A DNA stretch of 64,000 bases. It comes from a virus. This document shows positions 1 through 64,000 of the stretch, piece by piece. Where the stretch lies: IMG/VR virus record IMGVR_UViG_3300047554_000303, positions 1 through 64,000 of that record; one strand, written 5' to 3'. Position 1 is the stretch's first letter. Each line of letters opens with the position of its first letter. The notes under the pieces were generated by a model. It saw only the letters and a program-made list of their open reading frames with translations. It did not search any database and was not told the origin of the DNA. A program made the position numbers and the translations under genes.

Positions 1-1181
1 CCCGTAGACGAGTTAAGGGAGATACCTGCAGGCAGAGACCCTGCGCTAATGGTGTAGGTAGGGCTGTTAGTAGCGCTTACTGCGTCTGAGTACCCTCTTC
101 CCTGCAAGAAACTGCCGAGAGTTTGGTCTACCCAAACAGGAGGTGACCCTGTGTTTCCGCTGTACGAGACCGTTACTGCGCCATCGCCATTAGCCGCTCT
201 AATAGTGAATGAGTAGCCTTGCGGAGTAGTGGGGGTGCCTGTAATAGCTCCTGAAGATGAGTTCAAAGAGATACCCGCAGGCAAAGAGCCAGAGCTGATT
301 GAGTAGGTAGGGCTGTTTGTAGCCGAAACCGAGTCAGAGTAAGGAGTACCCACAGTAAAAGTGTTTGAAATTACGTTATCAATCCACACTGGAGGATTGA
401 AAGAGTAGATAGTAATAAATACTGTACTGCCTGATGAGACGCTAGTACCACCTGTAGGACTCTGCGATGCAACCGTGCCGTTATTTCCAGAGTTAGCTCC
501 AGAAGAGGTATAGCTAACGGACGCAACTAACCCTGCATTTTGAATGCTAGTTACCGCAGTAGACTGTGATTGACCCACAACGTTTGGAACAGTCGCTGGC
601 GGTGGAGGAGGGTCACTAATACTAATGCTAAATGACGCATCTGTAGACTGGTTAAAGTCGTCAGTTGCTCGTGCACTAAAGCCATACGTACCTGAGCTGG
701 TAGGAGTACCAGACAGAGTAAACCCAGTAGTTCCGTTGTAACTAAGGCTAAGCCCAGGGATACTTGGCGCTGTCAGGAAGCCCCAAGAACCACCGCTTGG
801 GAAAGTTGCGGTCGCACTACCTGAGTACCCGCTACCAACCTGACCAGAAGGAAAATTAGACGACCAGCTAGGAGGAGCAGGAGGAGGAGCAGCGTTTGTG
901 CTGGCCGTAATAGTACGGGTACCTAAAAGCTCGTAGTTACTAGCACGACGAATGGACATCACAAACGTGTAGCCAGTGCTAGGAGATAGTCCAGAGCTGA
1001 TTACAGTCCCGTTATCGTAGCCGCCATTTGCAGCAATGACCGTGCTACCCAAAATAGTAGCCCCAGTGCTTTCGTTCGCAATACTTACACGGACGTTGAA
1101 CGTTCCTGTGTTTTCAGCGTACCAATCGACATAAATAAAGTCGGTGCCTGTATAGGCTTGAGAAATAGAGTAGGTACTCAT
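1..1181 (-). CDS. Virion adhesin with putative Ig-like (He_PIG-type) repeats and a PASTA domain; runs off the left edge
   Basis: Not in the ORF track. Hand-translated from ATG at 1181 (MSTYSISQAY...). Contains TVPNVVGQSQSTAVTSIQNAGL...GTVASQSPTGGTSVSSGSTVFITI (PASTA-like) and YSISSGSLPAGISLNSSSGAITGTPT (He_PIG-like). Confidence 0.8.
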   Translation of the reverse strand, partial: MSTYSISQAYTGTDFIYVDWYAENTGTFNVRVSIANESTGATILGSTVIAANGGYDNGTVISSGLSPSTGYTFVMSIRRASNYELLGTRTITASTNAAPPPAPPSWSSNFPSGQVGSGYSGSATATFPSGGSWGFLTAPSIPGLSLSYNGTTGFTLSGTPTSSGTYGFSARATDDFNQSTDASFSISISDPPPPPATVPNVVGQSQSTAVTSIQNAGLVASVSYTSSGANSGNNGTVASQSPTGGTSVSSGSTVFITIYSFNPPVWIDNVISNTFTVGTPYSDSVSATNSPTYSISSGSLPAGISLNSSSGAITGTPTTPQGYSFTIRAANGDGAVTVSYSGNTGSPPVWVDQTLGSFLQGRGYSDAVSATNSPTYTISAGSLPAGISLNSST

Positions 1182-1189
1182 GCCCCTAC

Positions 1190-1459
1190 CTAAATCTTAA
1201 TCCAGAGGTCTCCCGACACCATACCTGAAGCAGGCGCTGAGGACTGCACATAGAGCTTGCGGTTATCAAACTTAGTCGCGTTCTCTGCAGTGCCAGCACC
1301 CACGTAAGAGAGGCTGTTCCAAGCGGTGCTTCCGTTTCCAAGCTTTAGCTTAAGGGTGTCAGTCTCTAACCCAAGCTCACCAGCTGCAAGGGTAGGGTTA
1401 GCTGAGGTCCAGTTAGCCGCAGTGTCTCTGCGGACCTGAATGTTTGCCAATCTAGGCAT
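1190..1459 (-). CDS. Small fibre protein with Mtd-N/hyaluronidase-type N-terminal domain
   Basis: IQVRRDTAANWTSANPTLAAGELGLETDT..KLGNGSTAWNSL motif. Confidence 0.8.
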   Translation of the reverse strand: MPRLANIQVRRDTAANWTSANPTLAAGELGLETDTLKLKLGNGSTAWNSLSYVGAGTAENATKFDNRKLYVQSSAPASGMVSGDLWIKI

Positions 1460-1506
1460 GGATACCTCCGAAAAGTCTTAGTACTAGTTTGCCTTATTTA
1501 TTAGGT

Positions 1507-2340
1507 TTAGACAGGGTAACGAACAATGACTATTCCAGAGCCACCTTGACCTGCTCCCTGGCCACCACCGCCACCGCCACCAGTGTTTGCCATACCCAGC
1601 GGCGCTCCTTGGTCATTACCACCGCCACCTAGTCCACCAGGACCAGTGTTGATTCCTCCTTGGCCAGCGCCACCTCCACCACCAGCAAACCAATAAGTTC
1701 CTGAAACATTGTGCCCGTAGCCAGTTGCCGCTCCCCAAGCAGAATAAGAAGAACTACCGTTTCCACCAGCTCCACCAGTCCACCCGTTATTATTTCCAGC
1801 GCCACCACCAGCTTGAGAAAAACCTCCACCACCACCGCCAGAGTAGCCTCCGCCAGTGTAGCCACCACCGCTGTTACCCTGACCAGAAGTTCCGCCACCA
1901 GCTCCAGTAGAGTAACCAGCACCTCCACCAGAACCACCAGACTGGCCACCGCCACCGAATAGGGTTCCACCACCACCACCTGCCACAGCAGCTGTTAGTG
2001 ATGCAAACTGAGAGTTGTTACCGTTACCACCAGCAGCACCTCCAGAACCGCTCGGGCTTGTGCTTCCTCCAGCGCCTACAGTCACGCTGTACGCAGCTGC
2101 TGTCAAGCTTTGGTTGGATAGGTACACCAAACCACCAGCTCCACCACCACCGCCATAGGTACGGCCAGAAGCACCACCACCAGCGACAGTGAGGATTTCA
2201 ACAGTTGTTGGGGCAAAAACAGTGAAAGTTCCAGAGCTAGCAAACGCGTGGTATCGGTATCCGCCACTAACGGCTATTGTTCCGCCCGTAGGCAGGGCTG
2301 GAGCACCAGCAGCTCCTACCATTCCTAGTGTAAAAGGCAT
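1507..2340 (-). CDS. Glycine-rich domain fibre/adhesin protein
   Basis: YRYHAFASSGTF...VAGGG...ANTGGGGGG...GSGIVIVRY signature. Confidence 0.8.
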   Translation of the reverse strand: MPFTLGMVGAAGAPALPTGGTIAVSGGYRYHAFASSGTFTVFAPTTVEILTVAGGGASGRTYGGGGGAGGLVYLSNQSLTAAAYSVTVGAGGSTSPSGSGGAAGGNGNNSQFASLTAAVAGGGGGTLFGGGGQSGGSGGGAGYSTGAGGGTSGQGNSGGGYTGGGYSGGGGGGFSQAGGGAGNNNGWTGGAGGNGSSSYSAWGAATGYGHNVSGTYWFAGGGGGAGQGGINTGPGGLGGGGNDQGAPLGMANTGGGGGGGQGAGQGGSGIVIVRYPV

Positions 2341-3026
2341 TATGCCGCCAAGTCTCCGACCAGCACGTAGCTGTTAGTTGCTACACACTTTACGGTTGCA
2401 GGAGAGTACTGGGCAGAAGTCTTACGGTTGTTGTTTTTGCTGTTTAAGGTAATCCCAGACCCTGGAGTAAACGTTATCTGAGCAGCATTTGTCTGAATAA
2501 AATCGACTTGCTCCCCAACAGCTAGCCCTTGAATCGTCACGGTTACTGCACCAGAGTTGGTGTAAAGCTTTCCCTTATCGGAGGACTGAAGAGTGTAGTT
2601 AGTTGAAAGAGAGGAAACGGTTTGAGCGGTGTTAAACCCGCCATCAGTGCCGTTAGTGCCGTTAGCTCCATCCGCACCTGCTGGTCCTTGAGGCCCTGAA
2701 GCAGTGCCAAACTCAACCCAGTAAGAGTCGTAGTAAATAAAGAACTTGCCAGTTCCAGAATCGAACCAGCCGTCTCCTGTAGTAGGGGAGCTAGGGGCTG
2801 TTTCTGACACGGAGTACTTACCTGAAGCACCATCTTCTCCCTGCAGAGAAGCTACCCACTCAGATTCAGTGCCTACAAAGCCGTTTTCAACAGCGATGTC
2901 ATAAGCAGACTTAGAGGCTGTTCTAGGGTTTAACACCCATACAGAGCCATTGTACGTCCAAGTCTTACCACTAGCACTGAAACTGGTGCCAGTACTTGGA
3001 CTATTAGGAAAGTCAATTGCTGTCAT
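2340..3026 (-). CDS. Fibre anchor protein (xIDFPNSP N-terminus, short collagen-like segment)
   Basis: MTAIDFPNSPS..., GPQGPAGADGANG, C-terminal YVLVGDLAA. Confidence 0.7.
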   Translation of the reverse strand: MTAIDFPNSPSTGTSFSASGKTWTYNGSVWVLNPRTASKSAYDIAVENGFVGTESEWVASLQGEDGASGKYSVSETAPSSPTTGDGWFDSGTGKFFIYYDSYWVEFGTASGPQGPAGADGANGTNGTDGGFNTAQTVSSLSTNYTLQSSDKGKLYTNSGAVTVTIQGLAVGEQVDFIQTNAAQITFTPGSGITLNSKNNNRKTSAQYSPATVKCVATNSYVLVGDLAA

Positions 3027-3982
3027 GCTGCATACCTTATGATTACGATACCTGAACCGCCAGCTCCAGACGGCTTAACCGAGCCTACTGGGGTAGAGCC
3101 AGCTGCTCCACCACCGCCACCACCAGTGTTGGTGCCTCCATTAGTTGGGGCAGAGTTGCTAGACGCATTAGCTCCAGTTCCACCACCGCCTAAACCACCA
3201 GCGCCACCTGCGCCACCAGCATTTCTAGGGTCTCCTGAAGCACCACCACCACCTGCGTAGTAGGTGCTCGTACCTGAGATAGAGCTTGCTAGACCTATAC
3301 CACCAGCACGAGCTGGGGTAATTCCATTAGAGCTGTTTCCATTACCACCAGGAGCGCCTGCACCACCACCGCCACCGTCACCAGGAGCGGTAGTAGCACC
3401 ACCGTTGTTACCCTGGCCAGCAGTCCCTGTACCTGAACCTCCTGAGTAGCCTCCACCACCACCACCAGAACCACCGTTCTGAGCTTGGCGACTAATGCTG
3501 GACTCGGAAGATGCGCTTCCTCCGCCAATAGCGGTCAGTGAAAACGCCGACGAATTGCTTCCATTATGGTTCGCTGGGTTATGACCTGATGCGCCAGAGG
3601 CATAAGAGGAGCCGCCAGCCCCAACAACTACCGACCACGTAGACGCTGCTACTGAGGAAAGGGTCCCTGTTAGAAGTCCTCCAGCTCCACCACCACCAGA
3701 GCCGTCGGTGCCACCAGCAGCACCACCACCACCACCGCCAGCAACAATTAAATACTGAACATCTGAAAGCGTCTGGGTAGGAACGAAATTGCCAGAAGTA
3801 GTAAAGGTGTGAACGTAAAACCCGTTAGTAAAAGTAATTGTCCCACCAGAAGCTTTAGGAGGAGGCACAATCCACCTACTACCTCTTACTGCTACGTAAT
3901 GCTCTTTCAGCGACCACATGCCGTTAGCAGATGAGTTAGAAGGCAAATTGTCAGGCCCAATAACTCCGCCGTTTATTGGCAT
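3023..3982 (-). CDS. Glycine-rich domain fibre/adhesin protein
   Basis: HTFTTSGNF...GGSGIVIIRY signature. Confidence 0.8.
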   Translation of the reverse strand: MPINGGVIGPDNLPSNSSANGMWSLKEHYVAVRGSRWIVPPPKASGGTITFTNGFYVHTFTTSGNFVPTQTLSDVQYLIVAGGGGGGAAGGTDGSGGGGAGGLLTGTLSSVAASTWSVVVGAGGSSYASGASGHNPANHNGSNSSAFSLTAIGGGSASSESSISRQAQNGGSGGGGGGYSGGSGTGTAGQGNNGGATTAPGDGGGGGAGAPGGNGNSSNGITPARAGGIGLASSISGTSTYYAGGGGASGDPRNAGGAGGAGGLGGGGTGANASSNSAPTNGGTNTGGGGGGAAGSTPVGSVKPSGAGGSGIVIIRYAA

Positions 3983-4344
3983 TACGAAATCTCCTCGTAA
4001 GAAATTATCATAGAAAGCCTAGAGTTAGCCGAGGCCGATGCTCTGAGCCTCCAGTTTTCTGGGAGATACAACGAAGTACCTTTATCAATAATAGTTAGGG
4101 TCGATTTAGCTGGAACAGAGATGTCTTTAGCAAAAGCAATGTCGCTGCCACCAACCATGCCAATTTTAACGGTTACATCAGCAGCAACTGTACCGTCTAT
4201 GTTAGCTACAAGGATGCTGTTTACCTTAAGAATAGAGCCGCTTGACGCGTCGTTTTCTAGAACGTTAGTCTCAGTAGTTGTAGGAAGAGCGGTAACTACA
4301 CCGCCATAGATGCTAGTTACGTTTACGATATTTGGGTTAGCCAT
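3982..4344 (-). CDS. Small beta-rich fibre adaptor protein
   Basis: MANPNIVNVTSIYG...ISYEEIS; stop/start coupled to its neighbours; similar pattern to 5414-5719 and 11473-11799. Confidence 0.65.
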   Translation of the reverse strand: MANPNIVNVTSIYGGVVTALPTTTETNVLENDASSGSILKVNSILVANIDGTVAADVTVKIGMVGGSDIAFAKDISVPAKSTLTIIDKGTSLYLPENWRLRASASANSRLSMIISYEEIS

Positions 4345-4503
4345 TTATCCTCCAAAGACAATAGCCATGGCAATGGCTTTTCCAGTAGTAAAGGGAGCTG
4401 TGACTACAACTTCCCAACGGTTGTTGTTGTACTGCCAAGTGGTTCCGTTAGCAGTAAATGTTTGCCCATTAGTGGGGCTATTAGGGAAATCAAGTGCTGC
4501 CAT
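4345..4503 (-). CDS. 52-aa minimal fibre anchor protein
   Basis: Not in the ORF track: MAALDFPNSPTNGQTFTANGTTWQYNNNRWEVVVTAPFTTGKAIAMAIVFGG; TAATG overlap with the upstream gene. Confidence 0.8.
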   Translation of the reverse strand: MAALDFPNSPTNGQTFTANGTTWQYNNNRWEVVVTAPFTTGKAIAMAIVFGG

Positions 4504-5414
4504 TATGCCGCGTACCTCACAATCACAATTCCAGAGCCACCAGCTTGTCCTGGGTCGCTGTAGCCACCACTGGCAGCTCCGCCGCCACCGCCAGTGTTTG
4601 CGGTACCCGCAGAGGACCCGTTACCGCTATAAGTTGCCTGACCACCAGTGTGGGCCCTACCGCCTGTACCGCCACCACCAGCACCTCCTGCAGCTGTAGC
4701 AGTGTCCCCACCACCAGCTCCACCAGCACCGCCGCCAGCGTAGAATGTGGCGGTTCCAGAAATAGAAGAAGAGATACCAGTTCCACCAGTGCGGTTGCTA
4801 CCAGCAGAGGCCCCACCTCCACCTCCGCCACCGTTTCTAGTGCCAGCTACTTTGGCAGAACCAGCGTTACCTTGACCAGAGGTACCCGAAGCACCTGCTG
4901 CTCCCGAGTCTCCACCAGCACCACCGCCAGAACCTCCAGAAAGTGGTCCGTTGGACTCTTCTCCACCTCCACCACCGCCACCAACAGAGGTTACACTGTG
5001 GAACGTAGAGCTGCTTCCACTGCTGCCTGATGCCGCGCTGGAGTTAAAGTAAGCAACTCCACCGCCGCCACCGCCAGCACCAATAGTAACCGTGTAACTC
5101 CCTGGTCCTAAGCTCACTGCGCCGCTAACTACTCCGCCAGCGCCACCACCGCCGCCGCCTCCGCCGCCACCGTTGGATGCCTCACTACCGCCACCGCCAC
5201 CGCCGCCAGACACAACGAGGTATTCTACGTTTGTAGTTCCAGAAGTAATCTGAAAAGTACCAGAAGAGGTAAACGTGTGGACTTTGTAGCCAGTGATGTT
5301 AGATACTGCTCCACCTGTGGCAACAATTGAGGAGATGTTATTTGCTCTAAAACTTTTCCTCAAAGTCCGAGCAGTGGTGAATGACCCCGCTTCAGAAAAC
5401 CTGTAGACGCCCAC
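4503..5414 (-). CDS. Glycine-rich domain fibre/adhesin protein
   Basis: YKVHTFTSSGTF...GGSGIVIVRY signature. Confidence 0.8.
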   Translation of the reverse strand: MGVYRFSEAGSFTTARTLRKSFRANNISSIVATGGAVSNITGYKVHTFTSSGTFQITSGTTNVEYLVVSGGGGGGGSEASNGGGGGGGGGGAGGVVSGAVSLGPGSYTVTIGAGGGGGGVAYFNSSAASGSSGSSSTFHSVTSVGGGGGGGEESNGPLSGGSGGGAGGDSGAAGASGTSGQGNAGSAKVAGTRNGGGGGGGASAGSNRTGGTGISSSISGTATFYAGGGAGGAGGGDTATAAGGAGGGGTGGRAHTGGQATYSGNGSSAGTANTGGGGGAASGGYSDPGQAGGSGIVIVRYAA

Positions 5415-5719
5415 TACGCAATCTCCACTCCGCTAATGTGGAAGTTAATACTGGTGGCAGATGCTCCACCTTTAATGGTCTGTGCTGCAGTCAACACTTG
5501 CTTGATGTCTAACACGGTAGAGTCGTTTGCGCCTACAACAGTGGTGACCGCAAATGCGACGTCTGCCAAAGATAAAGTAAATGTACCCGAGCTTCCAGAA
5601 GTGTTAGTTACAACGATGTTTGTGACTACAGCAGTAGTGCTGGAGGGAACCGTGTACAACGTAGTAGAAGTAGTCGTTGTGGCTGCTCCACGAAACAGAG
5701 CTTTAGCAGTAGTAGGCAT
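5414..5719 (-). CDS. Small beta-rich fibre adaptor protein
   Basis: MPTTAKALFRGAA...LYTVPSSTTAVVTNIVVTN...HISGVEIA. Confidence 0.65.
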   Translation of the reverse strand: MPTTAKALFRGAATTTTSTTLYTVPSSTTAVVTNIVVTNTSGSSGTFTLSLADVAFAVTTVVGANDSTVLDIKQVLTAAQTIKGGASATSINFHISGVEIA

Positions 5720-6048
5720 TAAATGGCTCCCATCAGAACTTCGACCTCAATATCTTGAGCAAAACTTAAGTTAATACCTACAGTCTGCGTTCCAGAGTTG
5801 TAAGTTATCGGGGATGTGGCGGACACTACGCCTGCAGGCCCTGTAGCGCCGTTAGCCCCATCAGCTCCTACGAGAGACGTAAGCCACTGAGACTCAGTGC
5901 CGACAAATCCGTTATCAACAGCAATAGCGTAAGCAGACTTGCCTGCGTTTATTTTGCGCCAAACAGTGCCGTTCCACTCCCACAAGAAGCCGCCAAGAGT
6001 CTCCTGCTGATTCAGCGTAGGAGAAGAAGGAAAGTCAATAGCAGCCAT
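5719..6048 (-). CDS. Fibre anchor protein (xIDFPSSP N-terminus)
   Basis: MAAIDFPSSP...KSAYAIAVDNGFVGTESQW, shared with 2340-3026; C-terminal EVLMGAI. Confidence 0.7.
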   Translation of the reverse strand: MAAIDFPSSPTLNQQETLGGFLWEWNGTVWRKINAGKSAYAIAVDNGFVGTESQWLTSLVGADGANGATGPAGVVSATSPITYNSGTQTVGINLSFAQDIEVEVLMGAI

Positions 6049-6060
6049 AGGCTTATTTTA
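6049..6060 (-). promoter_or_regulatory. Leaderless-type -10 element (TAAAAT-N6-ATG)
   Basis: TAAAAT lies 6 nt before the ATG and there is no SD; same geometry at 34356-34367, 36548-36559, 36794-36805 and 50661-50672. Confidence 0.55.
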
Positions 6061-6084
6061 CTTTCTAATAGAAGTAGTTACAGG

Positions 6085-7389
6085 CTAAGCAGGAGTTAGG
6101 TAACGGATGATGACGACACCAGAGCCACCAGCTCCACCGTTTCCTTGCGGGATGTTAGCGCCACCGCCACCGCCACCACCAGTGTTGGCAGTCCCAGCAG
6201 CACCAGCAGCACCGTTAGTATTTCCTCCAGAACCCCCTCCGCCAGTGCCCCCAGCACCACCACTCCTTGGAGAGCTAAAGTCCATAGCAGCACCGCCGCC
6301 ACCACCACCAGCATAGAAGGTTGCGTTTAACCATTGAAGACCAGCGCCACCAGCTCCGCCAACTCCATTATTAGCACCACCATTACCTCCCACTGCCCCT
6401 GCGCCACCACCACCACCAGAACCTCCAGTACCCGCTCCTGATGCTCCTCCGTTGTTTCCCTGCCCTACAGTTCCCGCTCCTCCAGCGAGTGGGCCGCTAC
6501 CACCAGACCCTGCACCTGAACCTGAGCCTCCAGAACGACCAGCACTGCCAACAACTCCAGAGCCACCACCAAGAGCTGTGAGTGTTGAAAAAACGGAGCT
6601 AGTTCCAGGAGTGTCTTGGTTATACCCAGTCTGGGAAGACCCACCTGCACCCACATTAACCAAGTAATTACCTGAAGATAAAGACATAGTTGAGGTAAGG
6701 TAACCACCTGCACCTCCGCCAGAGCCTCGGTCGTATCCTCCAGAGCCACCACCCGCTACTACAAGAACGTCAGCCTGTAGATTACGGTTCGCAACAAAAG
6801 TTCCAGAGGAGTTGAAAGTGTGGTAAGTGTACCCATTAGAAGTACTAACAGTTCCACCAGACGCTGCTTCTACTTGGCCAGAAGCTCCACGCTTAATGCC
6901 ATAAAGAGAGGCTGAAGAGTACTGGACAAAGCTACCTGATGCTGCCACTATACTAAGGCTCGTTATGGGGCTTGAGTTGCTCCAGAGAGCTTCAGTAATC
7001 GCGTTAATACCTGCAGCGTCATTGCGCTCAACCGTTGTTTCGGCGCTAATCCTTTTGTTACCTGAGGACGCGTACCCACAGAACACTACTGAAGAGCTAC
7101 TAAAGGTGTTAGACGTGTTGTTGCCACGAGAAGTTTGGTGGTAAATCACTGCGGGGTTGTTTACTCCGCTACCAGTATTTGAAGACCACCCAAATAAAAA
7201 TCTAGAAGCCATGTTTGCAGAAGAGTTATTGGGATAAATAAACGCATTTTCCCAGCCCGTGCTAGCTACGTTATCTCTCAGAGAAGTTACTAGCAGTAAG
7301 TCATCGTAAATCTGAGGGATGTTGTTGAAAACAATGTCGGTTGACCCTCCAGACCCGACTTTAATTGTTTGAATGTGATATTTAAGCAT
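6085..7389 (-). CDS. Fibre protein: beta-sandwich domain plus glycine-rich domain
   Basis: N-terminal IVFNNIPQIYDDL...SLYGI module fused to the Gly-rich domain; paralogue of 9118-10407. Confidence 0.8.
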   Translation of the reverse strand: MLKYHIQTIKVGSGGSTDIVFNNIPQIYDDLLLVTSLRDNVASTGWENAFIYPNNSSANMASRFLFGWSSNTGSGVNNPAVIYHQTSRGNNTSNTFSSSSVVFCGYASSGNKRISAETTVERNDAAGINAITEALWSNSSPITSLSIVAASGSFVQYSSASLYGIKRGASGQVEAASGGTVSTSNGYTYHTFNSSGTFVANRNLQADVLVVAGGGSGGYDRGSGGGAGGYLTSTMSLSSGNYLVNVGAGGSSQTGYNQDTPGTSSVFSTLTALGGGSGVVGSAGRSGGSGSGAGSGGSGPLAGGAGTVGQGNNGGASGAGTGGSGGGGGAGAVGGNGGANNGVGGAGGAGLQWLNATFYAGGGGGGAAMDFSSPRSGGAGGTGGGGSGGNTNGAAGAAGTANTGGGGGGGANIPQGNGGAGGSGVVIIRYLTPA

Positions 7390-7895
7390 TACGCAATCAC
7401 CCCATAAAGACTAACGTTTGTCCCTGCAGCAAAGCCCGCTCCGCCACTCGTAATAACTGTTATTGAGGTAATTGCGGCCGTGTTAGCCCATCGCACAGCC
7501 TGAGCTTCAACGCCCGTTCCAGAGACGTTATTTCTTACCAGCATTGTTTTGCGCTTATCCGTTGCAGAATAGTCCATAATGTGCGCAATGGTAGAAAAGT
7601 TTGAAGAAGTAGCTGGGCCAATACCGTAAGCCTGTCCTAGGCTGGCGTAAGCAAGCGAGTTGTTGTTTCCAGCAGCTGCAGCTGACCCACTTCCAGTCAT
7701 ACCAACATAGGCGTAGTTATTACTGGTATCACCGTTAAAACGAAGTGCGTGAACAGGGTAAGAAGTATCTGCTGGCGTACCGTTCAGAACAACGACTAAG
7801 TCTCTAAAGGATGAAGGAATCCCGCTAAAAGTAACTTGCGCAGATACTGACTGCAACGTAATGTTTGCTAGAGCCGTAGTGGATTGAAGAGCCAT
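7389..7895 (-). CDS. Fibre beta-sandwich subunit
   Basis: Probable start MALQSTT at 7895 (TAATG overlap); VTFSGIP...SLYGV; paralogue of 10407-10895. Confidence 0.75.
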   Translation of the reverse strand: MALQSTTALANITLQSVSAQVTFSGIPSSFRDLVVVLNGTPADTSYPVHALRFNGDTSNNYAYVGMTGSGSAAAAGNNNSLAYASLGQAYGIGPATSSNFSTIAHIMDYSATDKRKTMLVRNNVSGTGVEAQAVRWANTAAITSITVITSGGAGFAAGTNVSLYGVIA

Positions 7896-8503
7896 TATGC
7901 TGTCACCCCATAAAGAGAAAAGCGAGAACCCGTGACCAATTGAGTGCCGAGCAACGGGGATATAGTGATGCTGGTTACTCCAGCGGTGTTCATCCAAAGA
8001 CCTGACCGCATGTCTACGCTACTCCATACGTCTTTCATACCAGCCAATGACCTGACCACTTTGTTTTTTGTAGTTTCAAACGGGTCAAGAATGTCTACAA
8101 CAATTGCGCCAAATGCAGTTGCAGTTGAACTGGCAACTGGCATAGCCTCTGTTAGGTATATTGACCCAATAGAAGTGCCGCTGTTAGACGCAATAGCTGT
8201 GGTGCTGCTAAAGTTATACCCAATCAAACCGTGCACGGCGTAGTTATTTCCAGTGTCACCATTGAATCTAAGGATTACGGGGTCACTGTCAGCGCCTGTT
8301 CTATTGGTCCTAGCGGTTACGCGCAACTGGAGGTGCTGATAAACCCCCGCGTATTGACCTAAATTAGAAAAAGTTACAGAGGCTGCATCTGAGCCAAGAA
8401 CACTGGTCTCAATAAGGTATTCGCTAGAAGGAACGTTAAACGTGTCTAGGTTGCGGTACTTGACATCGTTGGTAAGGCTAGACTGCGAAGCAGACTTAAT
8501 CAT
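7895..8503 (-). CDS. Fibre beta-sandwich subunit
   Basis: MIKSASQSSL...YQHLQLR...GSRFSLYGV; paralogue of 10898-11464. Confidence 0.75.
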   Translation of the reverse strand: MIKSASQSSLTNDVKYRNLDTFNVPSSEYLIETSVLGSDAASVTFSNLGQYAGVYQHLQLRVTARTNRTGADSDPVILRFNGDTGNNYAVHGLIGYNFSSTTAIASNSGTSIGSIYLTEAMPVASSTATAFGAIVVDILDPFETTKNKVVRSLAGMKDVWSSVDMRSGLWMNTAGVTSITISPLLGTQLVTGSRFSLYGVTA

Positions 8504-8513
8504 GTTCTGCTCC

Positions 8514-8750
8514 TTAGAGAACTAGAAGCGCTGCCTCTTCTTCGGTTAGAGGCTGGCCTGAAATCAGCTTCTGACGAGCAGAAGCCTTAAGAGCTTCACG
8601 AGCTTCTTCAGCAGCTACACGCTCAGCTTCAGCTTCAGCAGCAGCAAGTGCGTCTGCCTCACGCTGGGCAATCTCTTCCTCAGTAAGAGGTACGTAGGTC
8701 TGTGCACCAGTGGCACAGTCAACAATCAGCTTCATAGGGGTGTCTGACAT
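8514..8750 (-). CDS. Small fibre-associated helical protein (possible chaperone)
   Basis: ORF within the fibre operon with RBS; acidic helical sequence. Confidence 0.55.
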   Translation of the reverse strand: MSDTPMKLIVDCATGAQTYVPLTEEEIAQREADALAAAEAEAERVAAEEAREALKASARQKLISGQPLTEEEAALLVL

Positions 8751-9103
8751 TATTCTCCTTCAGGGGTTGGGGCAGGGGCCTCTACCCACGCTAGGGTTTC
8801 TTCGTCCCATAGATAGATACGACCATCTTGTGGGTAAGCGACAGGTGCTTGCCAGCGGCAAGTGGTCTCGTTAAGTTCCCAAGACTCAAACGGCTTAGGA
8901 GGAATGAAGGCATCACGCTCTTCGTCGTAAATGTAGCCGATACCTGCAAAGTTCTTGCGAATAGTAGCGTTGTACGAGGTCTGTACCCAACGGCCACCTA
9001 GGTTCTCTACAAACCAGTCGTAGCCCTCGTTAGGCAGGTTGTTGTCGCCTACAAGAACACGTAGGACAACGTTATTCTCATCAAGTTCTGCGAAATGTGA
9101 CAT
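8750..9103 (-). CDS. Fibre-associated protein (MSHFAELDENN family)
   Basis: WVQTSYNATIRKNFAGIGYIYDEERDAFIPPKPFESW motif, typical next to Gly-rich fibre genes. Confidence 0.65.
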   Translation of the reverse strand: MSHFAELDENNVVLRVLVGDNNLPNEGYDWFVENLGGRWVQTSYNATIRKNFAGIGYIYDEERDAFIPPKPFESWELNETTCRWQAPVAYPQDGRIYLWDEETLAWVEAPAPTPEGE

Positions 9104-9117
9104 GTCTTTATTCTATC

Positions 9118-10407
9118 CTAATCTGCTCTGTATCTAATGATAACTACGCCTGAACCACCAGACGCACCGTTCTCTCCTCCACCAGCGCCACCGCCAGTAT
9201 TCGCGGTGCCATTTCCAGCGGGAAGTCCACTACCAAAGTTAGTTCCATTTCCTCCACCGCCAAGTCCACCAGCACCTGAGCTGTTTCCGCTGCTACCTCC
9301 GCCACCGCCAGCGTAGTAGGCTCCGCCCCAAAGTGCCCCCGCACCACCAGCACCACCAGCACCGAATGAGCCTGCGACACCTGCTGCACTTGCACCCCCA
9401 CCACCACCGCCAGCAGCTCTACCATCTCCGTAGGTGTAGCCATTCCCTCCAGAGTTACCTTGCCCCGTAGTTCCAGAACCAGCAGTTACGGTGTTACCGT
9501 TACCTCCGCCGCCGCCACCACCGCCAGAGCCTCCAGAGCCACCAGAAGCGGGAGTTAGTTGCCGAGTACCGCCATAGCCGCCGCCGATAGCAACGGACGA
9601 TAAAAAGGAACTGTTAGACCCAGACCTGCCTTGAGGAGAACCCTCAGTTGCGCCAGCAGCTCCTCCAGAGCCTACAATAACTGGAAAAGCGCCGCGTGAA
9701 AGCGGCACTCCTGAGACCGCTAGAAAACCGCCAGCTCCACCACCACCTGGAATGTGAAAGCCTGTTCCACCGCCACCAGCAACCACTAGGGCGTCTATCT
9801 CTAGTGGCTCCTGCGCAGAGAAGGTTCCTGAGCCAGTAAAAGTGTGTACCCAATAGCCATTTGCAAAGGTAATGTTGCCGCCAATAGCTTTAGGCTTTCC
9901 AATTGCAGCTGTACGATTAATCCCGTAAAGAGTTGCGGAGGAGCCTGCAGTGAAATTGGGACCTGTTAGCAAGTACAGAGTTAGGCTTGTAATAGCAGCA
10001 GTACTGCTCCATAATCCAGCTGTAATCTCTTGGTAAGAGTTAGTTGCGCTATTTTCCATTACAACATCAGCAGAGTAACTCTTGTTATTAGAGGATGTGT
10101 AATTAGGAATGTATACAGCTAAGTTACCAAACGTGGATGCAGTAGACGCCTCCGTAGGTACTGCGCCAATAAACCCAGCAGAGATTGTTCCAGAACCTGC
10201 ACTTTGGCCATTTCCATCTAAGTATCGGGTAGTCAAGTTAGCGTTACTACCGTTAAAATACAGCCTAATGTCGTCTACGTAAACAGACGGCCTGCTACTA
10301 CGGCCAGACACTACTAAGTACAAATCCGTAAATGTCTGTGGAATGTTACTGAAGGTAATGCTAGACGCCGCAGTTGGCAGTTCTCTATGCTCAATAAGTG
10401 TGTGCAT
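9118..10407 (-). CDS. Fibre protein: beta-sandwich domain plus glycine-rich domain
   Basis: ITFSNIPQTFTDL...ATLYGI plus Gly-rich domain ending GVVIIRY. Confidence 0.8.
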   Translation of the reverse strand: MHTLIEHRELPTAASSITFSNIPQTFTDLYLVVSGRSSRPSVYVDDIRLYFNGSNANLTTRYLDGNGQSAGSGTISAGFIGAVPTEASTASTFGNLAVYIPNYTSSNNKSYSADVVMENSATNSYQEITAGLWSSTAAITSLTLYLLTGPNFTAGSSATLYGINRTAAIGKPKAIGGNITFANGYWVHTFTGSGTFSAQEPLEIDALVVAGGGGTGFHIPGGGGAGGFLAVSGVPLSRGAFPVIVGSGGAAGATEGSPQGRSGSNSSFLSSVAIGGGYGGTRQLTPASGGSGGSGGGGGGGGNGNTVTAGSGTTGQGNSGGNGYTYGDGRAAGGGGGGASAAGVAGSFGAGGAGGAGALWGGAYYAGGGGGSSGNSSGAGGLGGGGNGTNFGSGLPAGNGTANTGGGAGGGENGASGGSGVVIIRYRAD

Positions 10408-10895
10408 TAGGCGTGTACTCCGTACAAATAGAAGGTACTACCAGCTGCCCAAGTTCCTGTTTGAACAAAGTTAACAGTAGTAATTGGGTCATTACTGTTG
10501 AATTTGTTCACTTGAGCGTGAACGTATCCTGATGTACCTGCGTTGTTTACTCGTAAAAGACATAGCTTGTTTTTATCAGAACGCGCATAGTCCATGACCT
10601 GCCAGATTAAATTAACATTGGACCCATTAGGGTCACCTACGTTATTACTGGTATCTACTTGGGGAATTGTAAACTGATTGCTTCCCGTAGAACTACCAGT
10701 GCCGTACATAGTTACTGACGAATAGCTACTGCTTGAAACGTTGTTAAACCTAAGCTGTGTGTACCCAGAGGGTATGTAGTTAGCTACTAAAACTAAGTCA
10801 CCGTAAATCTGAGGAATGTTGGAGAAAGTAACGCTAGAACTACTGGTAGCTAAAGTTACTTGATTTAAAGGTATGTAGGTAGGAGTTATGGGCAT
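10407..10895 (-). CDS. Fibre beta-sandwich subunit
   Basis: VTFSNIPQIYGDL...FYLYGV. Confidence 0.75.
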   Translation of the reverse strand: MPITPTYIPLNQVTLATSSSSVTFSNIPQIYGDLVLVANYIPSGYTQLRFNNVSSSSYSSVTMYGTGSSTGSNQFTIPQVDTSNNVGDPNGSNVNLIWQVMDYARSDKNKLCLLRVNNAGTSGYVHAQVNKFNSNDPITTVNFVQTGTWAAGSTFYLYGVHA

Positions 10896-10897
10896 AG

Positions 10898-11464
10898 TTA
10901 CCTCACCTTAAGACCGTAAAGAGAAAACCTAGACCCAGCCCCGTGATTCTGCCTAGTGTTGCTGTACGTGATAGACGTTATCGCTGCAGTGTTTTTCCAC
11001 AAAACTGAGCCAAAAAAGTTAGCTCCAGCTCCCGCAAGAGTGTTACCGCTTATTCCTTTAATAGTAGTAAATTTTCCTGTATTAAAGCAATCTAAAATGT
11101 CTATAACACTTACGTTGTCTCCAGCACTCCACTGGTAATTAATAGTCGGAGCAGCTGCGTTTCCTACACCGACTCCACCTCCAGTAGAGTACATGGAGTG
11201 AGAGTGGTAATTACTAGTAGTTGTGTCGCCATTTAACGTCAGGTAGTAGTCTCCGTAAGTGGAGTACCCAACCGCAGTAATTCGTAATTGAAAATGTTGG
11301 TAGTCCGAGTACCGAGATAGGTTAGTAAAGCTTACAGACGACGCAGCAGCGCCTAAACGCACAGTCTCTAGGTGGTGAAAGTAGTTGCTCTCGTAGTCAC
11401 CTAGAAGTGAAGTAACACTAGAAGGCTGGATGAGGCTAGATTGGGCAAGGCTTTTGACTGCCAT
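10898..11464 (-). CDS. Fibre beta-sandwich subunit
   Basis: YQHFQLRI...GSRFSLYGL. Confidence 0.75.
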   Translation of the reverse strand: MAVKSLAQSSLIQPSSVTSLLGDYESNYFHHLETVRLGAAASSVSFTNLSRYSDYQHFQLRITAVGYSTYGDYYLTLNGDTTTSNYHSHSMYSTGGGVGVGNAAAPTINYQWSAGDNVSVIDILDCFNTGKFTTIKGISGNTLAGAGANFFGSVLWKNTAAITSITYSNTRQNHGAGSRFSLYGLKVR

Positions 11465-11472
11465 TATGCCCC

Positions 11473-11799
11473 CTAAGCAGCGGTCTCTGAACCGAAGACG
11501 CTAAAGCTCAAGTTTGCAGTAGAGGCGTACACAGTGAGTACGTCAGAAGCGTCCATGGTGATGCCCGAAGTAATGGTGGTTGAGTCAGATGCACCGACAG
11601 TCACGTCATAAGCAATGTAGTGCTGGTTAGCTAGTGTCGCACCGTTAGGGCGCACTGCGATTCTGTAGGTCGCAGGGGCTGCTGAGCGGTTGCATACGAA
11701 GATGGTGGAGATTACCGTCTCAGTGCTGGCACCAACAGTGTAGATGTCGGTGTTGGTAGTGGCGCTCGGTGCGCTCTGTGCTAGTACTTTTACTGCCAT
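11473..11799 (-). CDS. Small beta-rich fibre adaptor protein
   Basis: KVLAQSAPSATTNTDIYTV...SFSVFGSE. Confidence 0.65.
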   Translation of the reverse strand: MAVKVLAQSAPSATTNTDIYTVGASTETVISTIFVCNRSAAPATYRIAVRPNGATLANQHYIAYDVTVGASDSTTITSGITMDASDVLTVYASTANLSFSVFGSETAA

Positions 11800-11800
11800 T

Positions 11801-12103
11801 CTAAGCTCCCATCAAGAGAAAGATTTGTTTGGTTGGGTCAGCCGCTGCTGTGCCATTGACCCAGTTAGTTCCGTTGTAGGTAAGTACCTGGCCACTAGTA
11901 GCAGAGGTGATTACAACATCACCTACGTTATCAAGCGCCTCTAGGTTTCCGAAGTATGAAAGTGAGTTCCATGCGGTGGAACCATTCCCCAGCTTCACTT
12001 TGCCAGTGTTGGTCTCTAGACCCCACTCACCAGCTGCAAGGGTAGGGTTAGCGGTGGTCCACTGTGTGGCTGTACCACGTCTAATCTGAATTTTAGTTGG
12101 CAT
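11801..12103 (-). CDS. Mtd-N domain fibre anchor
   Basis: IQIRRGTATQWTTANPTLAAGEWGLETNTGK; C-terminal IFLLMGA. Confidence 0.75.
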   Translation of the reverse strand: MPTKIQIRRGTATQWTTANPTLAAGEWGLETNTGKVKLGNGSTAWNSLSYFGNLEALDNVGDVVITSATSGQVLTYNGTNWVNGTAAADPTKQIFLLMGA

Positions 12104-13179
12104 TAGAAACTACTCGCATCTCCACCGTCAATTGCGTCCCCAGTATAGATAGAGCTAGGGTCGCCTCCGTCAATTGTACTAGTAACAGGGGCAGGTCCGT
12201 TTACCCAAAGTCCACTAGTTGATTCATAAACAAGAATCTCTCCGTCAGCCACGTTAGTGATTCCCACATTGTGCAGTTCTTCTAGCTCAAAGCCATTCTG
12301 CACATTGACGAAGATTTCTCCATTAATGGCGTTAACTCTGGTGACAACTCCAATAGATACCATGTGATTAGGAGCAACAGGTTTGTTTGCTACACCAAAT
12401 AGTAGCTGCCCTGAAGTTCCCAGCCAAACAGGGTCTCCTGCAGTTGCTGTAGAGGTATCTAAACCTGCAATAAGCCCCTCAGTAACCACGAACCCGATTG
12501 TGTTGTTCACTAGTTCTTGAGTAAGAACTCCTAGAGTTTTGCTAGCGGTTAACTCTCCGTCGTTAGAGGCATACGACACCAGCATGTTAGTGCCGTTTGC
12601 ACCTGAGACGTAAACTGCACGTCCCTTGGCCAGAGTGCTACCAGTAGAGTTTTTTACTAGGTGCTTTACCTGAGAGGTGTAGTTCTCAATCCAAGTGGTG
12701 TCGTAGTCGTCATCAGACGCCTTAGCAAGGATGTACCCCTCTAGACCACCCGTAGGAACACCTGCAGCGCCACCAGTAGTTGGGTCTACCCAAAAACCAT
12801 CGTAGTATACGTATATAACACCTTCGGCTGTACTAAACCATACGTCACCAACAGTGGGGTTAGCAGGAGCAGTCTCAGAGACGATGTAGCCGCCGCTGTT
12901 GTCTCCAACTTCTACCCAGAAGCTGTCGTAGTAGATGTAGCTTTTAGCTGTAGTTGAGTCAAACCAGTAAGTGCCTTCGTCAGGGTTTGCTGGGGCAGTG
13001 TCAGAGACAACTACGCCTCCGCCACCACCGCCAGAACCCTGTGCGATAACCCACGTCGTCCCATCATGAACGTAGATTTTCGACTCATCTGATTTAAAGA
13101 AGAGGTCACCAGCCGCTCCCGCAGATGGCAGGCTCGTGCCACTGGGGAGTCGGGGAGGGGTGAGGAATCTTCTTGACAA
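12103..13179 (-). CDS. Fibre/whisker structural protein with repeated SDTAP...WF...YYDSFWV modules
   Basis: Two tandem VSxTAPANP..WF..YxYYDxFWV repeats. Confidence 0.65.
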   Translation of the reverse strand: MSRRFLTPPRLPSGTSLPSAGAAGDLFFKSDESKIYVHDGTTWVIAQGSGGGGGGVVVSDTAPANPDEGTYWFDSTTAKSYIYYDSFWVEVGDNSGGYIVSETAPANPTVGDVWFSTAEGVIYVYYDGFWVDPTTGGAAGVPTGGLEGYILAKASDDDYDTTWIENYTSQVKHLVKNSTGSTLAKGRAVYVSGANGTNMLVSYASNDGELTASKTLGVLTQELVNNTIGFVVTEGLIAGLDTSTATAGDPVWLGTSGQLLFGVANKPVAPNHMVSIGVVTRVNAINGEIFVNVQNGFELEELHNVGITNVADGEILVYESTSGLWVNGPAPVTSTIDGGDPSSIYTGDAIDGGDASSF

Positions 13180-13189
13180 TTAACTATCC

Positions 13190-14623
13190 TTAGCCGATTA
13201 CTACTACTCGGTAGCTGTCTGCAGCTACGTTAGCGCCTGCTACCCATGAAAGGGTAACAACCGAGGTAGAAGTGCGAACTACATCGACCTCAACGTCAGC
13301 ATCGGTAGCTAGGTCGTAAACCTGTACGGTTACGTCCTTGGTGCCTAGGTTGTGGGTTACAGCCCAGGTAACGATGCCAGAAGAAGGTACTAGCAGCTCG
13401 TTGCTTGCTGCGTAGCGGGTCATGAATCCTAGGTTGGTCTTCGCACCAGCTGCAGTGGTAGCCCCAGTACCACCGTTGCCCACAGCAATAGTGGAACCAT
13501 TCCAGGTACCAGTAGTAATGGTTCCTAGAGTAGTGATAGAGGTCTGACCAACATAGGTAGAAGCAATGTCAATGCTGTCTGCGTTTACGGTGATGCGGTC
13601 TGCAGTGCCTACTGCGTTGAGGGTGTTACCAGTCTTGGTTAGACCGTCACCAGCGACAATCTGGCCAGCACCTGAGAACTGAGCAAAAGTAAGCGCAGTA
13701 GTTCCTAGGGTGATAGTGTCGTTGGTGGTTAGCACCCAGCCAGAGTCAGCGTTTACAGTACCCTCAGATACGAAGGTGAACATACCCGCAGTAACTTCAG
13801 CAGAGCTGTTGGCGTCATCTGTGCGAGTGAAGGTAAAGTACCCTCCAGAGCCTAGAGTGCCGTTAAGAACAGCTCGCCAGATACCGTTTTCTGAAGCCGT
13901 GGTCTGGTTTTTGACAAGGATACGGTCGCCATTAGCAAGAGTTACGCCATCAATCGTGTAGATTGAGGTACCAGAGCTAGTTAGGTTGTCTAGGTTTTCG
14001 GTAGTAGCTACACGAACAGACTGCTTGACGTCTAAACCAGACCGAGCTGCGTCAACATATGCCTTGGTAGCAGCGTCTTGTGGGTCTACTGGGTCAGCTA
14101 GGCTAACAATCTTCTGGCTGTTCATAGAGAACGACGCAGAAGGTGCAGTCAAGTCATTGACGCTATTGCTGTCAAGGATAATCTCGCCGTTAGCGTTTGG
14201 CACGGTGATGGTGTAGTTGCTTAGGGGGCTACCAAAGTCCAGAACAGTCTGTCCAAGAGGACCATTCAGGAACTTGATGTCTCCAGTTAGGCTGACATCA
14301 CCAGTAAAGCTTGGAGAAGACAGAGGGGCCTTCTCGCTTAGCTGAGTCTGAATGTTAGAGCTAACACCGTCTAGGTAGTTAAGCTCAGTGGTGCTGATGG
14401 TAGCGCCATCAAGGATGTTAATCTCATCTGCAGATGCAGTAACGCCGTTTAGACCAACAGCCTCAAAAGCAGTGCCGTTGTAGACGCGCATCTCATTGAG
14501 AGAAGTATTGAAGTAAATCTGACCCAGTACAGGGTTAGAAGGGTCATTCGCCAGATTCTGAATCCTGGCGTTTAGCAGCTCATTCTTGTTAAGATTGAGC
14601 CCAGTTAGAAACTGACGAGCCAT
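13190..14623 (-). CDS. Virion fibre/collar structural protein
   Basis: KIVSLADPVDPQDAATKAYVD and DRILVKNQTTASENGIW motifs common in phage fibre proteins. Confidence 0.7.
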   Translation of the reverse strand: MARQFLTGLNLNKNELLNARIQNLANDPSNPVLGQIYFNTSLNEMRVYNGTAFEAVGLNGVTASADEINILDGATISTTELNYLDGVSSNIQTQLSEKAPLSSPSFTGDVSLTGDIKFLNGPLGQTVLDFGSPLSNYTITVPNANGEIILDSNSVNDLTAPSASFSMNSQKIVSLADPVDPQDAATKAYVDAARSGLDVKQSVRVATTENLDNLTSSGTSIYTIDGVTLANGDRILVKNQTTASENGIWRAVLNGTLGSGGYFTFTRTDDANSSAEVTAGMFTFVSEGTVNADSGWVLTTNDTITLGTTALTFAQFSGAGQIVAGDGLTKTGNTLNAVGTADRITVNADSIDIASTYVGQTSITTLGTITTGTWNGSTIAVGNGGTGATTAAGAKTNLGFMTRYAASNELLVPSSGIVTWAVTHNLGTKDVTVQVYDLATDADVEVDVVRTSTSVVTLSWVAGANVAADSYRVVVIG

Positions 14624-14632
14624 TTAATTTCC

Positions 14633-14935
14633 TTAGGATAGTTGTGCAATGCCCGACATGGGGGACGAGAACTGCAGGGTTAGTTGGTTAATGCTGTTGT
14701 GGATAATGTGGCCTTCCACAACGTCGCCCGCACTGTCAAAGACAGTGACGTTTGGCTTGAACCCAAGATTGTGCGTAACTACCCACTGGTTAGAGGCTGC
14801 GCTCTGAGAGTGAGTGTATGAGACGAGTGGTATGATTTGTTTTGCGCTTACTCTCTGCGGAACCGCAGGGAGAAAATCTACATCTACTACAGGATACAGT
14901 GGGTCAACGTTAGTCTCGGGGTAAAAGCCACTCAT
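14633..14935 (-). CDS. Small virion structural protein
   Basis: WVVTHNLGFKPNVTV motif, shared with the C-terminus of 13190-14623. Confidence 0.6.
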   Translation of the reverse strand: MSGFYPETNVDPLYPVVDVDFLPAVPQRVSAKQIIPLVSYTHSQSAASNQWVVTHNLGFKPNVTVFDSAGDVVEGHIIHNSINQLTLQFSSPMSGIAQLS

Positions 14936-15993
14936 AGTACCGCTGTTCCTACTCTGTCGGTGAAGAAGTTTCCACCAAGAATCTCCGTTGGAGTGGTGTC
15001 GTCTTCGTCATCCTTAATTGCAATAGACCAGTATGTTCTACGTGCAATACGTCTGGTCTGGTCTTCAGTAAGCGACATCTCAATAGTGAACGTGCCATCT
15101 TCGTTGTCAGTTACTGTGAAGGTAAAGTTCTGAGCGACCATTACACTGCCACGCTGTGGAAGAAGGCGTACTGCAAAGAGGGCGTCCTCGTAGTCTCCAG
15201 TAACAGTGAGGGTGTGGGTAAACGCACGGCCTTGGTAAGCGGTGAGGTCTCCGCCTTCGGTAGGCCATGCAGTAGGGGCATCGCCGTAAGTAGGCATCGG
15301 CAATTCCACACGCTGTGGGTAAGACCTGTCGTCCACTTCTTGTGGGCGGTAAACAGGTACGTAACGGTTGGTGGTCTTGCTGATTCGACGGAAGGTGAAC
15401 ACGTCGATGCTGTACATACCGATGCCCAGCTGAGTACACAGCTCGCGGTACTGCTCCTTGCGGGAGTCAATCATCTCCATGAGCTGGCGGTAACGCTCAG
15501 AACGTGGGATAGTGACGCCGTCTGGGGCGAAAACGTTGATGTCGAAGGAAGCGTCAGTAGCAAGGGTGTAAAGAGCTAGGGTCGTTGCGTATAGCGCAAC
15601 AGGGTACTCTTCGATACTAGGCAAGTTAGCCACAGTAATCTTACGCCCTAGGGAGTCAGTGTCACGACCTGCGTGCTGCTCTAGAGCGCTAGTGACAATG
15701 TTCTCTAGCTCACGAGTGGTGAAATACCTGTAGTAGTTACCCGTTACCGTAAACTCATCGTCAATCTCAGGCAGGTCATCTAGAACCATTACGCCTGTCT
15801 GCTCTTCAATCTCCACAGTGTCGGAGATGTCCACACCGTTCTTAAATACGGTCACCTGAGGGGCGTCTACTGGGGCGTAGTTTAGGCGGTAACGGTTAGT
15901 TGAAATGTCAGACTGAAACTGAGTCACGAATGATTTGGGTAGGTCACCAAGCTCAAAGCGTACCCGCTCTACAAGCGAAGACAGAGTGGCCAC
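14932..15993 (-). CDS. Putative head-to-tail adaptor/neck protein
   Basis: Position just downstream of the capsid genes; LVERVRFELGD N-terminus typical of adaptors. Confidence 0.5.
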   Translation of the reverse strand: MATLSSLVERVRFELGDLPKSFVTQFQSDISTNRYRLNYAPVDAPQVTVFKNGVDISDTVEIEEQTGVMVLDDLPEIDDEFTVTGNYYRYFTTRELENIVTSALEQHAGRDTDSLGRKITVANLPSIEEYPVALYATTLALYTLATDASFDINVFAPDGVTIPRSERYRQLMEMIDSRKEQYRELCTQLGIGMYSIDVFTFRRISKTTNRYVPVYRPQEVDDRSYPQRVELPMPTYGDAPTAWPTEGGDLTAYQGRAFTHTLTVTGDYEDALFAVRLLPQRGSVMVAQNFTFTVTDNEDGTFTIEMSLTEDQTRRIARRTYWSIAIKDDEDDTTPTEILGGNFFTDRVGTAVL

Positions 15994-16052
15994 AAAACCT
16001 CCGTAAAATTTCTATCTCTATGTTCCCTTATTATGAGGATAAATACAGCGCA

Positions 16053-16103
16053 AACGAGAAAGCCCGCTCCGCTGGGAGGAGGGCGGGAACCAGCGAAGCG
16101 GGC
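16053..16103 (-). terminator. Terminator-like hairpin with a pyrimidine-rich (anti-SD-like) loop
   Basis: GCCCGCTTCGCTGG-loop TTCCCGCCCTCCTC-CCAGCGGAGCGGGC followed by TTTCTCGTT. Confidence 0.65.
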
Positions 16104-16118
16104 AGCTTATTGAGCGAC

Positions 16119-16493
16119 TTAGTTAGGTCGCCAAATGTAGCCGAGACCCTCTAGGTAGTCTGCGAGGTCTCGTGGGACGGAGTACTTAACACCGCTCTTA
16201 AAGGTGTAAGTGTTTCCGACGCCATAGGTCATGTCTTCGATGTCAGCGATGGTACGGATAACAACCATGTCGTTACCGTTTACTGATACACCGACCTCTT
16301 CAATCTCGTCAATGAGAAGGGGCTGGTCTGGCTTCTTCGGGTCAAATACCTGAGTCTCCAAAGCCTCTTGCTCAGCCTGACGAGTGAGAGAAATCTCTGC
16401 TTCACGCTTCTTTAGCTCAGCTGCGCGGGCCTTTGCAGCATCCTCTGCTGCCTTGCCAGTTGCGTCCAATGGACTTGTCTTTTGTGTTGCCAC
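16119..16493 (-). CDS. Capsid-operon hypothetical protein
   Basis: Probable GTG start at 16493 with AGGAG RBS. Confidence 0.7.
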   Translation of the reverse strand: MATQKTSPLDATGKAAEDAAKARAAELKKREAEISLTRQAEQEALETQVFDPKKPDQPLLIDEIEEVGVSVNGNDMVVIRTIADIEDMTYGVGNTYTFKSGVKYSVPRDLADYLEGLGYIWRPN

Positions 16494-16525
16494 GTTGTTT
16501 ATTCTCCTAGTGTTGGATGTTTGTG

Positions 16526-16569
16526 TTGGGTGGGGGCACAGCTCCGTCCGAAGCAACGCCCCCACCCAA
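16526..16569 (-). terminator. Strong hairpin after the major capsid gene
   Basis: TTGGGTGGGGGC...GCCCCCACCCAA inverted repeat. Confidence 0.55.
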
Positions 16570-16581
16570 GGTTTTTAGCTA

Positions 16582-17694
16582 TTACGCGGTGTATACCTTG
16601 ACAATAGCCTGGTCGGTGATAACACCTAGACCCCAGATGGCGTACCATGCTAGTGCGTGCTCACGACCGAAGTCTAGAACACCACCGTCACGGAGCTCAA
16701 CTGGTAGGGAGATTGCGTGACCAAATGCGTTGTCACCAATCATGATGGACTCGTAAACGTCAGTTGCAGTGGTGCCAGTTGGGGCAGTTGCGCCTGGGTT
16801 CTCTGGGTTTCCACCAGAACCAGGAGCGGTGTTTGCCTTTACTGGAGCAGACCAGTAGTCGCTTGGAGCGCCTACCTGCGAGCTGTAGTTTACAGCGGTA
16901 CCCTGGGCAAGCTTCTTCACCTGAGTGGTCTCAATGAAGACTACGTCGTATAGACGACCAATCTCACCGAGCATGAAGTTACCTGGAGCAGCGTACTTGG
17001 TAACTTCGATGAACTCTGGGTTCGAACGAAGGTCACGAGACTGCTTAGGGTGGATGAACTGAACGTAGGTCTCACCTAGTCTTGGGATGTTCTTGGAAGC
17101 CAAGGTTAGAGCGGCATCCTTGATAGCACCAGTGGTGAGCTTGTGGTTGGCGGAAACGCCAGCGATAGAGGTAGCTGCGCTGCCCTCATCGTAGTTGGTG
17201 AACGCGCCACCAGAGATACCTGAGCGGTCGTAACCGAATACTGCAGAAGTTGCAGCAGACAGGGTGTTACGCGCCTGTAGGTCTAGGTACTGTGCCATGT
17301 GGCGTCCTAGAAGACGGGAAGCCGAAGCCATTACGTCGTCGAAGGAAGCGTTTAGCAGCAGCTCTGATACGGCAGTTGCGTAACCGTGCTCAGCAACGGT
17401 GATAGCAATCTGCTCTGCAGTCAGAGAGTTGGTGGTCATACGTACACCTTCGGTCAGTGGGGTTGGGTCCACTGCGAAGTTCTTGTAGCGAAGGAAGTTG
17501 ACACGAAGACCAGGAGCTACACCGAGCTCGGTCTTCTTGACAGCAAACTGCTCAAAGCGAAGAATTGGCATCGCCTGGAACAGAATTTCCTTCGACCAGA
17601 TGGTTTGAATAGCCTGGGACAGCTGGGTGTTAGAACCCGAGTACGCGGTAGGCGCGGACGCTAGCTGACCAGTACCAGTAATACCTGAAGCCAT
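16582..17694 (-). CDS. Major capsid protein, N4-gp56 family
   Basis: IHPKQSRDLRS..F, GEIGRLYDVVFIET and DFGREHALAWYAIWG motifs; follows scaffold and portal. Confidence 0.9.
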   Translation of the reverse strand: MASGITGTGQLASAPTAYSGSNTQLSQAIQTIWSKEILFQAMPILRFEQFAVKKTELGVAPGLRVNFLRYKNFAVDPTPLTEGVRMTTNSLTAEQIAITVAEHGYATAVSELLLNASFDDVMASASRLLGRHMAQYLDLQARNTLSAATSAVFGYDRSGISGGAFTNYDEGSAATSIAGVSANHKLTTGAIKDAALTLASKNIPRLGETYVQFIHPKQSRDLRSNPEFIEVTKYAAPGNFMLGEIGRLYDVVFIETTQVKKLAQGTAVNYSSQVGAPSDYWSAPVKANTAPGSGGNPENPGATAPTGTTATDVYESIMIGDNAFGHAISLPVELRDGGVLDFGREHALAWYAIWGLGVITDQAIVKVYTA

Positions 17695-17730
17695 AGTGGT
17701 TCAAGTCCTTTCGGTCGTTAGATTGGTTGA

Positions 17731-18528
17731 TTAGTTGTTGAACAAACCCTGTCCACGGTTGTTGCCTGTGCCAAGAAGTTTGGCTCTATTCTTCGCGTAG
17801 TCAGCCATTGACATGTCTTTAATACTGTCAGGGGTAAACGAACGTTGCTCCGAGTCATTATCCAGGGGTCCTGAGGCAGGTACGGTTACCCGTGCTCCTA
17901 CCATGTCTTTTCTAGTCTGCACACTAGCTTGTGCGACAGAGTCGAAAATCTTTGCAGATTTGTCTTTCAACGCCGAGATGCTCTGCTCAATCTCATCCTC
18001 GGAGTTGCCCTGAATCATGTCGATTAGTTCAGGGATGATGTTGTCGCGCTCCTGCTCCAGTCTTGCCTGGCGATACTGCATCAGGGCCTGGAAGCGACGC
18101 TCTTGCTCTAGGAGGGCAAATGCCTTTTCACGCTCAAGACGCTCGGCCTCAAGCTGGGACTGCCACTCTTGCTCCTTAAGTTGAAGCAGCTGGCGAACCT
18201 CTAGTTCTGCTTCTTCTTCTTCCTTCTTCTTCTTAGCTGCCTCGGCTTCGCGCTTCTTGCGCTCTTCCTTACGGCGAGCCTCTTCAGCTTCGCGTTCCTG
18301 CTCACGCTGCTTGAGAAGGGTTAGTTCCTCTTTTAGCTTCTCTACCTGTGGGTAAAGCTTCTCTTTCTCCTGCGCACGTGCCTTAGCAATGTCGTCTGCA
18401 GTGAAAAGGTTGCTTGCCACCTCAGGAGTCTCCGCCTCGTTGGTTGTGATTTCAGCCTCGTTAAGTTCTGGGGCCTGCGTAGTTTCGTCCATAAATGTAC
18501 TCTTTTCGTTGACTTGGTCGTTTTCCAT
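17731..18528 (-). CDS. Capsid scaffolding protein
   Basis: Coiled-coil, charged; lies between portal and major capsid. Confidence 0.75.
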   Translation of the reverse strand: MENDQVNEKSTFMDETTQAPELNEAEITTNEAETPEVASNLFTADDIAKARAQEKEKLYPQVEKLKEELTLLKQREQEREAEEARRKEERKKREAEAAKKKKEEEEAELEVRQLLQLKEQEWQSQLEAERLEREKAFALLEQERRFQALMQYRQARLEQERDNIIPELIDMIQGNSEDEIEQSISALKDKSAKIFDSVAQASVQTRKDMVGARVTVPASGPLDNDSEQRSFTPDSIKDMSMADYAKNRAKLLGTGNNRGQGLFNN

Positions 18529-18628
18529 ATAAGTAGCTCGTTGACCGTTCCTATTACGTAACTAGTTTTTAGTATTTTCAACTAATTCGGTATCTAAACC
18601 AAATTAATTCCACGAAATTCGTATAAAA

Positions 18629-20359
18629 CTAGTCTTTATCTATTGTAGAACGCACTGGCAACTCAGTGTTGTAAGCGTCATTCAACAAACCTTCTCTAAT
18701 CGCTACCTCTGCAGCGATGTTCTCCATTTGAGTCTGTGGGTCTGCGCCTGTTACTGGGTCTACTGGACCAGCCTGTCCATCACCTAGCACGTCACCACCG
18801 CCCATCATCATTGGGTCAATTGGAGTAGCAGTGCCGTCAGGACCAGCCATCATGCCAGTCATGTCCATAATCTGCTTCTGAATCTGTACACGCATCAAGT
18901 TGAGAGCGCCCTCAGCACGTGCTTCGTCAACAAGCTCCTGACGAATCTCACGTAGCTTCTCGTCTGGGAACTCCTCGCCAAGGGCACGTAGTGCACCGTG
19001 CTTGGACTCCAGACCCATCGATACCTTCTGTGCAAGCTCGTTAAGTAGAACAAGCTTGTCTAGAGGTAGTGGTGGAGGGAAGTGTGCGTAGTTGATGTAG
19101 GTGATTGGGTCGTCTGGGTCTAGACGCTCAACCTGACCTGGCTTAATAGGGCCGTTTACAGCAGGGTTGTATACAAGAGTCTCAGGCTCTTTTACAACGA
19201 GGTTGAGCATAACAAGCTCGTTAATACGCTGTAGACCTTCTTTATACTGAGCAACCTTGTGTGACCAACGGTTCATCAGAGGCTGGTACTGGATGGAAAG
19301 TGCAACACCTGAGGTGTTCGATACAGGCTGGGACTGACCAAGAGCAGACTCTGGCACGTTCATAAGCTCGTGCATTGAGCGCTTAATCATCTCTAGGTAC
19401 TGCAGAGCGCCCTGAATACCAGAGCCGCCGCCTTCTAGGTTGAAGACCTGTGCGTCCTTTGGCAGACCGCCCCAGACCTTCTTAGCGCCCTTCTCAAGGT
19501 TAGACGCCTTTGCACCCACGATAACAGTAACTGGAGCAGCGTGATAGTTAATAATATCCGCGATGTCAGTGGAGATTTCATTGTAGGAGCGGTTTAGGGC
19601 AATGATGTCATGAGCATCAGATAGGCCCCAAGGAGAACCAGATACAGGTGTGTTTGGTATGTGTACAACAGGGATAAGGCCCAGCGGGTTAGGGCGCGAA
19701 TCAATGAGCTCATCGTTAATGTACTCCTCAATAATGTCGTCCGTAAGAATCTCGGTGTAGGTGAATACCTGACGAGTACCCTCTAGTGAGGTTCCCCAGA
19801 AGCGGTACTTCTGCTTGAAACGGAGTAGACGAGTACGGTCGTGAGGGTGAAACTCTGGGAAACAGAAAGCTGAGTTTAGTGGGAGGATGCGCACACGGCC
19901 AGGGTGGAAGCGACCAATAGAGTCTTCCCATGCCTCTTCGTAAGCAATCTTGACAAAGCAGTCACCAGTGATTCCACCAATCTGTGCCATCTCTAGCAAA
20001 ATCTTGGTCTTGTCGTTATCTACTTCCCATACTCTTTCAAGTAGGTCAGGAACGATGTGCTCAGTGCTGGCTGGTGAGCGGAAGTGGACTCCGTGCCCAA
20101 AGGTAAAACGGGCTAGGTAGTCGATGAAAGCACGGTAGTAGTTTACCGAAATCTGCATTTCGCCCTGCTCACGGCGGTATCCCCAGTGGTGACCGAGGTA
20201 CATAGCCCAGTTGAGCGAGTAGCGGTTTAGGCGAGGGCCGTGGACTTCAAACTCTTCGTCAGCAAGCTCAACAAGTCCCAAAGGGGAAATGGAGATAGTA
20301 AGGTCAGATGACGCCGCTCTATAGCTAGGCGGAGAGAAATCGAAGTAGGAGCCACTCAT
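18629..20359 (-). CDS. Portal protein (SPP1 gp6-like)
   Basis: NPLGLIPVVHIPN..GSPWGLSD and SNTSGVALSIQYQPL motifs; 576 aa. Confidence 0.85.
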   Translation of the reverse strand: MSGSYFDFSPPSYRAASSDLTISISPLGLVELADEEFEVHGPRLNRYSLNWAMYLGHHWGYRREQGEMQISVNYYRAFIDYLARFTFGHGVHFRSPASTEHIVPDLLERVWEVDNDKTKILLEMAQIGGITGDCFVKIAYEEAWEDSIGRFHPGRVRILPLNSAFCFPEFHPHDRTRLLRFKQKYRFWGTSLEGTRQVFTYTEILTDDIIEEYINDELIDSRPNPLGLIPVVHIPNTPVSGSPWGLSDAHDIIALNRSYNEISTDIADIINYHAAPVTVIVGAKASNLEKGAKKVWGGLPKDAQVFNLEGGGSGIQGALQYLEMIKRSMHELMNVPESALGQSQPVSNTSGVALSIQYQPLMNRWSHKVAQYKEGLQRINELVMLNLVVKEPETLVYNPAVNGPIKPGQVERLDPDDPITYINYAHFPPPLPLDKLVLLNELAQKVSMGLESKHGALRALGEEFPDEKLREIRQELVDEARAEGALNLMRVQIQKQIMDMTGMMAGPDGTATPIDPMMMGGGDVLGDGQAGPVDPVTGADPQTQMENIAAEVAIREGLLNDAYNTELPVRSTIDKD

Positions 20360-20364
20360 ATTTT

Positions 20365-20631
20365 TTAGTGTTTCTTGTCTAGGCGGTGTCCGCGGTGCTT
20401 GAGGTCGCGGTCTTTCTCGTCAGGGTGGTGACCCTCACGTGCCTCTATCATATGTCTAATAACGCGTTTACGCTCATTTTCTACAACTGGGTCTATAAAC
20501 TTGCCGCCCAGTTCTAGATACCGCTTGTGCACCCAGTGAGATGCGCCAGGTGATGGATAAACACGGTACTTAGCCTTGGCTTGCATGACGACCATAGCGT
20601 AGAGCTTTTGGTTTGATGGGGTTTCAGCCAT
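20365..20631 (-). CDS. Hypothetical basic protein
   Basis: AKAKYRVYPSPGASHWVHKRYLELGGKF; operonic. Confidence 0.65.
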   Translation of the reverse strand: MAETPSNQKLYAMVVMQAKAKYRVYPSPGASHWVHKRYLELGGKFIDPVVENERKRVIRHMIEAREGHHPDEKDRDLKHRGHRLDKKH

Positions 20632-20646
20632 TGCAGTCCTAAAGGA

Positions 20647-20692
20647 CCTAGCCCCGTTCCCAGAAAGGGGAGAACTGGGAACGGAGGCTAGG
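20647..20692 (-). other. Intergenic 17-bp hairpin with anti-SD-like loop
   Basis: CCTAGCC(T)CCGTTCCCAG-loop TTCTCCCCTTT-CTGGGAACGGGGCTAGG. Confidence 0.6.
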
Positions 20693-20700
20693 AAGACGTA

Positions 20701-21093
20701 TTAGTCGTTTACTACGGTTGGGTTGACGCGCATGGTGCGACCCATGGACATCTTGGTCTCAATGACCTGCTCTGAGTTCTGGCTGTAAGAGCCGTGTGCG
20801 AACTCACCCAAGAAGGTAGGAGCCTCTACCCAAGCAGCCGAACCGACGTGTGCACGCTCTGAGAGAGTCTCAGCAGCTGGCTTCTGCCATACTGGTGCGT
20901 TACGGTTTGGACGACCTGGAGCAGTAGCAAAGCCAGAGGCCATGCCCTTCTGGAAGTCAGTTGGGACGTCGGTGTCAGTTGCGACACCCTCTTCGAAACG
21001 GAGTGGGCCACGACGCTCTGCGTTGCCTGACATCTTCATCTCGTAAGCCTGAGCACCACGCTCAGGGAATTGTGGATTTGGGGCGATACCCAT
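20701..21093 (-). CDS. Hypothetical protein (possible minor virion protein)
   Basis: Probable start MGIAPN at 21093 with AAGGAG RBS. Confidence 0.7.
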   Translation of the reverse strand: MGIAPNPQFPERGAQAYEMKMSGNAERRGPLRFEEGVATDTDVPTDFQKGMASGFATAPGRPNRNAPVWQKPAAETLSERAHVGSAAWVEAPTFLGEFAHGSYSQNSEQVIETKMSMGRTMRVNPTVVND

Positions 21094-21182
21094 AAGAAAC
21101 TCCTTAGTGATTGGAATAGTCGACTTTTCCACTTACAAGTTTGGCTTGTAATACCACTTTTGTAATACTCAACTCAAACTTT

Positions 21183-22799
21183 TTAATAGAACATGTTTGA
21201 GGTAGATTCAATCTCTGGCATCACTAGGTCTACAGTCATAGAACATGCGATAGCTAGGGAGTCTACGAAGTCATCGTGAGCGTAGTTTTCCTTAGGCGCT
21301 GCCACAGTGAAGTTAGGGCCCTTGTACACAACCTCAGCGTCAGTCATCTGCTGGTAGAACTGCTTCCAGATACGTAGGCGCTTAGTCTTAGCGTGGGCAG
21401 GGTACGACATCATTCCACGCTGGATTAGAGCCTGCAGGTGCTTGAATCGCTTGGACTGCTCGGTAGGGGAAGACGTAAGGGCGATTACCTCAGCACGAGG
21501 CATCAGTATCTTTAGTCTTTGGGCGACGGCGTCTCCGACACCGTTGGCGTCGACACCGATGGCGAGAACATCGTAGTTATTGAGGAAGTTAACAATCTGA
21601 AAATACTGCTCTTCCCAGTCGTCACCTTGTAGTTCCAGCCAGTTAAGTACTCGGTGGTCATAATAGCCAAATTCATCTGGACGGTCCCAGTCGACCCAGA
21701 CCACAGTGACAACAGTGGAGTCCATTTTTCTAGCAGGGTCGATTCCGACCACAACAGGGGTTTTATGCCAGACTTTGACGAGTTCTTGAGATTTGTCACC
21801 AAGCTCATCCAAGACGGAAGACGTAACAAACATGCCTCGTTCAAGAAGCCACTTGCAGTTGTAAGACATCTGGAACTCATCTGAGTCCTCTCCGATTCGT
21901 AGCATCTCTTTTTTGATGAACTTGGCATAGTTGTCATTTACCTTTGCGACGTCGCGCCAGTCCCATTGGTAGTGGTTCTGTCTAGCACCACGACCAGTTG
22001 CACGGCGTTTGTTTAGCTGAATAGACCTGTAGAAGTTGTTCTTACTGGTAGTTGGGGTACCAGTCTTAATCATTGTTCCTGCGTAGTACGCAAGCATCGG
22101 GGAAATAGACTTGGACACTACGAAGTCGTCAGCTTCTTGGCACTCGTCGATAACAATTACATGGAACGACTTAGACTCAATTTTCGCACGAGGGTTGGCG
22201 GTCATCATGGTAAGCGTAGAGCCAGCCTTCTTGAGGCGAATCATGCGGGTCACACCACCGACTTTGGCAGCTTGGTCGTCAATCTCTGGGTCGCCTAGAA
22301 CTTCTTGGGCACGCTCAGATGTAAGGCGAGTAACAGTTCTGGAGAACAGAGTTTCCGCCTGTGACTCGGTAGGAGCGAACATACCTACCCAAAGGCCATC
22401 CTTAAAACGCCCCAATAGGTCTGGGTAAAGCTTGGCTAGTAGAGGAAGCAGCACCATCAGCGTAGATAGTGTGTCTGACACGGTCTCTGTCTTACCTGAC
22501 TGACGAGATGCCAGGGCAGTGATTTCTTCACCGTCGTTTATAATAACGGACTCTATAATACGACGTGCCAGTGGTTTCTGATACGGGTGCAGGTCATGGC
22601 CTACTAGAACAACCATAAACTGCATAATCTTCTCAATGATGCGGTTTACAAATGCCTGGGATAGAGGGTCTTCCTCTTCAATCTCTTCGAACTGTTCTAG
22701 TTCTTCGTCGTGCTCTTCTTGGTAGTACTCAGGACTGATTTCTTCAAACTTGTCATCACCGTAGTACTCGTCTTCTTCAATTTCATCCATTGCGCTCAC
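21183..22799 (-). CDS. terL: Terminase large subunit
   Basis: Walker A ASRQSGKT, Walker B VIVIDECQ, GTP coupling motif, nuclease GIDPA...HDDFVDSLA. Confidence 0.93.
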   Translation of the reverse strand: MSAMDEIEEDEYYGDDKFEEISPEYYQEEHDEELEQFEEIEEEDPLSQAFVNRIIEKIMQFMVVLVGHDLHPYQKPLARRIIESVIINDGEEITALASRQSGKTETVSDTLSTLMVLLPLLAKLYPDLLGRFKDGLWVGMFAPTESQAETLFSRTVTRLTSERAQEVLGDPEIDDQAAKVGGVTRMIRLKKAGSTLTMMTANPRAKIESKSFHVIVIDECQEADDFVVSKSISPMLAYYAGTMIKTGTPTTSKNNFYRSIQLNKRRATGRGARQNHYQWDWRDVAKVNDNYAKFIKKEMLRIGEDSDEFQMSYNCKWLLERGMFVTSSVLDELGDKSQELVKVWHKTPVVVGIDPARKMDSTVVTVVWVDWDRPDEFGYYDHRVLNWLELQGDDWEEQYFQIVNFLNNYDVLAIGVDANGVGDAVAQRLKILMPRAEVIALTSSPTEQSKRFKHLQALIQRGMMSYPAHAKTKRLRIWKQFYQQMTDAEVVYKGPNFTVAAPKENYAHDDFVDSLAIACSMTVDLVMPEIESTSNMFY

Positions 22800-23025
22800 G
22801 GTTCTTTAGCTCGGTGGTAATTGCAAACAAGGCTTCTGCACCAAGGTGTGCCTCTTCAAGAAGCACAGGGTCTTGACTTCTAGACCACTGGGTTAGGCTT
22901 TTTCCAATAGCAAACAAGGCGTTCTCAGCCCAAAGGACTAGCTCAGTAGTCCCAATCTTCTCCACTCTCTTCTGGAGCTTGGTAGGCAGCTGGGGTCCAC
23001 CCTTTGTCTTTTGAAAAATCTTCAT
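22783..23025 (-). CDS. Hypothetical protein
   Basis: ORF track; operonic. Confidence 0.6.
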   Translation of the reverse strand: MKIFQKTKGGPQLPTKLQKRVEKIGTTELVLWAENALFAIGKSLTQWSRSQDPVLLEEAHLGAEALFAITTELKNRERNG

Positions 23026-23269
23026 CTTTTAGTACCCGTCCTTGAACTGCTCGGTTTAGTGCTTCTTCTTCACTGTCAATTTTACCTGTCCACTTACCCA
23101 CTACGAAGGCCTTGTGGTTAGGCATCCTAAAAATAAAAGGCTCAGAAGTTCTAAATGGCTCTGAGATTTCTTGAGTCCAACCTTTAACGTACAGCTTAGT
23201 CCCCCACTCAACAGGGAAGTCGATGTACTGAAAGAAGTGTTTTGGTCCGATGTTGTGAATCTTAGGCAT
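22943..23269 (-). CDS. Hypothetical protein
   Basis: ORF track; TAATG coupled to the upstream gene. Confidence 0.6.
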   Translation of the reverse strand: MPKIHNIGPKHFFQYIDFPVEWGTKLYVKGWTQEISEPFRTSEPFIFRMPNHKAFVVGKWTGKIDSEEEALNRAVQGRVLKDEDFSKDKGWTPAAYQAPEESGEDWDY

Positions 23270-24042
23270 TATTTCTGATTAGGGTTCTTTCCGAGTTTCT
23301 TCTGAGCAGACTTAGGAACAGCTCCAGGTTTGACCGTACGGCGCTCGCCAGTAGCCTTGTTAGTGTACTTGTACGCCCGCTTGGTTGAGAAGCGATACTG
23401 GCTTGCACGAGCAATCGTATAGATAAGCTGACGATTTTGTTCTGAAACTCTGGAGACATCTGCAGGGCCATTACGGTAGTTCCTAGTCAGGTCTGCAGAA
23501 GGCAAGTCTTTAGCGATGAACTCACCCTTAGAGATAGACGTGCGGAACTTCACCCAGAAAGAACGGTCTACGTCGTAGTAGTTCCACAGGGTGCCGTCAC
23601 GGAACAAAACAGTGAGAGTGCCAAGGTTATCTGACGAAGCACCTGACTGACGAGGGTATCTTTCCCAACCAGCGGCAACAGTGTAAGGGCGCTTGTAGTT
23701 CGTGCTACTTGTAGGAACAATCGTAAGAGCAGCTGGACGGGCGTTGTCAGGCCCTACGCTGTCGAAGTCTAAGGCGTTGTACTGAAGCTCTTCTTCGCCA
23801 GTCTCAGGGTTGACAGCCATGAAAGGCTGGCGCACTGGGGTTTCGTCGGTATTCTTAGGCTTGTAAAAGCGAGCCTCTAGCTCGCCCTCAGCGTTGTACC
23901 TGACTTCTTGGGAGTAGCCCTGCTCGTCTGCAAAGATGGGGTCTGTTAGGCGCGGTAGATTACGAGTGCCTGTGCCCTGACGGTATTGTTCTAGGAGCCG
24001 TCGACGGGCATCTGCGTCGTAGCCTTTAAAGTATTTCGCCAT
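23269..24042 (-). CDS. KTSC domain-containing protein
   Basis: GTLTVLFRDGTLWNYYDVDRSFWVKFRTSISKGEFI matches the KTSC pattern. Confidence 0.7.
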   Translation of the reverse strand: MAKYFKGYDADARRRLLEQYRQGTGTRNLPRLTDPIFADEQGYSQEVRYNAEGELEARFYKPKNTDETPVRQPFMAVNPETGEEELQYNALDFDSVGPDNARPAALTIVPTSSTNYKRPYTVAAGWERYPRQSGASSDNLGTLTVLFRDGTLWNYYDVDRSFWVKFRTSISKGEFIAKDLPSADLTRNYRNGPADVSRVSEQNRQLIYTIARASQYRFSTKRAYKYTNKATGERRTVKPGAVPKSAQKKLGKNPNQK

Positions 24043-24056
24043 AATGTCCTAAAACT

Positions 24057-24087
24057 AAACCCCTAGCAACAATGTTACTAGGGGCTT
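24057..24087 (-). terminator. Putative intrinsic terminator
   Basis: CCCCTAGTAAC-ATT-GTTGCTAGGGG followed by TTTAGTTTT. Confidence 0.55.
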
Positions 24088-24106
24088 AGTAGTTACAGTC
24101 GCTAAA

Positions 24107-24790
24107 TTAGCTAGCTGCTGCGAAAGGGGTGATGGTGATGGCGTCGCCAACCTCAACCTCGTTAGCGCCTGCGGCGACTGACTGGGTCTTGATGGTTCCA
24201 GCTACACCGTGGATGTTGCCAGTCTCGTTGATGCCAGTGGTGTCTCCGACGGTGAATCCAGAACCAGCGATGGTTAGGGTGGTCGAAGTTGCTGCAGTTA
24301 CAGTCCAAGTACCAAGAGCGTACGAAGGTAGGTTAACTGGGCTAGAACCAGCTGGGGTACCAGCTAGTAGAGTTACCTTAGAACCTACTGGGTAAGCGGT
24401 ACTTGCAGAGGAGGTGTAAACCACAGCGACAGTTGCGCTAGTTGCGTTGAAGCGGGTTACGTCCTTCTTAGCGTTGGTAGCTGCAGTAGCTACGGTAACA
24501 ACTAGACCTGCATCCTCAAGGATGTCGGTTGCGTTGGCAGTGGTCTGACCGATAACGCTAGCTACGGTGATGTAGCCTGCGCCCTCTGGTCCTGCACTGT
24601 TAGGGGTGTATAGCGGATATCCGTTCCAACCAGTGTAAGCAACGTTGTGGTTGTCTAGGGCGGCGTTTAGCAGACCGCCACCGTTCTCTTCACGGACATC
24701 GTTTGGCTGCATGGGCATGTTACCCCATACGTGGTCAATGACGACGTTTCCAGCGTCGTCTAGTAGGTTGCCATTTTCATTTACGGCCAT
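24107..24790 (-). CDS. PASTA-like domain protein with an inserted beta domain
   Basis: ITVASVIGQTTANATDILEDAGLVV...[insert]...GTIKTQSVAAGANEVEVGDAITIT. Confidence 0.6.
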   Translation of the reverse strand: MAVNENGNLLDDAGNVVIDHVWGNMPMQPNDVREENGGGLLNAALDNHNVAYTGWNGYPLYTPNSAGPEGAGYITVASVIGQTTANATDILEDAGLVVTVATAATNAKKDVTRFNATSATVAVVYTSSASTAYPVGSKVTLLAGTPAGSSPVNLPSYALGTWTVTAATSTTLTIAGSGFTVGDTTGINETGNIHGVAGTIKTQSVAAGANEVEVGDAITITPFAAAS

Positions 24791-25026
24791 TAGTATTCTT
24801 CCTCACATTCATGAATGGGTAGTTCGTCCTCATAGAGTACCTCTCCGCAGTCCCTACAACGGAACATACGAACGTCGTCTAGTGCTTCATGTAAAGAGTC
24901 GGAGTGGGAGTCGTCGTACACTACCCGAGTTTGCGCAAGAATCTCGGGAGGGAACGGACCATGAGGTCTGTATGCAGATTTAGGGACCTCGTGTCCCTGA
25001 ACTGCAAACTTTCTAATCAGCGCCAT
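24790..25026 (-). CDS. Small zinc-finger protein
   Basis: CRDC...HEC. Confidence 0.6.
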   Translation of the reverse strand: MALIRKFAVQGHEVPKSAYRPHGPFPPEILAQTRVVYDDSHSDSLHEALDDVRMFRCRDCGEVLYEDELPIHECEEEY

Positions 25027-25243
25027 TTTCGTCTACTGGCTCTTCGGCAACTACAGGCTCTTCTGCAGGTGCGGACTTCTTCTTGGTAGACTTTGGTGCT
25101 TCTTCGACGAAAGGCTTTAGAGCGCCTGAAAACTTCGCACGGACTGTTCTAGGTACGTGCTTGTTGCAGTACACAATAGAGAAGCTAGGGGTTACTTCGT
25201 ACACCAGCTCAGCTGGTGACTCGCAGTTTGCACAAGTAGTCAT
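25013..25243 (-). CDS. Small zinc-finger protein
   Basis: CANC...CNKH. Confidence 0.6.
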   Translation of the reverse strand: MTTCANCESPAELVYEVTPSFSIVYCNKHVPRTVRAKFSGALKPFVEEAPKSTKKKSAPAEEPVVAEEPVDENGAD

Positions 25244-25770
25244 TACTTAACCTTTTTTGCGGTTGGCTTAGGGGTAGCAGCAGGCTTTGCTGCAGGAGCC
25301 TTAGGAGTGGCTTTAGGGGTCGCAGCTGGTTTTGCCGCAGGGGTCTTTGCTGCAGGCTTAGAGGCTGGCCTAGAAGTCTTAGCAGGGGTAGCTGGCGCTG
25401 AAGTCTTCTTAGTGGTTAGGTCAAGACTGGTAGGAGTCATTCTGAACTTAGTGCCACCTTCAGTGACACCCTCGCCCTTTTTAGTCCCAGTTAGACGCTC
25501 AGCGGCCTTTACGTTAGTGTTGACCTGCTTCTTGTAGGTCTTACGCTCCTGCTTACCCGCAGTCTTTATTTCGCTCTCTTTTAAGCTGGACTTTAGGGTG
25601 TCCCTAACAGCGCCCTCACGGATGCGAATCTCAGAGTCAAGCATCTTGTCGTTTAAACGCTGCTTTTCCTTACGAAGGCCGCCAAAGGCTTCGCCAATCT
25701 TGGAAATGCTCTGGGCTAGGCTGCTTACGCCATTGCCGCCAAAGCTATAAGGACTCTTCTGATTACTCAT
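25243..25770 (-). CDS. Basic protein with histone-H1-like PAAK/PKA tail
   Basis: C-terminal KPAAKTPAAKPAATPKATPKAPAAKP. Confidence 0.65.
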   Translation of the reverse strand: MSNQKSPYSFGGNGVSSLAQSISKIGEAFGGLRKEKQRLNDKMLDSEIRIREGAVRDTLKSSLKESEIKTAGKQERKTYKKQVNTNVKAAERLTGTKKGEGVTEGGTKFRMTPTSLDLTTKKTSAPATPAKTSRPASKPAAKTPAAKPAATPKATPKAPAAKPAATPKPTAKKVK

Positions 25771-25772
25771 GC

Positions 25773-26123
25773 TTAAAGTGTATCCTCTAACGCATTAACG
25801 CGACTGTATAAGTCGTCAAACTTTTTGTCGCCATCAATCAGGCGTTTTTCGATTCTGTTGACGGTGTCCTTGACGGATTTACCGCCGTTTCTGCTCAACT
25901 CACCGTCAAGGCGGTTGATACGCTCCATGACTCCAGGGACACGGTCTCTGCCTGGCTCTGCAGGAGTTCCGTCCCAGTCACGGAAGAAGTTGTCTAGTCT
26001 GGTCTGGGCTTTCTTCATGCTTCTAAACAGGGGCGCTAATAGTGCGCCTACTCCAAGAAGAGTGCCTGAAAAAGCACCAATAGCGGTCACAAGGTATAGA
26101 AAAGCGTCTACATTATTTGGCAT
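25773..26123 (-). CDS. Single-TM membrane protein of the lysis region
   Basis: N-terminal TM; NGGKSVKDTVNRIE motif. Confidence 0.6.
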   Translation of the reverse strand: MPNNVDAFLYLVTAIGAFSGTLLGVGALLAPLFRSMKKAQTRLDNFFRDWDGTPAEPGRDRVPGVMERINRLDGELSRNGGKSVKDTVNRIEKRLIDGDKKFDDLYSRVNALEDTL

Positions 26124-26135
26124 TGTGGTTTATTC

Positions 26136-26345
26136 CTAGTTGGCTCGGTACGTCCCTTTACGGATGTACGTCTGTTTGTTACTACCGCCTGTTACTGATT
26201 CTCCCTGCTGGCCTTTGCCAGGTGTTTTATGTGTCACAATGCTTGGTCGTTCTATGGATTTAGGGTAGCTGTAAGGGATAAGCTGAGGCCCCAACACAGC
26301 GGTCAGAACCTGCTGGTTGGGGCGCAAAGCCTTACGTGGTTGCAC
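26136..26345 (-). CDS. Hypothetical protein
   Basis: ORF track; operonic. Confidence 0.5.
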   Translation of the reverse strand: MQPRKALRPNQQVLTAVLGPQLIPYSYPKSIERPSIVTHKTPGKGQQGESVTGGSNKQTYIRKGTYRAN

Positions 26346-26347
26346 TG

Positions 26348-26719
26348 TTAGTCGTTACGGTCGTCTGGGTCGTCGCCGAACAACTCGTCGTCGTTGTCGT
26401 CAAACTCTACGTCGTCAAACGTGAAGTCGCCGTCTTCTTCGACCTTCAAAGCTGCTTCTAAGTTCTCGTTGCTTTCAGCGGCCTTAGCTACTGCGGCACG
26501 AAATGCGTTGGCCACGTCTTGGCCGTCAATCTTTCCTTGCCACGTGAGTGAAACACCCAACATAGTCGCCACAGCCGCGAAAGCGGTTCCGACACCAATG
26601 ATGGAACCGAGCCACCAGTCACCATTGGTTGCGATAGAACCTACACCAGTACCTGCGAAAAAGGTCGCCAAGAAGAGACCTGCAGCACGAGCGAGGATTT
26701 GCTTGATGATGTCCTTCAT
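26348..26719 (-). CDS. Holin-like two-TM protein
   Basis: Two hydrophobic segments, acidic tail, adjacent to the M23 peptidase. Confidence 0.6.
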   Translation of the reverse strand: MKDIIKQILARAAGLFLATFFAGTGVGSIATNGDWWLGSIIGVGTAFAAVATMLGVSLTWQGKIDGQDVANAFRAAVAKAAESNENLEAALKVEEDGDFTFDDVEFDDNDDELFGDDPDDRND

Positions 26720-27159
26720 TATGCGTTCTCCTTAATAGCCTTGTATAGGTCTGCCTTGTCAGCAGTAGCCCCGAATACACCCTTTACCTTTTTCGATAGA
26801 GTGGCATGAAGGTGCGGACCGCTTGAGGCGCTGCCAGTGTTACCGACTAGGCCCACTACGTCGCCTAGGGCAACCTTGTCGCCTACCTTTAGGGTTGGGG
26901 CTGCCTTTAGGTGGCAGTAACCGATGAACCAAATCTTGCCGTCTTTATCAGCGGCAGACTGTACGATGACGTGACCAAGAACCTTGGACTCGCCTACAAA
27001 CTTGATGGTGCCTTTTGCAATTGCGGGAATCTTAGTTCCCTCTGGCATTGCCCAGTCGGTACCGCTGTGGGCTTGTAGCCCGTTCTTCTTGCGGAACTCC
27101 GACATAGTGCCGTAGTGCCCAGTAATCTTCTTATCTGGGAAGGGCGACTTCCAACTCAT
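26719..27159 (-). CDS. M23 family peptidase (endolysin)
   Basis: HSGTD, YCHL and GNTGSASSGPHLH motifs. Confidence 0.9.
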   Translation of the reverse strand: MSWKSPFPDKKITGHYGTMSEFRKKNGLQAHSGTDWAMPEGTKIPAIAKGTIKFVGESKVLGHVIVQSAADKDGKIWFIGYCHLKAAPTLKVGDKVALGDVVGLVGNTGSASSGPHLHATLSKKVKGVFGATADKADLYKAIKENA

Positions 27160-27201
27160 AATAGTCCTTAAATACTAATTGCCCTCACCAACAATTGTGA
27201 C

Positions 27202-27381
27202 TTATTCGAACGGATTTGGGGGTCTAAGCTCTGGGGTATAGCGCAGGCTTTTCATGTACCAGTAGACAAACTCTGAGTACTCGTCAGAAGAGAGCTGTCG
27301 CCCTATGCGCTTCTCTGTCTGACGAGCCTCAAAGTCTGCTTTAGCAAACAGCTCTTCGTTACTCAGTATCGTCTCGTTCAT
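27202..27381 (-). CDS. Hypothetical 59-aa protein
   Basis: Hand-translated MNETILSNEELFAKADFEARQ...PNPFE. Confidence 0.5.
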   Translation of the reverse strand: MNETILSNEELFAKADFEARQTEKRIGRQLSSDEYSEFVYWYMKSLRYTPELRPPNPFE

Positions 27382-27547
27382 AACGTAGCGGGAAGGTAAT
27401 GACCCACACTCCTAGGGTCACCCAGATTAGCATACCTACGACTTCTTTTGCTGAGCCTTCTAGTACGACCCACGCCACGAACATACCGAGCAAAGTCCAT
27501 GCCTGGTCGATAATGTCCTTGAGTAGGGCCTTAATGAACTTCAACAT
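27359..27547 (-). CDS. Small two-TM membrane protein
   Basis: DQAWTLLGMFVAWVVLEGSAK...; coupled to 27547-29475. Confidence 0.7.
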   Translation of the reverse strand: MLKFIKALLKDIIDQAWTLLGMFVAWVVLEGSAKEVVGMLIWVTLGVWVITFPLRYERDDTE

Positions 27548-29475
27548 TATGGTCTCCTTGCTGCGACTGACGCCGCACTAGTTGCGGAAGCTACTGCGGT
27601 CATCGCTACTTGTCCAACGATGACGGCTGCAATAACAACCTTTTCTGATTGTTCACGGACCTGAGGGGACATGTCTGCTCCCGCATTTCCAAGGGCGTTG
27701 AATACTTCAACTGCTGCTCCAGCTACGTTTCCAATAAGCGGTATAGCCGCTAGTTCCTCGTCTAATACGATGTCGTCTGCCTGAGCCGCTACTAATAGCA
27801 AGTCCAAAGCAGCCTCATACTCTTCAGAGCCTTGCTCTGCAGTCTCAAATGTTTCCAGAGCGATACTTACCAAGACACCAACCTGCTCCTCAGTTAGAGT
27901 GGTCGGATTGATGTTTTCTATAACGGCTACAACATCTTCGATTGGAGTATCAGATGTTAAATCTTCTGGAGTTTCTGGAGCAGGCTCAGGCTTGGGTTCG
28001 GGACGTGGTTCTGGTGTCGGGTCTACTGTGGGGGCTGGTTCTGGCTCTTCAGGAACTGGCTCAGGAGTAGGCGATGGTTGAGGCGTTTCTGTGGGTTCTG
28101 ATTCTGGGGTATCTACTGGGGTGGGGGTTGGAGTCGTGGTCGGAGAAGGTTCTGGCTCGGGACTCGGCGTCGGTTCTGGCTCAACGGGCACTGATTCTGT
28201 CACGGGTTCTGGGGTCGTTTCTGGACTCGGCTCTACTGGCTGCGGCACTACTGGTTCTGGCGCTGGTGTTGGTTCAGGGTCTGGGGTAGGCTCAGGTGTT
28301 TGTATGGGGGTAGGTTCGGGGGATACAGTCACGACTGACGATTGAGTAGGCTCAAACTGTCTAGCCCAGTCATTTGCATCTTGTAAAGCTCTGTCTGTCT
28401 CTGCTTGAGCTTGTTGGGCTTGCTCTTCGGGGCTTAATACTGGAGGAGGAGTAGGCTCCACAGGTATTGGAGTAACAATAGCCTGTGCGTATTCAAAGTC
28501 CACTACAAGCTTCTTGTACCATCCAGGACAAGGGTCTCCGAACGTTCCGTTATCCGAACTTAGAACTCCTGATGTTTGACCTATAACGGCGGTTGCTACA
28601 ATCGTGGACACTTCTACTCCACAGTCACTATCATGAGCCACATACCTAGCCACTACTCCAGAAACCACCATGCCCTCTGGCGCTTGAAACTCAAGTGTGT
28701 TACCCTCATTAATTACGTAATCCCACACAGGAGGCAAAGGTGTACTTGGTTCTGGTGAAGAAGTTGGTTCTGTGGAAGGTGACTCTGTCACTTCTTCTGA
28801 CACTGACGGCAATTCTGGCTGTGGCTCTGGCGAGCTGGTGGACTCAGGAGTTGGCGATAGGGTTTCTGACTCTGATGCTTCTGGGCTCACAGATGGGTCT
28901 TCTGTGGGACTGGGGCTCTCAGAAGGCACTTCGGGAGATTCGGATAGTTCAGTAGATGGGGAAGACGTTTCTGAGCTGGTTGATGACAAATCAGGTGACG
29001 AAGTGGGTTCTGGTGATGCCGACTCTGATGTTGGCTCTGGGGTTGGTGTATTTGTGGGTTCGGGCGCAGGAGTTCCTGTCACGACCACGTTCATAATCGG
29101 TCCGTAGAAACCTCCCCAAAATCCTCGGTCAATGCCTTCTAAACGAACAGTCTGTGTTCCAGTAATCGTGTAGGTGTAAGTTCTAGCAGTGTGCTTCTCT
29201 GTGATTTCAAGAGTGTCTGAACCTACGGTAATCTTGTAGGTGTCAATTACTTCACCATTTCCACCAATCTTGTTGGTGATGTCGTTAGTAACTGTGATAG
29301 CAATAGTTACGTCAGTAAACTCACGCTGAGCGTAGCCCCATGAGTAGCTGAACTGCATAGTGTCGCCAGATAAGGCAACGTTGTAAGATGCTTGCCAAGA
29401 GGCTTGTGCTGGGGATGCTAAGAATAAAGAGCCGAATGCTAGGAATAGTGCTGCGAATATGCGCAGGTTTCTCAC
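27547..29475 (-). CDS. Secreted, C-terminally anchored Pro/Thr/Glu-rich surface protein with a SUEL-type lectin-like domain
   Basis: Signal peptide (…SPAQA), PEPT repeats, FGDPCPGWYKKLVVDFEY motif, hydrophobic C-terminus. Confidence 0.75.
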   Translation of the reverse strand: MRNLRIFAALFLAFGSLFLASPAQASWQASYNVALSGDTMQFSYSWGYAQREFTDVTIAITVTNDITNKIGGNGEVIDTYKITVGSDTLEITEKHTARTYTYTITGTQTVRLEGIDRGFWGGFYGPIMNVVVTGTPAPEPTNTPTPEPTSESASPEPTSSPDLSSTSSETSSPSTELSESPEVPSESPSPTEDPSVSPEASESETLSPTPESTSSPEPQPELPSVSEEVTESPSTEPTSSPEPSTPLPPVWDYVINEGNTLEFQAPEGMVVSGVVARYVAHDSDCGVEVSTIVATAVIGQTSGVLSSDNGTFGDPCPGWYKKLVVDFEYAQAIVTPIPVEPTPPPVLSPEEQAQQAQAETDRALQDANDWARQFEPTQSSVVTVSPEPTPIQTPEPTPDPEPTPAPEPVVPQPVEPSPETTPEPVTESVPVEPEPTPSPEPEPSPTTTPTPTPVDTPESEPTETPQPSPTPEPVPEEPEPAPTVDPTPEPRPEPKPEPAPETPEDLTSDTPIEDVVAVIENINPTTLTEEQVGVLVSIALETFETAEQGSEEYEAALDLLLVAAQADDIVLDEELAAIPLIGNVAGAAVEVFNALGNAGADMSPQVREQSEKVVIAAVIVGQVAMTAVASATSAASVAARRP

Positions 29476-29741
29476 TTCTTCTCGGCGGCTCCTTGCTCAT
29501 CTAAGCCCTTGAGTTTCACCGTCTGCCTAAATGCAGCATTGATTTCGTCTAGTGTGAGTTTTCCATCTTCTAAGAAGGCTAGAGCAAGTAGCTCCACTAC
29601 CTTAAATACTGCGAGGATACCGCCCATAGCGGCTGCAACCCACAGTTCTACGCCCATAATTGAGCCTGCACCGATAACGCCCAGTGCAGATGCGACAAAT
29701 GTAGCTACAACGCGTAGCATTACATTTCCAAAAAGTTTCAT
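29472..29741 (-). CDS. Holin-like two-TM protein
   Basis: Two TMs; DGKLTLDEINAAF resembles GKIDGQDVANAF in 26348-26719. Confidence 0.65.
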   Translation of the reverse strand: MKLFGNVMLRVVATFVASALGVIGAGSIMGVELWVAAAMGGILAVFKVVELLALAFLEDGKLTLDEINAAFRQTVKLKGLDEQGAAEKK

Positions 29742-29789
29742 TCTCTCTCCTAAGTAATTGCACCGAGTTGTATTACTTATTAGAGAAAG

Positions 29790-30041
29790 TTACTGCTGAA
29801 AGCCCCCGAAGCCAGCGTCTGCCACTACGTTGCCCGCGGTAGTGTCTGCAGCTGGTTGATTGTTTGTGTTGGTGGCTGTACTCATTGCCCCGTAGTTAGT
29901 TGTCGAAGAGTACATCACTGGGTACTGCTGCCACCAAGGACTGTTAGGAACGTTGTTCCCACGAGTCTTTCCAGGTACCGCATTAAGCTCTAGCAAATAC
30001 GGGACGAGCTGGTTATCTTCCCATGAAGGTCCAGGCATCAT
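29790..30041 (-). CDS. Hypothetical protein
   Basis: ORF track. Confidence 0.5.
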   Translation of the reverse strand: MMPGPSWEDNQLVPYLLELNAVPGKTRGNNVPNSPWWQQYPVMYSSTTNYGAMSTATNTNNQPAADTTAGNVVADAGFGGFQQ

Positions 30042-30181
30042 TCTTCGTCATCCCAAGTCTCGTACTCTTCTGCATCGAAGAGAGCATAGAGGAGGTCATC
30101 ATCTAAGTCATCTCCGTCGAAATAGAAATCGTCGTAGTCATCTTCGAAGTCGAAGGGGTCCAAGGCGTCATTCCTACCCAT
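30038..30181 (-). CDS. 47-aa highly acidic peptide
   Basis: Hand-translated MGRNDALDPFDFEDDYDDFYFDGDDLDDDLLYALFDAEEYETWDDEE; ATGA overlap with the next gene. Confidence 0.5.
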   Translation of the reverse strand: MGRNDALDPFDFEDDYDDFYFDGDDLDDDLLYALFDAEEYETWDDEE

Positions 30182-30223
30182 GATGGTAGTTTCTCACGAT
30201 TTATAGGGTATTACACTCTAAAG

Positions 30224-30296
30224 TCCCTGCGGTCAGATTCGAACTGACACTTTTACGATTTTAAGTCGCTTGCCTCTACCGTTGGGCTACGCAGGG
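30224..30296 (-). tRNA. tRNA-Leu(UAA) with a short variable loop
   Basis: Acceptor CCCTGCG/CGCAGGG-A, anticodon loop CTTAAAA, T-arm GTCAG-TTCGAAT-CTGAC. Confidence 0.85.
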
Positions 30297-30302
30297 TGCT
30301 AC

Positions 30303-30932
30303 CTAGTCTATGTCTAGATAGCGTCGAATAGTGGACTTGTAGGTGACCAAGCTTGGGTGGTCTAGAGGCAGAACCTCAGTCGACCTTCCAGGCTTGAAGC
30401 CTGCGTGGACAATTAGTCCATCACCTACGTAAATACTGGAGTGAAAGTATCCAGATGAATTACCAAATACGATGATGTCTCCTATTTGGGGCTTTTCCAC
30501 CTCAGTGCCTAGCTTGGCTTGCTTAGCGGCAGAGTGGGGTAGTTCTACGCCCATTTCTCCGTAAGCCCAAGTGACTAGGCCTGAGCAGTCCCATCCAAGT
30601 GGCGTAGAGCCACTGAAGACGTATCTGGTCTTTCCTACACGGTCTAGTACTGCTGTAACCATTGCTTCTAGTTCAGCTCTGTTAGAGACCTTCTGCTGCT
30701 CATACACCGCAGCTAGTTTGTTCTTCCTAACAACAGTTAGGGCGTCTGCCTCCGCTTTCGCAGAAGCTAGCTTTGCATCTTGTTCTAGTTGTGTTACTGC
30801 AGTCTTCGTTCCTAGCGGAGTGCTGTACTCCACCACTGGAAGTTCAACTGTTGTTCTTGTTTCCTGGGCGATTGCCGCTCCCGAAAGCGCCAGCAGGGAT
30901 GAAACAGTAATGATTATTACTGACCTCTTCAT
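30303..30932 (-). CDS. Secreted NlpC/P60 peptidoglycan hydrolase
   Basis: YVFSG..GWDCSGLV and HSSIYVGDGLIVHA motifs; signal peptide. Confidence 0.9.
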   Translation of the reverse strand: MKRSVIIITVSSLLALSGAAIAQETRTTVELPVVEYSTPLGTKTAVTQLEQDAKLASAKAEADALTVVRKNKLAAVYEQQKVSNRAELEAMVTAVLDRVGKTRYVFSGSTPLGWDCSGLVTWAYGEMGVELPHSAAKQAKLGTEVEKPQIGDIIVFGNSSGYFHSSIYVGDGLIVHAGFKPGRSTEVLPLDHPSLVTYKSTIRRYLDID

Positions 30933-31038
30933 TTAGCGACCTACCTTTCCTTGCGTTAGTACTTGGTCGTTTATTGTTGAGCGATATTAAGTTGTGAGGC
31001 CCTAGCCTAGTAGAAATTAACCTGCAGTTCAACTAGAC

Positions 31039-31074
31039 AAAAAGAAACCCCGCTAGTTTTAGTAGCGGGGTCTT
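31039..31074 (-). terminator. Intrinsic terminator
   Basis: ACCCCGCTA-CTAAAAC-TAGCGGGGT followed by TTCTTTTT. Confidence 0.75.
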
Positions 31075-31092
31075 AGGGGTAGAAACAGGCTG

Positions 31093-31263
31093 TTAGGCGT
31101 CTTTGCCCCAGCCTCCGCCCTTAAAAGTAACGGCTCCAACAGAGAACTTCTTACGACGAGCTATTGCACAAGTAGCGCAGATGATTACTGGGGAATCGGT
31201 AATTGGGTGCGAAATCTCAACGACTGATTTGCACGTAGGACACTCATACTCGTAGCTAGCCAC
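31093..31263 (-). CDS. FmdB-family zinc-ribbon protein
   Basis: GTG start with AAGGAG RBS; YEYECPTC...CATC...FKGGGW. Confidence 0.8.
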   Translation of the reverse strand: MASYEYECPTCKSVVEISHPITDSPVIICATCAIARRKKFSVGAVTFKGGGWGKDA

Positions 31264-31279
31264 ATTTCTCCTTTGCACG

Positions 31280-31345
31280 TGGACTGTGTAGGAGTCGAAC
31301 CTACAACTGGTTGAAAGGAAACAAAAGACCCAGCACCCTCAGCCC
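31280..31345 (-). ncRNA. D-armless tRNA-like RNA (G3-U70, A73) with a 19-nt pyrimidine loop
   Basis: GGGCTGA/ACAGTCC-A acceptor, perfect T-arm GTAGG-TTCGACT-CCTAC, CTGG/CCAG stem around GTCTTTTGTTTCCTTTCAA. Confidence 0.65.
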
Positions 31346-31356
31346 TAGTAAATAGA

Positions 31357-31435
31357 GGCAGGGACAAGACCGAAGACGTAATCGAAGTTTTTGTTAGATT
31401 AATAGGTTAGTTATTAATTTAACCTTGTCCCTACC
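31357..31435 (-). ncRNA. Stem-loop RNA: 12-bp stem closing an A/U-rich loop of about 55 nt
   Basis: GGTAGGGACAAG/CTTGTCCCTGCC (one U-G pair, favouring the minus strand). Confidence 0.45.
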
Positions 31436-31445
31436 GCTATTTAGT

Positions 31446-31670
31446 TTACTTTACTTCCTCCTCGGCCACATCAACCGATTCAGAAGTGTACCCAGAATAC
31501 TCCAAAGCGCAGAGAGCGTGATACGACACGCTGAAAAACTCTGACGCTTGTGGAAGCAGGTCTAGGACGTAAGCCCCCTCCTTGCCGTAGGTCTGACCCA
31601 AGTATTCCTCTAGAGCTGGACCGAACACCTCTAGGAAACGGCTTGGGGTCATGGCTTTGTTAATGTCCAT
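31446..31670 (-). CDS. Hypothetical protein
   Basis: TAATG coupled to Hsp20. Confidence 0.6.
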   Translation of the reverse strand: MDINKAMTPSRFLEVFGPALEEYLGQTYGKEGAYVLDLLPQASEFFSVSYHALCALEYSGYTSESVDVAEEEVK

Positions 31671-32197
31671 TAGCTAATCTCAATCTGCTTAGGCTTCTTC
31701 TCCTCAGGGAGCTCAAGCTCTAGCTTAATGGTTAGTAGTCCGTCTTCAAGCTTGGCGCTCTTTACCTCAATGTACTCTGCAATAGCAAAGGTAGTGGTGA
31801 AGTTACGCTGAGCGATGCCGTGGTGGATTACCTGACCGTACTGTCCCTCTTCAGGGATGTCGTTGCGGTCTTCGATGTCTGAGCGCACCGTGAGTACACG
31901 GTCCTTTACAAACACCTCTACTTCTTCCTTCTTGAACCCAGCAAGCGCCATGGTGATGGTGTAGCTGTCACCAGACTTAGTTAGGTTGTATGGAGGGAAG
32001 GAAGGCTTGTGCTGTGCTAGCTCTGTAAGGGTGTTGAACACAGAGTCATAGCCGATACCCCAACGGTCAATGTTGGGAAATAGGGAGTAAATAGTGGCAG
32101 GCTTCTGGTCTACTTTAGGTAAAGTTTTGTAAGGCTGCTTGTTTGGGTAGTGGGCATCCTTGTCCCACGGCTGGATTTCAAATGGATTTCTGGACAT
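31670..32197 (-). CDS. hsp20: Small heat-shock protein Hsp20/IbpA family
   Basis: FPPYNL..., ALAGFKKEEV, HHGIAQRNF and AKLEDGLLTI motifs. Confidence 0.92.
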   Translation of the reverse strand: MSRNPFEIQPWDKDAHYPNKQPYKTLPKVDQKPATIYSLFPNIDRWGIGYDSVFNTLTELAQHKPSFPPYNLTKSGDSYTITMALAGFKKEEVEVFVKDRVLTVRSDIEDRNDIPEEGQYGQVIHHGIAQRNFTTTFAIAEYIEVKSAKLEDGLLTIKLELELPEEKKPKQIEIS

Positions 32198-32330
32198 AGT
32201 ATCTCTTTCTAGACGATACGTGCCTCAAGCATCCCTGCCCGAAGCACAGGTTGTGTATGAACACCCAGTTGGCGTGTTCGATAACAGTATACACAACTTT
32301 CAATAAATGGTGTATAAAGTCTGTTTAATG

Positions 32331-32371
32331 AAAATGGGGCCAGACCTGCCGCAGCAATGGGTCTGGCCCCC
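32331..32371 (-). terminator. Terminator closing the RNA cluster
   Basis: GGGGCCAGACC...GGTCTGGCCCC followed by ATTTT. Confidence 0.65.
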
Positions 32372-32558
32372 AGCCGTTAGGTCTTGCGGTTACTCGGATT
32401 GCTCTCTGCATAGCCGTAAACGGGTTTGTTAGTTCTATCTTACAACTTAATCTCTTGCGAGGTGCTGAACAATTACGAACCGCAGGTGTAAGTCTAGGAA
32501 GCAATCCCGTGGTTGGCCTAATGCCTGTAATCAGGTTTAACCAACCAAGTGCGGTTGC
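32372..32558 (-). ncRNA. Unidentified structured RNA 1 (about 190 nt, probable pseudoknot)
   Basis: Helices GGTTGG/CCAACC, GGATTGCT/AGCAATCC, CTTACA/TGTAAG, TGCGGTT/AACCGCA; CTC-GCAA-GAG tetraloop; no ORF. Confidence 0.55.
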
Positions 32559-32562
32559 TTCG

Positions 32563-32630
32563 CACCCCGACTAAGAATCGAACTTAGCAAGACAAGTTTT
32601 GGAGGCTCGTCCGTACCCAGTACTCAAGGC
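32563..32630 (-). tRNA. tRNA-Trp(CCA) with a truncated D-arm
   Basis: GCCTTGA/TCGGGGT-G acceptor, loop CTCCAAA, T-arm CTAAG-TTCGATT-CTTAG, D-arm GTAC-TGG-GTAC. Confidence 0.7.
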
Positions 32631-32687
32631 GTAGTATGACTCAGGGCCCGACTGTTACGTCTGCGGCCCTGAGTGCTCACATTAGTT

Positions 32688-32872
32688 AGTGTAGCAAACC
32701 GAGTGGACTAAGTGTGTAGTTTCCCACACGCCGTGTTCGGCTTTGCCGTGGGCAGTCAGGCGACGAAACCTGAATTACGCCCTCGTCTAGGCCTGCCCTA
32801 TTCCGATACGCACCTCGGAAAAACAGTGTCAGGTTATCTGCAGTTCGCCTGAACGGATATGTGACCTACACC
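32688..32872 (-). ncRNA. Unidentified structured RNA 2 (about 185 nt, multibranch)
   Basis: Closing stem GGTGTAG/CTACACT; GGGCAG/CTGCCC, TTCCGA/TCGGAA, two TCAGG/CCTGA hairpins, GTGTGG-GAAA-CTACAC tetraloop. Confidence 0.55.
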
Positions 32873-32919
32873 AAAAGGGGAAAAGGTGTTATCATGGATA
32901 ACCCCGTCGTTCATACCTT

Positions 32920-33027
32920 TTATTTTACTTCTTTATTGTGGCACCTGCAACTGCAAAGTGCAGTACTGCCCTCACCAGGGCAATTCTTGTGGTCGTTCTC
33001 TGAGCACCATCCAAACATTCCAGTCAC
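32920..33027 (-). CDS. Small Cys/His-rich peptide
   Basis: GWCSENDHKNC...CSCRCH; probable GTG start at 33027. Confidence 0.5.
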   Translation of the reverse strand: MTGMFGWCSENDHKNCPGEGSTALCSCRCHNKEVK

Positions 33028-33043
33028 CTTTACTCCAGACCAC

Positions 33044-33268
33044 TCACTGGTTCTGGAGCCTCTTGATTTCGTCGTTGATGTAGAAGATGGCTTTTTCAAG
33101 GTCTTGGATGTGGGTGTCTTCATTCTTTATACCTGCCCTCCACAGATACTTCATAGCATTACCGATGTTGTAGTTACGGTGGCGTAGCACCGTAATAGCC
33201 TCTACGCCTGAGGGGTCGCTGGTGTAGTGAGGCGGGTGGTTTACCATGTCAGTCACTTCTGCGCTCAT
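33044..33268 (-). CDS. DUF3310 / SaV-like protein
   Basis: DMVNHPPHYT..GVEAI...GNAMKYLWRAGIK...QDLEKAIFY. Confidence 0.88.
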   Translation of the reverse strand: MSAEVTDMVNHPPHYTSDPSGVEAITVLRHRNYNIGNAMKYLWRAGIKNEDTHIQDLEKAIFYINDEIKRLQNQ

Positions 33269-33387
33269 TTGTTAAACGACCACCAAATCAAAGCACGAAC
33301 GGCAAGCCAACCTACGACTAGATAAAGCCAACCGCCATCTAGTGCCCAATCAGTAAACCCAATCATGATGGGTCTCAAGTCAATCAC
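33265..33387 (-). CDS. 40-aa membrane peptide
   Basis: Hand-translated; GTGA and ATGA overlaps on the two sides. Confidence 0.5.
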   Translation of the reverse strand: MIDLRPIMIGFTDWALDGGWLYLVVGWLAVRALIWWSFNK

Positions 33388-33689
33388 TTCTGCTCTCCTT
33401 TGATTAGTGCGATTAGCAACCCTAAGTGGTGCGGGGAAGTGCAGAGGTTTTCTGAATGGTGAGAGCCATCTAATACGCAGTTATGTTTCTCTAGCAGCTT
33501 GATAATGCGCTCTTCAGTGCGCTTCTCTGCCTGAATCTCAGCCCTAGCAATTTTGGTCTCAATCATCGCAATTAGTGCGTGGGGTGCATCTAGCAGGTCA
33601 TTAGCCCAGTGCTCAGCGAGAGCCTTATCCTCAGCTTCAGATAGTTCTGCGTATTCGTCTGAGTGCATCCACTCAAGCCACTTGTTCAT
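33384..33689 (-). CDS. Hypothetical protein (EERIIKLLEK family)
   Basis: Shares EERIIKLLEK and IKGEQK with 47012-47230. Confidence 0.65.
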   Translation of the reverse strand: MNKWLEWMHSDEYAELSEAEDKALAEHWANDLLDAPHALIAMIETKIARAEIQAEKRTEERIIKLLEKHNCVLDGSHHSENLCTSPHHLGLLIALIKGEQK

Positions 33690-33697
33690 TCCCGCTC

Positions 33698-33865
33698 CTA
33701 ATCAAAGTCCCAGATGAAATCCTCTGGGTTGCCTACGGTGCGAGTATAGTCAGAGCCTCCGTCAATAGCAATTGCGCGACACCTGCACTCCACGAAGTCG
33801 TGTCGGTGCTGTGAGAAGATGACGTCAAGACATCTGGCGCACATTACCTTAGGCCCCGACTTCAC
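33698..33865 (-). CDS. Small zinc-binding protein
   Basis: Hand-translated CARCLDVIFSQHRHDFVECRCRAIAIDGG. Confidence 0.7.
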   Translation of the reverse strand: MKSGPKVMCARCLDVIFSQHRHDFVECRCRAIAIDGGSDYTRTVGNPEDFIWDFD

Positions 33866-34355
33866 TCTTCAGCCTCTCTACGAAAGCGTCTAGTCGCATC
33901 ATGTGCTCTTTGGGGACTACGTACCAGGTGTCGGTAAACCCACGCACATGGTCGAATGTAGTGGTGGTCTGCCAGTGCTCTCGGCTCTCAGGGGGGATAA
34001 CCATAATCTTGCCAGTCTGCTGGCTCACTAGCAGCACAGCCAGGGGCTTCTCTAGCTTCTGCTCCCACCCGCTGACTGTGTCAACAAATGCAGTCTCAAA
34101 AGGGTAGGTGAAAGGATGGTAATGAAAATTGAGTCGTCTGGACTTAACTTCGAAGTGCCCTGAGCCATCTAGCAAGACAACATCGCGGTCGTGCTCAGTG
34201 AACTCTTTGATTTCGGCCTCAGTTTGGGCGACACGCATTTCAGTGGCTTCGCAGGGGATTCCCATAGCGTTTAGCTCTGCTGCAACGTGCTCAGCCCACT
34301 TACTACCTATAGCTAGTTCTTGGAGGAACAGTTCTCGGCGCATTGTAAATGTCAT
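33849..34355 (-). CDS. PD-(D/E)xK nuclease-like protein
   Basis: E..D...FEVKSR pattern; leaderless TATAGT-N6-ATG. Confidence 0.6.
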   Translation of the reverse strand: MTFTMRRELFLQELAIGSKWAEHVAAELNAMGIPCEATEMRVAQTEAEIKEFTEHDRDVVLLDGSGHFEVKSRRLNFHYHPFTYPFETAFVDTVSGWEQKLEKPLAVLLVSQQTGKIMVIPPESREHWQTTTTFDHVRGFTDTWYVVPKEHMMRLDAFVERLKSEVGA

Positions 34356-34370
34356 GCGCCCACTATAGCA

Positions 34371-34598
34371 CTATGCCCAGTGAGAAGGGTTTACTGGATT
34401 GCCGTCGTTGTCGTATGCAGCTAGGTCTGGATTCTTAGCAGCCCACTTAGCAGAAGTAGACCATTGAGCTGGGTTGAGGTTCTGGTTACGCTTCGCAGCT
34501 TCTTTACCAGCAGTTGTTCCGAGGGCCGCCAATTTTTTGTCACGCTTACGGATGTTAGAAACCGCTTTACGGTATCGACCTTCAAGACCCATGGTCAC
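34371..34598 (-). CDS. Small basic protein with RxxxLNxxQW motif
   Basis: RNQNLNPAQW. Confidence 0.6.
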   Translation of the reverse strand: MTMGLEGRYRKAVSNIRKRDKKLAALGTTAGKEAAKRNQNLNPAQWSTSAKWAAKNPDLAAYDNDGNPVNPSHWA

Positions 34599-34684
34599 TC
34601 TTTCTCATGTTTGGACTCACAATCCCGTGCCAAAGATTCGACTGGATATGACTTTTTGCAGATTGCACACTGTCCAATATTCAT
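34595..34684 (-). CDS. 29-aa zinc-finger peptide
   Basis: Hand-translated MNIGQCAICKKSYPVESLARDCESKHEKE; GTGA overlap. Confidence 0.55.
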   Translation of the reverse strand: MNIGQCAICKKSYPVESLARDCESKHEKE

Positions 34685-34894
34685 TTGAGTCAATTTTCGC
34701 ACGCAAAAGTCGCTCGTGCGTCTTATTTGCAATTTTTAGCGATTTTGGCGAAAAAGTGGTGTCACAGAAGGCGCGTAGACGGCCTAACTCAATTGAGTAT
34801 GAGTGATTGTATTAAAATGGGGTGTAATGCCCTTAAAATCGACTACAGGGCTGATTTAGCCACCCTGAGCCAGGTTAGCGTTAAAACGCCCCTA

Positions 34895-35116
34895 CTATCT
34901 AGCTACTCCGAACATTTCGGGGTCAAAATCGTTGCGCTTCTTGCTTGGAGTGCCAGTTGGGTACGTTTCAGCGAACTGTCTGTCGTCAAGATTGGAGTTA
35001 CGACCGCGGTGCTCAATCAGACGGTACTCCAACTCACCCTTCATGTCAGGAGTTCCGACTAGAGGGTCGTGGTAGTGCTTCTTCTGGTAAGCAGCGTCGA
35101 CGAAGTGGTCAGACAT
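34895..35116 (-). CDS. Small protein with RxxxLDxxQF motif
   Basis: RNSNLDDRQF. Confidence 0.6.
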   Translation of the reverse strand: MSDHFVDAAYQKKHYHDPLVGTPDMKGELEYRLIEHRGRNSNLDDRQFAETYPTGTPSKKRNDFDPEMFGVAR

Positions 35117-35119
35117 TAC

Positions 35120-35404
35120 TTAGTCTCCAAACTGCCAAGAGTTTAAACCTGTGTGTCGGTTGAACTCGGCTCTGCGGTGCTGTGCATCCCCAGCCTCGTA
35201 CACAGGGTACGGAGTGCGTCCTTTTGCTAGCTCACTTTGATTGAAGCGCTTGTTGCTCTTTTGTTCGGCCTTACCACCTTTGGTAGTAGTGTCGTACTTA
35301 ACAATCGCGGCTTTCTTAGCGCCCTGGTTGTTAGCTGAAATCGATGATGTAGAACGAAGCTTCTTATCTGCCTTTTTAAAAGCTGGGCGGTTTGGGTTAG
35401 GCAT
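35120..35404 (-). CDS. Small basic protein with RxxxLNxxQF motif
   Basis: RHTGLNSWQF. Confidence 0.65.
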   Translation of the reverse strand: MPNPNRPAFKKADKKLRSTSSISANNQGAKKAAIVKYDTTTKGGKAEQKSNKRFNQSELAKGRTPYPVYEAGDAQHRRAEFNRHTGLNSWQFGD

Positions 35405-35697
35405 TACTTAGCCTTCTTAGCCTCACGAAGCTGGTTCTTCACGCCTTCAGCTGCTGCACGGCTCTTTAGCTCTTCGTGTGCGCCTAGTAGCCCTACGTGC
35501 TGACGGTTGGTTAGCTCTGGCATAGTGCGGCTCTTGTCGCTCATGCTGTCACCAAGCCCAGCAACGTTGCTAGGAAGGTCGGCCTCACCGTGCTCGCCTG
35601 CGTGCTTCTTGTAAAAAGCAACGGCTGAGTCTACAGGGAGAATATCAGAGTGGTCGATTGAGACTAGGCTGCCTGACTTACGGTCGTGAAATAACAT
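35404..35697 (-). CDS. Hypothetical protein
   Basis: ORF track with AAGGA RBS. Confidence 0.6.
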   Translation of the reverse strand: MLFHDRKSGSLVSIDHSDILPVDSAVAFYKKHAGEHGEADLPSNVAGLGDSMSDKSRTMPELTNRQHVGLLGAHEELKSRAAAEGVKNQLREAKKAK

Positions 35698-35706
35698 GGC
35701 GTATCC

Positions 35707-35943
35707 TTACTTGAATTGCTTGGTGTTTAGGGCGCGGTGCTTGCCCTCAGCTTTTTCTTCCTTATGTGCGTCATAGGCTGCGCCAAAAGCACGACCAGCT
35801 AGATAGGTGGCTAGACCTACGCCTGCGCTGTGGGTGACCATAGCTGCACCAGTAGCAGCAACTGCTGCGGGAATGTGTCCAGTAGACGTTAGAAGCTGCT
35901 TCATCATGGAACTAGTTTCCCACGCCTCGGCCTTTTTTCGCAC
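35707..35943 (-). CDS. Small hydrophobic protein with KxxxLNxxQF motif
   Basis: KHRALNTKQF. Confidence 0.55.
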   Translation of the reverse strand: MRKKAEAWETSSMMKQLLTSTGHIPAAVAATGAAMVTHSAGVGLATYLAGRAFGAAYDAHKEEKAEGKHRALNTKQFK

Positions 35944-35983
35944 GGTAAACTTTTTTTGCCTGCAGGCTACCCCTAAAACGCCC

Positions 35984-36547
35984 CTACACTACGTTATGCG
36001 TGACACTTCGCAGGTAGTTGAAGCAAACTAAGTGCCTGGCGCTGTCCCAACCTGCGTCGTGAGGCTTGTAGTCAGTCAGGTTCATCTTGGCGTAATCAAG
36101 CGCCATCGACTTCCAAGTCTCAAATGACTTGTTGTTTTTACCGTGTAATAGCCATAACATGCCATTTAGGTCTGCCATGCGCCTAGAAAACAGTGAATAG
36201 GTCTTCGGTAGGGTCGCCTTAACAAACGGCATGTCAAAACCAATGATGTTAAACCCTACTGGGATGGTCTTGGCCCTCTTTTTCGGGTTAGCGCCGCGTT
36301 CGATTAGCCACTCGTACAGTATCTCGTCCACCTCATCGGGGTGCAAGGCTCCCTTAAGAGCCTCCTGGGGGATTTTGTGGACTTGGGCGGCCTCTTCTGA
36401 CCACTGCATCTCACCGACAGGGCGAATTAGGTAGTCAATCGTCTCAATACCGTCGGGGCCTTCTACGGATAGCCCAATCTGGATGAGCTTGCCCCCAGTC
36501 TGGAGGTCAGTGGAGCTCATCTCGCCGTCAATACCTACGAATAACAC
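35984..36547 (-). CDS. DEDDh 3'-5' exonuclease (DnaQ-like)
   Basis: GIDGE, GFNIIGFD and HDAGWD motifs. Confidence 0.85.
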   Translation of the reverse strand: MLFVGIDGEMSSTDLQTGGKLIQIGLSVEGPDGIETIDYLIRPVGEMQWSEEAAQVHKIPQEALKGALHPDEVDEILYEWLIERGANPKKRAKTIPVGFNIIGFDMPFVKATLPKTYSLFSRRMADLNGMLWLLHGKNNKSFETWKSMALDYAKMNLTDYKPHDAGWDSARHLVCFNYLRSVTHNVV

Positions 36548-36583
36548 CCGACTAGGGTATCAGAATGATAGGGGCGATTTAGA

Positions 36584-36793
36584 TTAAGCCTGAGCTAGGT
36601 GTCCCCAGAGGGCAATAAAGCCTATCTCTGCTGCAGTTGGGTCGTCATACTCGGCAGATAGGTCGTCAATCAGCTCCAAGATACCCTCTTCGCTACCCAG
36701 CTGAACCCTCCACCATAGCTGAATCATGTGGTCGTGGAGCATGTGGGTGCCCTCTTTCTCAACGAATGAGGCGAATACTTGGTCAACTGTCAT
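36584..36793 (-). CDS. Hypothetical protein, leaderless
   Basis: TAAGCT-N6-ATG. Confidence 0.5.
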   Translation of the reverse strand: MTVDQVFASFVEKEGTHMLHDHMIQLWWRVQLGSEEGILELIDDLSAEYDDPTAAEIGFIALWGHLAQA

Positions 36794-37093
36794 GCGGATA
36801 GCTTACTACAGGGGCGAATCAGGCGCAACCTGCGAATTTCGAAGTGATTAGGGGGGTCAAACCAATGCTTTTCGTTGTTTTAGGCTACTGCCTCAACTGA
36901 AAACCCCTCAACCGTGTGTGAGACCTGGCGCTTACCTGACCGATTTTGCGCCTAACCTTGTCGCTCGTGATAGTTTCGGATTAGCACCGATTCAGTTCGC
37001 TCAGTTGGTGTCCCGTGTAACGCCACCGCCCGCCACGCCTATGCGTGTCGGGTTGCGTGTGAATTGTTCGCAAACACTTGCGTGTGTGTTCTT

Positions 37094-37244
37094 ACGGCAC
37101 ACGCCCACTAACCATGCCCTAATCGCTCTCATGCGTGTTAGGCATTGGGTTACGCCTACTCTACGGGGTATGGCGGTATGTGGGTGTGTGCTGTCCCGTA
37201 TGCCTAGGGGGGCAACCCCCCTAAAACCCCCCTAGGTGTATGGG
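37094..37244 (+). promoter_or_regulatory. Structured leader of the plus-strand operon (two long G-U-rich hairpins)
   Basis: ACGGCACACGCCCAC/GTGGGTGTGTGCTGT and CCCGTATGCCTAGGGGGG/CCCCCCTAGGTGTATGGG. Confidence 0.6.
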
Positions 37245-37291
37245 GCAGACAATCCCGTATGCCCACTAAACACACACAAAAGGAGACATTT

Positions 37292-37609
37292 ATGTCCGCT
37301 CTACTATCCGCATCGGCTATTGCTTCGGCACTATCCGAGTCACCTGAATACAAGGCACTTGTCCTAGCGTTTGAGGCTAAGGCAGCGAAGGCACTTACCG
37401 AGGAGTTTCAGGTGAAGTCCCTAGGTGTCAAGATGACCCTAGCCCGTATTGCTGTCACCTACCAGGTATACAAGGCAGCACCGAAGGCACTAGGCGAGTC
37501 AGCACGTGCCTACACCGAGTCCGTCTCACGTGAGTGCCTAGCCATCATCAAGGCTAACGGCTACAAGGCAGACTGGAACAGCATCGTAGCCCTAGCCCAG
37601 CACGCATAA
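37292..37609 (+). CDS. First early-operon protein, hypothetical
   Basis: AAGGAG RBS, ATG at 37292. Confidence 0.75.
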   Translation: MSALLSASAIASALSESPEYKALVLAFEAKAAKALTEEFQVKSLGVKMTLARIAVTYQVYKAAPKALGESARAYTESVSRECLAIIKANGYKADWNSIVALAQHA

Positions 37610-37632
37610 GGCTACTGCCCCACACACAAGTG

Positions 37633-37729
37633 AGCCTAACCCCCTGTATGACCAGCTCATACGGGGGGTGGGCTTGCTGTTATCAGGTGTAAGAGCACTA
37701 CGGGCACCCCCTAGTCCGTAGTGTTCTTA
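37633..37729 (+). promoter_or_regulatory. Two intergenic hairpins (processing or attenuation sites)
   Basis: CCCCCTGTATG/CATACGGGGGG and TAAGAGCACTACGG/CCGTAGTGTTCTTA. Confidence 0.5.
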
Positions 37730-37768
37730 GGCTTGATAGCCCTACACACAGGAGAGAAAGGAAGAACT

Positions 37769-37975
37769 ATGTCCCAAATGTCCCTAACCGAGCAGATTGA
37801 GATGCTCACCCGTCACAGGGAAGAACTTCACCAGATGCTTGTGGGAGAGCATGACCTATCCCTAGAGGAAGTCAACAGGGCACTAGTGTCTATGAGAGCC
37901 CTTACTAGGGCAATACAGGTAAGAGAAGCCCGTATGCCCCTAGCAGCGTGGGAGAAAGAGCTACTAGGTATCTAG
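37769..37975 (+). CDS. Hypothetical early protein
   Basis: GAAAGGA RBS, ATG at 37769. Confidence 0.65.
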   Translation: MSQMSLTEQIEMLTRHREELHQMLVGEHDLSLEEVNRALVSMRALTRAIQVREARMPLAAWEKELLGI

Positions 37976-38095
37976 TCTCTCTCTATGTAAGTAACACATA
38001 AGACCTCCCCCATAGCCAAAGAGCTAGGGGGGACAAGCCCCCCTAAGACCCCCCAGTGATAGGGGCGTTCTTAGGACAACCCGAAAGGATAAGCA

Positions 38096-38260
38096 ATGAC
38101 AGTCACAGTCACCATAGTCACAAGGTATGAGATAGACATACCTGAGCTAGATAACAACACCCGTAAGTACATCACCGATAACTATGAAGCAGCAAGCCTG
38201 CCTTACGAGTATCAAGATGCCGAGTATGTAGACGGCAGTATCACCTATGAGGAGAACTAA
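38096..38260 (+). CDS. Hypothetical early protein (54 aa)
   Basis: Hand-translated MTVTVTIVTRYEIDIP...; GAAAGGA RBS. Confidence 0.6.
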   Translation: MTVTVTIVTRYEIDIPELDNNTRKYITDNYEAASLPYEYQDAEYVDGSITYEEN

Positions 38261-38391
38261 TGACCGTAGATAAGAACGCCGAAGGTGCGTGGCGTGTAAG
38301 TGACATCATCGGTGGCTATCTAGTTACCAAGGTGTACTACGAGTACACCAAGCGTGAAGCAATCAAGCGATTCAAGGAGGAATACAAGTGA
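38260..38391 (+). CDS. Hypothetical early protein (43 aa)
   Basis: MTVDKNAEGAWRVSDIIGGYLVTKVYY...; TAATG coupling. Confidence 0.6.
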   Translation: MTVDKNAEGAWRVSDIIGGYLVTKVYYEYTKREAIKRFKEEYK

Positions 38392-38675
38392 GAGTAAGAG
38401 GCGAGATTCAGTGTGATGCGTGTAGCACATACTGTGACCAAGACCCTATCGCAGTTATGGGAGCCTATTCCATACCTGAGAAGGTGGTAAGCGAGAAGGT
38501 AAAGGCAGAACTTGCGTGGTTCTGGCTATGTAGCGACTGTAAAGAAGACGTTACAGGTATTGAAGATTGGTTTACCCACGAGTATCTAACAAGTGTTCCA
38601 TGCGATGAGTGTGGAGACCCTGGCATGTATGACGAAGACGCAGGTAAGAACCTGTGTGATGACTGCTGGGCATAA
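38388..38675 (+). CDS. Cys-rich zinc-finger protein
   Basis: Four CxxC pairs. Confidence 0.65.
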   Translation: MRVRGEIQCDACSTYCDQDPIAVMGAYSIPEKVVSEKVKAELAWFWLCSDCKEDVTGIEDWFTHEYLTSVPCDECGDPGMYDEDAGKNLCDDCWA

Positions 38676-38688
38676 GAAAGGAAAACAA

Positions 38689-38904
38689 ATGAACAAGCTA
38701 TACAAGCGTATTATGAACCGCCTAGCTGATGACCTTATCTCTAAGGCATACCTAGAAGGCTACAACCTAGGGCTAGCAAGAGGGGCGAACAGCGAGCGTA
38801 ACCGCCTAGCTAACAAGCTAGAGAACCTAGAGATTGAGAAGTTCAACAACACAGGTGTAACCCTTGGGTATTACACCGCATTAGAGCTAGTCAAGGAGGA
38901 CTAA
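38689..38904 (+). CDS. Hypothetical early protein
   Basis: GAAAGGAAAACAA RBS, ATG at 38689. Confidence 0.65.
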   Translation: MNKLYKRIMNRLADDLISKAYLEGYNLGLARGANSERNRLANKLENLEIEKFNNTGVTLGYYTALELVKED

Positions 38905-39198
38905 GTGATACCAAAGAGCGTGTTCATTCACACTAAGCGTTGGCGTGACAAAGTAAATGGGCAGAGTTATTTCGCATCCCGTATTGAAGTAGGCACAGCT
39001 AACTACCTGTTCGTGCCGTTTCAGTATGGGTATGAGAGTGCTGACCTAGACGCAGCAGTCAAAGTATTACAGCAGGCAGGGTATGAGGTAGAGCGTAAGC
39101 ACTTCAACACTAGCCAAGCACCGTTTGACCACTACTACGCCAGTGAGTGGACAACCAAGAGAGAAACCAAGCGTTTCGGAGAGGACTTCAGCGGATGA
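38905..39198 (+). CDS. Hypothetical early protein
   Basis: KRWRDKVNGQSYFASRI...PFQYGY. Confidence 0.65.
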   Translation: MIPKSVFIHTKRWRDKVNGQSYFASRIEVGTANYLFVPFQYGYESADLDAAVKVLQQAGYEVERKHFNTSQAPFDHYYASEWTTKRETKRFGEDFSG

Positions 39199-39444
39199 TT
39201 TTCTATAACGGGTTCAACCTACTAGTAGACCTAGTGCTAGTAGCAATCACAGCAGTAATCGCATACAAGATGGGAGCAAGCAGATGAGCACGAACGAATA
39301 CCGTCTGACTACTGAGCAGGAGGAAGTATTACAGGATGTAATAGCCGAGAAGCTAGAGGAAGACTACGCCAAGCACAGTGTGCTACACCCTGTGTTTGAA
39401 GCAATCATTGGCAGATGGAAGCCAACGTATGAGGAGGATAACTA

Positions 39445-39651
39445 ATGGGTAGAGAAGTTCACTTTGTTATCGCAGTAGATGTAGATAACAACACCGTGTC
39501 CATAGATGATGACACTTACGCAGCTAAGTTTGATTACTCCCAAGGTTATTACGACACCGACAAAGAGCAATGGTTTGAAGATGAAGACCGCATCTTGTAT
39601 GACTTAGCACTAGGCATACTCAACAACAAAGCACAACTAGAAAGGGAATAA
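39445..39651 (+). CDS. Hypothetical acidic early protein
   Basis: GAGGAGG RBS. Confidence 0.6.
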   Translation: MGREVHFVIAVDVDNNTVSIDDDTYAAKFDYSQGYYDTDKEQWFEDEDRILYDLALGILNNKAQLERE

Positions 39652-39654
39652 CAA

Positions 39655-39858
39655 GTGGCATACGGACCAAGAGTTCTAGAGGAACTCACTAGGCAGTACA
39701 CATACCTACACGACAAGACCTTTAGCAAAGGTGTGAACCTTTGGTATGGGGAAGCAGGCAGTGACTTCAAGGTAGCAGAGATGATACTTGAGGGTAACAA
39801 CCTAAGTGTTGTAGAGCAGTACTTGATTGACAACTATGGAGAGGGAGACGATGACTAG
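39655..39858 (+). CDS. Hypothetical early protein
   Basis: ORF track, operonic. Confidence 0.55.
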   Translation: MAYGPRVLEELTRQYTYLHDKTFSKGVNLWYGEAGSDFKVAEMILEGNNLSVVEQYLIDNYGEGDDD

Positions 39859-40174
39859 CATTACCGACAAGCTCAGTGAGCTTGATGAATACCTAGAAGA
39901 AGCAAAAGGTATCGCTTGGGATAACTGCCACAAGATTTACATCATGATGGATAACCAAGAGGTAGAACAGATGCGTAAGTATGGGTATGACCCACTTATT
40001 ACATCAGACGAGATGACACCAGCAGAGATGCTAGGCACAGTACTCAAGTGGTACAACGATTCATGTGGACTCAAGTTCATAGATATAACAAGCACTACGG
40101 ATACAGGTACTGAGTTCTATGCCCTAGTGCCGCAGTTCTTTGCTGATGAAGATGAGGAGGAAGACGATGAGTGA
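39851..40174 (+). CDS. Hypothetical acidic early protein
   Basis: IAWDNCHKIY...SCGLKFI; probable start at 39851. Confidence 0.65.
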   Translation: MTSITDKLSELDEYLEEAKGIAWDNCHKIYIMMDNQEVEQMRKYGYDPLITSDEMTPAEMLGTVLKWYNDSCGLKFIDITSTTDTGTEFYALVPQFFADEDEEEDDE

Positions 40175-40306
40175 AGCAGTTTACAGCGTGTGGGTAGGTG
40201 GGGTAGAAGCTAACGATTACTACCTGACTGAAGAGTTTGCTAAGCAGTTGGCAGACCTGTTCATACATGACGGCTACATAGATGTACTAGTAACTAAGGA
40301 AACCAA

Positions 40307-40540
40307 ATGAGTGAGCGTGTTACATACGTTGATTACCAATGGAAAGACTCAGATGTACCAGGTGACACCAGTGCGTTGGTAGTGATACTCAATGACTGTG
40401 GTAAGTATGAGCAGATGGTAGAAGACGAAGCTTATGATGCACGTGTCTGGTTCTACTTCCAAGATGAAGCAGAGTTTCAACGTGCCTTTGACCCAAGCTC
40501 AGATGAGTTTGAGTTCGTACTAACAAATGAGAGGAAATAA
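40307..40540 (+). CDS. Hypothetical acidic early protein
   Basis: AAGGAAAC RBS. Confidence 0.6.
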   Translation: MSERVTYVDYQWKDSDVPGDTSALVVILNDCGKYEQMVEDEAYDARVWFYFQDEAEFQRAFDPSSDEFEFVLTNERK

Positions 40541-40542
40541 CA

Positions 40543-41070
40543 ATGGGAACAAGAGGGCTGACAGTAGTCACCTATAACAATGAAGTACGTGTAGCACAGT
40601 ATGGACAGTGGGACCACTACCCTGCTGGACAAGGTGTTACAGCTCTAGAGTTCTTGCGTAACCCTGAGAACGTAGAGCAACTACGCAAGAACATGGACAA
40701 GTGCTACTGGATTCCACAAGACAGACACGAAGCTCTTATTGGTGAGTTCTCTAGCTCAGACAAGTCGGGGTGGATGACCTTTGAAGAGGGCAAAGCATTT
40801 GGGGAAGCATACCCAAGCCTTACTCGTGACACTGGTGCAGAGATTCTGTATGTAATTGCAGAAGCAACTGAGCCTGTGCCACTAGTCAACGAGTATGAGT
40901 TCAGTAAAGATGAGCTGATGTGTGAGGGCATCTACTCAGTAGACCTTGACCGCAACACGTTCATCAGTGAGTACGCCCCGTATCCAACAAAGGTGTATGA
41001 CCTAGACAACCTGCCTACAAGGGAAGACTACCTTGCAGCGTTCAAAGAAGAGGAAGAAGTAAATGCCTAA
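40543..41070 (+). CDS. Conserved phage hypothetical protein (MGTRG...QYGQWDHYP)
   Basis: ORF track; recognisable phage motif. Confidence 0.7.
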   Translation: MGTRGLTVVTYNNEVRVAQYGQWDHYPAGQGVTALEFLRNPENVEQLRKNMDKCYWIPQDRHEALIGEFSSSDKSGWMTFEEGKAFGEAYPSLTRDTGAEILYVIAEATEPVPLVNEYEFSKDELMCEGIYSVDLDRNTFISEYAPYPTKVYDLDNLPTREDYLAAFKEEEEVNA

Positions 41071-41638
41071 CTGGTGTGAGAATGAGGTAGAGATTACCTT
41101 TGAGAGTAAAGCAGAGTATGACAAGTTCATTACACAAGCTGGGGTAGATGAAAGCACTAGCCCTTACCTTGAGTATGACAACGAGAAGAATGGCTATGGG
41201 TTCTTCGACAGGTTCTTGCCTACCCCACCTGAGATGCTAGAAGGTGAGGGCTGGTGGAGCTGGCGCATCAGTAACTGGGGCACCAAGTGGAACCCTAACT
41301 TCAACAAGTTTGAGACGGATGATGATGCCCTAACGATAAGCATGGACATGTCTACGGCATGGGCACCACCCATTGAGTTCTTCACTACGTTCACTGAGCT
41401 CTTCTCTAGTGCAATCGTAAAGCTTGCGTACCTAGAAGAAGGCATGGGCTTCTGTGGTAAAGCAGAGTTCTATCAAGGGTCAGTTGAAGACAACTACCTC
41501 AACGAGATACCTACCTCCATGTACGTAGCAGCAGGTGCCACACTCAATGCTGATGGAGAGATTGACTGGGATGAAGACCAGAACTATAACCTGTGGGAAG
41601 TTATCAACGACTCAGAACGATTCGACGAGTTCGTGTAA
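41063..41638 (+). CDS. YubB/Api92-like ferredoxin-fold protein
   Basis: MPNWCEN, WRISNWGTKW and TAWAPP motifs. Confidence 0.8.
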   Translation: MPNWCENEVEITFESKAEYDKFITQAGVDESTSPYLEYDNEKNGYGFFDRFLPTPPEMLEGEGWWSWRISNWGTKWNPNFNKFETDDDALTISMDMSTAWAPPIEFFTTFTELFSSAIVKLAYLEEGMGFCGKAEFYQGSVEDNYLNEIPTSMYVAAGATLNADGEIDWDEDQNYNLWEVINDSERFDEFV

Positions 41639-41676
41639 CAGACACCAACAAGCGTGACATGAGAGTGGAGAGGCTC

Positions 41677-41759
41677 TCCTGATTACGAAACAAAGCCTAG
41701 GTCAGTGTGTGTACCTAGGCTTTGTCGTAGGGTAATGACCCTACCTGATGAGTAAAGGA
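41677..41759 (+). ncRNA. Type II hammerhead ribozyme
   Basis: TTAC-GAAA-CAAAGCCTAGG(loop)CCTAGGCTTTG-TC|GTAGGGT(AATG)ACCCTAC-CTGATGA-GTAA: full catalytic core, three paired stems, GUC cleavage site after 41726. Confidence 0.9.
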
Positions 41760-41766
41760 AAGCAGT

Positions 41767-42102
41767 ATGGAAACAGTAACCATTACCCGTACGATTGATG
41801 CCGTTGAGTTCTGGTCAAGCATCATGGGTAGCACAGAGTTCATGGGTGAACAATGGCTCAAGGTCAAGTACCACGGTGAGTCTGACTGGGATAAGCCAGG
41901 CAGCGTAACTATCACCGCTGACAATGGTGAGGAAGAAATATCCAAGACACTAACCATTGAAGACCTAGTACAGGCATACGAAGCTGTAATAGCTAAGCCG
42001 TACTACCACTGTGGTGGCACAGTTGACATCGACAACATGGATGAGTGTGCGAGTGACATCGTGCTACAGCAGGCGGTGTTCGGAGATGTTATCTATGGGT
42101 AA
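41767..42102 (+). CDS. Hypothetical acidic protein downstream of the hammerhead
   Basis: D..SDIVLQQAVFGDVIYG C-terminus; RBS AAAGGAAAG. Confidence 0.7.
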   Translation: METVTITRTIDAVEFWSSIMGSTEFMGEQWLKVKYHGESDWDKPGSVTITADNGEEEISKTLTIEDLVQAYEAVIAKPYYHCGGTVDIDNMDECASDIVLQQAVFGDVIYG

Positions 42103-42245
42103 GCGATGGCTCAAGCTAGTGCCGAGTCGCTGGGCAGGGCGTGGCCAACACAAACAAAACAACGATGAACACGTAACGATTAGGGTAAGCACCTTGCACC
42201 TAATCATTCGTGAGACATACAACATGGGCAGAGAGGATGAACGTA

Positions 42246-42449
42246 ATGAGTCGCAAAGTAACAGTGACCTACACAGTCACGTATGACCTACGCAAAGGTG
42301 ATGTAGGTAGAGATTACGTAGAGTGGCTAGACGGCTACAGAGACAATAAGGGACTTCGTAGTTGGTTTGTAATAGACCGTTTCGTTGGTCACGACAACCT
42401 ACAACTGTTTGACCCTAAGGCTAAGCTCCGCATAACAGAGGAGAAGTAA
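42246..42449 (+). CDS. Hypothetical early protein
   Basis: Probable start MSRKVTV. Confidence 0.55.
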   Translation: MSRKVTVTYTVTYDLRKGDVGRDYVEWLDGYRDNKGLRSWFVIDRFVGHDNLQLFDPKAKLRITEEK

Positions 42450-42706
42450 TGACACATGCACACACAGAGACACGAACAACCGAAAGCTCACGTGGCTGGT
42501 CACTGCACTGTACTGAGTGTAACGAGTACCTAGGCTTTGAAGATAAACCACCTGTGTACTCAGTGTTCGTAAATGGTTGGGAAGGTTCAATGAGGGTGTG
42601 GTATGCACCTGAGTTTGAGACACCAGAAGAAGCACAGACTTGGCTAGACAACCAAGGCGAATGGGACGAAGGCCGTCCTTACGTTGAAGAGGTATACAAC
42701 TACTAG
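42449..42706 (+). CDS. Hypothetical early protein
   Basis: TAATG coupling; CTEC. Confidence 0.55.
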   Translation: MTHAHTETRTTESSRGWSLHCTECNEYLGFEDKPPVYSVFVNGWEGSMRVWYAPEFETPEEAQTWLDNQGEWDEGRPYVEEVYNY

Positions 42707-43065
42707 AAAGGAAACACCATGTACCACGCAGATGATGACATGAATGACCTTTACGAGTTCATGCGAGAAGAAGCTACGGCTCGTGAAGAGGATGCCAATT
42801 ACGAAAGTGACTCATCCGATACGGAAGAACTAGCAACCGCCAAAAGCATGCACCGAGAGGACTACTAATGAACACCTATGAAGTAACCGTAGTAGAGAAG
42901 ATTAAACACACTGTTGAGGTAGAAGCACTCAACGAAGACGAAGCCTTGACCAAAGGCTATGACATTGTCATGAACGGCCCTGAGGATGAGTATGACTCAG
43001 AGTCCCAAGGCAGTGCCGAATCATACGTACTAAGAATCAACTAACACGAAAGAAAAGGAAACCAC

Positions 43066-44466
43066 ATGTACGCAACACTAATCCTTAGCCAGTCCCCGTA
43101 CGGTGTACGCCAGACTGCTATCATCCCTACCACCAACAACGGTGTACGTATCTTGCACAGATGCGGCTTCGGTCGTGGCCTAGCTGCAACTTGGAGCGAA
43201 GCTTACCCAGATGCAGAAGCACTACAAGAGTATGTACTCAATGCACCTGTGTCACTAGCTATGACTCCAGCTCATGTACGTGACGCTGATGTCATGGCTC
43301 GTACTCCTAACAACGTACTGCAAGCACTAGGTAAGCGACTAGCCACAGCGTTCGTCCCTAGCAACTCCACTCTAGGTGAGCTATTAGACAATGTACTAGC
43401 CGCTTGTTCTACTAACCCTGCATCACTAGCCAAGTATGCACACAAGCAGTCAGTGACTGTGACTGTCCCTTCAGTAGCACCTGCACCACACCCTGTGACA
43501 GTGAGCGTCCACTACCCACAGACTAATGAGGTAGTACAAGAGCAGCTCACTCCGACTGCACCTGTAACCGAAGAGGTAATCAACATGGCTACACCTGCAC
43601 CACAGCCAGCCACAGTTACTGTGACTAACCGCTCGCTCAACACCTTGAACATCCCAGACGTTGAGCCGTACTTTGAGCGTTCGTTCGAAGACATCTCTGA
43701 GTCACGTATCTATGACTCTGCACGTAAGAACCAGTGGAATGTACTACTGACTGGTGATGCTGGTACAGGCAAGACATCATCTGCCCGTAACTATGCAGCA
43801 CAGCGCAAGCTCCCATTCGTAGTCATCGAATGTACTCAACAGATTGACAACAGCATTACTCAGGGTCGCTTCGTACCTGCTGAGGACGGCACGTCTATCA
43901 AGTGGGTGTACTCACAGCTAGCCACTGCTATCCAGCAGCCTTCGGTCATCTTGCTCAATGAGTTGACCCGTATGTCTCCCAAGTCATCCTCACTGTTCCT
44001 TCGCCTCATCTGGGAGCGTGAGCTATTGATTGAGCCATTCAACGAGGTTATCAAGGTACACCCAGAGTGCTTGTTCATTGCTGATGCCAACGTAGGTAAC
44101 AACTACAGCGGTACCATGCGACAGGACGGCGCACTGCTTGACCGCTTTGCTATCAAGCTTCCGTTCAGTTACGACGCTGAGCTTGAGGCCAAGTTCATCC
44201 CGTACCCTGCACTGCTAGGCTTTGCCACTGGTATCCGTACTGCGACCGAGCTAGGTCAGGAAGACTTCACTGTCCCACTGTCCACTCGTTTGCTACAGAC
44301 CTTCGTAGCACAAGTCAAGGAGTTCAGTTGGAGCTTCGCTGTCCAACGTCTGCTGTCCAACTTCCCTACCGACACTGGTGAGCGTGACGCTATCAAGCTT
44401 CGTATCGATGCTGACGCACCACGTATTGCTCGTGAGTTCGGTGTTGACTTAGCACCTACTGCCTAA
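43066..44466 (+). CDS. MoxR/CbbQ/CobS-like AAA+ ATPase
   Basis: Walker A GDAGTGKT, Walker B variant ILLNE, DGALLDRF, LSTR. Confidence 0.85.
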   Translation: MYATLILSQSPYGVRQTAIIPTTNNGVRILHRCGFGRGLAATWSEAYPDAEALQEYVLNAPVSLAMTPAHVRDADVMARTPNNVLQALGKRLATAFVPSNSTLGELLDNVLAACSTNPASLAKYAHKQSVTVTVPSVAPAPHPVTVSVHYPQTNEVVQEQLTPTAPVTEEVINMATPAPQPATVTVTNRSLNTLNIPDVEPYFERSFEDISESRIYDSARKNQWNVLLTGDAGTGKTSSARNYAAQRKLPFVVIECTQQIDNSITQGRFVPAEDGTSIKWVYSQLATAIQQPSVILLNELTRMSPKSSSLFLRLIWERELLIEPFNEVIKVHPECLFIADANVGNNYSGTMRQDGALLDRFAIKLPFSYDAELEAKFIPYPALLGFATGIRTATELGQEDFTVPLSTRLLQTFVAQVKEFSWSFAVQRLLSNFPTDTGERDAIKLRIDADAPRIAREFGVDLAPTA

Positions 44467-44492
44467 TCTAGAATAAACCTGAGGAGGTTATT

Positions 44493-46268
44493 GTGGCTAT
44501 CACCGTATACAACAATCAAGTAGACAAAGAATCTGTGCAGCGCATCTACGCTGCCAAGTTGCAGCAGAGCTTTGGCAAGTTTGCTCGTGCAATTGCTTTG
44601 CGAGACATCTCTGTGTCTATCGTCCCGCAACAGAGAGGGCTTCAGCCAGCACCTGCATGGAGCACAGACAACGGTCTGGTAGTTACTTACGACCAGAGCA
44701 AAGGGAGTGTGCTTGCTGCAAACAACCTGCTGCGACTCAAGGGCTTGGTCATTCATGAGCTATCTCACCTATTGTTTACGCCACGTAGTTTGACTGGTCT
44801 AGTCAAGTGGGTGCACGCACAGAACTACGGCTCCTCGTTCAACATTCTTGAGGACAATCGTATTGAGAACATGATGGTAGCCAAGATGTCTGGTATTGCA
44901 CCATGGCTAGTACACACTGTTGCAACAGAGTTACTGGCTGCCAGCAACCCAGACTTGCTTCCGCTTGTATGGGGTCGCAAGTATCTTGACTCCAACATCC
45001 GACTGCTTGCTCGTGATGAGTGGGCTAAGAAGTATGGTGCTGAGAATGCTGCTGAGGTGTGCAAGTATCTGGACAGATACGTACAGCTCAACCTTGGTGA
45101 CACTAAGAACTACACAGAAGCACAGGAGATTATTGCTGCGTTCCACACACTGTGTCAGTTGGCTGCTCCCACCTCTTCCCTTCATGGTCAGTCTTCATCT
45201 GCTCCTGAGAGCAATGGTGAGAAGCCTGAGTCACGTAGTGAGCAAGGCAAGCTACTCAAGCAGGTCGACATGTCTGAGCCTGAAGAAGATGAGTCAACTG
45301 CTGTGCACACATCCTCTGACTCGGAAGACACAGAGGACACTCCATCGTTGACTAAGCAACTACAGCGTGTTGCTGACGAGGCTTATACTGAGGTGTTAGA
45401 GGATGTAAAGAACACCATTGCTAACGTACGTAATGATGACGGTGTTGGCGAGGTACATGACCACGACAATGACAGGGGCAAAGGTAGGAGTGTGGTCAAC
45501 ATGCCGAGCTGGTCTTGGAGAAAGATTTACCCTTCTGCCGTTAGCATTCAAGCATCACGTAGGTTTGCTAATGAGCTTATCAATCTCAAGGCTGAGCATG
45601 ACCCAGGTTGGTTGCGCAAGACCAGCCAAGGCAAGGTCAATGTTCGACAGTTCATGCAGGGTGCTGACTTTGACGAGATGTTTGACCAGTGGTCTGAGGG
45701 CAACCAAGATGTCAGTGACATTGAGTGTGTGGTTCTTGTAGACAGCTCTGGTTCAATGCACGACATGCTGACCCCTGCTTACGAAGCTATGTGGACAATC
45801 AAGCGTGCACTAGATAGCATCAACGCTAGTACAACTGTTATACAGTTTGCTGACATGGGTGGTTGGCTATACAAAGCTGACGAGCGTGCACAGACATACA
45901 TCAAGACTGCGCCTAGTGGTGTCGGCGGCTCTACCTACCCGTTCTCTAGTCTCAAAGCTGCCAAAGAAATCCTGACTAACTCTCCACGTGCAATCAAGCT
46001 GCTGCTTGTTGTTACTGACGGTGCATGGGGTAGCCCACAAGCATGCGACCAGTTGATTACTGGTATGCGTACATCGGGAGTACTGACAAGCCTCGTGTTC
46101 TTGACTGAACCTTCTGAGAACATTCCTTACTACCTCCGCTCAGTTGATGGCGGCATAGCTGTTGACGGACACAAGTGTGAGTTCGTACAACACCTTACCA
46201 ACCCACTAGAGATTGTTGACGTAGCCAAAGCGATTACCAAGCGTGCACAACGTGCGCTTCTTGTATAG
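44493..46268 (+). CDS. VWA-domain protein with an N-terminal HExxH region (CobT-like partner)
   Basis: HELSH, NILEDNRIE, MIDAS DSSGSM, VVTDG. Confidence 0.85.
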   Translation: MAITVYNNQVDKESVQRIYAAKLQQSFGKFARAIALRDISVSIVPQQRGLQPAPAWSTDNGLVVTYDQSKGSVLAANNLLRLKGLVIHELSHLLFTPRSLTGLVKWVHAQNYGSSFNILEDNRIENMMVAKMSGIAPWLVHTVATELLAASNPDLLPLVWGRKYLDSNIRLLARDEWAKKYGAENAAEVCKYLDRYVQLNLGDTKNYTEAQEIIAAFHTLCQLAAPTSSLHGQSSSAPESNGEKPESRSEQGKLLKQVDMSEPEEDESTAVHTSSDSEDTEDTPSLTKQLQRVADEAYTEVLEDVKNTIANVRNDDGVGEVHDHDNDRGKGRSVVNMPSWSWRKIYPSAVSIQASRRFANELINLKAEHDPGWLRKTSQGKVNVRQFMQGADFDEMFDQWSEGNQDVSDIECVVLVDSSGSMHDMLTPAYEAMWTIKRALDSINASTTVIQFADMGGWLYKADERAQTYIKTAPSGVGGSTYPFSSLKAAKEILTNSPRAIKLLLVVTDGAWGSPQACDQLITGMRTSGVLTSLVFLTEPSENIPYYLRSVDGGIAVDGHKCEFVQHLTNPLEIVDVAKAITKRAQRALLV

Positions 46269-46423
46269 AGAGGAATACAAATGAATACAGAGCCAGAATA
46301 CTATTGCATCTTCTGTGAAGACTATGTAATGAACATCGACATGGCTATGAAGTGCTTACAATGTGGTGAGTACAAAGGGCTGGTCAAGGTCGGCCCAACA
46401 CAAACAAATGGAGAGGATAACTA

Positions 46424-46618
46424 ATGAACCGCTATGAAGTACACGTACACGTTGTCTACAAGATAGACGCCGCATCGCTAGAGGATGCCTACCGCAAGAT
46501 TAACGAGGGTGCCGAGTTCCCTGTCTTGCCTTACGACGATAATACTTATTGTGACGCTGTTGTTATTACAGACATTAAACAGTTGAGTGAAGCAGAACTA
46601 TCAGAGGAGACAGTGTGA
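46424..46618 (+). CDS. Hypothetical protein
   Basis: GAGGA RBS. Confidence 0.55.
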   Translation: MNRYEVHVHVVYKIDAASLEDAYRKINEGAEFPVLPYDDNTYCDAVVITDIKQLSEAELSEETV

Positions 46619-46908
46619 GCCTGTATTACGGAGTCAATGGAGAACCAATCACCTTAGAACAATGGGGTGAGATTATGGAGGATGTTGAGCAGAAAGTAGT
46701 TAAGCAAGACAGAGTAAATGGATTACTGGTGTCTACAGTTTGGCTTGGCATGAACCACAACTTCGGAGAAGGAGAGCCTCTTATTTACGAGACCATGGTT
46801 TTCCCAGAAGGTAGTTGGGAAGAGATGTACATGGAAAGGTACACCACCCGTGAGCAAGCAATCGCTGGGCATGAGGTAGCGTTGGAATGGACAAAGGAGC
46901 AGAAGTGA
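46615..46908 (+). CDS. Conserved phage hypothetical protein
   Basis: VSTVWLGMNHNF...IYETMVF...RYTTREQAIAGH. Confidence 0.7.
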   Translation: MSLYYGVNGEPITLEQWGEIMEDVEQKVVKQDRVNGLLVSTVWLGMNHNFGEGEPLIYETMVFPEGSWEEMYMERYTTREQAIAGHEVALEWTKEQK

Positions 46909-47015
46909 GTGAGGCAACTCAAATGTCAGACGGTCAAGACTGGACTGAACCAATCAAGTTGACCGCCGCTGAGTGGGAGCAGTTGAACGAAGCGTTAGAG
47001 GGAGAGCAGAAGTGA
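46905..47015 (+). CDS. 36-aa peptide
   Basis: Hand-translated; bounded by two GAGCAGAAGTGA junctions. Confidence 0.55.
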   Translation: MSEATQMSDGQDWTEPIKLTAAEWEQLNEALEGEQK

Positions 47016-47230
47016 GTGTAGAGAGCATTATCAACAACCCACCAAAGGTATTTACAGAGCCTTGCGAGGCTTGCGGAGTAAGTGAGTTTCAGCTAGGCGT
47101 CAGCCACGCAGAAGAACGCATTATCAAGTTGCTAGAAAAAGAAGCAAAAGGCTTCAACTTCATTAGAAATTTTTATGCGGAAGCCATAACTAGCGAACTA
47201 ATTGGCAAAATCAAAGGAGAGCAGAAGTGA
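47012..47230 (+). CDS. Hypothetical protein (EERIIKLLEK family)
   Basis: GTG start at the junction motif. Confidence 0.6.
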   Translation: MSVESIINNPPKVFTEPCEACGVSEFQLGVSHAEERIIKLLEKEAKGFNFIRNFYAEAITSELIGKIKGEQK

Positions 47231-47412
47231 GAGAGACATGGATGGGGTCAGGGGTCAACAGTACAATAAAGCTGTTTCACGTTACCTGCCCAAATTGTGA
47301 TACCGAATGGGCAGATGATTTTTATGTAGACGATTGGGGCAATGTAGAAGAAGAGATTAAATGCTACAAATGCAATGAGCCGTTTACGTTTACACATTAC
47401 AAAGGAGAGTAA
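47227..47412 (+). CDS. Zinc-ribbon protein
   Basis: CPNC...CYKC. Confidence 0.6.
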   Translation: MRETWMGSGVNSTIKLFHVTCPNCDTEWADDFYVDDWGNVEEEIKCYKCNEPFTFTHYKGE

Positions 47413-47414
47413 GA

Positions 47415-47729
47415 ATGGCAAGAACGAAAAAACCAGTTGACCGTCAAGCAGTCACTATCATCCAGGTGAAAGACCCTCTGTGTGCTCAGACTGACCCTGA
47501 GATGTTCTTCCCGTCCGACAGCAAGGGAGACGGGTACACCACCACCAAGTACGCAAAGGACATTTGCGCCCAGTGCGATTACACAGTGCAGTGCCTTATT
47601 ACAGCAATAATGAATAAAGAAGAGTATGGCATTTGGGGAGGCTCTAGCCCAAGAGACCGCCGAGCTATCAAGACTAGAACTCAGGCAATAACCTTCGTGA
47701 AGAAGTTAAAAGACGAACGCAAGAAGTAG
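47415..47729 (+). CDS. whiB: WhiB-family transcription factor
   Basis: CAQTDPEMFFP, CAQC..C, YGIWGG. Confidence 0.92.
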   Translation: MARTKKPVDRQAVTIIQVKDPLCAQTDPEMFFPSDSKGDGYTTTKYAKDICAQCDYTVQCLITAIMNKEEYGIWGGSSPRDRRAIKTRTQAITFVKKLKDERKK

Positions 47730-47743
47730 CCCAACACAAACAA

Positions 47744-47782
47744 AATGCGGGTCCATATGCTTCCATGCTATGGGCCCGCATT
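47744..47782. terminator. Hairpin between convergent transcription units
   Basis: AATGCGGGTCCATA...TATGGGCCCGCATT. Confidence 0.65.
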
Positions 47783-47793
47783 GTTATCTGCTA

Positions 47794-49281
47794 TTAGTCT
47801 TCTATAGAAGTCTTTATAATTCGGGTGGTTTGCTCCTCATTTAGAGGCTGTTCCATCTCCTTTAAGACGCTTGCTCGGTCACCGAAAATAGCGCTCAAAA
47901 CACCTCCGCTAGTCTCTCTACTAGCAGTGATTTGGACGAACTCTTTATTACTCTCCAAGTCCTTCATGTTTGCTATGAGCTTGAACAATCTGTCCACCTC
48001 TTGCGACACGTTCGGGTCAGCGTAGCCACCGTTCAATTCCTCTGCATACCGCATAAACATTACCCTCTGGCCTTGCATCTCTATTACAGATGTCAATAGG
48101 TCTTTGAGCTGTTCCTTAGTCTTTACCTCTACTGGCAAGTTAAATGCGCACATGTTATCTGGCTTAAATGCAGGGCAATTTGCGGCCACAAAACAGGTAT
48201 TACACTGCCTTAACGACGCTTGTTGCGAACGCACTACGGGCACATCTCTGAGGGTATCGTCAGCGTCTACAATCGTCTTAGATTCGAACCCAAAAACAGG
48301 TAGATTAACCTTTTCGGAGGGGTCTCTAGGTTCTACTTTTTTCCGCACTTCCATGTCCCTGTTATTAGAAGGGGTAGTGTCGAAATCCATCAAACCCGTA
48401 TATAGGGGTCCCTCGTTGTTATCTGCTAACATCTCCTCTAATGAGGGCAGTCCACCTTTTATAACACGTAGGTCTGGCTTATTCTTATCCATTTTTGCCT
48501 CTAACTGTAGGTACGACCAGACTGCAACTTTGGTCGCCTCTGTCGTATCGTCGTTTACGAACTTATCAAAATCTAACCCTGCTTGTGCTACTACGTTCTT
48601 ATACCGTAGACGAGCTTGGTCTTTCATTTTCTTTGGGTATCGAACTAGCTTCGTGCCGTCCCATACAATCGTCTCTCCTCGTCGCATGGGCGATGTCCAC
48701 GCCAGTGTGCTGGCAGTATCAAATGGAATCTGGCGTAGGTTATCTGGCTTGGCTGTGGCTAGGGCATGAAACTTTACGTCATTCTGCGCCTTGGCATTAC
48801 GAACTAATCCTGACAACGACGTTACCTTTTCTATGGCATCGCCAGGTATCGCTACGTTTGCGTACTCCTGCGCCCAGTCTCTCAATAACAACGTGTTATA
48901 CGTTTGGTGCCATACAACCCACATCTTTGGGTCATTCTGGAATGCGGCTCTGTTCTGGATTATCTTGGGCAGTCCCCAGACTTGGGAATCGAACTCTACC
49001 CAACCCTCTATTCTGTCGTAGTTTAGGGCTACGAACTCCTCGTAGTTTGCGGCATACTCCTCCAGCTCACGCTGTGATAATCCTGCTTTGTCTGCTTGGG
49101 TTGCTCCGCTGTCTACCCACACTTTCATGTGGGGCAAAAAATGCTCACCGATTAAATACGCCTTGGTCTTTGGTAAACCTCGTTTACACAATCCCCAGTA
49201 ATTCAACATCACGTTGGTAACACCACTGCGCTCCAACATGGTGCGGTTACTTGGAATCTCTACGCCACCGAAAATAATCAA
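47794..49281 (-). CDS. TGT/DpdA-like TIM-barrel domain fused to a Cys4 cluster and helical domain
   Basis: VMLNYW, WVDSGA, VVWH and KFHAL motifs; C-terminal CNTCFVAANCPAFKPDNMC. Confidence 0.55.
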   Translation of the reverse strand: MIIFGGVEIPSNRTMLERSGVTNVMLNYWGLCKRGLPKTKAYLIGEHFLPHMKVWVDSGATQADKAGLSQRELEEYAANYEEFVALNYDRIEGWVEFDSQVWGLPKIIQNRAAFQNDPKMWVVWHQTYNTLLLRDWAQEYANVAIPGDAIEKVTSLSGLVRNAKAQNDVKFHALATAKPDNLRQIPFDTASTLAWTSPMRRGETIVWDGTKLVRYPKKMKDQARLRYKNVVAQAGLDFDKFVNDDTTEATKVAVWSYLQLEAKMDKNKPDLRVIKGGLPSLEEMLADNNEGPLYTGLMDFDTTPSNNRDMEVRKKVEPRDPSEKVNLPVFGFESKTIVDADDTLRDVPVVRSQQASLRQCNTCFVAANCPAFKPDNMCAFNLPVEVKTKEQLKDLLTSVIEMQGQRVMFMRYAEELNGGYADPNVSQEVDRLFKLIANMKDLESNKEFVQITASRETSGGVLSAIFGDRASVLKEMEQPLNEEQTTRIIKTSIED

Positions 49282-49769
49282 TCTCCGAACCTCACTGTCT
49301 CGGTTCGAATCAACCTCTTATCCTGTGTCATCAACGCATTTTGTTTAGAAATGGCTTCTTCAATCTCTGTCCAGGCTCTTACCTTCTTGGGGGCGTCTGG
49401 CCTGAACTCTGGCCTTAAATACGTTGGTACACCAAACATCATGCTTGGAATACCCTGCTCAAATGCAAATGCCCATAATGAGGGGTTTGCGGTGATTAAT
49501 AAATCAATTGGCCCACGGGCTCTTGCGTGACGAATCTGCCGCTTCTTCAGCTCTTCGCCTTCTAATCCGACTGAACTGTCGATGATGTTATCGAAATCTA
49601 CTACCTTGTTCTCATCCAACCACTGCTTTACACGTGCTGGTGACAACTCTGTAATGAATGTAATTTGGTTATACGCACTCAGTGCGCCCGTGACTAACGC
49701 ACCCGCGGCAATCGGTTCATCATTTCTGAACCCGCGTAGTACTCCGTCTAAATCAACAACAATGTGCAT
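49278..49769 (-). CDS. HAD-superfamily protein
   Basis: IVVDLDGVL motif I. Confidence 0.65.
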   Translation of the reverse strand: MHIVVDLDGVLRGFRNDEPIAAGALVTGALSAYNQITFITELSPARVKQWLDENKVVDFDNIIDSSVGLEGEELKKRQIRHARARGPIDLLITANPSLWAFAFEQGIPSMMFGVPTYLRPEFRPDAPKKVRAWTEIEEAISKQNALMTQDKRLIRTETVRFGD

Positions 49770-49772
49770 AAA

Positions 49773-50660
49773 TTAAATACTATTACGGTATAACGCTGCT
49801 CGTCGTATTAATGTGCTTGTATCTGGCAACTCAACACCATACTGCTTGGTGTCATCCTGGAACTCTTTTATCTTACGCAAAATGTCGATGGCACCGCTGC
49901 GCTTGTTGGCTTGCCATCTGTAATTATTGAAATCATAATAACCTGCACCACCGCTAGAAAACGCTTCTCTACGGTTGCCATGAATCTCCTCAAACAACGC
50001 TTCTGCTTGTTGCTTGGCTGCAGTCATCTTGACCTCTGCATTGCGGCGGTAGGCGTCTGCGTGTGAGTTTTTAACGTCCTGTAATGCGCTGGTAAACCGC
50101 ATGTGAATCTGGTTTGCGGTCTTGGCGTCATTATCTGCCACAACATCCCACTCTGGGTTGGACGGGGCGTGCTGTGTAGGGTCTGGAGGAACTGTCCACT
50201 CATCGTACTTCAGGTCATACGCTGCGTACGGGTTTATACTACGGATGTCTGTAGCGCCTGGATTAACGTAAAATGTCAACTCATACCCGTGCCAGTTGCT
50301 GGTCTTTGGCTGCAACTCAGCACGGAACTTCTCGTTGATGTCCTGTGCAATCTCTTTATCGGTTAAACCAGCGTATTCTGGGTTGGCTTTACGGAATTGA
50401 ACGGCGTCTACACCAACCAAACAATCTAAATCACCTGGACTGCGATGAGCTGACCACTGGTAACTTACTCCTGAACCAGCCAACCATGGGTGTGACCATA
50501 ATTCAGAATGACGATAATAGTTTTGGAAAAACGTCTGCAATAACTCTAAAATACTTTGACGAACCCAGTTCTTAATCTTGCGATTTTCAAACAGGGTTGG
50601 GTCAAGTGTTGATGACGGCTCGCTAAAATACGACGTCGAATACTCACCCAGACCAGACAT
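49773..50660 (-). CDS. Pol-beta-superfamily nucleotidyltransferase
   Basis: LAGSGVSYQW...GDLDCLV...YELTFYV (GS plus DxD plus third acidic residue). Confidence 0.75.
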   Translation of the reverse strand: MSGLGEYSTSYFSEPSSTLDPTLFENRKIKNWVRQSILELLQTFFQNYYRHSELWSHPWLAGSGVSYQWSAHRSPGDLDCLVGVDAVQFRKANPEYAGLTDKEIAQDINEKFRAELQPKTSNWHGYELTFYVNPGATDIRSINPYAAYDLKYDEWTVPPDPTQHAPSNPEWDVVADNDAKTANQIHMRFTSALQDVKNSHADAYRRNAEVKMTAAKQQAEALFEEIHGNRREAFSSGGAGYYDFNNYRWQANKRSGAIDILRKIKEFQDDTKQYGVELPDTSTLIRRAALYRNSI

Positions 50661-50687
50661 ATGTCTAGTTTATAGAGTTATTAGATA

Positions 50688-50972
50688 CTATTCAGTCTTA
50701 AAACCACGTTCCTTTAGGGCGTCTTTTACCCTATCGGACACGCTTGGCTCTGTTGGGTTGATGGCACGCAGCACTGTCTCTGCTACTTTCTGCGCCAAGA
50801 TGGATGACTCAAACTCATCGACAACCTGCTTTGCAGTGGTATACACATCATAGTTATTTACTGGACGCTTAGCCTCAATACCCTCTTTTGGCATCTCTGG
50901 GAACGTCAGAATCTTTCCTTCTTCATCAATAACTGCAATGAAATAGGTCTCTGCTTTAATCGGATTAGTCAT
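50688..50972 (-). CDS. Hypothetical protein
   Basis: ORF track. Confidence 0.6.
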   Translation of the reverse strand: MTNPIKAETYFIAVIDEEGKILTFPEMPKEGIEAKRPVNNYDVYTTAKQVVDEFESSILAQKVAETVLRAINPTEPSVSDRVKDALKERGFKTE

Positions 50973-51525
50973 ACATGCCTCTCATGGCTCGCTTCTTAGT
51001 AACTGCTACAGTGTGGAATGGGCAGAAATGGCACAAATAAACCTTTGGAGCTCCTGAACTTGCGGGGTCTGGTAGTCCCAGCTCCATGCGCTCCTTGGCA
51101 GTCTTTGGCAACAACCTCTTGGCTTCCGACTCGTAGTCAGAACATCCAGGGTCTTTGGGGTATAGGTGGTACTTCCAGCACTCCATGGCGTCTTCTGCAA
51201 ACGTCATTTTGGTGTCGTAGAATGACTTGTCTGGGTCTAGCTCGTCAAGTCCAGCGGAACCGCCGCCCTTTAACTGCTTAATAATCTCTTTACGGTGGGC
51301 TAGGTTACCCCATGTCTTTACAGGGAGTAGAAACATCTTTCCCATGTGACGCTCACCGCTTGGGAACTCATGCTTCTCAAGGGTCAGCTCTAACAGAACG
51401 TCAGTCTCTGGAGGCCCGTCGTGTGGGGGCAGCTCATCAATGGTGTTACATACTAGGCATAAAACCAGTCTAATAACTGGCCCGTCCTTTATGTCTCTAG
51501 AACCAATTAGTGGTGCGTCAGACAT
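50965..51525 (-). CDS. Cys/His-rich hypothetical protein
   Basis: CLVC...C..H..C...CHFCPFH. Confidence 0.65.
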   Translation of the reverse strand: MSDAPLIGSRDIKDGPVIRLVLCLVCNTIDELPPHDGPPETDVLLELTLEKHEFPSGERHMGKMFLLPVKTWGNLAHRKEIIKQLKGGGSAGLDELDPDKSFYDTKMTFAEDAMECWKYHLYPKDPGCSDYESEAKRLLPKTAKERMELGLPDPASSGAPKVYLCHFCPFHTVAVTKKRAMRGMYD

Positions 51526-51818
51526 CAGTTCTTCTTGGCCTTGTTTGCTGCACGAGTAGCGGCGGCTTTCTTAGCGGCCTCAGAACGCTTACGCTTCTTC
51601 TCTTCTAGGGCGTCTGCCTCAGACTTCTCTGCCTCGTAGGTCTCAATTGCACCTGGAAACAGGTCACGCAGTAGGTCTTCTACCTGCTTTTCAACCTCTT
51701 CAATGGTTAAAACAGGTGCCACTGGTGTTGGGACAACCACTGGGGTTGCCTCTGTGTCGATGTCCATGTCAAGTAAGTCGGGCTTTTTCTTGCCGAACAA
51801 GTTTCTCCAAAATCCCAT
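51525..51818 (-). CDS. Hypothetical protein with a basic C-terminal helix
   Basis: KRSEAAKKAAATRAANK. Confidence 0.6.
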   Translation of the reverse strand: MGFWRNLFGKKKPDLLDMDIDTEATPVVVPTPVAPVLTIEEVEKQVEDLLRDLFPGAIETYEAEKSEADALEEKKRKRSEAAKKAAATRAANKAKKN

Positions 51819-51855
51819 GTTATGCTCCTTGTTAGTGGTGGGGTTTTATTCTAGC

Positions 51856-52071
51856 TTACTTTCCTGGGTTTACCTTCTGTGCGTCTGGGAACTCAGATGT
51901 TACAAACCCGTATCCGTAGAATGGGTGTAGGGACTGACGGTTGTCAAGGGTCAGCTCGTTGCCCTTTACATCTGAACCTAGCTCAGTGTCTGGGCGCATC
52001 TTGCGGTACTTACCGTCGGTAGAACCTTCGTTTAATCCTGCGTTCATGGAACGGCTGGTGTTTACTGCCAT
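51856..52071 (-). CDS. Hypothetical protein
   Basis: TAATG coupling. Confidence 0.6.
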   Translation of the reverse strand: MAVNTSRSMNAGLNEGSTDGKYRKMRPDTELGSDVKGNELTLDNRQSLHPFYGYGFVTSEFPDAQKVNPGK

Positions 52072-52274
52072 TAGGCCATCTTGCCTTTCACTCGTCGTGC
52101 ATTTCTGTCGTTCTTACAACTATTACAGATGCCTGCGTTGTACATCGCTTGTACAGGGTCCATGACTATTCCACACTGTGGACATGCGCTAGAACCTCTA
52201 TACAGTGTAGCATTCTGCATAACCTTGTATGCCTGTAACTCCATGGTCTCTGAACCGTCACCATCACCGAACAT
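52071..52274 (-). CDS. Zinc-finger protein
   Basis: CPQC...CNSC. Confidence 0.6.
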   Translation of the reverse strand: MFGDGDGSETMELQAYKVMQNATLYRGSSACPQCGIVMDPVQAMYNAGICNSCKNDRNARRVKGKMA

Positions 52275-53347
52275 TACTTGACCTCTCTGTCTCTAATGGC
52301 TGGGCTTGGGGCAGTTCTTGACATCTTGCTGCCAGCCTTGGCAGGGTTTGGAACACCAGTAGTTTCGTATAAATAATTTAGAACATTGGTTCCGTCTTTA
52401 GTGGTCTTGCCACGAAGAGCTTCTAGTTGGTCTTTGTGAATCTTGCCCTTGGTTTCTAGGTCTGAACGGGCTTTGTTATAGTGCGCCTGTGCACTCATCT
52501 TTGGTGCCTTTGGAGGCAGGCTTGCCAACTTTTCTTCAGCAGGACTTAGGGCTCGTACTGCATTCGTGTTGGTTGGTCCCTTTTCCCTTAAGGCAGCTGG
52601 GAGGGTGTGGGGCTGTGGGTACTGTATTTCACTTAGGTGAGTAACCCGCCCACGTACGGTTGCTTCAGGAGAAGTGTCTAGCTTTTCTAAGTTACCTGTA
52701 GCGCTCTTAGCGGCGGCTAGTTCTTGGTCAGCTTTATTTGGACCAAGCCTGTAGTTATCCTCAGTCTGGAAACGAGACTTGCCTGCTTTTGGAATAGCGG
52801 TTGGCCCGTTTATACCTGCTACCTTTATCCGATAGTGGTTAGCCAAGGTATCAGCGTGGGACTTTAAGAATCCCAATGGGTACTGCTGGTTGTCCCCTAG
52901 GTGAGTAACGTGGCTTCCCAGTTTGTTGTTTAGAGTGGAACCTACAGCTTTGAGTTCTTTTGCGGCTAGCTCTAAATGCCCTGCTGCTTGTCCGTAGTCA
53001 CCGTTGCGGTGAGCGTCAACGTGTGCGTTCAGGTGCAGCGAGGCCCTGTGCAGCCCACCGTGCAACTCTGCAATGTCTTTTCTAGGGTGGTCTCCACGGT
53101 CTTCCAGCGCATTTACACCGTGAGACATAACGTCTAGAATATGGTGCATGTGAGTGTCGTGAGGGCTCCACTCATCAGGCTTGGTAGTCAACCTCTTAAT
53201 ACGGTTCATTGCCATAGTGTCTTCAACAGACTTCGGCTTTAGCGCCGTTGCTTCTCTACGGTCTACCTTAGGGGTTGTTGACTTTGGTTCTGGACGGGGC
53301 TTGGCTGTTGCCGCACCTTTACCAGTACCTAACATGTTGTACGCCAT
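52274..53347 (-). CDS. Basic His-rich hypothetical protein
   Basis: ORF track; helical His-rich core. Confidence 0.7.
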   Translation of the reverse strand: MAYNMLGTGKGAATAKPRPEPKSTTPKVDRREATALKPKSVEDTMAMNRIKRLTTKPDEWSPHDTHMHHILDVMSHGVNALEDRGDHPRKDIAELHGGLHRASLHLNAHVDAHRNGDYGQAAGHLELAAKELKAVGSTLNNKLGSHVTHLGDNQQYPLGFLKSHADTLANHYRIKVAGINGPTAIPKAGKSRFQTEDNYRLGPNKADQELAAAKSATGNLEKLDTSPEATVRGRVTHLSEIQYPQPHTLPAALREKGPTNTNAVRALSPAEEKLASLPPKAPKMSAQAHYNKARSDLETKGKIHKDQLEALRGKTTKDGTNVLNYLYETTGVPNPAKAGSKMSRTAPSPAIRDREVK

Positions 53348-53833
53348 TTATTCTCCTTTAAAACGTAGCTGCGGAGTTGACGCCTTCTTCATTCGCTTTG
53401 GCTTTGATGGCTTAGGCTTCTTGGTGGGGGCAGGCGCAATCTGCGAGGAGTCCATTACTAACTCAGGAATAGCGGGCTTGGCCTTTACTCTTTTCTCTCC
53501 CTGACGCACCTTATTTACGTGGCCGACAATCTTCTCAGGGGTTAGAACATTTCCTCTAGTAGTTGTTCTACTTTCGATATCTGTACGAGTCCTGACCTGA
53601 CGAGCCTTTTCTACAGCTGCGTTTAGTTCTTCTTGTCTAAATCCACGGCCTTTTACAGCGCGAGGGTGCTCAGGAGCAGCAGCTTCAGCTTTCTCGCGAG
53701 AGTTAAGGGTAAATGACTTTAGCTTTTGGGCTGGAGTAAGTGGTGCTGGGGCTTCAGCTTTAGGGGCTGGAGCTGCGGACATCTCAACAGACTCTTTAAT
53801 GGCCTGTTCTACTTTGCGCTTACGGTCTGCCAT
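53348..53833 (-). CDS. Basic low-complexity protein
   Basis: ORF track. Confidence 0.65.
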   Translation of the reverse strand: MADRKRKVEQAIKESVEMSAAPAPKAEAPAPLTPAQKLKSFTLNSREKAEAAAPEHPRAVKGRGFRQEELNAAVEKARQVRTRTDIESRTTTRGNVLTPEKIVGHVNKVRQGEKRVKAKPAIPELVMDSSQIAPAPTKKPKPSKPKRMKKASTPQLRFKGE

Positions 53834-55167
53834 TACTTCTTATCCTTAGCATTTTTGCGGGATGAGATAAGGGCACGCTTTGCACCTGCGTCGGTGCGCT
53901 TTGCAAATGCCCCACGACCAGGCTTACCCGAAGGAATGTCTGCTGCACGAGGCTTGCCCTCTGGGGCAGGCAATCTGCGAAGACTTGGTCCAGCGTTATC
54001 TACTCCTGGACCACCAGTTCCTTCAGAGCGCTTAGTTGGACCTGTAATGTCTCCCTTAATAGTGCCTGAAGTACGTGTCTCACCGAAACCTGGGGTGCGT
54101 CCAATCTTGTTTGCATCAGATGAGAACCTAGTGTCAATACGAACACCACGGCCTCTACGCTTAGGGTTGACTGGGGCGTCCTTATCGATACCTGAGATTT
54201 GGCCACCTACACCAGTTGGCAGCTTGTTAATAGGAGCTGCACCCTTTGGTACAATAACCTTATTAATCTGCTCAATAGCGGCATTACGCTTCTTTCTACG
54301 GTTAGGGTCACGTAGAGTTCCCTGTCCTGCCTCAAGCTTCTGAACACCGACATTTTGTCTGCCGCCTACTTCACGTGCTCGGTCAATCAAGTCGTCGTCA
54401 ATTAAGTGGCCTGGAAGGGTTCCTCGTCCAAACTTAATCTCTTTAAATGGCTTCTTAGCGCCTGCAACACCCTCTACACCAGTACGAGGTAGCTGGTAAG
54501 CCTTGCTTGCTAAGTCAGCAATAGCGGAGTCACTTGGGACTTCACCGTTTAAGTGGTGCTTAGCTAGCTCCGTGTGCACTCCTGAGCCAACGATGGCCTC
54601 GTGTGCCGAAGCGAGGTGCTGAGCAGCATCCTGCAAATGTCCGTGAACAGCATTACGGTCTAGAGTATTGCTCCACTTGTATGGGTTTGGCTCATCTTCA
54701 CGACCAACCTTGGCTGCTGCAATTGCGTTTCTGTGAGAGGCTAGTGCGTTGCTCAAGTGGAAACGAGCAGTGTCAATTGCTGCCTTGTGGTCTTCCGACA
54801 GGCTCTTTACTGATGCAGCATTGTTTAGAAGGGTTTGATACTTTGTAATGTGACCTTCTAGTTGCATACCTACTTGCTGAGAAGAAGGGCGAGGTCCCTC
54901 AGCAGCACCACGTGCTGCAGTTGGGATGACAGACTCTCGCTTTGGAGGCTTTGGAGCCTTGACCTTTGCTGGCTTACCAGGGGCTTCGCTCTCTACGATA
55001 GTCTCTTTAGCCATGATGCCCTGTTCCCGCTCTTTGTCGGTAACACTGTCTGCCGCTGTGACTCTGCGGACTGGCATGATTCTAGGCTCTGGACCTGCGC
55101 TCGGCTGAATGATTCCAATGTCTTTGTTACCCTCGGTTCGGCCTGTTTCGAAGTGCTCTACACCCAT
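53833..55167 (-). CDS. Basic His-rich hypothetical protein
   Basis: ORF track. Confidence 0.7.
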   Translation of the reverse strand: MGVEHFETGRTEGNKDIGIIQPSAGPEPRIMPVRRVTAADSVTDKEREQGIMAKETIVESEAPGKPAKVKAPKPPKRESVIPTAARGAAEGPRPSSQQVGMQLEGHITKYQTLLNNAASVKSLSEDHKAAIDTARFHLSNALASHRNAIAAAKVGREDEPNPYKWSNTLDRNAVHGHLQDAAQHLASAHEAIVGSGVHTELAKHHLNGEVPSDSAIADLASKAYQLPRTGVEGVAGAKKPFKEIKFGRGTLPGHLIDDDLIDRAREVGGRQNVGVQKLEAGQGTLRDPNRRKKRNAAIEQINKVIVPKGAAPINKLPTGVGGQISGIDKDAPVNPKRRGRGVRIDTRFSSDANKIGRTPGFGETRTSGTIKGDITGPTKRSEGTGGPGVDNAGPSLRRLPAPEGKPRAADIPSGKPGRGAFAKRTDAGAKRALISSRKNAKDKK

Positions 55168-55176
55168 GTTCTATCC

Positions 55177-55539
55177 TTAAATATCCTGAAGACTATTGCG
55201 AGAAGCCCCTGAGTAGCCGCCAACTCCTCCTGAATACCAAGAAACTCTTGGTTCAGTGTACACTCTGTCGACGCTTACCACATCGTCAATTGTGGGCTGC
55301 GTGCGCTCTCCAAACCCGAATCGACCAGGGAACAAACGGATTTGAGGAAGCGGAGGGCGTACCTTTTCCTGTAATACTTTTCCAGGCATAGTGGCGACCA
55401 TTAGCGCCTGTTGAGTTAACCTGGACTCGTTACTGGCCCAAGGGCCATCGTAAGTCCAGCGAGGCTGTACTACATCGCTTGGCTCACCTGTGCGCCAAGG
55501 CTTCGTGTAGTCGTATACGCCATCAACATTCTGTGGCAT
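55177..55539 (-). CDS. Hypothetical protein
   Basis: GGAGG RBS. Confidence 0.65.
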   Translation of the reverse strand: MPQNVDGVYDYTKPWRTGEPSDVVQPRWTYDGPWASNESRLTQQALMVATMPGKVLQEKVRPPLPQIRLFPGRFGFGERTQPTIDDVVSVDRVYTEPRVSWYSGGVGGYSGASRNSLQDI

Positions 55540-55540
55540 A

Positions 55541-56068
55541 CTACCTCCAAACAGGCTTTAAATACGAGAGTTGGTCTGCTCTGCGGACGTTGATAGTGCC
55601 TGGAGAGTCAGACCTCATGTTGGCCTTACCGTCGTTTACAAGGTGAGGCGCTGGAGTTAGCTGCCACTGTGGGGACTGACGTAGAGCACGGTATACACCT
55701 GCTTTATCATCGTATACAGCTCTCATCTGACGCTTTAGGCCCATCTGGTCATTGAACTCTGGGGACCAGAAGTACGACGACGCCTCAATGCGCTCACCTT
55801 TGTGGACACCACGTTGGTAAGACTTTTGACCTACTCTTGACTTGATGCTATCCAACAGGCGGTCATCACGACGCGAGCGGATAGTGCCCAAATACCCGTC
55901 TGGATATTCGGCTGACGGTACCCTACCTGTTCCGATACGGATAGCATCAAGGTCTGAGCGTGCGACACCGCCACCGTAGCCACCTTGGTTGTTATAGCCG
56001 TTTAGACCATTAGCACCAAGGGACTGCCAGTTTTGGTTGGGGGCAAAAGAGTTGTAATCTCCAGGCAT
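55541..56068 (-). CDS. Hypothetical protein
   Basis: AEYPDGYLGTIRSRRDDRLLD. Confidence 0.7.
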   Translation of the reverse strand: MPGDYNSFAPNQNWQSLGANGLNGYNNQGGYGGGVARSDLDAIRIGTGRVPSAEYPDGYLGTIRSRRDDRLLDSIKSRVGQKSYQRGVHKGERIEASSYFWSPEFNDQMGLKRQMRAVYDDKAGVYRALRQSPQWQLTPAPHLVNDGKANMRSDSPGTINVRRADQLSYLKPVWR

Positions 56069-56334
56069 TAGACCTCCATACCAGGCAAACGGCCCATCTC
56101 AGAGCGAGCTCCAAGAAGGCTAGTGCCTGTGTCAGAGCTAAGCGCTAGTGGCTTGTCTGGGGACAGTGCCTTCGATTCAAACACGAACGATGTTGAACTG
56201 CGGTTACCCGACTGCAAACCAGCGCCACCACTGGTTGGACCAGAGTGGTGCTGCATTCCGTCAATAGCGGAGAAGTCAGGCTGCGAAGTTACTCCGTAGC
56301 GCTGAGCTAGTGAAAAGGCTGAGTGCCCATTCAT
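56068..56334 (-). CDS. Hypothetical protein
   Basis: AGGAG RBS. Confidence 0.6.
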   Translation of the reverse strand: MNGHSAFSLAQRYGVTSQPDFSAIDGMQHHSGPTSGGAGLQSGNRSSTSFVFESKALSPDKPLALSSDTGTSLLGARSEMGRLPGMEV

Positions 56335-56342
56335 GGCGACTC

Positions 56343-56798
56343 CTAGTACTGGTCGCTAATTGCGCCTCGGAAGTCAGGGTTCTGACGGCCCTGTACTGAT
56401 GGAATGACACGAGCGTTAGCCATGGTTGGGCCTGCTACTGGGTCAACAGTTGGGGTGTAAGGAACCGAGACACGGTAAGAAGCACCTAGGGTCTCCTGAG
56501 AAACGTTGGAACGGACAGCCTGACCACCTGCGGTAGGGTCACCTGCCTGTACGTTCTTCTTGGAAACTAGAGTGCCCTTCTGTGGGGCGTTCTGCTCTGG
56601 GGACATCACCTCGTGAGGAGTGTCGATTGCACCCTCACCTAGGGCGATTCGTGGGCTGTTCTGGCCTTTTGCCATGTCGTACTGCTCCTCAGCGGTATCG
56701 TGGTCTCTTCCTGTTGACGGACCTGCCGACTCTAGGTGGTTGGATGGGGCTCCAAGGCGACGACGCATTGCGTGTCCCATGTCAGTCCACTTACCCAT
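56343..56798 (-). CDS. Hypothetical protein
   Basis: AAGGAG RBS. Confidence 0.65.
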   Translation of the reverse strand: MGKWTDMGHAMRRRLGAPSNHLESAGPSTGRDHDTAEEQYDMAKGQNSPRIALGEGAIDTPHEVMSPEQNAPQKGTLVSKKNVQAGDPTAGGQAVRSNVSQETLGASYRVSVPYTPTVDPVAGPTMANARVIPSVQGRQNPDFRGAISDQY

Positions 56799-56841
56799 AA
56801 AGACTCCTTAAAATAATTTGTAATACCAGAATACGGCGAAT

Positions 56842-57135
56842 TTAGCTCGCTGTAATGGTAAAGATGATTGCGCTAATCTCGCCATCGTGGGACGTGATTG
56901 TAGTGAATCCAGGCTTGCAAGTGAGGTCTAGACCACGAGGAGCGGCATATCCACGAGCAATTGCGATAGCTTTTACAGCCTGGTTTACTGCGCCTGCACC
57001 TACGGCACGTAGCTTGACAATCCTGTTGTCGTAAACTGCGTGTGCAATAGCGGATGCTACGGATTGTGGGTTAGAGCCTGCGGATACCCTTAGGAATGGT
57101 TCTTCGGCTGAGGGAGTTGTTTCGATGTCAGTCAA
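56842..57135 (-). CDS. spoVS: SpoVS family protein
   Basis: LRVSAGSNPQSVASAIA...AVGAGAVNQAVKAIAIARGY...PGF...EISAI. Confidence 0.92.
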   Translation of the reverse strand: MTDIETTPSAEEPFLRVSAGSNPQSVASAIAHAVYDNRIVKLRAVGAGAVNQAVKAIAIARGYAAPRGLDLTCKPGFTTITSHDGEISAIIFTITAS

Positions 57136-57198
57136 TTTGTGTACCTTTGTTGTCGTATTAGTGTGCCGTCCTCAACAACAATGGTGACAGAAAAAGGT

Positions 57199-57798
57199 CT
57201 AGTTGTCCCGATATTTAGGGTCTTTTATTTGTTCTACGATAGTTTTCTCTACGGCGTCTGTGGCAATACCTGCAGCCAGACGAGCTAGGGCGTAAGAGTC
57301 TGCGGCGTTGTCATCATTGAACTCAATCCCCCAGCGCTTATAAATCTGCATCAGCATCTCTTGCTTCTTAGCAGTGCCTTTGCCTGTTGCGTACTTCTTT
57401 AAGGTCATTGGGGGAATCTGCAGCGGAGTCCTAAGGTGCTCCTCGTAGGGAATGGCACTGTACAGGTTGCCATCAAAATAGTCCCAGATAGTCAGCTTTA
57501 CTAACCCAGCCAGCTCTCCAAGCTTCAGGGCGGAATGAGATGCAAGAACAGTGCCTTCCATGGCAATGCCTGTTACTCTGCAACTTTGCTTATCTAAAAA
57601 GTCAAACTTATCCATCATCCACCAGCGGATGTCTGCCAACCTTTTGACTCCGTGCTTTGGGGACTTATAAACCCACGTCTCATAACACTCTGGTTTATCT
57701 GTGTTTAGGGCGGTCATAGCAAACCCAGTTAGCGACTGGTCAATCCCCACCGCAACTTTTCCTGGGAGCAACCCACCGTCAAACACTTTCTCAGACAC
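57199..57798 (-). CDS. RuvC-like Holliday junction resolvase
   Basis: GIDQSLT, AMEG, LKKYATGKG and DDNAADS motifs. Confidence 0.85.
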   Translation of the reverse strand: MSEKVFDGGLLPGKVAVGIDQSLTGFAMTALNTDKPECYETWVYKSPKHGVKRLADIRWWMMDKFDFLDKQSCRVTGIAMEGTVLASHSALKLGELAGLVKLTIWDYFDGNLYSAIPYEEHLRTPLQIPPMTLKKYATGKGTAKKQEMLMQIYKRWGIEFNDDNAADSYALARLAAGIATDAVEKTIVEQIKDPKYRDN

Positions 57799-58339
57799 GC
57801 GCTACCTCTGGTAACTTAGACATCTCATTCAACCCAGCTATAGGCACACTGTAATTGTTAACTCCATAAGGGGCTTTGTACTTCTCTTGTATACAGTCTT
57901 TCCCGTACGCCCAGCCCACCGCTCTGAAGGGAGGGGTGCGGTAGCCTTCGCTGGCACTTCTTCGGGTCTTCTGCTCTGGCCCACCAACAATCAAAATGTA
58001 AATTTGGTCTGGGTCATCGACGCCGTCTTTATACCTCAGAGTGTACTTAGGGAGTTCTGGGTCACGCTTAGAAAAGGAGTACCTAATCTCATAGCCAGGA
58101 ATGTCTAGCTTGTTTTTAAAGGTATTAACGTGTGGAACAAAGTCAGTTAGCCCAAACATACGAGCAGCGGCTAGCTCGGAAGCAGCCGCAATCATGTGCT
58201 GCCATGCCTCCCAGATGTCGCCTTCGGAGTAGTTGCGGTTACGCTCTGGCTGTCCCAACATAGGAAGCTGGCGCTCCCAGCCTACCCGTGCTGCAATAGC
58301 CTCTTCTTGAGGCGTAAGGGAGTATACCCAAGTATTAAT
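57791..58339 (-). CDS. Hypothetical protein, possibly a nuclease fold; probable ATT start
   Basis: Open frame extends from the ATG at 58261 up to ATT at 58339, with AGGAGG 5 nt upstream. Confidence 0.6.
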   Translation of the reverse strand: MNTWVYSLTPQEEAIAARVGWERQLPMLGQPERNRNYSEGDIWEAWQHMIAAASELAAARMFGLTDFVPHVNTFKNKLDIPGYEIRYSFSKRDPELPKYTLRYKDGVDDPDQIYILIVGGPEQKTRRSASEGYRTPPFRAVGWAYGKDCIQEKYKAPYGVNNYSVPIAGLNEMSKLPEVARV

Positions 58340-58357
58340 AGTGCCCTCCTATTTACT

Positions 58358-58627
58358 TTAAGCAGCGGCTGCTGACTTCTTAGCTTCGTCGCCGTGAATC
58401 TGCTTGACTAGGTTCTGGATAGCGCCTAGACGGAATCCCGACCAGTGCTGGTCACCTGCCACCACAACAGGAGCTGCACTGTAACCTAGCTCTTTAGTAA
58501 CGTACTCCATAGCCTCTGCGTCTGCGGAAAGGTCTACGATGTCGTAGTTAATCTTGCCTCTAGTCAGGGTCTTCTTGGTCATATCGCACTGTGGACATGT
58601 TGGCGTGGTGTATACAGTAACCTGCAT
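58358..58627 (-). CDS. nrdH: NrdH-like glutaredoxin
   Basis: VTVYTTPTCPQC...GYSAAPVV...HWSGFR; AGGAG RBS. Confidence 0.9.
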   Translation of the reverse strand: MQVTVYTTPTCPQCDMTKKTLTRGKINYDIVDLSADAEAMEYVTKELGYSAAPVVVAGDQHWSGFRLGAIQNLVKQIHGDEAKKSAAAA

Positions 58628-58668
58628 TTGGGGTCTCCTAGAGGGAAAAATGGACAATGAGTTCTCCA

Positions 58669-59133
58669 TTATAGAGACCATTCTTTTCTAGTTGACCTCA
58701 AATCATTTGACCTTCTGGTCAGTTCTCTGCTAACAAGGGCAATGTCACGCTCATAGTTAGCCAGCATCATCTCTACTAGCTTTCTATAAGCGTACTTATC
58801 CTCATAATCTTGCGCTAAGTCCAGCACATCTTGGTCAGTAGCAATCTGTGCCTTGACTAAAGTGATGCGCTCGCCTTTAACAGCAGTGCCCATTTTACGG
58901 ACTAATAGAGTGTTCTCTAGCAGGTCTAGCTTACGCTGGGCAGAGCGTTCTTCAATCTGAGCTACAGCCAACTGAGTTGCTGCGTAGTCTGCCCATGCTG
59001 TTAGAACGGTAAACTTTTCGCCCAACTGTTCGCTGGACAAAGCGGTGATGTCGCTTGGCAGTGACCCTACGTCCATGGTTGGACGATTGATGCTAAGCCC
59101 AAGCTCTTGTAGTTTAGAGACTGCGTCTGACAT
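58669..59133 (-). CDS. Coiled-coil protein, possible recombination mediator
   Basis: Helical; ends VSRELTRR; in the RecA/exonuclease operon. Confidence 0.5.
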   Translation of the reverse strand: MSDAVSKLQELGLSINRPTMDVGSLPSDITALSSEQLGEKFTVLTAWADYAATQLAVAQIEERSAQRKLDLLENTLLVRKMGTAVKGERITLVKAQIATDQDVLDLAQDYEDKYAYRKLVEMMLANYERDIALVSRELTRRSNDLRSTRKEWSL

Positions 59134-59976
59134 TTATTCCTCGTATCCCTCACACTGCTTGCAGGTTCCGCCTACGTTGTTGTTGCAACGAGGTGCTACA
59201 CCTTCTTCTACAGAGTTTATAACCTTCTCGGCCTTTTCAAAGATGTGCTTTACCAGCTCATAGTCAGCTCTGATGGTGAACTCTTTGTAGTCTTGGTCAG
59301 CCTTCAGCTCATACAAGAACACAATCTCATTTACTTCGTGCCCCATGCGCTTCATCAGCTCTAGGTACATCTGGCCCTGCAGCAAGTGAGAGCGGAATGG
59401 ACGGCGCACGTTTCTCCATGCAGCCATGAAGTCCTGCCCTGCCTCAAACAAGTCTGGTGCTTCGGAACGAATCGTTCCTGGACCAATTGACTTAATCTCA
59501 ATCAGACAGTCGTCGCCAATTCCCTTAATCCAACCGTCAGTGTGCCCTGCAATACGTAGGTCTTCATCTACCAGAGTTACTTCAGCGTATTCTAGGTCGT
59601 TGTGGTTGCAGTGCTCACAGTTGCTAGGGGAAGTTCCCCAGGTAATCTGACCGCAGGATAGGCACTTAAACTTGCCGTGCAAGTTGCCCATCTCGTAAAA
59701 CCAGTTCTGCCACTTAGCGTGAATAGCGTGGCCTTCGTCAAAGATAGACTGCAAGCGAAGGTTTGGCTTCTCTTGAATCTTCTTGTGACCACGTAGAAGG
59801 AAGTAAGAAGCACGAAGGCACCAGTCCTTCTTGATAATCTCAGAAGGGTGTAACACGTCTGTACGACGGTCTCCCACAGGTCTTGATAATAGGTGACGCT
59901 CAATGTGCCCCACAAGGCGGTGCTTCTGCCTTGTTGCGTCCAAGAATTTCTTTAGGTCTGACTTTACTACACTCAT
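59134..59976 (-). CDS. Cas4/AddB-like PD-(D/E)xK exonuclease with a zinc-ribbon insert
   Basis: HPSE..WC, GHTDG, IEIKS, QGQMY, C-terminal C..CKQC. Confidence 0.8.
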   Translation of the reverse strand: MSVVKSDLKKFLDATRQKHRLVGHIERHLLSRPVGDRRTDVLHPSEIIKKDWCLRASYFLLRGHKKIQEKPNLRLQSIFDEGHAIHAKWQNWFYEMGNLHGKFKCLSCGQITWGTSPSNCEHCNHNDLEYAEVTLVDEDLRIAGHTDGWIKGIGDDCLIEIKSIGPGTIRSEAPDLFEAGQDFMAAWRNVRRPFRSHLLQGQMYLELMKRMGHEVNEIVFLYELKADQDYKEFTIRADYELVKHIFEKAEKVINSVEEGVAPRCNNNVGGTCKQCEGYEE

Positions 59977-60314
59977 ACTGCCCTCTCCCGCTCTTTAAAG
60001 ATGAAGTCCTTTAACGACATCTTATGCCTATATTCCTTTTGATACTTTCGTACCAAGGCGTTTCGTTCTCTGTGGGATAGCCCTCCCCAGATACCGTGCT
60101 GCTCTTCAGTTATTACGGCTTCCCACAGACAGTGCGCTCTAACAGGGCAAGGGTTGTTTCCCTTAGGACCATTACAGTACTCTTTGGCTGAAGCCGCTAT
60201 TTTGTTGTATAAATCTTTGTCACGTGGTGGGTAGAAGATTTCGGTGTCTGCATCGGCGCACCTTGCTTCCGCCCTCCATTCCGTACTTAAACGGTAAGGC
60301 TCGTTAATTATCAC
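59973..60314 (-). CDS. whiB: WhiB-family transcription factor
   Basis: WRAEARC...IFYP...C...CPVRAHC...HGIWGGLS. Confidence 0.9.
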   Translation of the reverse strand: MIINEPYRLSTEWRAEARCADADTEIFYPPRDKDLYNKIAASAKEYCNGPKGNNPCPVRAHCLWEAVITEEQHGIWGGLSHRERNALVRKYQKEYRHKMSLKDFIFKERERAV

Positions 60315-60618
60315 GTTTCTGAACTAGCTCCAACAGGTCGGTCTCTAACATAACTACGTAGTCCTCCCCGTCCAAGTGCAGTCCAAATACAGGCATACGC
60401 CCATCCATGATTGCCTCAGTCGTTATCTTTTTGAGTTCTGCTGATTGAATTGTCTTGGACTTTTTGCCCGTCCACTTGTGTTCAATCAATAACTCTTCTG
60501 ACCTCACATCGCCTTTGCGCGACCAGAACGCTCCAGAAGCCGCAGTACGAGAACCGCCAATAGCTTTCGCTAGACGATTCTCGTGCTTGCGGGATTCCTT
60601 CTGACCTTCAGACCTCAT
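60304..60618 (-). CDS. Hjc-like PD-(D/E)xK resolvase/endonuclease
   Basis: HENRLA...SGA..KGDV...IEHK. Confidence 0.7.
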   Translation of the reverse strand: MRSEGQKESRKHENRLAKAIGGSRTAASGAFWSRKGDVRSEELLIEHKWTGKKSKTIQSAELKKITTEAIMDGRMPVFGLHLDGEDYVVMLETDLLELVQKRDN

Positions 60619-60833
60619 TACCGAGTAGCTTTCTCCACTACGACCATGGCAATTTGAAGACCAAATGCTTGTGGGCTAGTAACAGCCCTGCTCTTCTGAA
60701 CTTCTAGCTCACGAAGAATCTCAATGCGCAGCTCTTCTGCGCCTTCCTTGCGAAGCTCCTCTTTCTGAGCCTCTACAAACTCGTCGTATAGAGCTTCCTG
60801 CTCAGCTAATGACAGCTCGTTCATCTTAGCCAT
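60618..60833 (-). CDS. Hypothetical protein
   Basis: ORF track. Confidence 0.55.
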   Translation of the reverse strand: MAKMNELSLAEQEALYDEFVEAQKEELRKEGAEELRIEILRELEVQKSRAVTSPQAFGLQIAMVVVEKATR

Positions 60834-61872
60834 CTCCTCCTCCTACAAATGAATCAGGTGTTGATAATACCTTAGCACGGAGTTCGTCTACTAAGTCAAC
60901 CTCTTCACGTAGTGAGGCAACAAATGACTCTTGACCCTGCCACTTGCGGTCTGCATAATAAATCCAGCCACCCTTACGGTCGACTATCTGCTTCACAATT
61001 GCCATGGCAGCAACTTCCTTAGCGAAGTCAAAGTCACCAGCTGAGTAAATGCCAGAGTCTTGGAAGTAGAAGTCGACATAAGCTACACGCTGTGGTGGGG
61101 CAGTCTTGTTCTTAATAGTGCGAATCTTGATGCGCTGGCCTACACGAACCTTGTTAGTTCCTGAGCCTTCCTCAATCCACTCGTCACGGCGAACCTCTGA
61201 GCGAGTAAAGAAGGCGTAGTTCTTACCCTCACCACCAGGAGTGGTGCGTGGGTCTCCGTGCATTACACCAATCTTCATACGGTACTGGTTAATAACCAGA
61301 CCTAGAATAGGTCGCTCGTCTTCTACTAGGGAACGCTTCATTGCAGACCCTACGACACGGAAGAACTTGTTAGTTAGCAGCGCACCCTTACCCACAGTCA
61401 TTTCGTCCATGGTCTTCTCCATTTCTGGAGCAGGGGATAGTGCTGGCAAGGAGTCGATGACGATTGCATCTACGGACTTAGACTCTGCAAAAGCAATTAC
61501 AGCGTCGTATGCCTGCTCCATAATGTTGGTCTCAACCACAATGACACGGCTGGTGTCAACGCCACACATCTCGGCGTACTCTGGAACCCACTGCTCGGCA
61601 GCTACCCACACAGTGATGTGTGCTGGGTTTGCTTGCTGGTTAGCAGCAATGGTCTTCAAAGCGATTGCGGTCTTGCCGTGGGATGGCTCACCAATTAGCT
61701 CGTTCCACTGGTTGGCAGGGAACCCGCCACCTAGAACGTAGTCAAAAGTAGTAGAGCCTGTACTAATTCTTTGAATCAGGTCTGTGCGAATGTTCTCGCC
61801 GATTACTACGGTGTTCTCACCGAATCGTTTGTTGATTTGTGCCATGACTTTCATGGCTTCTGGACTAATCAT
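60826..61872 (-). CDS. recA: RecA-family recombinase
   Basis: GEPSHGKT, VIDSL, INQYRMKIGVMHGDPRTTPGG, KNKTAPP. Confidence 0.93.
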   Translation of the reverse strand: MISPEAMKVMAQINKRFGENTVVIGENIRTDLIQRISTGSTTFDYVLGGGFPANQWNELIGEPSHGKTAIALKTIAANQQANPAHITVWVAAEQWVPEYAEMCGVDTSRVIVVETNIMEQAYDAVIAFAESKSVDAIVIDSLPALSPAPEMEKTMDEMTVGKGALLTNKFFRVVGSAMKRSLVEDERPILGLVINQYRMKIGVMHGDPRTTPGGEGKNYAFFTRSEVRRDEWIEEGSGTNKVRVGQRIKIRTIKNKTAPPQRVAYVDFYFQDSGIYSAGDFDFAKEVAAMAIVKQIVDRKGGWIYYADRKWQGQESFVASLREEVDLVDELRAKVLSTPDSFVGGGDG

Positions 61873-62017
61873 CAAGTTCCTTTCCTCCTCTAATCAGGTC
61901 TTGAATCCTGGGTTTTACACTGTCTGGTAGAAGCAAGTCTAGCTTAATAACAGTCAGAATCCTATCCTGCTCGTCGGCTCGCCCCATGTAATAGCCGTCA
62001 AAGTACTCTTTGCTCAC
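61865..62017 (-). CDS. 50-aa hypothetical protein
   Basis: Hand-translated (V)SKEYFDGYYMGRADEQDRILTVIK...; GTGA overlap. Confidence 0.55.
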   Translation of the reverse strand: MSKEYFDGYYMGRADEQDRILTVIKLDLLLPDSVKPRIQDLIRGGKELDD

Positions 62018-62220
62018 GCCTTCTTTTGAGATGCCCATATTGGTGCTTTCGTTTCATTCTTCTTCAAGGTCAGTACAGCGTCGTAGTGACCGTTCTTCTT
62101 TAGCAACTCTAGAATACGTAGGTACTCAGAGTGCTTCCCTGCAGTTGCTCCTCTGGTCATGGCAGCAGCGTAGTGCTCAGCTGCGATGTCTAGCGGAACT
62201 AGTTGTTCAAGTGTGCTCAT
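62014..62220 (-). CDS. Hypothetical protein
   Basis: TAATG coupling. Confidence 0.55.
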   Translation of the reverse strand: MSTLEQLVPLDIAAEHYAAAMTRGATAGKHSEYLRILELLKKNGHYDAVLTLKKNETKAPIWASQKKA

Positions 62221-62597
62221 TAGTTAACCCTCCCGATAATCCCTTGCGGGTTGTAGTTGTTTGTTGCATCATTTCCACGAGCGCCCTTGGTGTCACCAAC
62301 TACTCGTGCTCCTGTTAGGGAACCGTACTTGCTGCCTGACTGCTCCATAGGGTAGCCACATTCGTAGCAACGTGGCTTGGAGCCATTAAATCCGAAGTAA
62401 TTGTCAGAACCACAGTCAGGACATGCAGCGGTCTGAGAGGCGCTCTGAGCCTTCACGGTAGGCTGCTGAGGTGCTGGGGCCTGGTAAGCAGTCATAGGCA
62501 CCTGAGAGGGTGCCTGAGGGACGCTCTGGGTCCTTGCTGGGGGTGGGGTAGGCTGTTGTTGCTGGAGCTTCTTTGCCCACCAGTCTGAGTTTGTCAT
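62220..62597 (-). CDS. Zinc-ribbon protein with a Pro/Gln-rich linker
   Basis: CPDCGSDNY...CYECGYP. Confidence 0.7.
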   Translation of the reverse strand: MTNSDWWAKKLQQQQPTPPPARTQSVPQAPSQVPMTAYQAPAPQQPTVKAQSASQTAACPDCGSDNYFGFNGSKPRCYECGYPMEQSGSKYGSLTGARVVGDTKGARGNDATNNYNPQGIIGRVN

Positions 62598-63004
62598 TTG
62601 TACCTCTTTGGTATCTCTAGTAGTCCCATGTCTACAAGCTGGGAGATTGCTCCTAAAAGAGCCGCCACCGACACTTGTTCAAGTAACTTTCTACTATCCC
62701 ACCATACAGCATCTGGGAGTTTTGCCATGGAGCTGGGCAGGTTTGTCCGCTGATACTCAACTGCCCCCTGAGATAACGATTGTGCGTGAGCATAAAGAAG
62801 TGGAATAAGGTGAGAGATACGCTCTAGACGCTTTTCGCTCTCTTCCTCTTCTTTCTCCATAAGCTCGTCGCTCTCTGCAGCGCACCCTAGAATCATACTA
62901 ATCTCGTGAGCGTTGTTTATCTGGGAGTCCAGAAGGAAGCCCCGCATACGAGTGCTAATCTCAGCCATAGTAAGGTCAGCCTTTGGCTTTTTAAATAGTC
63001 TCAC
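62594..63004 (-). CDS. Hypothetical protein
   Basis: GTGA overlap with polA. Confidence 0.6.
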   Translation of the reverse strand: MRLFKKPKADLTMAEISTRMRGFLLDSQINNAHEISMILGCAAESDELMEKEEEESEKRLERISHLIPLLYAHAQSLSQGAVEYQRTNLPSSMAKLPDAVWWDSRKLLEQVSVAALLGAISQLVDMGLLEIPKRYK

Positions 63005-64000
63005 TTAGCTTCGCCCCACTTGTCTACAATCTTGACGTCTGCAACCAACGGCACTGTGATAGCTCCCAACTTAATTCCTTCCATGGACTTTCGGATAGCT
63101 TCTGCTGTTTCCTCTGCCCTATCTTCTGGAGTAATGGTCACGAGTTCGTCGTGCACCGTTAGAATCAAGTTTATATCAGGCTCATTTACAAAGCACGAGT
63201 GGGCACGCACCAGGGCGAGTTTCATAATGTCAGCAGCTGAACCCTGAATCACAGTGTTAAAGGCTTGACGCTCTGCACGTGCTAGAAGTCCCTGCTCTTT
63301 ACTCTTTAGGTCTGGGATGTAACGACGACGACCAAACAGAGTTTCTACGTAAGGAATTGGAGCCTGCTGCTTTGCTAAACGCACGACCTTAGCCTTGTAC
63401 TTATCAATCGACGAGAACTTCTTCTCAAAGTTAGTCAAAAGGTCTTTGGCTTCTTTCAGAGTACAACCGATGCTTGCAGCAATCTTGTCTGGACCTACTC
63501 CATAAGATATAGCTAATACAAGAACCTTACCAGCCTTGCGGTCTACACCCATAGTGTCACCGATAGCGGTGTAGATGTCACCGCCTGTTCGATAGTTCTC
63601 CACCATAACTGGGTCGTTTGAGAACGACGCAATAACACGTGGCTCAATCTGAGAGTAGTCAGCAACAACCAGCTTGTGTCCTGGAGGTGCAATGAATAGG
63701 TTACGAACTAGCTTTCCGTAGTCACCAGAAGACGGAATGTTCTGGAGGTTAGGCTCTGACGAAGAAAAGCGCCCAGTCTCAGCACCGTGTGCCTTGAAGT
63801 TGGTGTGGACTCGTCCGTTGATTAGCAGAGAAGACTTCTGAATAATCTTCTTCTTGCCGTTAGTCTCACGCTCTACTTCTCCACCTTTATAGGGTGTTAC
63901 ATATGTCGTCATGAGCTTGTTTAGGTCTTGGTACTCCAACAGAGTGTCTACCAGCGGGTCTTTACCGCGGTAGAACTCCAGCGCCTCTGCTGAAACAGAG
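63001..64000 (-). CDS. polA: DNA polymerase family A, C-terminal part (gene begins beyond the right edge)
   Basis: TGRFSSSEPNLQNIP, ADYSQIEPR, KVLVLAISYG, IQGSAAD, VHDE. Confidence 0.95.
   Translation of the reverse strand, partial: SVSAEALEFYRGKDPLVDTLLEYQDLNKLMTTYVTPYKGGEVERETNGKKKIIQKSSLLINGRVHTNFKAHGAETGRFSSSEPNLQNIPSSGDYGKLVRNLFIAPPGHKLVVADYSQIEPRVIASFSNDPVMVENYRTGGDIYTAIGDTMGVDRKAGKVLVLAISYGVGPDKIAASIGCTLKEAKDLLTNFEKKFSSIDKYKAKVVRLAKQQAPIPYVETLFGRRRYIPDLKSKEQGLLARAERQAFNTVIQGSAADIMKLALVRAHSCFVNEPDINLILTVHDELVTITPEDRAEETAEAIRKSMEGIKLGAITVPLVADVKIVDKWGEAK

What the first reader, a model, noticed from the sequence alone, without database searches (positions are those of the whole stretch)
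31280..31345. tRNA-scaffolded RNA whose loop is antisense to the early-gene ribosome-binding sites
Seen: the minus strand reads GGGCTGA GGGTG CTGG GTCTTTTGTTTCCTTTCAA CCAG TT GTAGG TTCGACT CCTAC ACAGTCC A. It has a perfect T-arm, an acceptor stem with G3-U70 and A73, no D-stem, and a 19-nt pyrimidine loop in place of an anticodon. The loop is complementary to GAAAGGAAACAAAAGA. The plus-strand early RBSs match this: GAAAGGAAACA at 42706-42716 (11 nt exact), GAAAGGAAA+ACAAA at 38676, AAAGGAAAC at 43054, AAAGGAAA at 41754 and AAGGAAAC at 40296. The plus-strand copy at 31313 has no start codon after it, so it is not itself an RBS. Established: G3-U70/A73 is the AlaRS identity element and the hallmark of the tmRNA tRNA-like domain, which also lacks a D-stem. 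Inference: host tRNA processing could excise a stable small RNA that presents an anti-SD guide and silences early and/or host GAAAGGA-led mRNAs late in infection. Alternatively it is a tRNA-domain-only tmRNA mimic (SmpB or AlaRS decoy).
Basis: partly seen in the sequence, partly recalled or inferred. Interest (0 to 1): 0.88.

Follow-up and report, generated by a model that had tools for sequence, protein, structure and literature searches.

The report
Non-decoding tRNA-shaped phage RNA
A phage carries a conserved RNA that descends from an alanine tRNA, can no longer read codons, and shows a short pyrimidine sequence resembling the ribosome's mRNA-docking tail in an enlarged loop. The same design recurs in unrelated phages, but its function is not established.

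Summary
Window 31280-31345 (minus strand) has a 6-bp acceptor stem (plus an A-A mismatch) with G3-U70 and A73. It has a perfect T arm, no D arm and a 19-nt pyrimidine loop. Six sequence variants in related uncultured phages keep all three helices through compensatory changes and keep the loop core UUCCUUUC.

The acceptor and T-arm half matches real tRNA-Ala genes, so the element derives from a tRNA-Ala. No homologue has a usable anticodon.

It sits in an HSP20 / orf74 / Zn-ribbon operon, 3 nt after a conserved 18-bp hairpin and 5 nt before the Zn-ribbon gene's ribosome-binding site.

A pattern scan found the same architecture, with the same 8-mer in an enlarged loop, on at least nine unrelated acceptor types in other viral contigs. 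A composition-matched control gave none.

- The loop does match plus-strand leaders more than chance, but so does a generic 16S-type tail.
- Loops and leaders do not co-vary between phages, and a relative without the element has the same leaders.
- G3-U70 is lost in one clade.

Most likely it is cut out like a tRNA and displays an anti-SD-like loop. Its target is unknown. Earlier notes of this scan describe similar RNAs on other DNA.

The parts
31280..31345 (-). The tRNA-Ala-derived, D-armless, non-decoding tRNA-shaped RNA (66 nt): acceptor stem, 4-nt linker, 5-bp arm closing a 19-nt loop, T arm, discriminator A
   Evidence: Sequence. CM R1 scores it at 72.6 bits, and it is the only copy in the 91.6-kb genome. 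Six variants show compensatory changes.
31313..31320 (-). Conserved loop core UUCCUUUC (reads GAAAGGAA on the plus strand)
   Evidence: Identical in 5 of 6 variants; one U-to-C change in L110. The same 8-mer sits in the enlarged loop of unrelated tRNA-shaped elements.
31264..31279 (-). Spacer and ribosome-binding site of the Zn-ribbon gene. The SD AAAGGAG lies at 31274-31268, 5 nt after A73. The palindrome CACGTG spans the junction.
   Evidence: conserved in all six variants.
31093..31263 (-). FmdB-type Zn-ribbon gene (56 aa, GTG start at 31263), always directly downstream of the element
   Evidence: Pfam Zn_ribbon_8, E 6.8e-6, below the curated cut-off. Orthologues at 72-76% identity carry the element. 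The 48% orthologue (L004) and the divergent one in L042 do not.
31349..31443 (-). Conserved long hairpin (about 18-bp stem, about 60-nt loop with a highly conserved 3' half), ending 3 nt before G1 of the element
   Evidence: 18 predicted pairs, 4 with changes on both sides. One copy per genome. Present in L042 without the tRNA-shaped element.
31045..31073 (-). Intrinsic-terminator-like hairpin plus T-run closing the operon after the Zn-ribbon gene
   Evidence: 11-pair stem followed by a T-rich tail.
31446..32197 (-). Upstream genes of the same strand and unit: HSP20 (32197-31670) and a 74-aa ORF (31670-31446)

Best explanation
The element is a selectively maintained, non-decoding RNA that descends from a tRNA-Ala gene. 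It keeps the top half of a tRNA (acceptor stem plus T arm). The D arm is replaced by a short linker. The anticodon arm is replaced by a longer arm whose enlarged loop carries the conserved single-stranded sequence UUCCUUUC(U).

It is transcribed as part of the HSP20 / orf74 / Zn-ribbon operon of an uncultured 91.6-kb phage with direct terminal repeats.

Inferred mechanism:
- The top half is the part that RNase P and RNase Z recognise, so the host's tRNA-processing enzymes probably cut at G1 and after A73.
- That would leave the upstream mRNA ending in the conserved 18-bp hairpin.
- It would leave the Zn-ribbon mRNA starting 5 nt before its ribosome-binding site.
- It would release a 66-80-nt stable RNA.
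- The loop of that RNA is a near copy of a Bacillus- or actinobacterial-type 16S rRNA 3' tail. It can therefore pair with AAAGGA-type ribosome-binding sites, or be bound by a factor that reads such pyrimidine tracts.

Shown: the structure, its conservation, its tRNA-Ala origin, the constraint on the loop, and recurrence of the design in unrelated phages.

Inferred: the cleavage, the stability of the product, and any pairing with ribosome-binding sites.
For: - Structure: six variants keep three helices, with 95.8% of cells paired and 5 doubly changed pairs. At class level, 20 sequences give 96.1% paired, 14 of 16 pairs doubly changed, and slid controls of 42-56%.
- Origin: the T-arm plus 3'-acceptor pattern finds tRNA-Ala genes.
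- Non-decoding: default ARAGORN and Rfam fail, and low-threshold calls disagree on the anticodon.
- Loop constraint: the linker differs completely between clades while the loop core is kept.
- Class: 17 further distinct compact elements, on at least 9 unrelated acceptor types, hold the same 8-mer in an enlarged loop. The control 8-mer gave 0. CM R1 recovers them at E values from 5e-8 to 4e-2.
- Processing context: the phage's true tRNA-Leu also has A at -1 and no encoded CCA. The operon is bounded by terminators.
- Precedent: tRNA-like t-elements direct RNase P and RNase Z cuts that form mRNA ends and release stable RNAs (PMC1920247). RNase P also processes phage C4 antisense RNA and tmRNA precursors (PMC11143913).
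- The tRNA-like fold is 4-12 kcal/mol better than a nested loop:SD fold in 5 of 6 variants.
Against: - No RNA ends or expression data could be obtained.
- The host, and therefore its real 16S tail, is unknown.
- Loop-to-adjacent-SD duplexes (-6.7 to -10.8 kcal/mol) are no better than shuffled loops of the same composition.
- The L110 variant weakens the pairing without a compensating change.
- Leaders and loops do not co-vary.
- L042 and G005 manage without the element.
- A pure processing signal would not need a conserved loop, so part of the function is still unexplained.
- The class was found with a pattern that forced the 8-mer, and the control scan was saturated by one unrelated abundant element.
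Confidence: 0.4

Rival explanations
1. Pure punctuation signal. The element only directs RNase P and RNase Z cuts that separate the upstream mRNA from the Zn-ribbon mRNA, as plant mitochondrial t-elements do. The loop has no function of its own.
For: Top-half mimicry is conserved. The element lies between a 3' hairpin and an SD. Class members often lie 20-45 nt before a start codon. Precedent in PMC1920247.
Against: It does not explain why the loop 8-mer is kept while the linker diverges completely. It does not explain why the same 8-mer recurs on unrelated scaffolds.
Confidence: 0.2
2. Cis-regulatory leader of the Zn-ribbon gene. Either the loop masks the adjacent ribosome-binding site (possibly until processing), or the small Zn-ribbon protein binds the tRNA mimic to autoregulate, as ThrRS does on its operator.
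For: Fixed 5-nt spacing to the SD in all six variants, and strict co-occurrence with one Zn-ribbon subtype. In the window and L003, the minimum-energy fold with downstream context pairs the loop with the SD.
Against: The nested switch is 4-12 kcal/mol worse than the tRNA fold in 5 of 6 variants. Duplexes are no better than shuffled loops. Other class members sit in front of unrelated genes, or of none.
Confidence: 0.15
3. An excised anti-SD guide silences the plus-strand early genes (leaders of the GAAAGGAAAC type) or host mRNAs in trans.
For: A match of 8 nt or more occurs in 6 of 28 plus-block leaders against 1 of 133 others, well above shuffled loops. The loop core is conserved.
Against: A 16S-type tail gives the same concentration on those leaders. 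There is no advantage for a phage's own loop, and no loss of such leaders in G005, which lacks the element. Only 4 of 161 leaders hold the core complement.
Confidence: 0.1
4. Decoy or mimic. This could be a tRNA-domain-only tmRNA mimic that titrates AlaRS or SmpB. Alternatively it could be bait for a nuclease or factor that targets pyrimidine-rich anticodon loops or the 16S tail.
For: G3-U70 and A73 occur in 4 of 6 variants and in the independent L252/L269 family. The D-armless layout resembles the tmRNA tRNA-like domain (own knowledge).
Against: The L001/L003 clade has G3-C70. Only 6 of 20 class members have G3-U70. There is no tag frame and no tmRNA call. No defence or toxin context was seen.
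Confidence: 0.07
5. A decaying tRNA-Ala pseudogene with no function.
For: It lies in the phage's tRNA region: tRNA-Leu is about 1 kb away, and relatives carry tRNA-Asn just after the Zn-ribbon gene. It is dispensable in L042 and G005.
Against: Compensatory changes occur in two of the three helices (arm and T stem) across three clades, while the acceptor changes on one side only. The loop is conserved, and the design recurs on other scaffolds.
Confidence: 0.03

Closest known systems
Plant mitochondrial t-elements (tRNA-like processing signals; PMC1920247)
   Same: Non-canonical tRNA-like folds with a conserved T arm and acceptor stem, embedded next to mRNAs. RNase P and RNase Z cut them, form mRNA ends and can release a stable small RNA.
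   Different: They are organellar and have no conserved functional loop. Here the element is in a phage operon, has an enlarged loop with a conserved anti-SD-like 8-mer, and recurs across phages. Cleavage has not been shown here.
tRNA-like domain of tmRNA
   Same: tRNA-Ala-type acceptor (G3-U70, A73), T arm, no D stem, and a long helix in place of the anticodon arm.
   Different: No pseudoknots, no tag reading frame, 66-80 nt only. G3-U70 is lost in one clade. ARAGORN calls no tmRNA.
C4 antisense RNA of phages P1/P7 (own knowledge; listed as an RNase P substrate in PMC11143913)
   Same: A phage small RNA cut by RNase P out of the leader of the operon it regulates. Its loops pair with the ribosome-binding region of a downstream gene.
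   Different: No sequence or Rfam similarity. C4 has two specific target-matched loops with proven targets. Here the loop is a generic anti-SD look-alike with no proven target.
Anti-SD-loop small RNAs such as RsaE/RoxS and the Cuckoo/alpha-r14 family
   Same: Pyrimidine-rich loops complementary to ribosome-binding sites.
   Different: These are simple hairpin sRNAs with their own promoter and terminator. They are not tRNA scaffolds and not intercistronic. No Rfam match here.
mascRNA (tRNA-like small RNA cut from MALAT1 by RNase P and RNase Z; own knowledge)
   Same: A non-decoding tRNA mimic released from a longer transcript by tRNA-processing enzymes.
   Different: It is eukaryotic, has no anti-SD-like loop, and its anticodon-arm equivalent differs.

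Membership tests
Canonical tRNA (Rfam RF00005) | Cloverleaf with a D arm and a 7-nt anticodon loop; score above the gathering threshold | tested here: not met
   18.1 bits against a gathering score of 29. ARAGORN at default finds nothing. No D stem, and a 13-20-nt loop in all variants. Low-threshold anticodon calls are inconsistent.
Canonical tRNA (Rfam RF00005) | 7-bp acceptor stem and 5-bp T stem with a T-loop of the UUCRANY type | tested here: met
   The T loop is canonical in 4 of 6 variants. It starts UGCAA in L001 and L003.
tRNA-Ala lineage | G3-U70 wobble pair and A73 | tested here: inconclusive
   Present in the window, L041, L043 and L110. L001 and L003 have G3-C70. The acceptor/T-arm pattern retrieves real tRNA-Ala genes. 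Descent is supported; conserved Ala identity is not.
tmRNA | tRNA-like domain plus pseudoknots and a tag reading frame ending in a stop codon | tested here: not met
   ARAGORN tmRNA search is negative at default and relaxed thresholds. Reading the loops in all frames showed no conserved mini-ORF (read from the sequences).
t-element-like processing signal | Acceptor plus T-arm mimic placed at an mRNA boundary | tested here: met
   It sits 3 nt after a conserved hairpin and 5 nt before an SD, inside a terminator-bounded operon.
t-element-like processing signal | Transcript ends at the 5' and 3' borders of the element; non-templated CCA on the product | not testable with these tools
C4 antisense RNA / YrlA / other curated phage or tRNA-like RNA families in Rfam | Match to the family covariance model | tested here: not met
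   No family other than tRNA at E up to 10 over the element. Class members reach no gathering score.
Anti-SD regulatory RNA | Single-stranded pyrimidine motif complementary to ribosome-binding sites | tested here: met
   The loop core is unpaired in the conserved fold. It is complementary to AAAGGA-type SDs.
Anti-SD regulatory RNA | Specific target relation: co-variation of loop and target, or better-than-composition pairing | tested here: not met
   No own-loop advantage. The adjacent-SD duplex is no better than shuffled loops.

The most novel reading that the evidence does not exclude
Phages of many lineages have repeatedly converted tRNA genes into a stable scaffold that is processed by RNase P and RNase Z. 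The scaffold displays a copy of the 16S rRNA anti-SD tail (UUCCUUUC and relatives). This would make a new class of translation-control RNAs. They would mask ribosome-binding sites or titrate a factor that reads the 16S tail. Their biogenesis would come free from the host's tRNA machinery.
Probability: 0.25. Interest if true: 0.85.

Novelty: new variant of a known kind. Interest (0 to 1): 0.66.

Why it matters
If these RNAs are excised and act through their loop, phages would have a compact and evolvable way to make regulatory RNAs. They would take a tRNA gene, keep the half that processing enzymes recognise, and swap the anticodon arm for a functional loop. This would explain part of the tRNA-like or pseudo-tRNA calls in phage genomes. 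It would add a family missing from Rfam. It would also give a testable link between tRNA processing and control of translation initiation. Even the modest reading (a processing signal) would document tRNA punctuation of phage mRNAs.

Tried and rejected
- Cultured relatives: none in the phage collection by DNA or by the Zn-ribbon protein. The terminase is only 54% identical to that of Streptomyces phage BRock, so the host stays unknown.
- attP relic: rejected. Both acceptor strands are present, there is no integrase in the complete genome, and the genome has direct terminal repeats.
- tmRNA or mini-tag: no conserved reading frame in the loops; ARAGORN tmRNA search negative.
- Usable anticodon: low-threshold ARAGORN gives Lys, Arg, none, Leu, Leu and undetermined across homologues.
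- Nested riboswitch- or thermometer-like switch between the tRNA fold and loop:SD pairing: disfavoured in 5 of 6 variants.
- Promoter inside the hairpin: no sigma-70-like site.
- More distant homologues: none in 48 further loci. The metagenome scan found only near-identical copies plus unrelated tRNA-derived, SINE-like sequences (my reading of the repeated flanks). R2 on 0.8 Mb of unrelated viral DNA found only ordinary tRNAs.
- Complex prediction and the structure tools were not used, because no protein-binding claim is made.

Full report
**What is there.**
It has a 7-nt acceptor 5' strand, a 4-nt linker and a 5-bp arm that closes a 19-nt pyrimidine loop. After one more base come a perfect 5-bp T stem with a canonical T loop, the acceptor 3' strand and a discriminator A.
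- The acceptor forms six pairs, including G3-U70, plus an A-A mismatch at 7-66.
- ARAGORN at default finds only a tRNA-Leu at 30223-30296.
- Rfam gives the tRNA model 18 bits against a gathering score of 29, and nothing else of note.
- Folded alone, the 66-mer is unremarkable (z -0.87). The case therefore rests on comparison with relatives.

**Genome and context.**
- The window belongs to a complete 91.6-kb virus record with direct terminal repeats. It encodes a terminase, an SPP1-type portal, HSP20 and an AAA/VWA pair. It has no integrase.
- The element lies in a 167-nt gap on the coding strand.
- The order is: a terminator-like hairpin near 32372-32335, HSP20, a 74-aa ORF, a long hairpin at 31443-31349, the element 3 nt later, then 5 nt, the SD AAAGGAG and the GTG start at 31263 of a 56-aa FmdB-type Zn-ribbon gene. 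An intrinsic-terminator-like site at 31073-31045 closes the unit.
- The phage's true tRNA-Leu also has A at -1 and no encoded CCA. Any tRNA-type processing in this host must therefore use RNase Z and CCA addition (inference from established tRNA biology).

**Homologues.**
- Protein-anchored and pattern searches recovered five further distinct variants: L001/L002, L003, L041/L103, L043 and L110. Near-identical copies (L098, L099) came from metagenomes.
- Lengths are 66, 72-73 and 80 nt.
- The linker that replaces the D arm differs completely between clades. The arm varies from 5 to about 10 bp.
- All three helices are kept: 95.8% of cells pair and five pairs change on both sides. When partners are slid, only 41-58% pair.
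- The acceptor sequence is nearly invariant. The T stem and the arm co-vary.
- The loop core UUCCUUUC is identical in five variants and has one U-to-C change in L110.
- There is one copy per genome.
- L042 has the hairpin and a divergent Zn-ribbon gene but lacks the element cleanly. The 93.5-kb relative G005 also lacks it.

**Origin.**
- A 26-nt pattern covering the T loop and the 3' acceptor strand was scanned over one genome per prokaryote species. It matched four places.
- Three of them are real tRNA-Ala genes with the same type of acceptor stem. The element is therefore a remodelled tRNA-Ala.
- It no longer decodes. No variant has a 7-nt anticodon loop. ARAGORN at an 80% threshold assigns Lys, Arg, nothing, Leu, Leu and an undetermined anticodon to the six variants.
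- Alanine identity is not conserved either. L001 and L003 have G3-C70 and a T loop starting UGCAA. This weakens the AlaRS, SmpB and tmRNA-mimic readings.

- Every listed match is real and sits 5-9 nt before an ATG.
- With a simple gene call, 6 of 28 leaders in the plus-strand block 37.3-47.7 kb hold a contiguous match of 8 nt or more to the loop, against 1 of 133 elsewhere. Shuffled loops give a mean of 0.47 in the block.
- The explanation is mundane. Those leaders carry long purine-rich SDs. A generic 16S-type tail shows the same concentration: 11-12 of 28 leaders at 7 nt or more.
- Across phages, a phage's own loop is no better than foreign loops. G001's leaders match the window's loop better than G001's own loop. 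G005, without the element, has as many matching leaders.
- The core complement GAAAGGAA occurs in 4 of 161 leaders here and in 5 of 159 in G005.
- The predicted co-variation test therefore fails. A generic anti-SD property remains.

**Cis pairing.**
- With downstream context, the minimum-energy fold of the window and of L003 pairs the loop with the adjacent SD.
- When both conformations are forced, the tRNA-like fold wins by 4-12 kcal/mol in five of six variants.
- Loop-to-leader duplexes (-6.7 to -10.8 kcal/mol) are no better than shuffled loops.
- A non-nested contact cannot be excluded, but it is not supported either.

**A wider class.**
- A scan of viral contigs for the 8-mer followed by a T arm gave 117 loci.
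- I then applied a strict architecture filter: a 5-bp T stem; a hairpin of at least 4 bp ending within 5 nt of the T stem, with an 8-22-nt loop holding the whole 8-mer; and an acceptor of at least 6 of 7 pairs within 14 nt of the hairpin.
- Twenty distinct elements passed. Seventeen lie outside this family, on at least nine unrelated acceptor types. A composition-matched control 8-mer gave none.
- The control is imperfect.
- CM R1 recovers the outside members (E from 5e-8 to 4e-2). The joint alignment of 20 sequences is 96.1% paired, with 14 of 16 pairs changed on both sides.
- The alignment is fitted to the model, and the sequences were pre-selected on two model features. These figures therefore lean towards the structure.
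- None reaches any Rfam threshold.
- Several lie 20-45 nt before the start of varied genes that I read as ParB-like, terminase-like and secreted proteins. That reading comes from their N-terminal sequences only; no family search was run. Others have no nearby gene.
- One contig (L323) holds a second such element with a different loop.
- Earlier notes of this scan describe comparable tRNA-shaped phage RNAs on other DNA, with mixed verdicts on the anti-SD loop. I treat these as leads only.

**Reading.**
- What is shown is a conserved, non-decoding, tRNA-Ala-derived RNA with a constrained pyrimidine loop, belonging to a recurrent design.
- The top half is what RNase P and RNase Z recognise. tRNA-like t-elements do direct such cuts next to mRNAs and release stable RNAs (PMC1920247). 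RNase P also matures phage C4 antisense RNA and tmRNA (PMC11143913).
- I therefore think excision from the operon transcript is the most likely biogenesis. The loop would be the functional surface, either as an anti-SD look-alike or as a protein-binding tract.
- Which target it has is open. The specific early-gene silencing model and the tmRNA-mimic model are the least supported readings.

Noticed in passing
window 32563-32630 (minus strand): A second non-canonical tRNA-shaped element. It has a perfect T arm, an acceptor with three G-U pairs, an anticodon loop reading CCA (Trp) and a very short D arm. ARAGORN at default and Rfam miss it; ARAGORN -ps calls it tRNA-Trp. It lies in about 850 nt without a convincing ORF (32198-33040). 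A relative (L044) has a canonical tRNA-Trp.
   Followed up: partly
window 31349-31443 (minus strand): A conserved hairpin with an 18-bp stem whose roughly 60-nt loop has a nearly invariant 3' half. There is one copy per genome. It is also present in L042, which lacks the tRNA-shaped element. It could be an RNase III site, a 3' stabiliser or a protein-binding site.
   Followed up: partly
window 37292-47729 (plus strand): A block of about 28 mostly small genes with unusually long purine-rich ribosome-binding sites (purine fraction of leaders 0.66 against 0.58 elsewhere). It is transcribed divergently from the rest of the genome.
   Followed up: partly
window 31276-31281 (junction of A73 and the spacer): The palindrome CACGTG spans the end of the element and the spacer. 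It is kept in 5 of 6 variants. In some variants it can form a small hairpin that encloses the SD and includes the start codon.
   Followed up: no
L323 2966-3039 (minus strand): A second D-armless tRNA-shaped element in the same high-GC viral contig. It has a 7/7 acceptor, an 8-bp arm and a 10-nt loop of different sequence. This suggests that the scaffold carries different loops.
   Followed up: no
L324-L443 (control scan loci): The control pattern was dominated by one very abundant, conserved, ARAGORN-negative element in viral contigs. It ends in a T-arm-like hairpin preceded by a pyrimidine tract. Its identity was not determined.
   Followed up: no
L209 3680-4871: A contig of a Micromonosporaceae MAG carries an array of 11 tRNA genes. 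One is a tRNA-Ala with a shortened D arm whose 3' half closely resembles the window element.
   Followed up: no
L001 4273-4347, L003 4272-4344, L004 3365-3705: In relatives, ordinary tRNA genes (Asn, Thr) flank the Zn-ribbon gene. This locus is therefore the tRNA region of this phage group.
   Followed up: partly

Follow-up and report, generated by a model that had tools for sequence, protein, structure and literature searches.

The window analysed here, a stretch of 64,000 nt, comes from an IMG/VR phage record of 91,620 bp that has direct terminal repeats. Our interest was in positions 32372-32558, a stretch of 187 nt for which the original prediction had proposed a discrete non-coding RNA situated between a tRNA-Trp and a terminator. 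All the genes around it, like the RNA elements, are encoded on the minus strand, with a DUF3310 gene upstream and an Hsp20 gene (31670-32197) downstream. The gap between these two genes is about 720 nt long (723 nt in the query used for blastn) and holds no credible ORF. Within it, the 187 nt are non-coding, as predicted, and are flanked by a compact tRNA-Trp on one side and by a terminator-like hairpin on the other. A small ORF at 32325-32504 (59 aa, TTG start) was considered as a coding sequence and rejected, since the module borders across which it runs do not exist in the near-identical phage L004. Table 1 lists the features of the region.

Table 1. RNA features and cassette limits in the gap between the DUF3310 and Hsp20 genes, in window coordinates
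Feature	Position	Strand	Support
5' structured domain	32682..32916	minus	Identity of 97% to L004 and, over 72 nt, of ~69% to L003; within the 571-nt region of z = -6.0
Repeat-to-repeat span, ACTAAC 32690-32685 (left) to 32433-32428 (right)	32428..32690	minus	Alignment gap in L004
10-bp GC-rich hairpin with 15-nt loop, just 5' of the tRNA and inside the cassette	32639..32674	minus	Read from the sequence
Compact tRNA-Trp (anticodon CCA)	32563..32630	minus	83-91% identical to Acinetobacter phage tRNA-Trp
Module A, extended hairpin	32500..32559	minus	Five distinct homologues (window, L092, L005, L059, L081)
Module B, 64-nt three-way junction	32434..32497	minus	14 distinct sequences (alignment A2, model R1)
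Module S, variant of window and L004, starting CAAAC	32372..32428	minus	S and T follow tRNA 3' ends in seven other loci
Module T, hairpin	32336..32370	minus	Most stem pairs changed on both sides across 9 loci

We compared the predicted fold energy of the region with that of shuffled sequences. The 571-nt non-coding region, folded as the minus-strand RNA, had a z-score of -6.0. The 187 nt alone gave z = -1.3 on the minus (RNA) strand and z = -2.9 on the plus strand. Hence, the energy of the 187 nt is close to chance on the RNA strand, and the case for function must rest on comparison. The 5' structured domain is part of the backbone, is joined directly to module S in L004, and matches no Rfam family. 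A consensus scan found no promoter, and a search for a homologue of the GC-rich hairpin found none elsewhere; this hairpin may be a processing site. On the other side of the region, the Hsp20 leader (32198-32330, minus strand) is 80-91% identical in L002-L004 and contains a GUAUC...GAUAC hairpin, part of which coincides with the Shine-Dalgarno region immediately in front of the ATG. It is conceivable that this hairpin serves the small heat-shock gene as an RNA thermometer.

The tRNA-Trp that had been predicted at the 5' side was borne out by comparison. Using blastn, we found the element in 20 Acinetobacter phage records, including vB_AbaM_phiAbaA1 (KJ628499, Saclayvirus), in which it is annotated as tRNA-Trp. 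Its 68 nt can be folded into a 7-bp acceptor stem, a 4-bp D stem, a CUCCAAA anticodon loop, and a normal T arm. The D arm is non-canonical, with a loop consisting of UGG only and zero residues between the acceptor and D stems. The same 68-nt cloverleaf is common to the window, phiAbaA1, and the metagenomic phage L065; in the alignment of the three, 95% of the cells are paired and 12 of the 21 pairs changed on both sides, a result that 0 of 500 shuffles reached. The phiAbaA1 tRNA-Trp agrees with that of the window in its length, D stem, UGG loop, anticodon loop, and T arm. The window copy differs from it in having a C31.A39 mismatch, and in having CGA in place of the encoded CCA after the 3' end. 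Neither ARAGORN nor the Rfam tRNA model, even at an E-value of 10, called a tRNA at this position, and the single tRNA reported by ARAGORN in the window was a tRNA-Leu (30223-30296). The assignment as a tRNA-Trp of a compact type that is missed by standard finders, made from the aligned sequences, holds. Several Acinetobacter phage records in GenBank carry this type without annotating it: in most of the records H1-H15 the element is not labelled as a tRNA, and its site is given as a hypothetical protein, as GroES, or not at all. According to blastn, the Acinetobacter phages are without the downstream modules.

We searched databases for known RNA families in the region. At the gathering score, Rfam 15 cmscan returned only the tRNA-Leu from the window, and only tRNA and tmRNA from 14 related loci. 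At an E-value of 10, positions 31500-33500 yielded two chance matches located elsewhere, and five B-bearing loci yielded nothing over B. Across the window and 19 related loci, no family was found for A, B, S, or T at either threshold, in agreement with the earlier statement that the RNA could not be matched to any family. When the whole 723-nt gap was searched by blastn against 50,697 phage records, the tRNA-Trp was the sole match.

Relatives of the locus were collected via the Hsp20 protein, and their comparison revealed a mosaic. In the near-identical phage L004, Hsp20 is 90% identical and the flanks are 97% identical to the window, and a 257-nt cassette (window 32690-32434), made up of one repeat copy and the intervening sequence, is cleanly missing, leaving a single AGTAAC at the junction. 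The cassette is present in the window and in L070. It contains the GC-rich hairpin, the tRNA-Trp, module A, and module B, and thereby the first 125 nt of the 187; L003 has a tRNA-Asn at the cassette site. The last 57 nt of the 187, together with the terminator hairpin, belong to the backbone that is common to L004, L003, and L002. The order of modules also varies: L005 has tRNA-Asn, S-T, B, and A; L075 has S-T-B; L081 has S-T-A; in L065, tRNA-Trp-S-T is separated from B by about 150 nt; and the order is altered in L059 as well. Because the modules are separately present or absent and occur in permuted orders, the 187 nt are, judged by comparative sequence analysis, three separately conserved RNA modules lying side by side (A, B, and S, then hairpin T) and not one RNA. 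Modules A, B, and S each have their own closing helix, with 0-5 nt between neighbours. Cassettes are exchanged among related phages at short junctions, namely N73-CAAAC and ACTAAC.

Every helix listed in the original prediction is present in the sequence, and several of them fall into modules in which the pairing is maintained. This applies to GGTTGG/CCAACC with its inner CCTG/CAGG in module A. This module consists of an outer helix GCAA-CCG/CGG-UUGC, followed by UGGUUGG/CCAACCA and then CCUG-AUUA-CAGG. Among its homologues, 97% of the positions are paired and 3 pairs of the two inner helices changed on both sides, and in the minimum free energy (MFE) structure A is closed locally. The outer helix varies by lineage, from GCAA-CCG/CGG-UUGC in the window to UGCACC/GGUGCA in L005, L059, and L081. 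In L092, module A replaces the variable region of a tRNA-like molecule whose acceptor stem contains G3.U70.

In seven other loci, modules S and T come directly after the 3' end of a tRNA, the junction reading N73-CAAACAG. Of 9 sequences, 8 show covariation in the closing helix of S; the copy in the window has diverged, is gapped there, and has a different closing helix, likely CCGUU/AACGG, which would compete with the predicted local CCGT/ACGG hairpin. Module T has a covarying 10-bp stem and a conserved apical part, CC-CWUUGCUGCGGCAGG-U. The terminator hairpin that had been predicted at the 3' side corresponds to this GC-rich element, which is followed by the U-rich tract AUUUUCAUU. The tract is present after the T stem in the window and L003, and six relatives have no U tract. 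A terminator scan did not call T, because its apical part is too large for the loop rule of the scan. Since T is followed here by AUUUUCAUU, it probably doubles as a terminator in this phage.

Copies of module B were gathered with exact-match core patterns from viral, metagenome, and genome collections. We obtained 14 distinct copies, all of which are located in phage tRNA/tmRNA clusters on the tRNA strand. Helix P1 comprises columns 6-11/54-59 (CUUACA/UGUAAG) and continues with C13-G52 and U14-A51; it has a bulged A5 and an outer G4-C60, which is G.A in the window. P1a is an irregular hairpin with the strands GC-R-G-UU-CG/UG-UU-C-R-GC, which form G15-C34, C16-G33, R17.R32, G18-C31, two U.U, C21-G28, and G22.U27. 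P2 has the form CUC-GNRA-GAG. The CTTACA/TGTAAG stem and the CUC-GCAA-GAG hairpin had both been predicted, and both carry compensatory changes in the homologues. Overall, 96% of the positions are paired and 6 pairs of P1 and P2 changed on both sides; 0 of 500 shuffles reached this, and slid registers scored far below. RNAalifold produced the same helices from the alignment, and the G.U pairs are compatible with the tRNA strand only. Columns 17 and 32 combine G and A in 9 sequences and A and G in the other 5, on different flank backgrounds, and no further combination occurs, which suggests a direct non-canonical contact between the two positions.

In seven phages, the core of B is 93-96% identical, as against 73% for the tRNA-Asn genes and 73% for the P1 stem of B itself. 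The family is small and the search patterns were derived from the core, so that the invariance of the core is partly due to ascertainment; half-core patterns used alone recovered the same set of copies with the other half intact. Model R1 found exactly one copy in each of the 5 whole phage records searched, two complete genomes among them, and no weaker copies were found. A search with looser patterns for divergent members gave chance matches only, which scored at most 22 bits with R1 compared with 78-91 bits for true members. An exact-pattern scan of the genomes of 185,579 prokaryotic species returned a single chance match and no copy in cells or prophages. A literature search with the sequence string of the core also gave no match. 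B is a well-supported new RNA family as judged from its alignment, one that matches no Rfam family and is without a described relative. It is dispensable, being missing from L004.

Likenesses of B to ribosomal and transfer RNA were considered and set aside. One was to the 3' end of 16S rRNA (CCUGCGGUU...CACCUC), and was rejected because the CUC belongs to a covarying stem (it reads CCA and CCC in L057 and L075) and the leading C varies. The others were to the GUAAUA loop of the 23S GTPase centre and to the tRNA T-loop, and extend over only 6-9 nt. Phage tmRNAs with the tag ANSRSAFALAA are located shortly downstream of B at L052:630-977, L073:1458-1799, and L068:9017-9339 (minus strand).

The 5' edge of B lies 1 nt past the discriminator of a tRNA or tRNA-like gene in 6 loci and 5 nt past it in 3; the remaining 5 loci, the window and L005, L059, L065, and L075, have no directly preceding tRNA. 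The junction reads N73-C-G-A-CUUACA, with B one base past the discriminator, in L051, L052, L054, L068, and L073, and in some other loci B likewise starts after a tRNA-like 3' end.

We consider it probable that the 187 nt form the 3' part of a tRNA-island transcript of about 580 nt, made by a lytic phage, and that A, B, and S (with T) are self-folding, separately inherited modules that would be cut out of it as small RNAs. The closed modules, the cassette exchange, the site on the tRNA strand, the abutment to tRNA 3' ends, and the single-copy B fit small-RNA genes in a tRNA operon. The module borders, helices, covariation, genomic context, and copy number were observed, and transcription as one unit, excision, and any function in trans are inferred. 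The modules behave like tRNA genes, each with its own terminal helix, arranged end to end and shuffled as cassettes. Host enzymes would excise the tRNA-Trp, RNase P by cutting at its 5' end and either RNase Z or RNase E by cutting behind the discriminator, and the same cuts would free the neighbouring modules as small stable RNAs. Because B occurs once per record searched and has a near-invariant core that is single-stranded or non-canonically paired, it would be a small-RNA gene in its own right, probably acting in trans via a protein or another ligand. The original prediction of a discrete non-coding RNA released by tRNA 3' processing thus survives in part: the stretch is structured and lies on the tRNA strand, and release is plausible given that B starts one base past the discriminator in six other phages, but in place of one RNA of about 190 nt there are three modules with separate histories and closing helices.

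There are precedents for small or structured RNAs in such places. T4 produces the small RNAs RNAC and RNAD, whose roles are unknown, from its tRNA region (PMC3014915, PMC9697503), and the proposed processing of the modules from a tRNA region would parallel this case. Like RNAC and RNAD, the modules are non-tRNA elements inside a phage tRNA cluster and on the same strand; the T4 RNAs are longer, and blastn of our region against the 50,697 phage records had matched the tRNA-Trp only. GOLLD and ROOL are large phage RNAs found near tRNA islands, and GOLLD can hold a tRNA in a variable linker (PMC12286853). The predicted transcript of about 580 nt resembles them in having a tRNA inside and in being near a tRNA island. 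It differs in that there is no match to their models at an E-value of 10, and in that its modules are permuted and individually present or absent among phages, at odds with one large RNA of fixed architecture. The spacers of phage tRNA islands are usually annotated as meaningless, and those of one lineage hold conserved, covarying RNA modules that are exchanged as cassettes. Module B joins the unexplained phage RNAs near tRNA islands, along with T4 RNAC/RNAD, GOLLD, ROOL, and theta ribozymes.

Going beyond a small-RNA gene, we offer as a tentative idea, to which we assign a minor chance, that B represents a new functional RNA class among phage tRNAs, either as a new fold of self-cleaving ribozyme by which tRNA 3' ends are trimmed or as a decoy or sponge for a host factor. 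A decoy would be aimed at a tRNA-targeting defence nuclease or at a processing enzyme, and the irregular P1a, with its G.A and tandem U.U, would together with the GNRA hairpin provide the recognition surface. Being held more constant than the tRNAs and having no described relative, B is a testable candidate for a new ribozyme or protein-binding RNA.

Taken by itself, the proposal that B is a new small self-cleaving ribozyme that cuts at its own 5' edge, and so makes the 3' end of the upstream tRNA, appears unlikely to us. It was suggested by the theta ribozymes, minimal HDV-like ribozymes of gut phages with a cleavage site at phage tRNA 3' ends; the adjacent tRNAs are mostly without an encoded CCA, and a phage CCA-adding enzyme is enriched in theta phages (Kienbeck et al. 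2024, PMC10879173). The genomic context of B resembles theirs. Both are small (about 55-65 nt), occur in Caudoviricetes on the tRNA strand, and often abut the 3' end of a CCA-less tRNA, with about half of the copies adjacent to a tRNA and the rest isolated; in the six loci in which B starts one base past the discriminator, the tRNA is followed by CGA and not CCA. A three-way junction of 64 nt with a near-invariant core would also suit a ribozyme. However, the topology backed by covariation, in which P1 closes the 5' and 3' ends around two internal hairpins, is unlike the nested double pseudoknot of HDV, where an internal strand pairs with the P1 5' strand at the cleavage site and P4, J4/2, and the P2 3' strand come next. 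An HDV-like fold for B was rejected for this reason, and pairing in the alternative register, GACUUA/UAAGUU, is interrupted in L050 and L053. B also has no G1.U wobble at the cleavage site and no identifiable J4/2 cytosine, and it matches no HDV-type or other ribozyme family in Rfam, even at an E-value of 10. Each phage record searched has a single copy, although the arrays hold many tRNAs, and in five loci no tRNA directly precedes B. Finally, the B-bearing phages come from environmental metagenomes and not from the gut, and no phage CCA-adding enzyme was present or enriched, unlike in theta phages.

Alternatively, the modules could be cis-acting parts of the tRNA operon, such as folding insulators, RNase sites, or a terminator, with no function after tRNA excision. 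This would explain that they always lie between tRNAs and on the tRNA strand, that a U-rich tract follows T here and in L003, and that the A/B cassette is dispensable, as L004 demonstrates. We nevertheless doubt it: about 40 nt of non-helical sequence are better conserved than the tRNAs next to them, which a passive spacer would not be; B is present once per genome in the records searched, yet a processing signal of general use would be repeated along the array; and T is without a U tract in most relatives.

The least probable explanation, which we regard as very improbable, is a single RNA of about 190 nt in which UGCGGUU pairs alternately with two copies of AACCGCA and which is held together by GGAUUGCU/AGCAAUCC, because its helices cross the borders of modules that are found apart in other phages. 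The crossing pairing of TGCGGTT with AACCGCA had been taken to suggest a pseudoknot or switch. This phage does have both pairings, UGCGGUU is paired with the 3' copy of AACCGCA in the MFE structure, chance is unlikely to place two exact 7-mer partners inside 100 nt, and further copies of AACCGCA are located in the flank 5' of A in L092 and close to B in L005. However, UGCRGUU lies inside the conserved P1a hairpin of B, and in the 13 other loci no complementary partner occurs over several hundred nt around B. In L005, AACCGCA is present 70 nt upstream, but B reads UGCAGUU, leaving a C.A mismatch, and the loci with UGCAGUU have no compensating AACUGCA. The crossing pairing is therefore specific to this phage and not conserved. 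The predicted helix GGATTGCT/AGCAATCC, which joins A to S, fares no better, as L004 lacks the 5' strand and has AGAAATCC at the 3' strand. In the window, GGAUUGCU is part of the closing helix of A, and S contains AGCAAUCC along with the 3' copy of AACCGCA; S of L004 reads AGAAAUCC and has no partner. These long-range pairings may form in this one phage, but to judge from its relatives they are not what selection maintained. We return to the separately inherited modules as the preferred reading.

The related loci contain further elements. Several tRNA-like elements (L092:95-215 and L068:9635-9720 on the minus strand, L051:1974-2042, L054:5271-5337, and L059:3997-4064) have a proper acceptor stem, with G3.U70 in L092 and L068, and a T arm, and their body is replaced or expanded. 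Extra conserved modules between tRNAs are present at L005:3357-3550, L059:4292-4480, and L081:8150-8040 (minus strand). They include a hairpin around GCGUAUGCGAA that is closed by UAGUCC/GGACUA-type stems, and a block of about 110 nt with GGUAACUGGAAGCACUCCAGG and GGUGCAAAUCC. In these phages, the extra modules and S, T, B, and A jointly occupy 400-470 nt between tRNAs, where they might be parts of one larger RNA.
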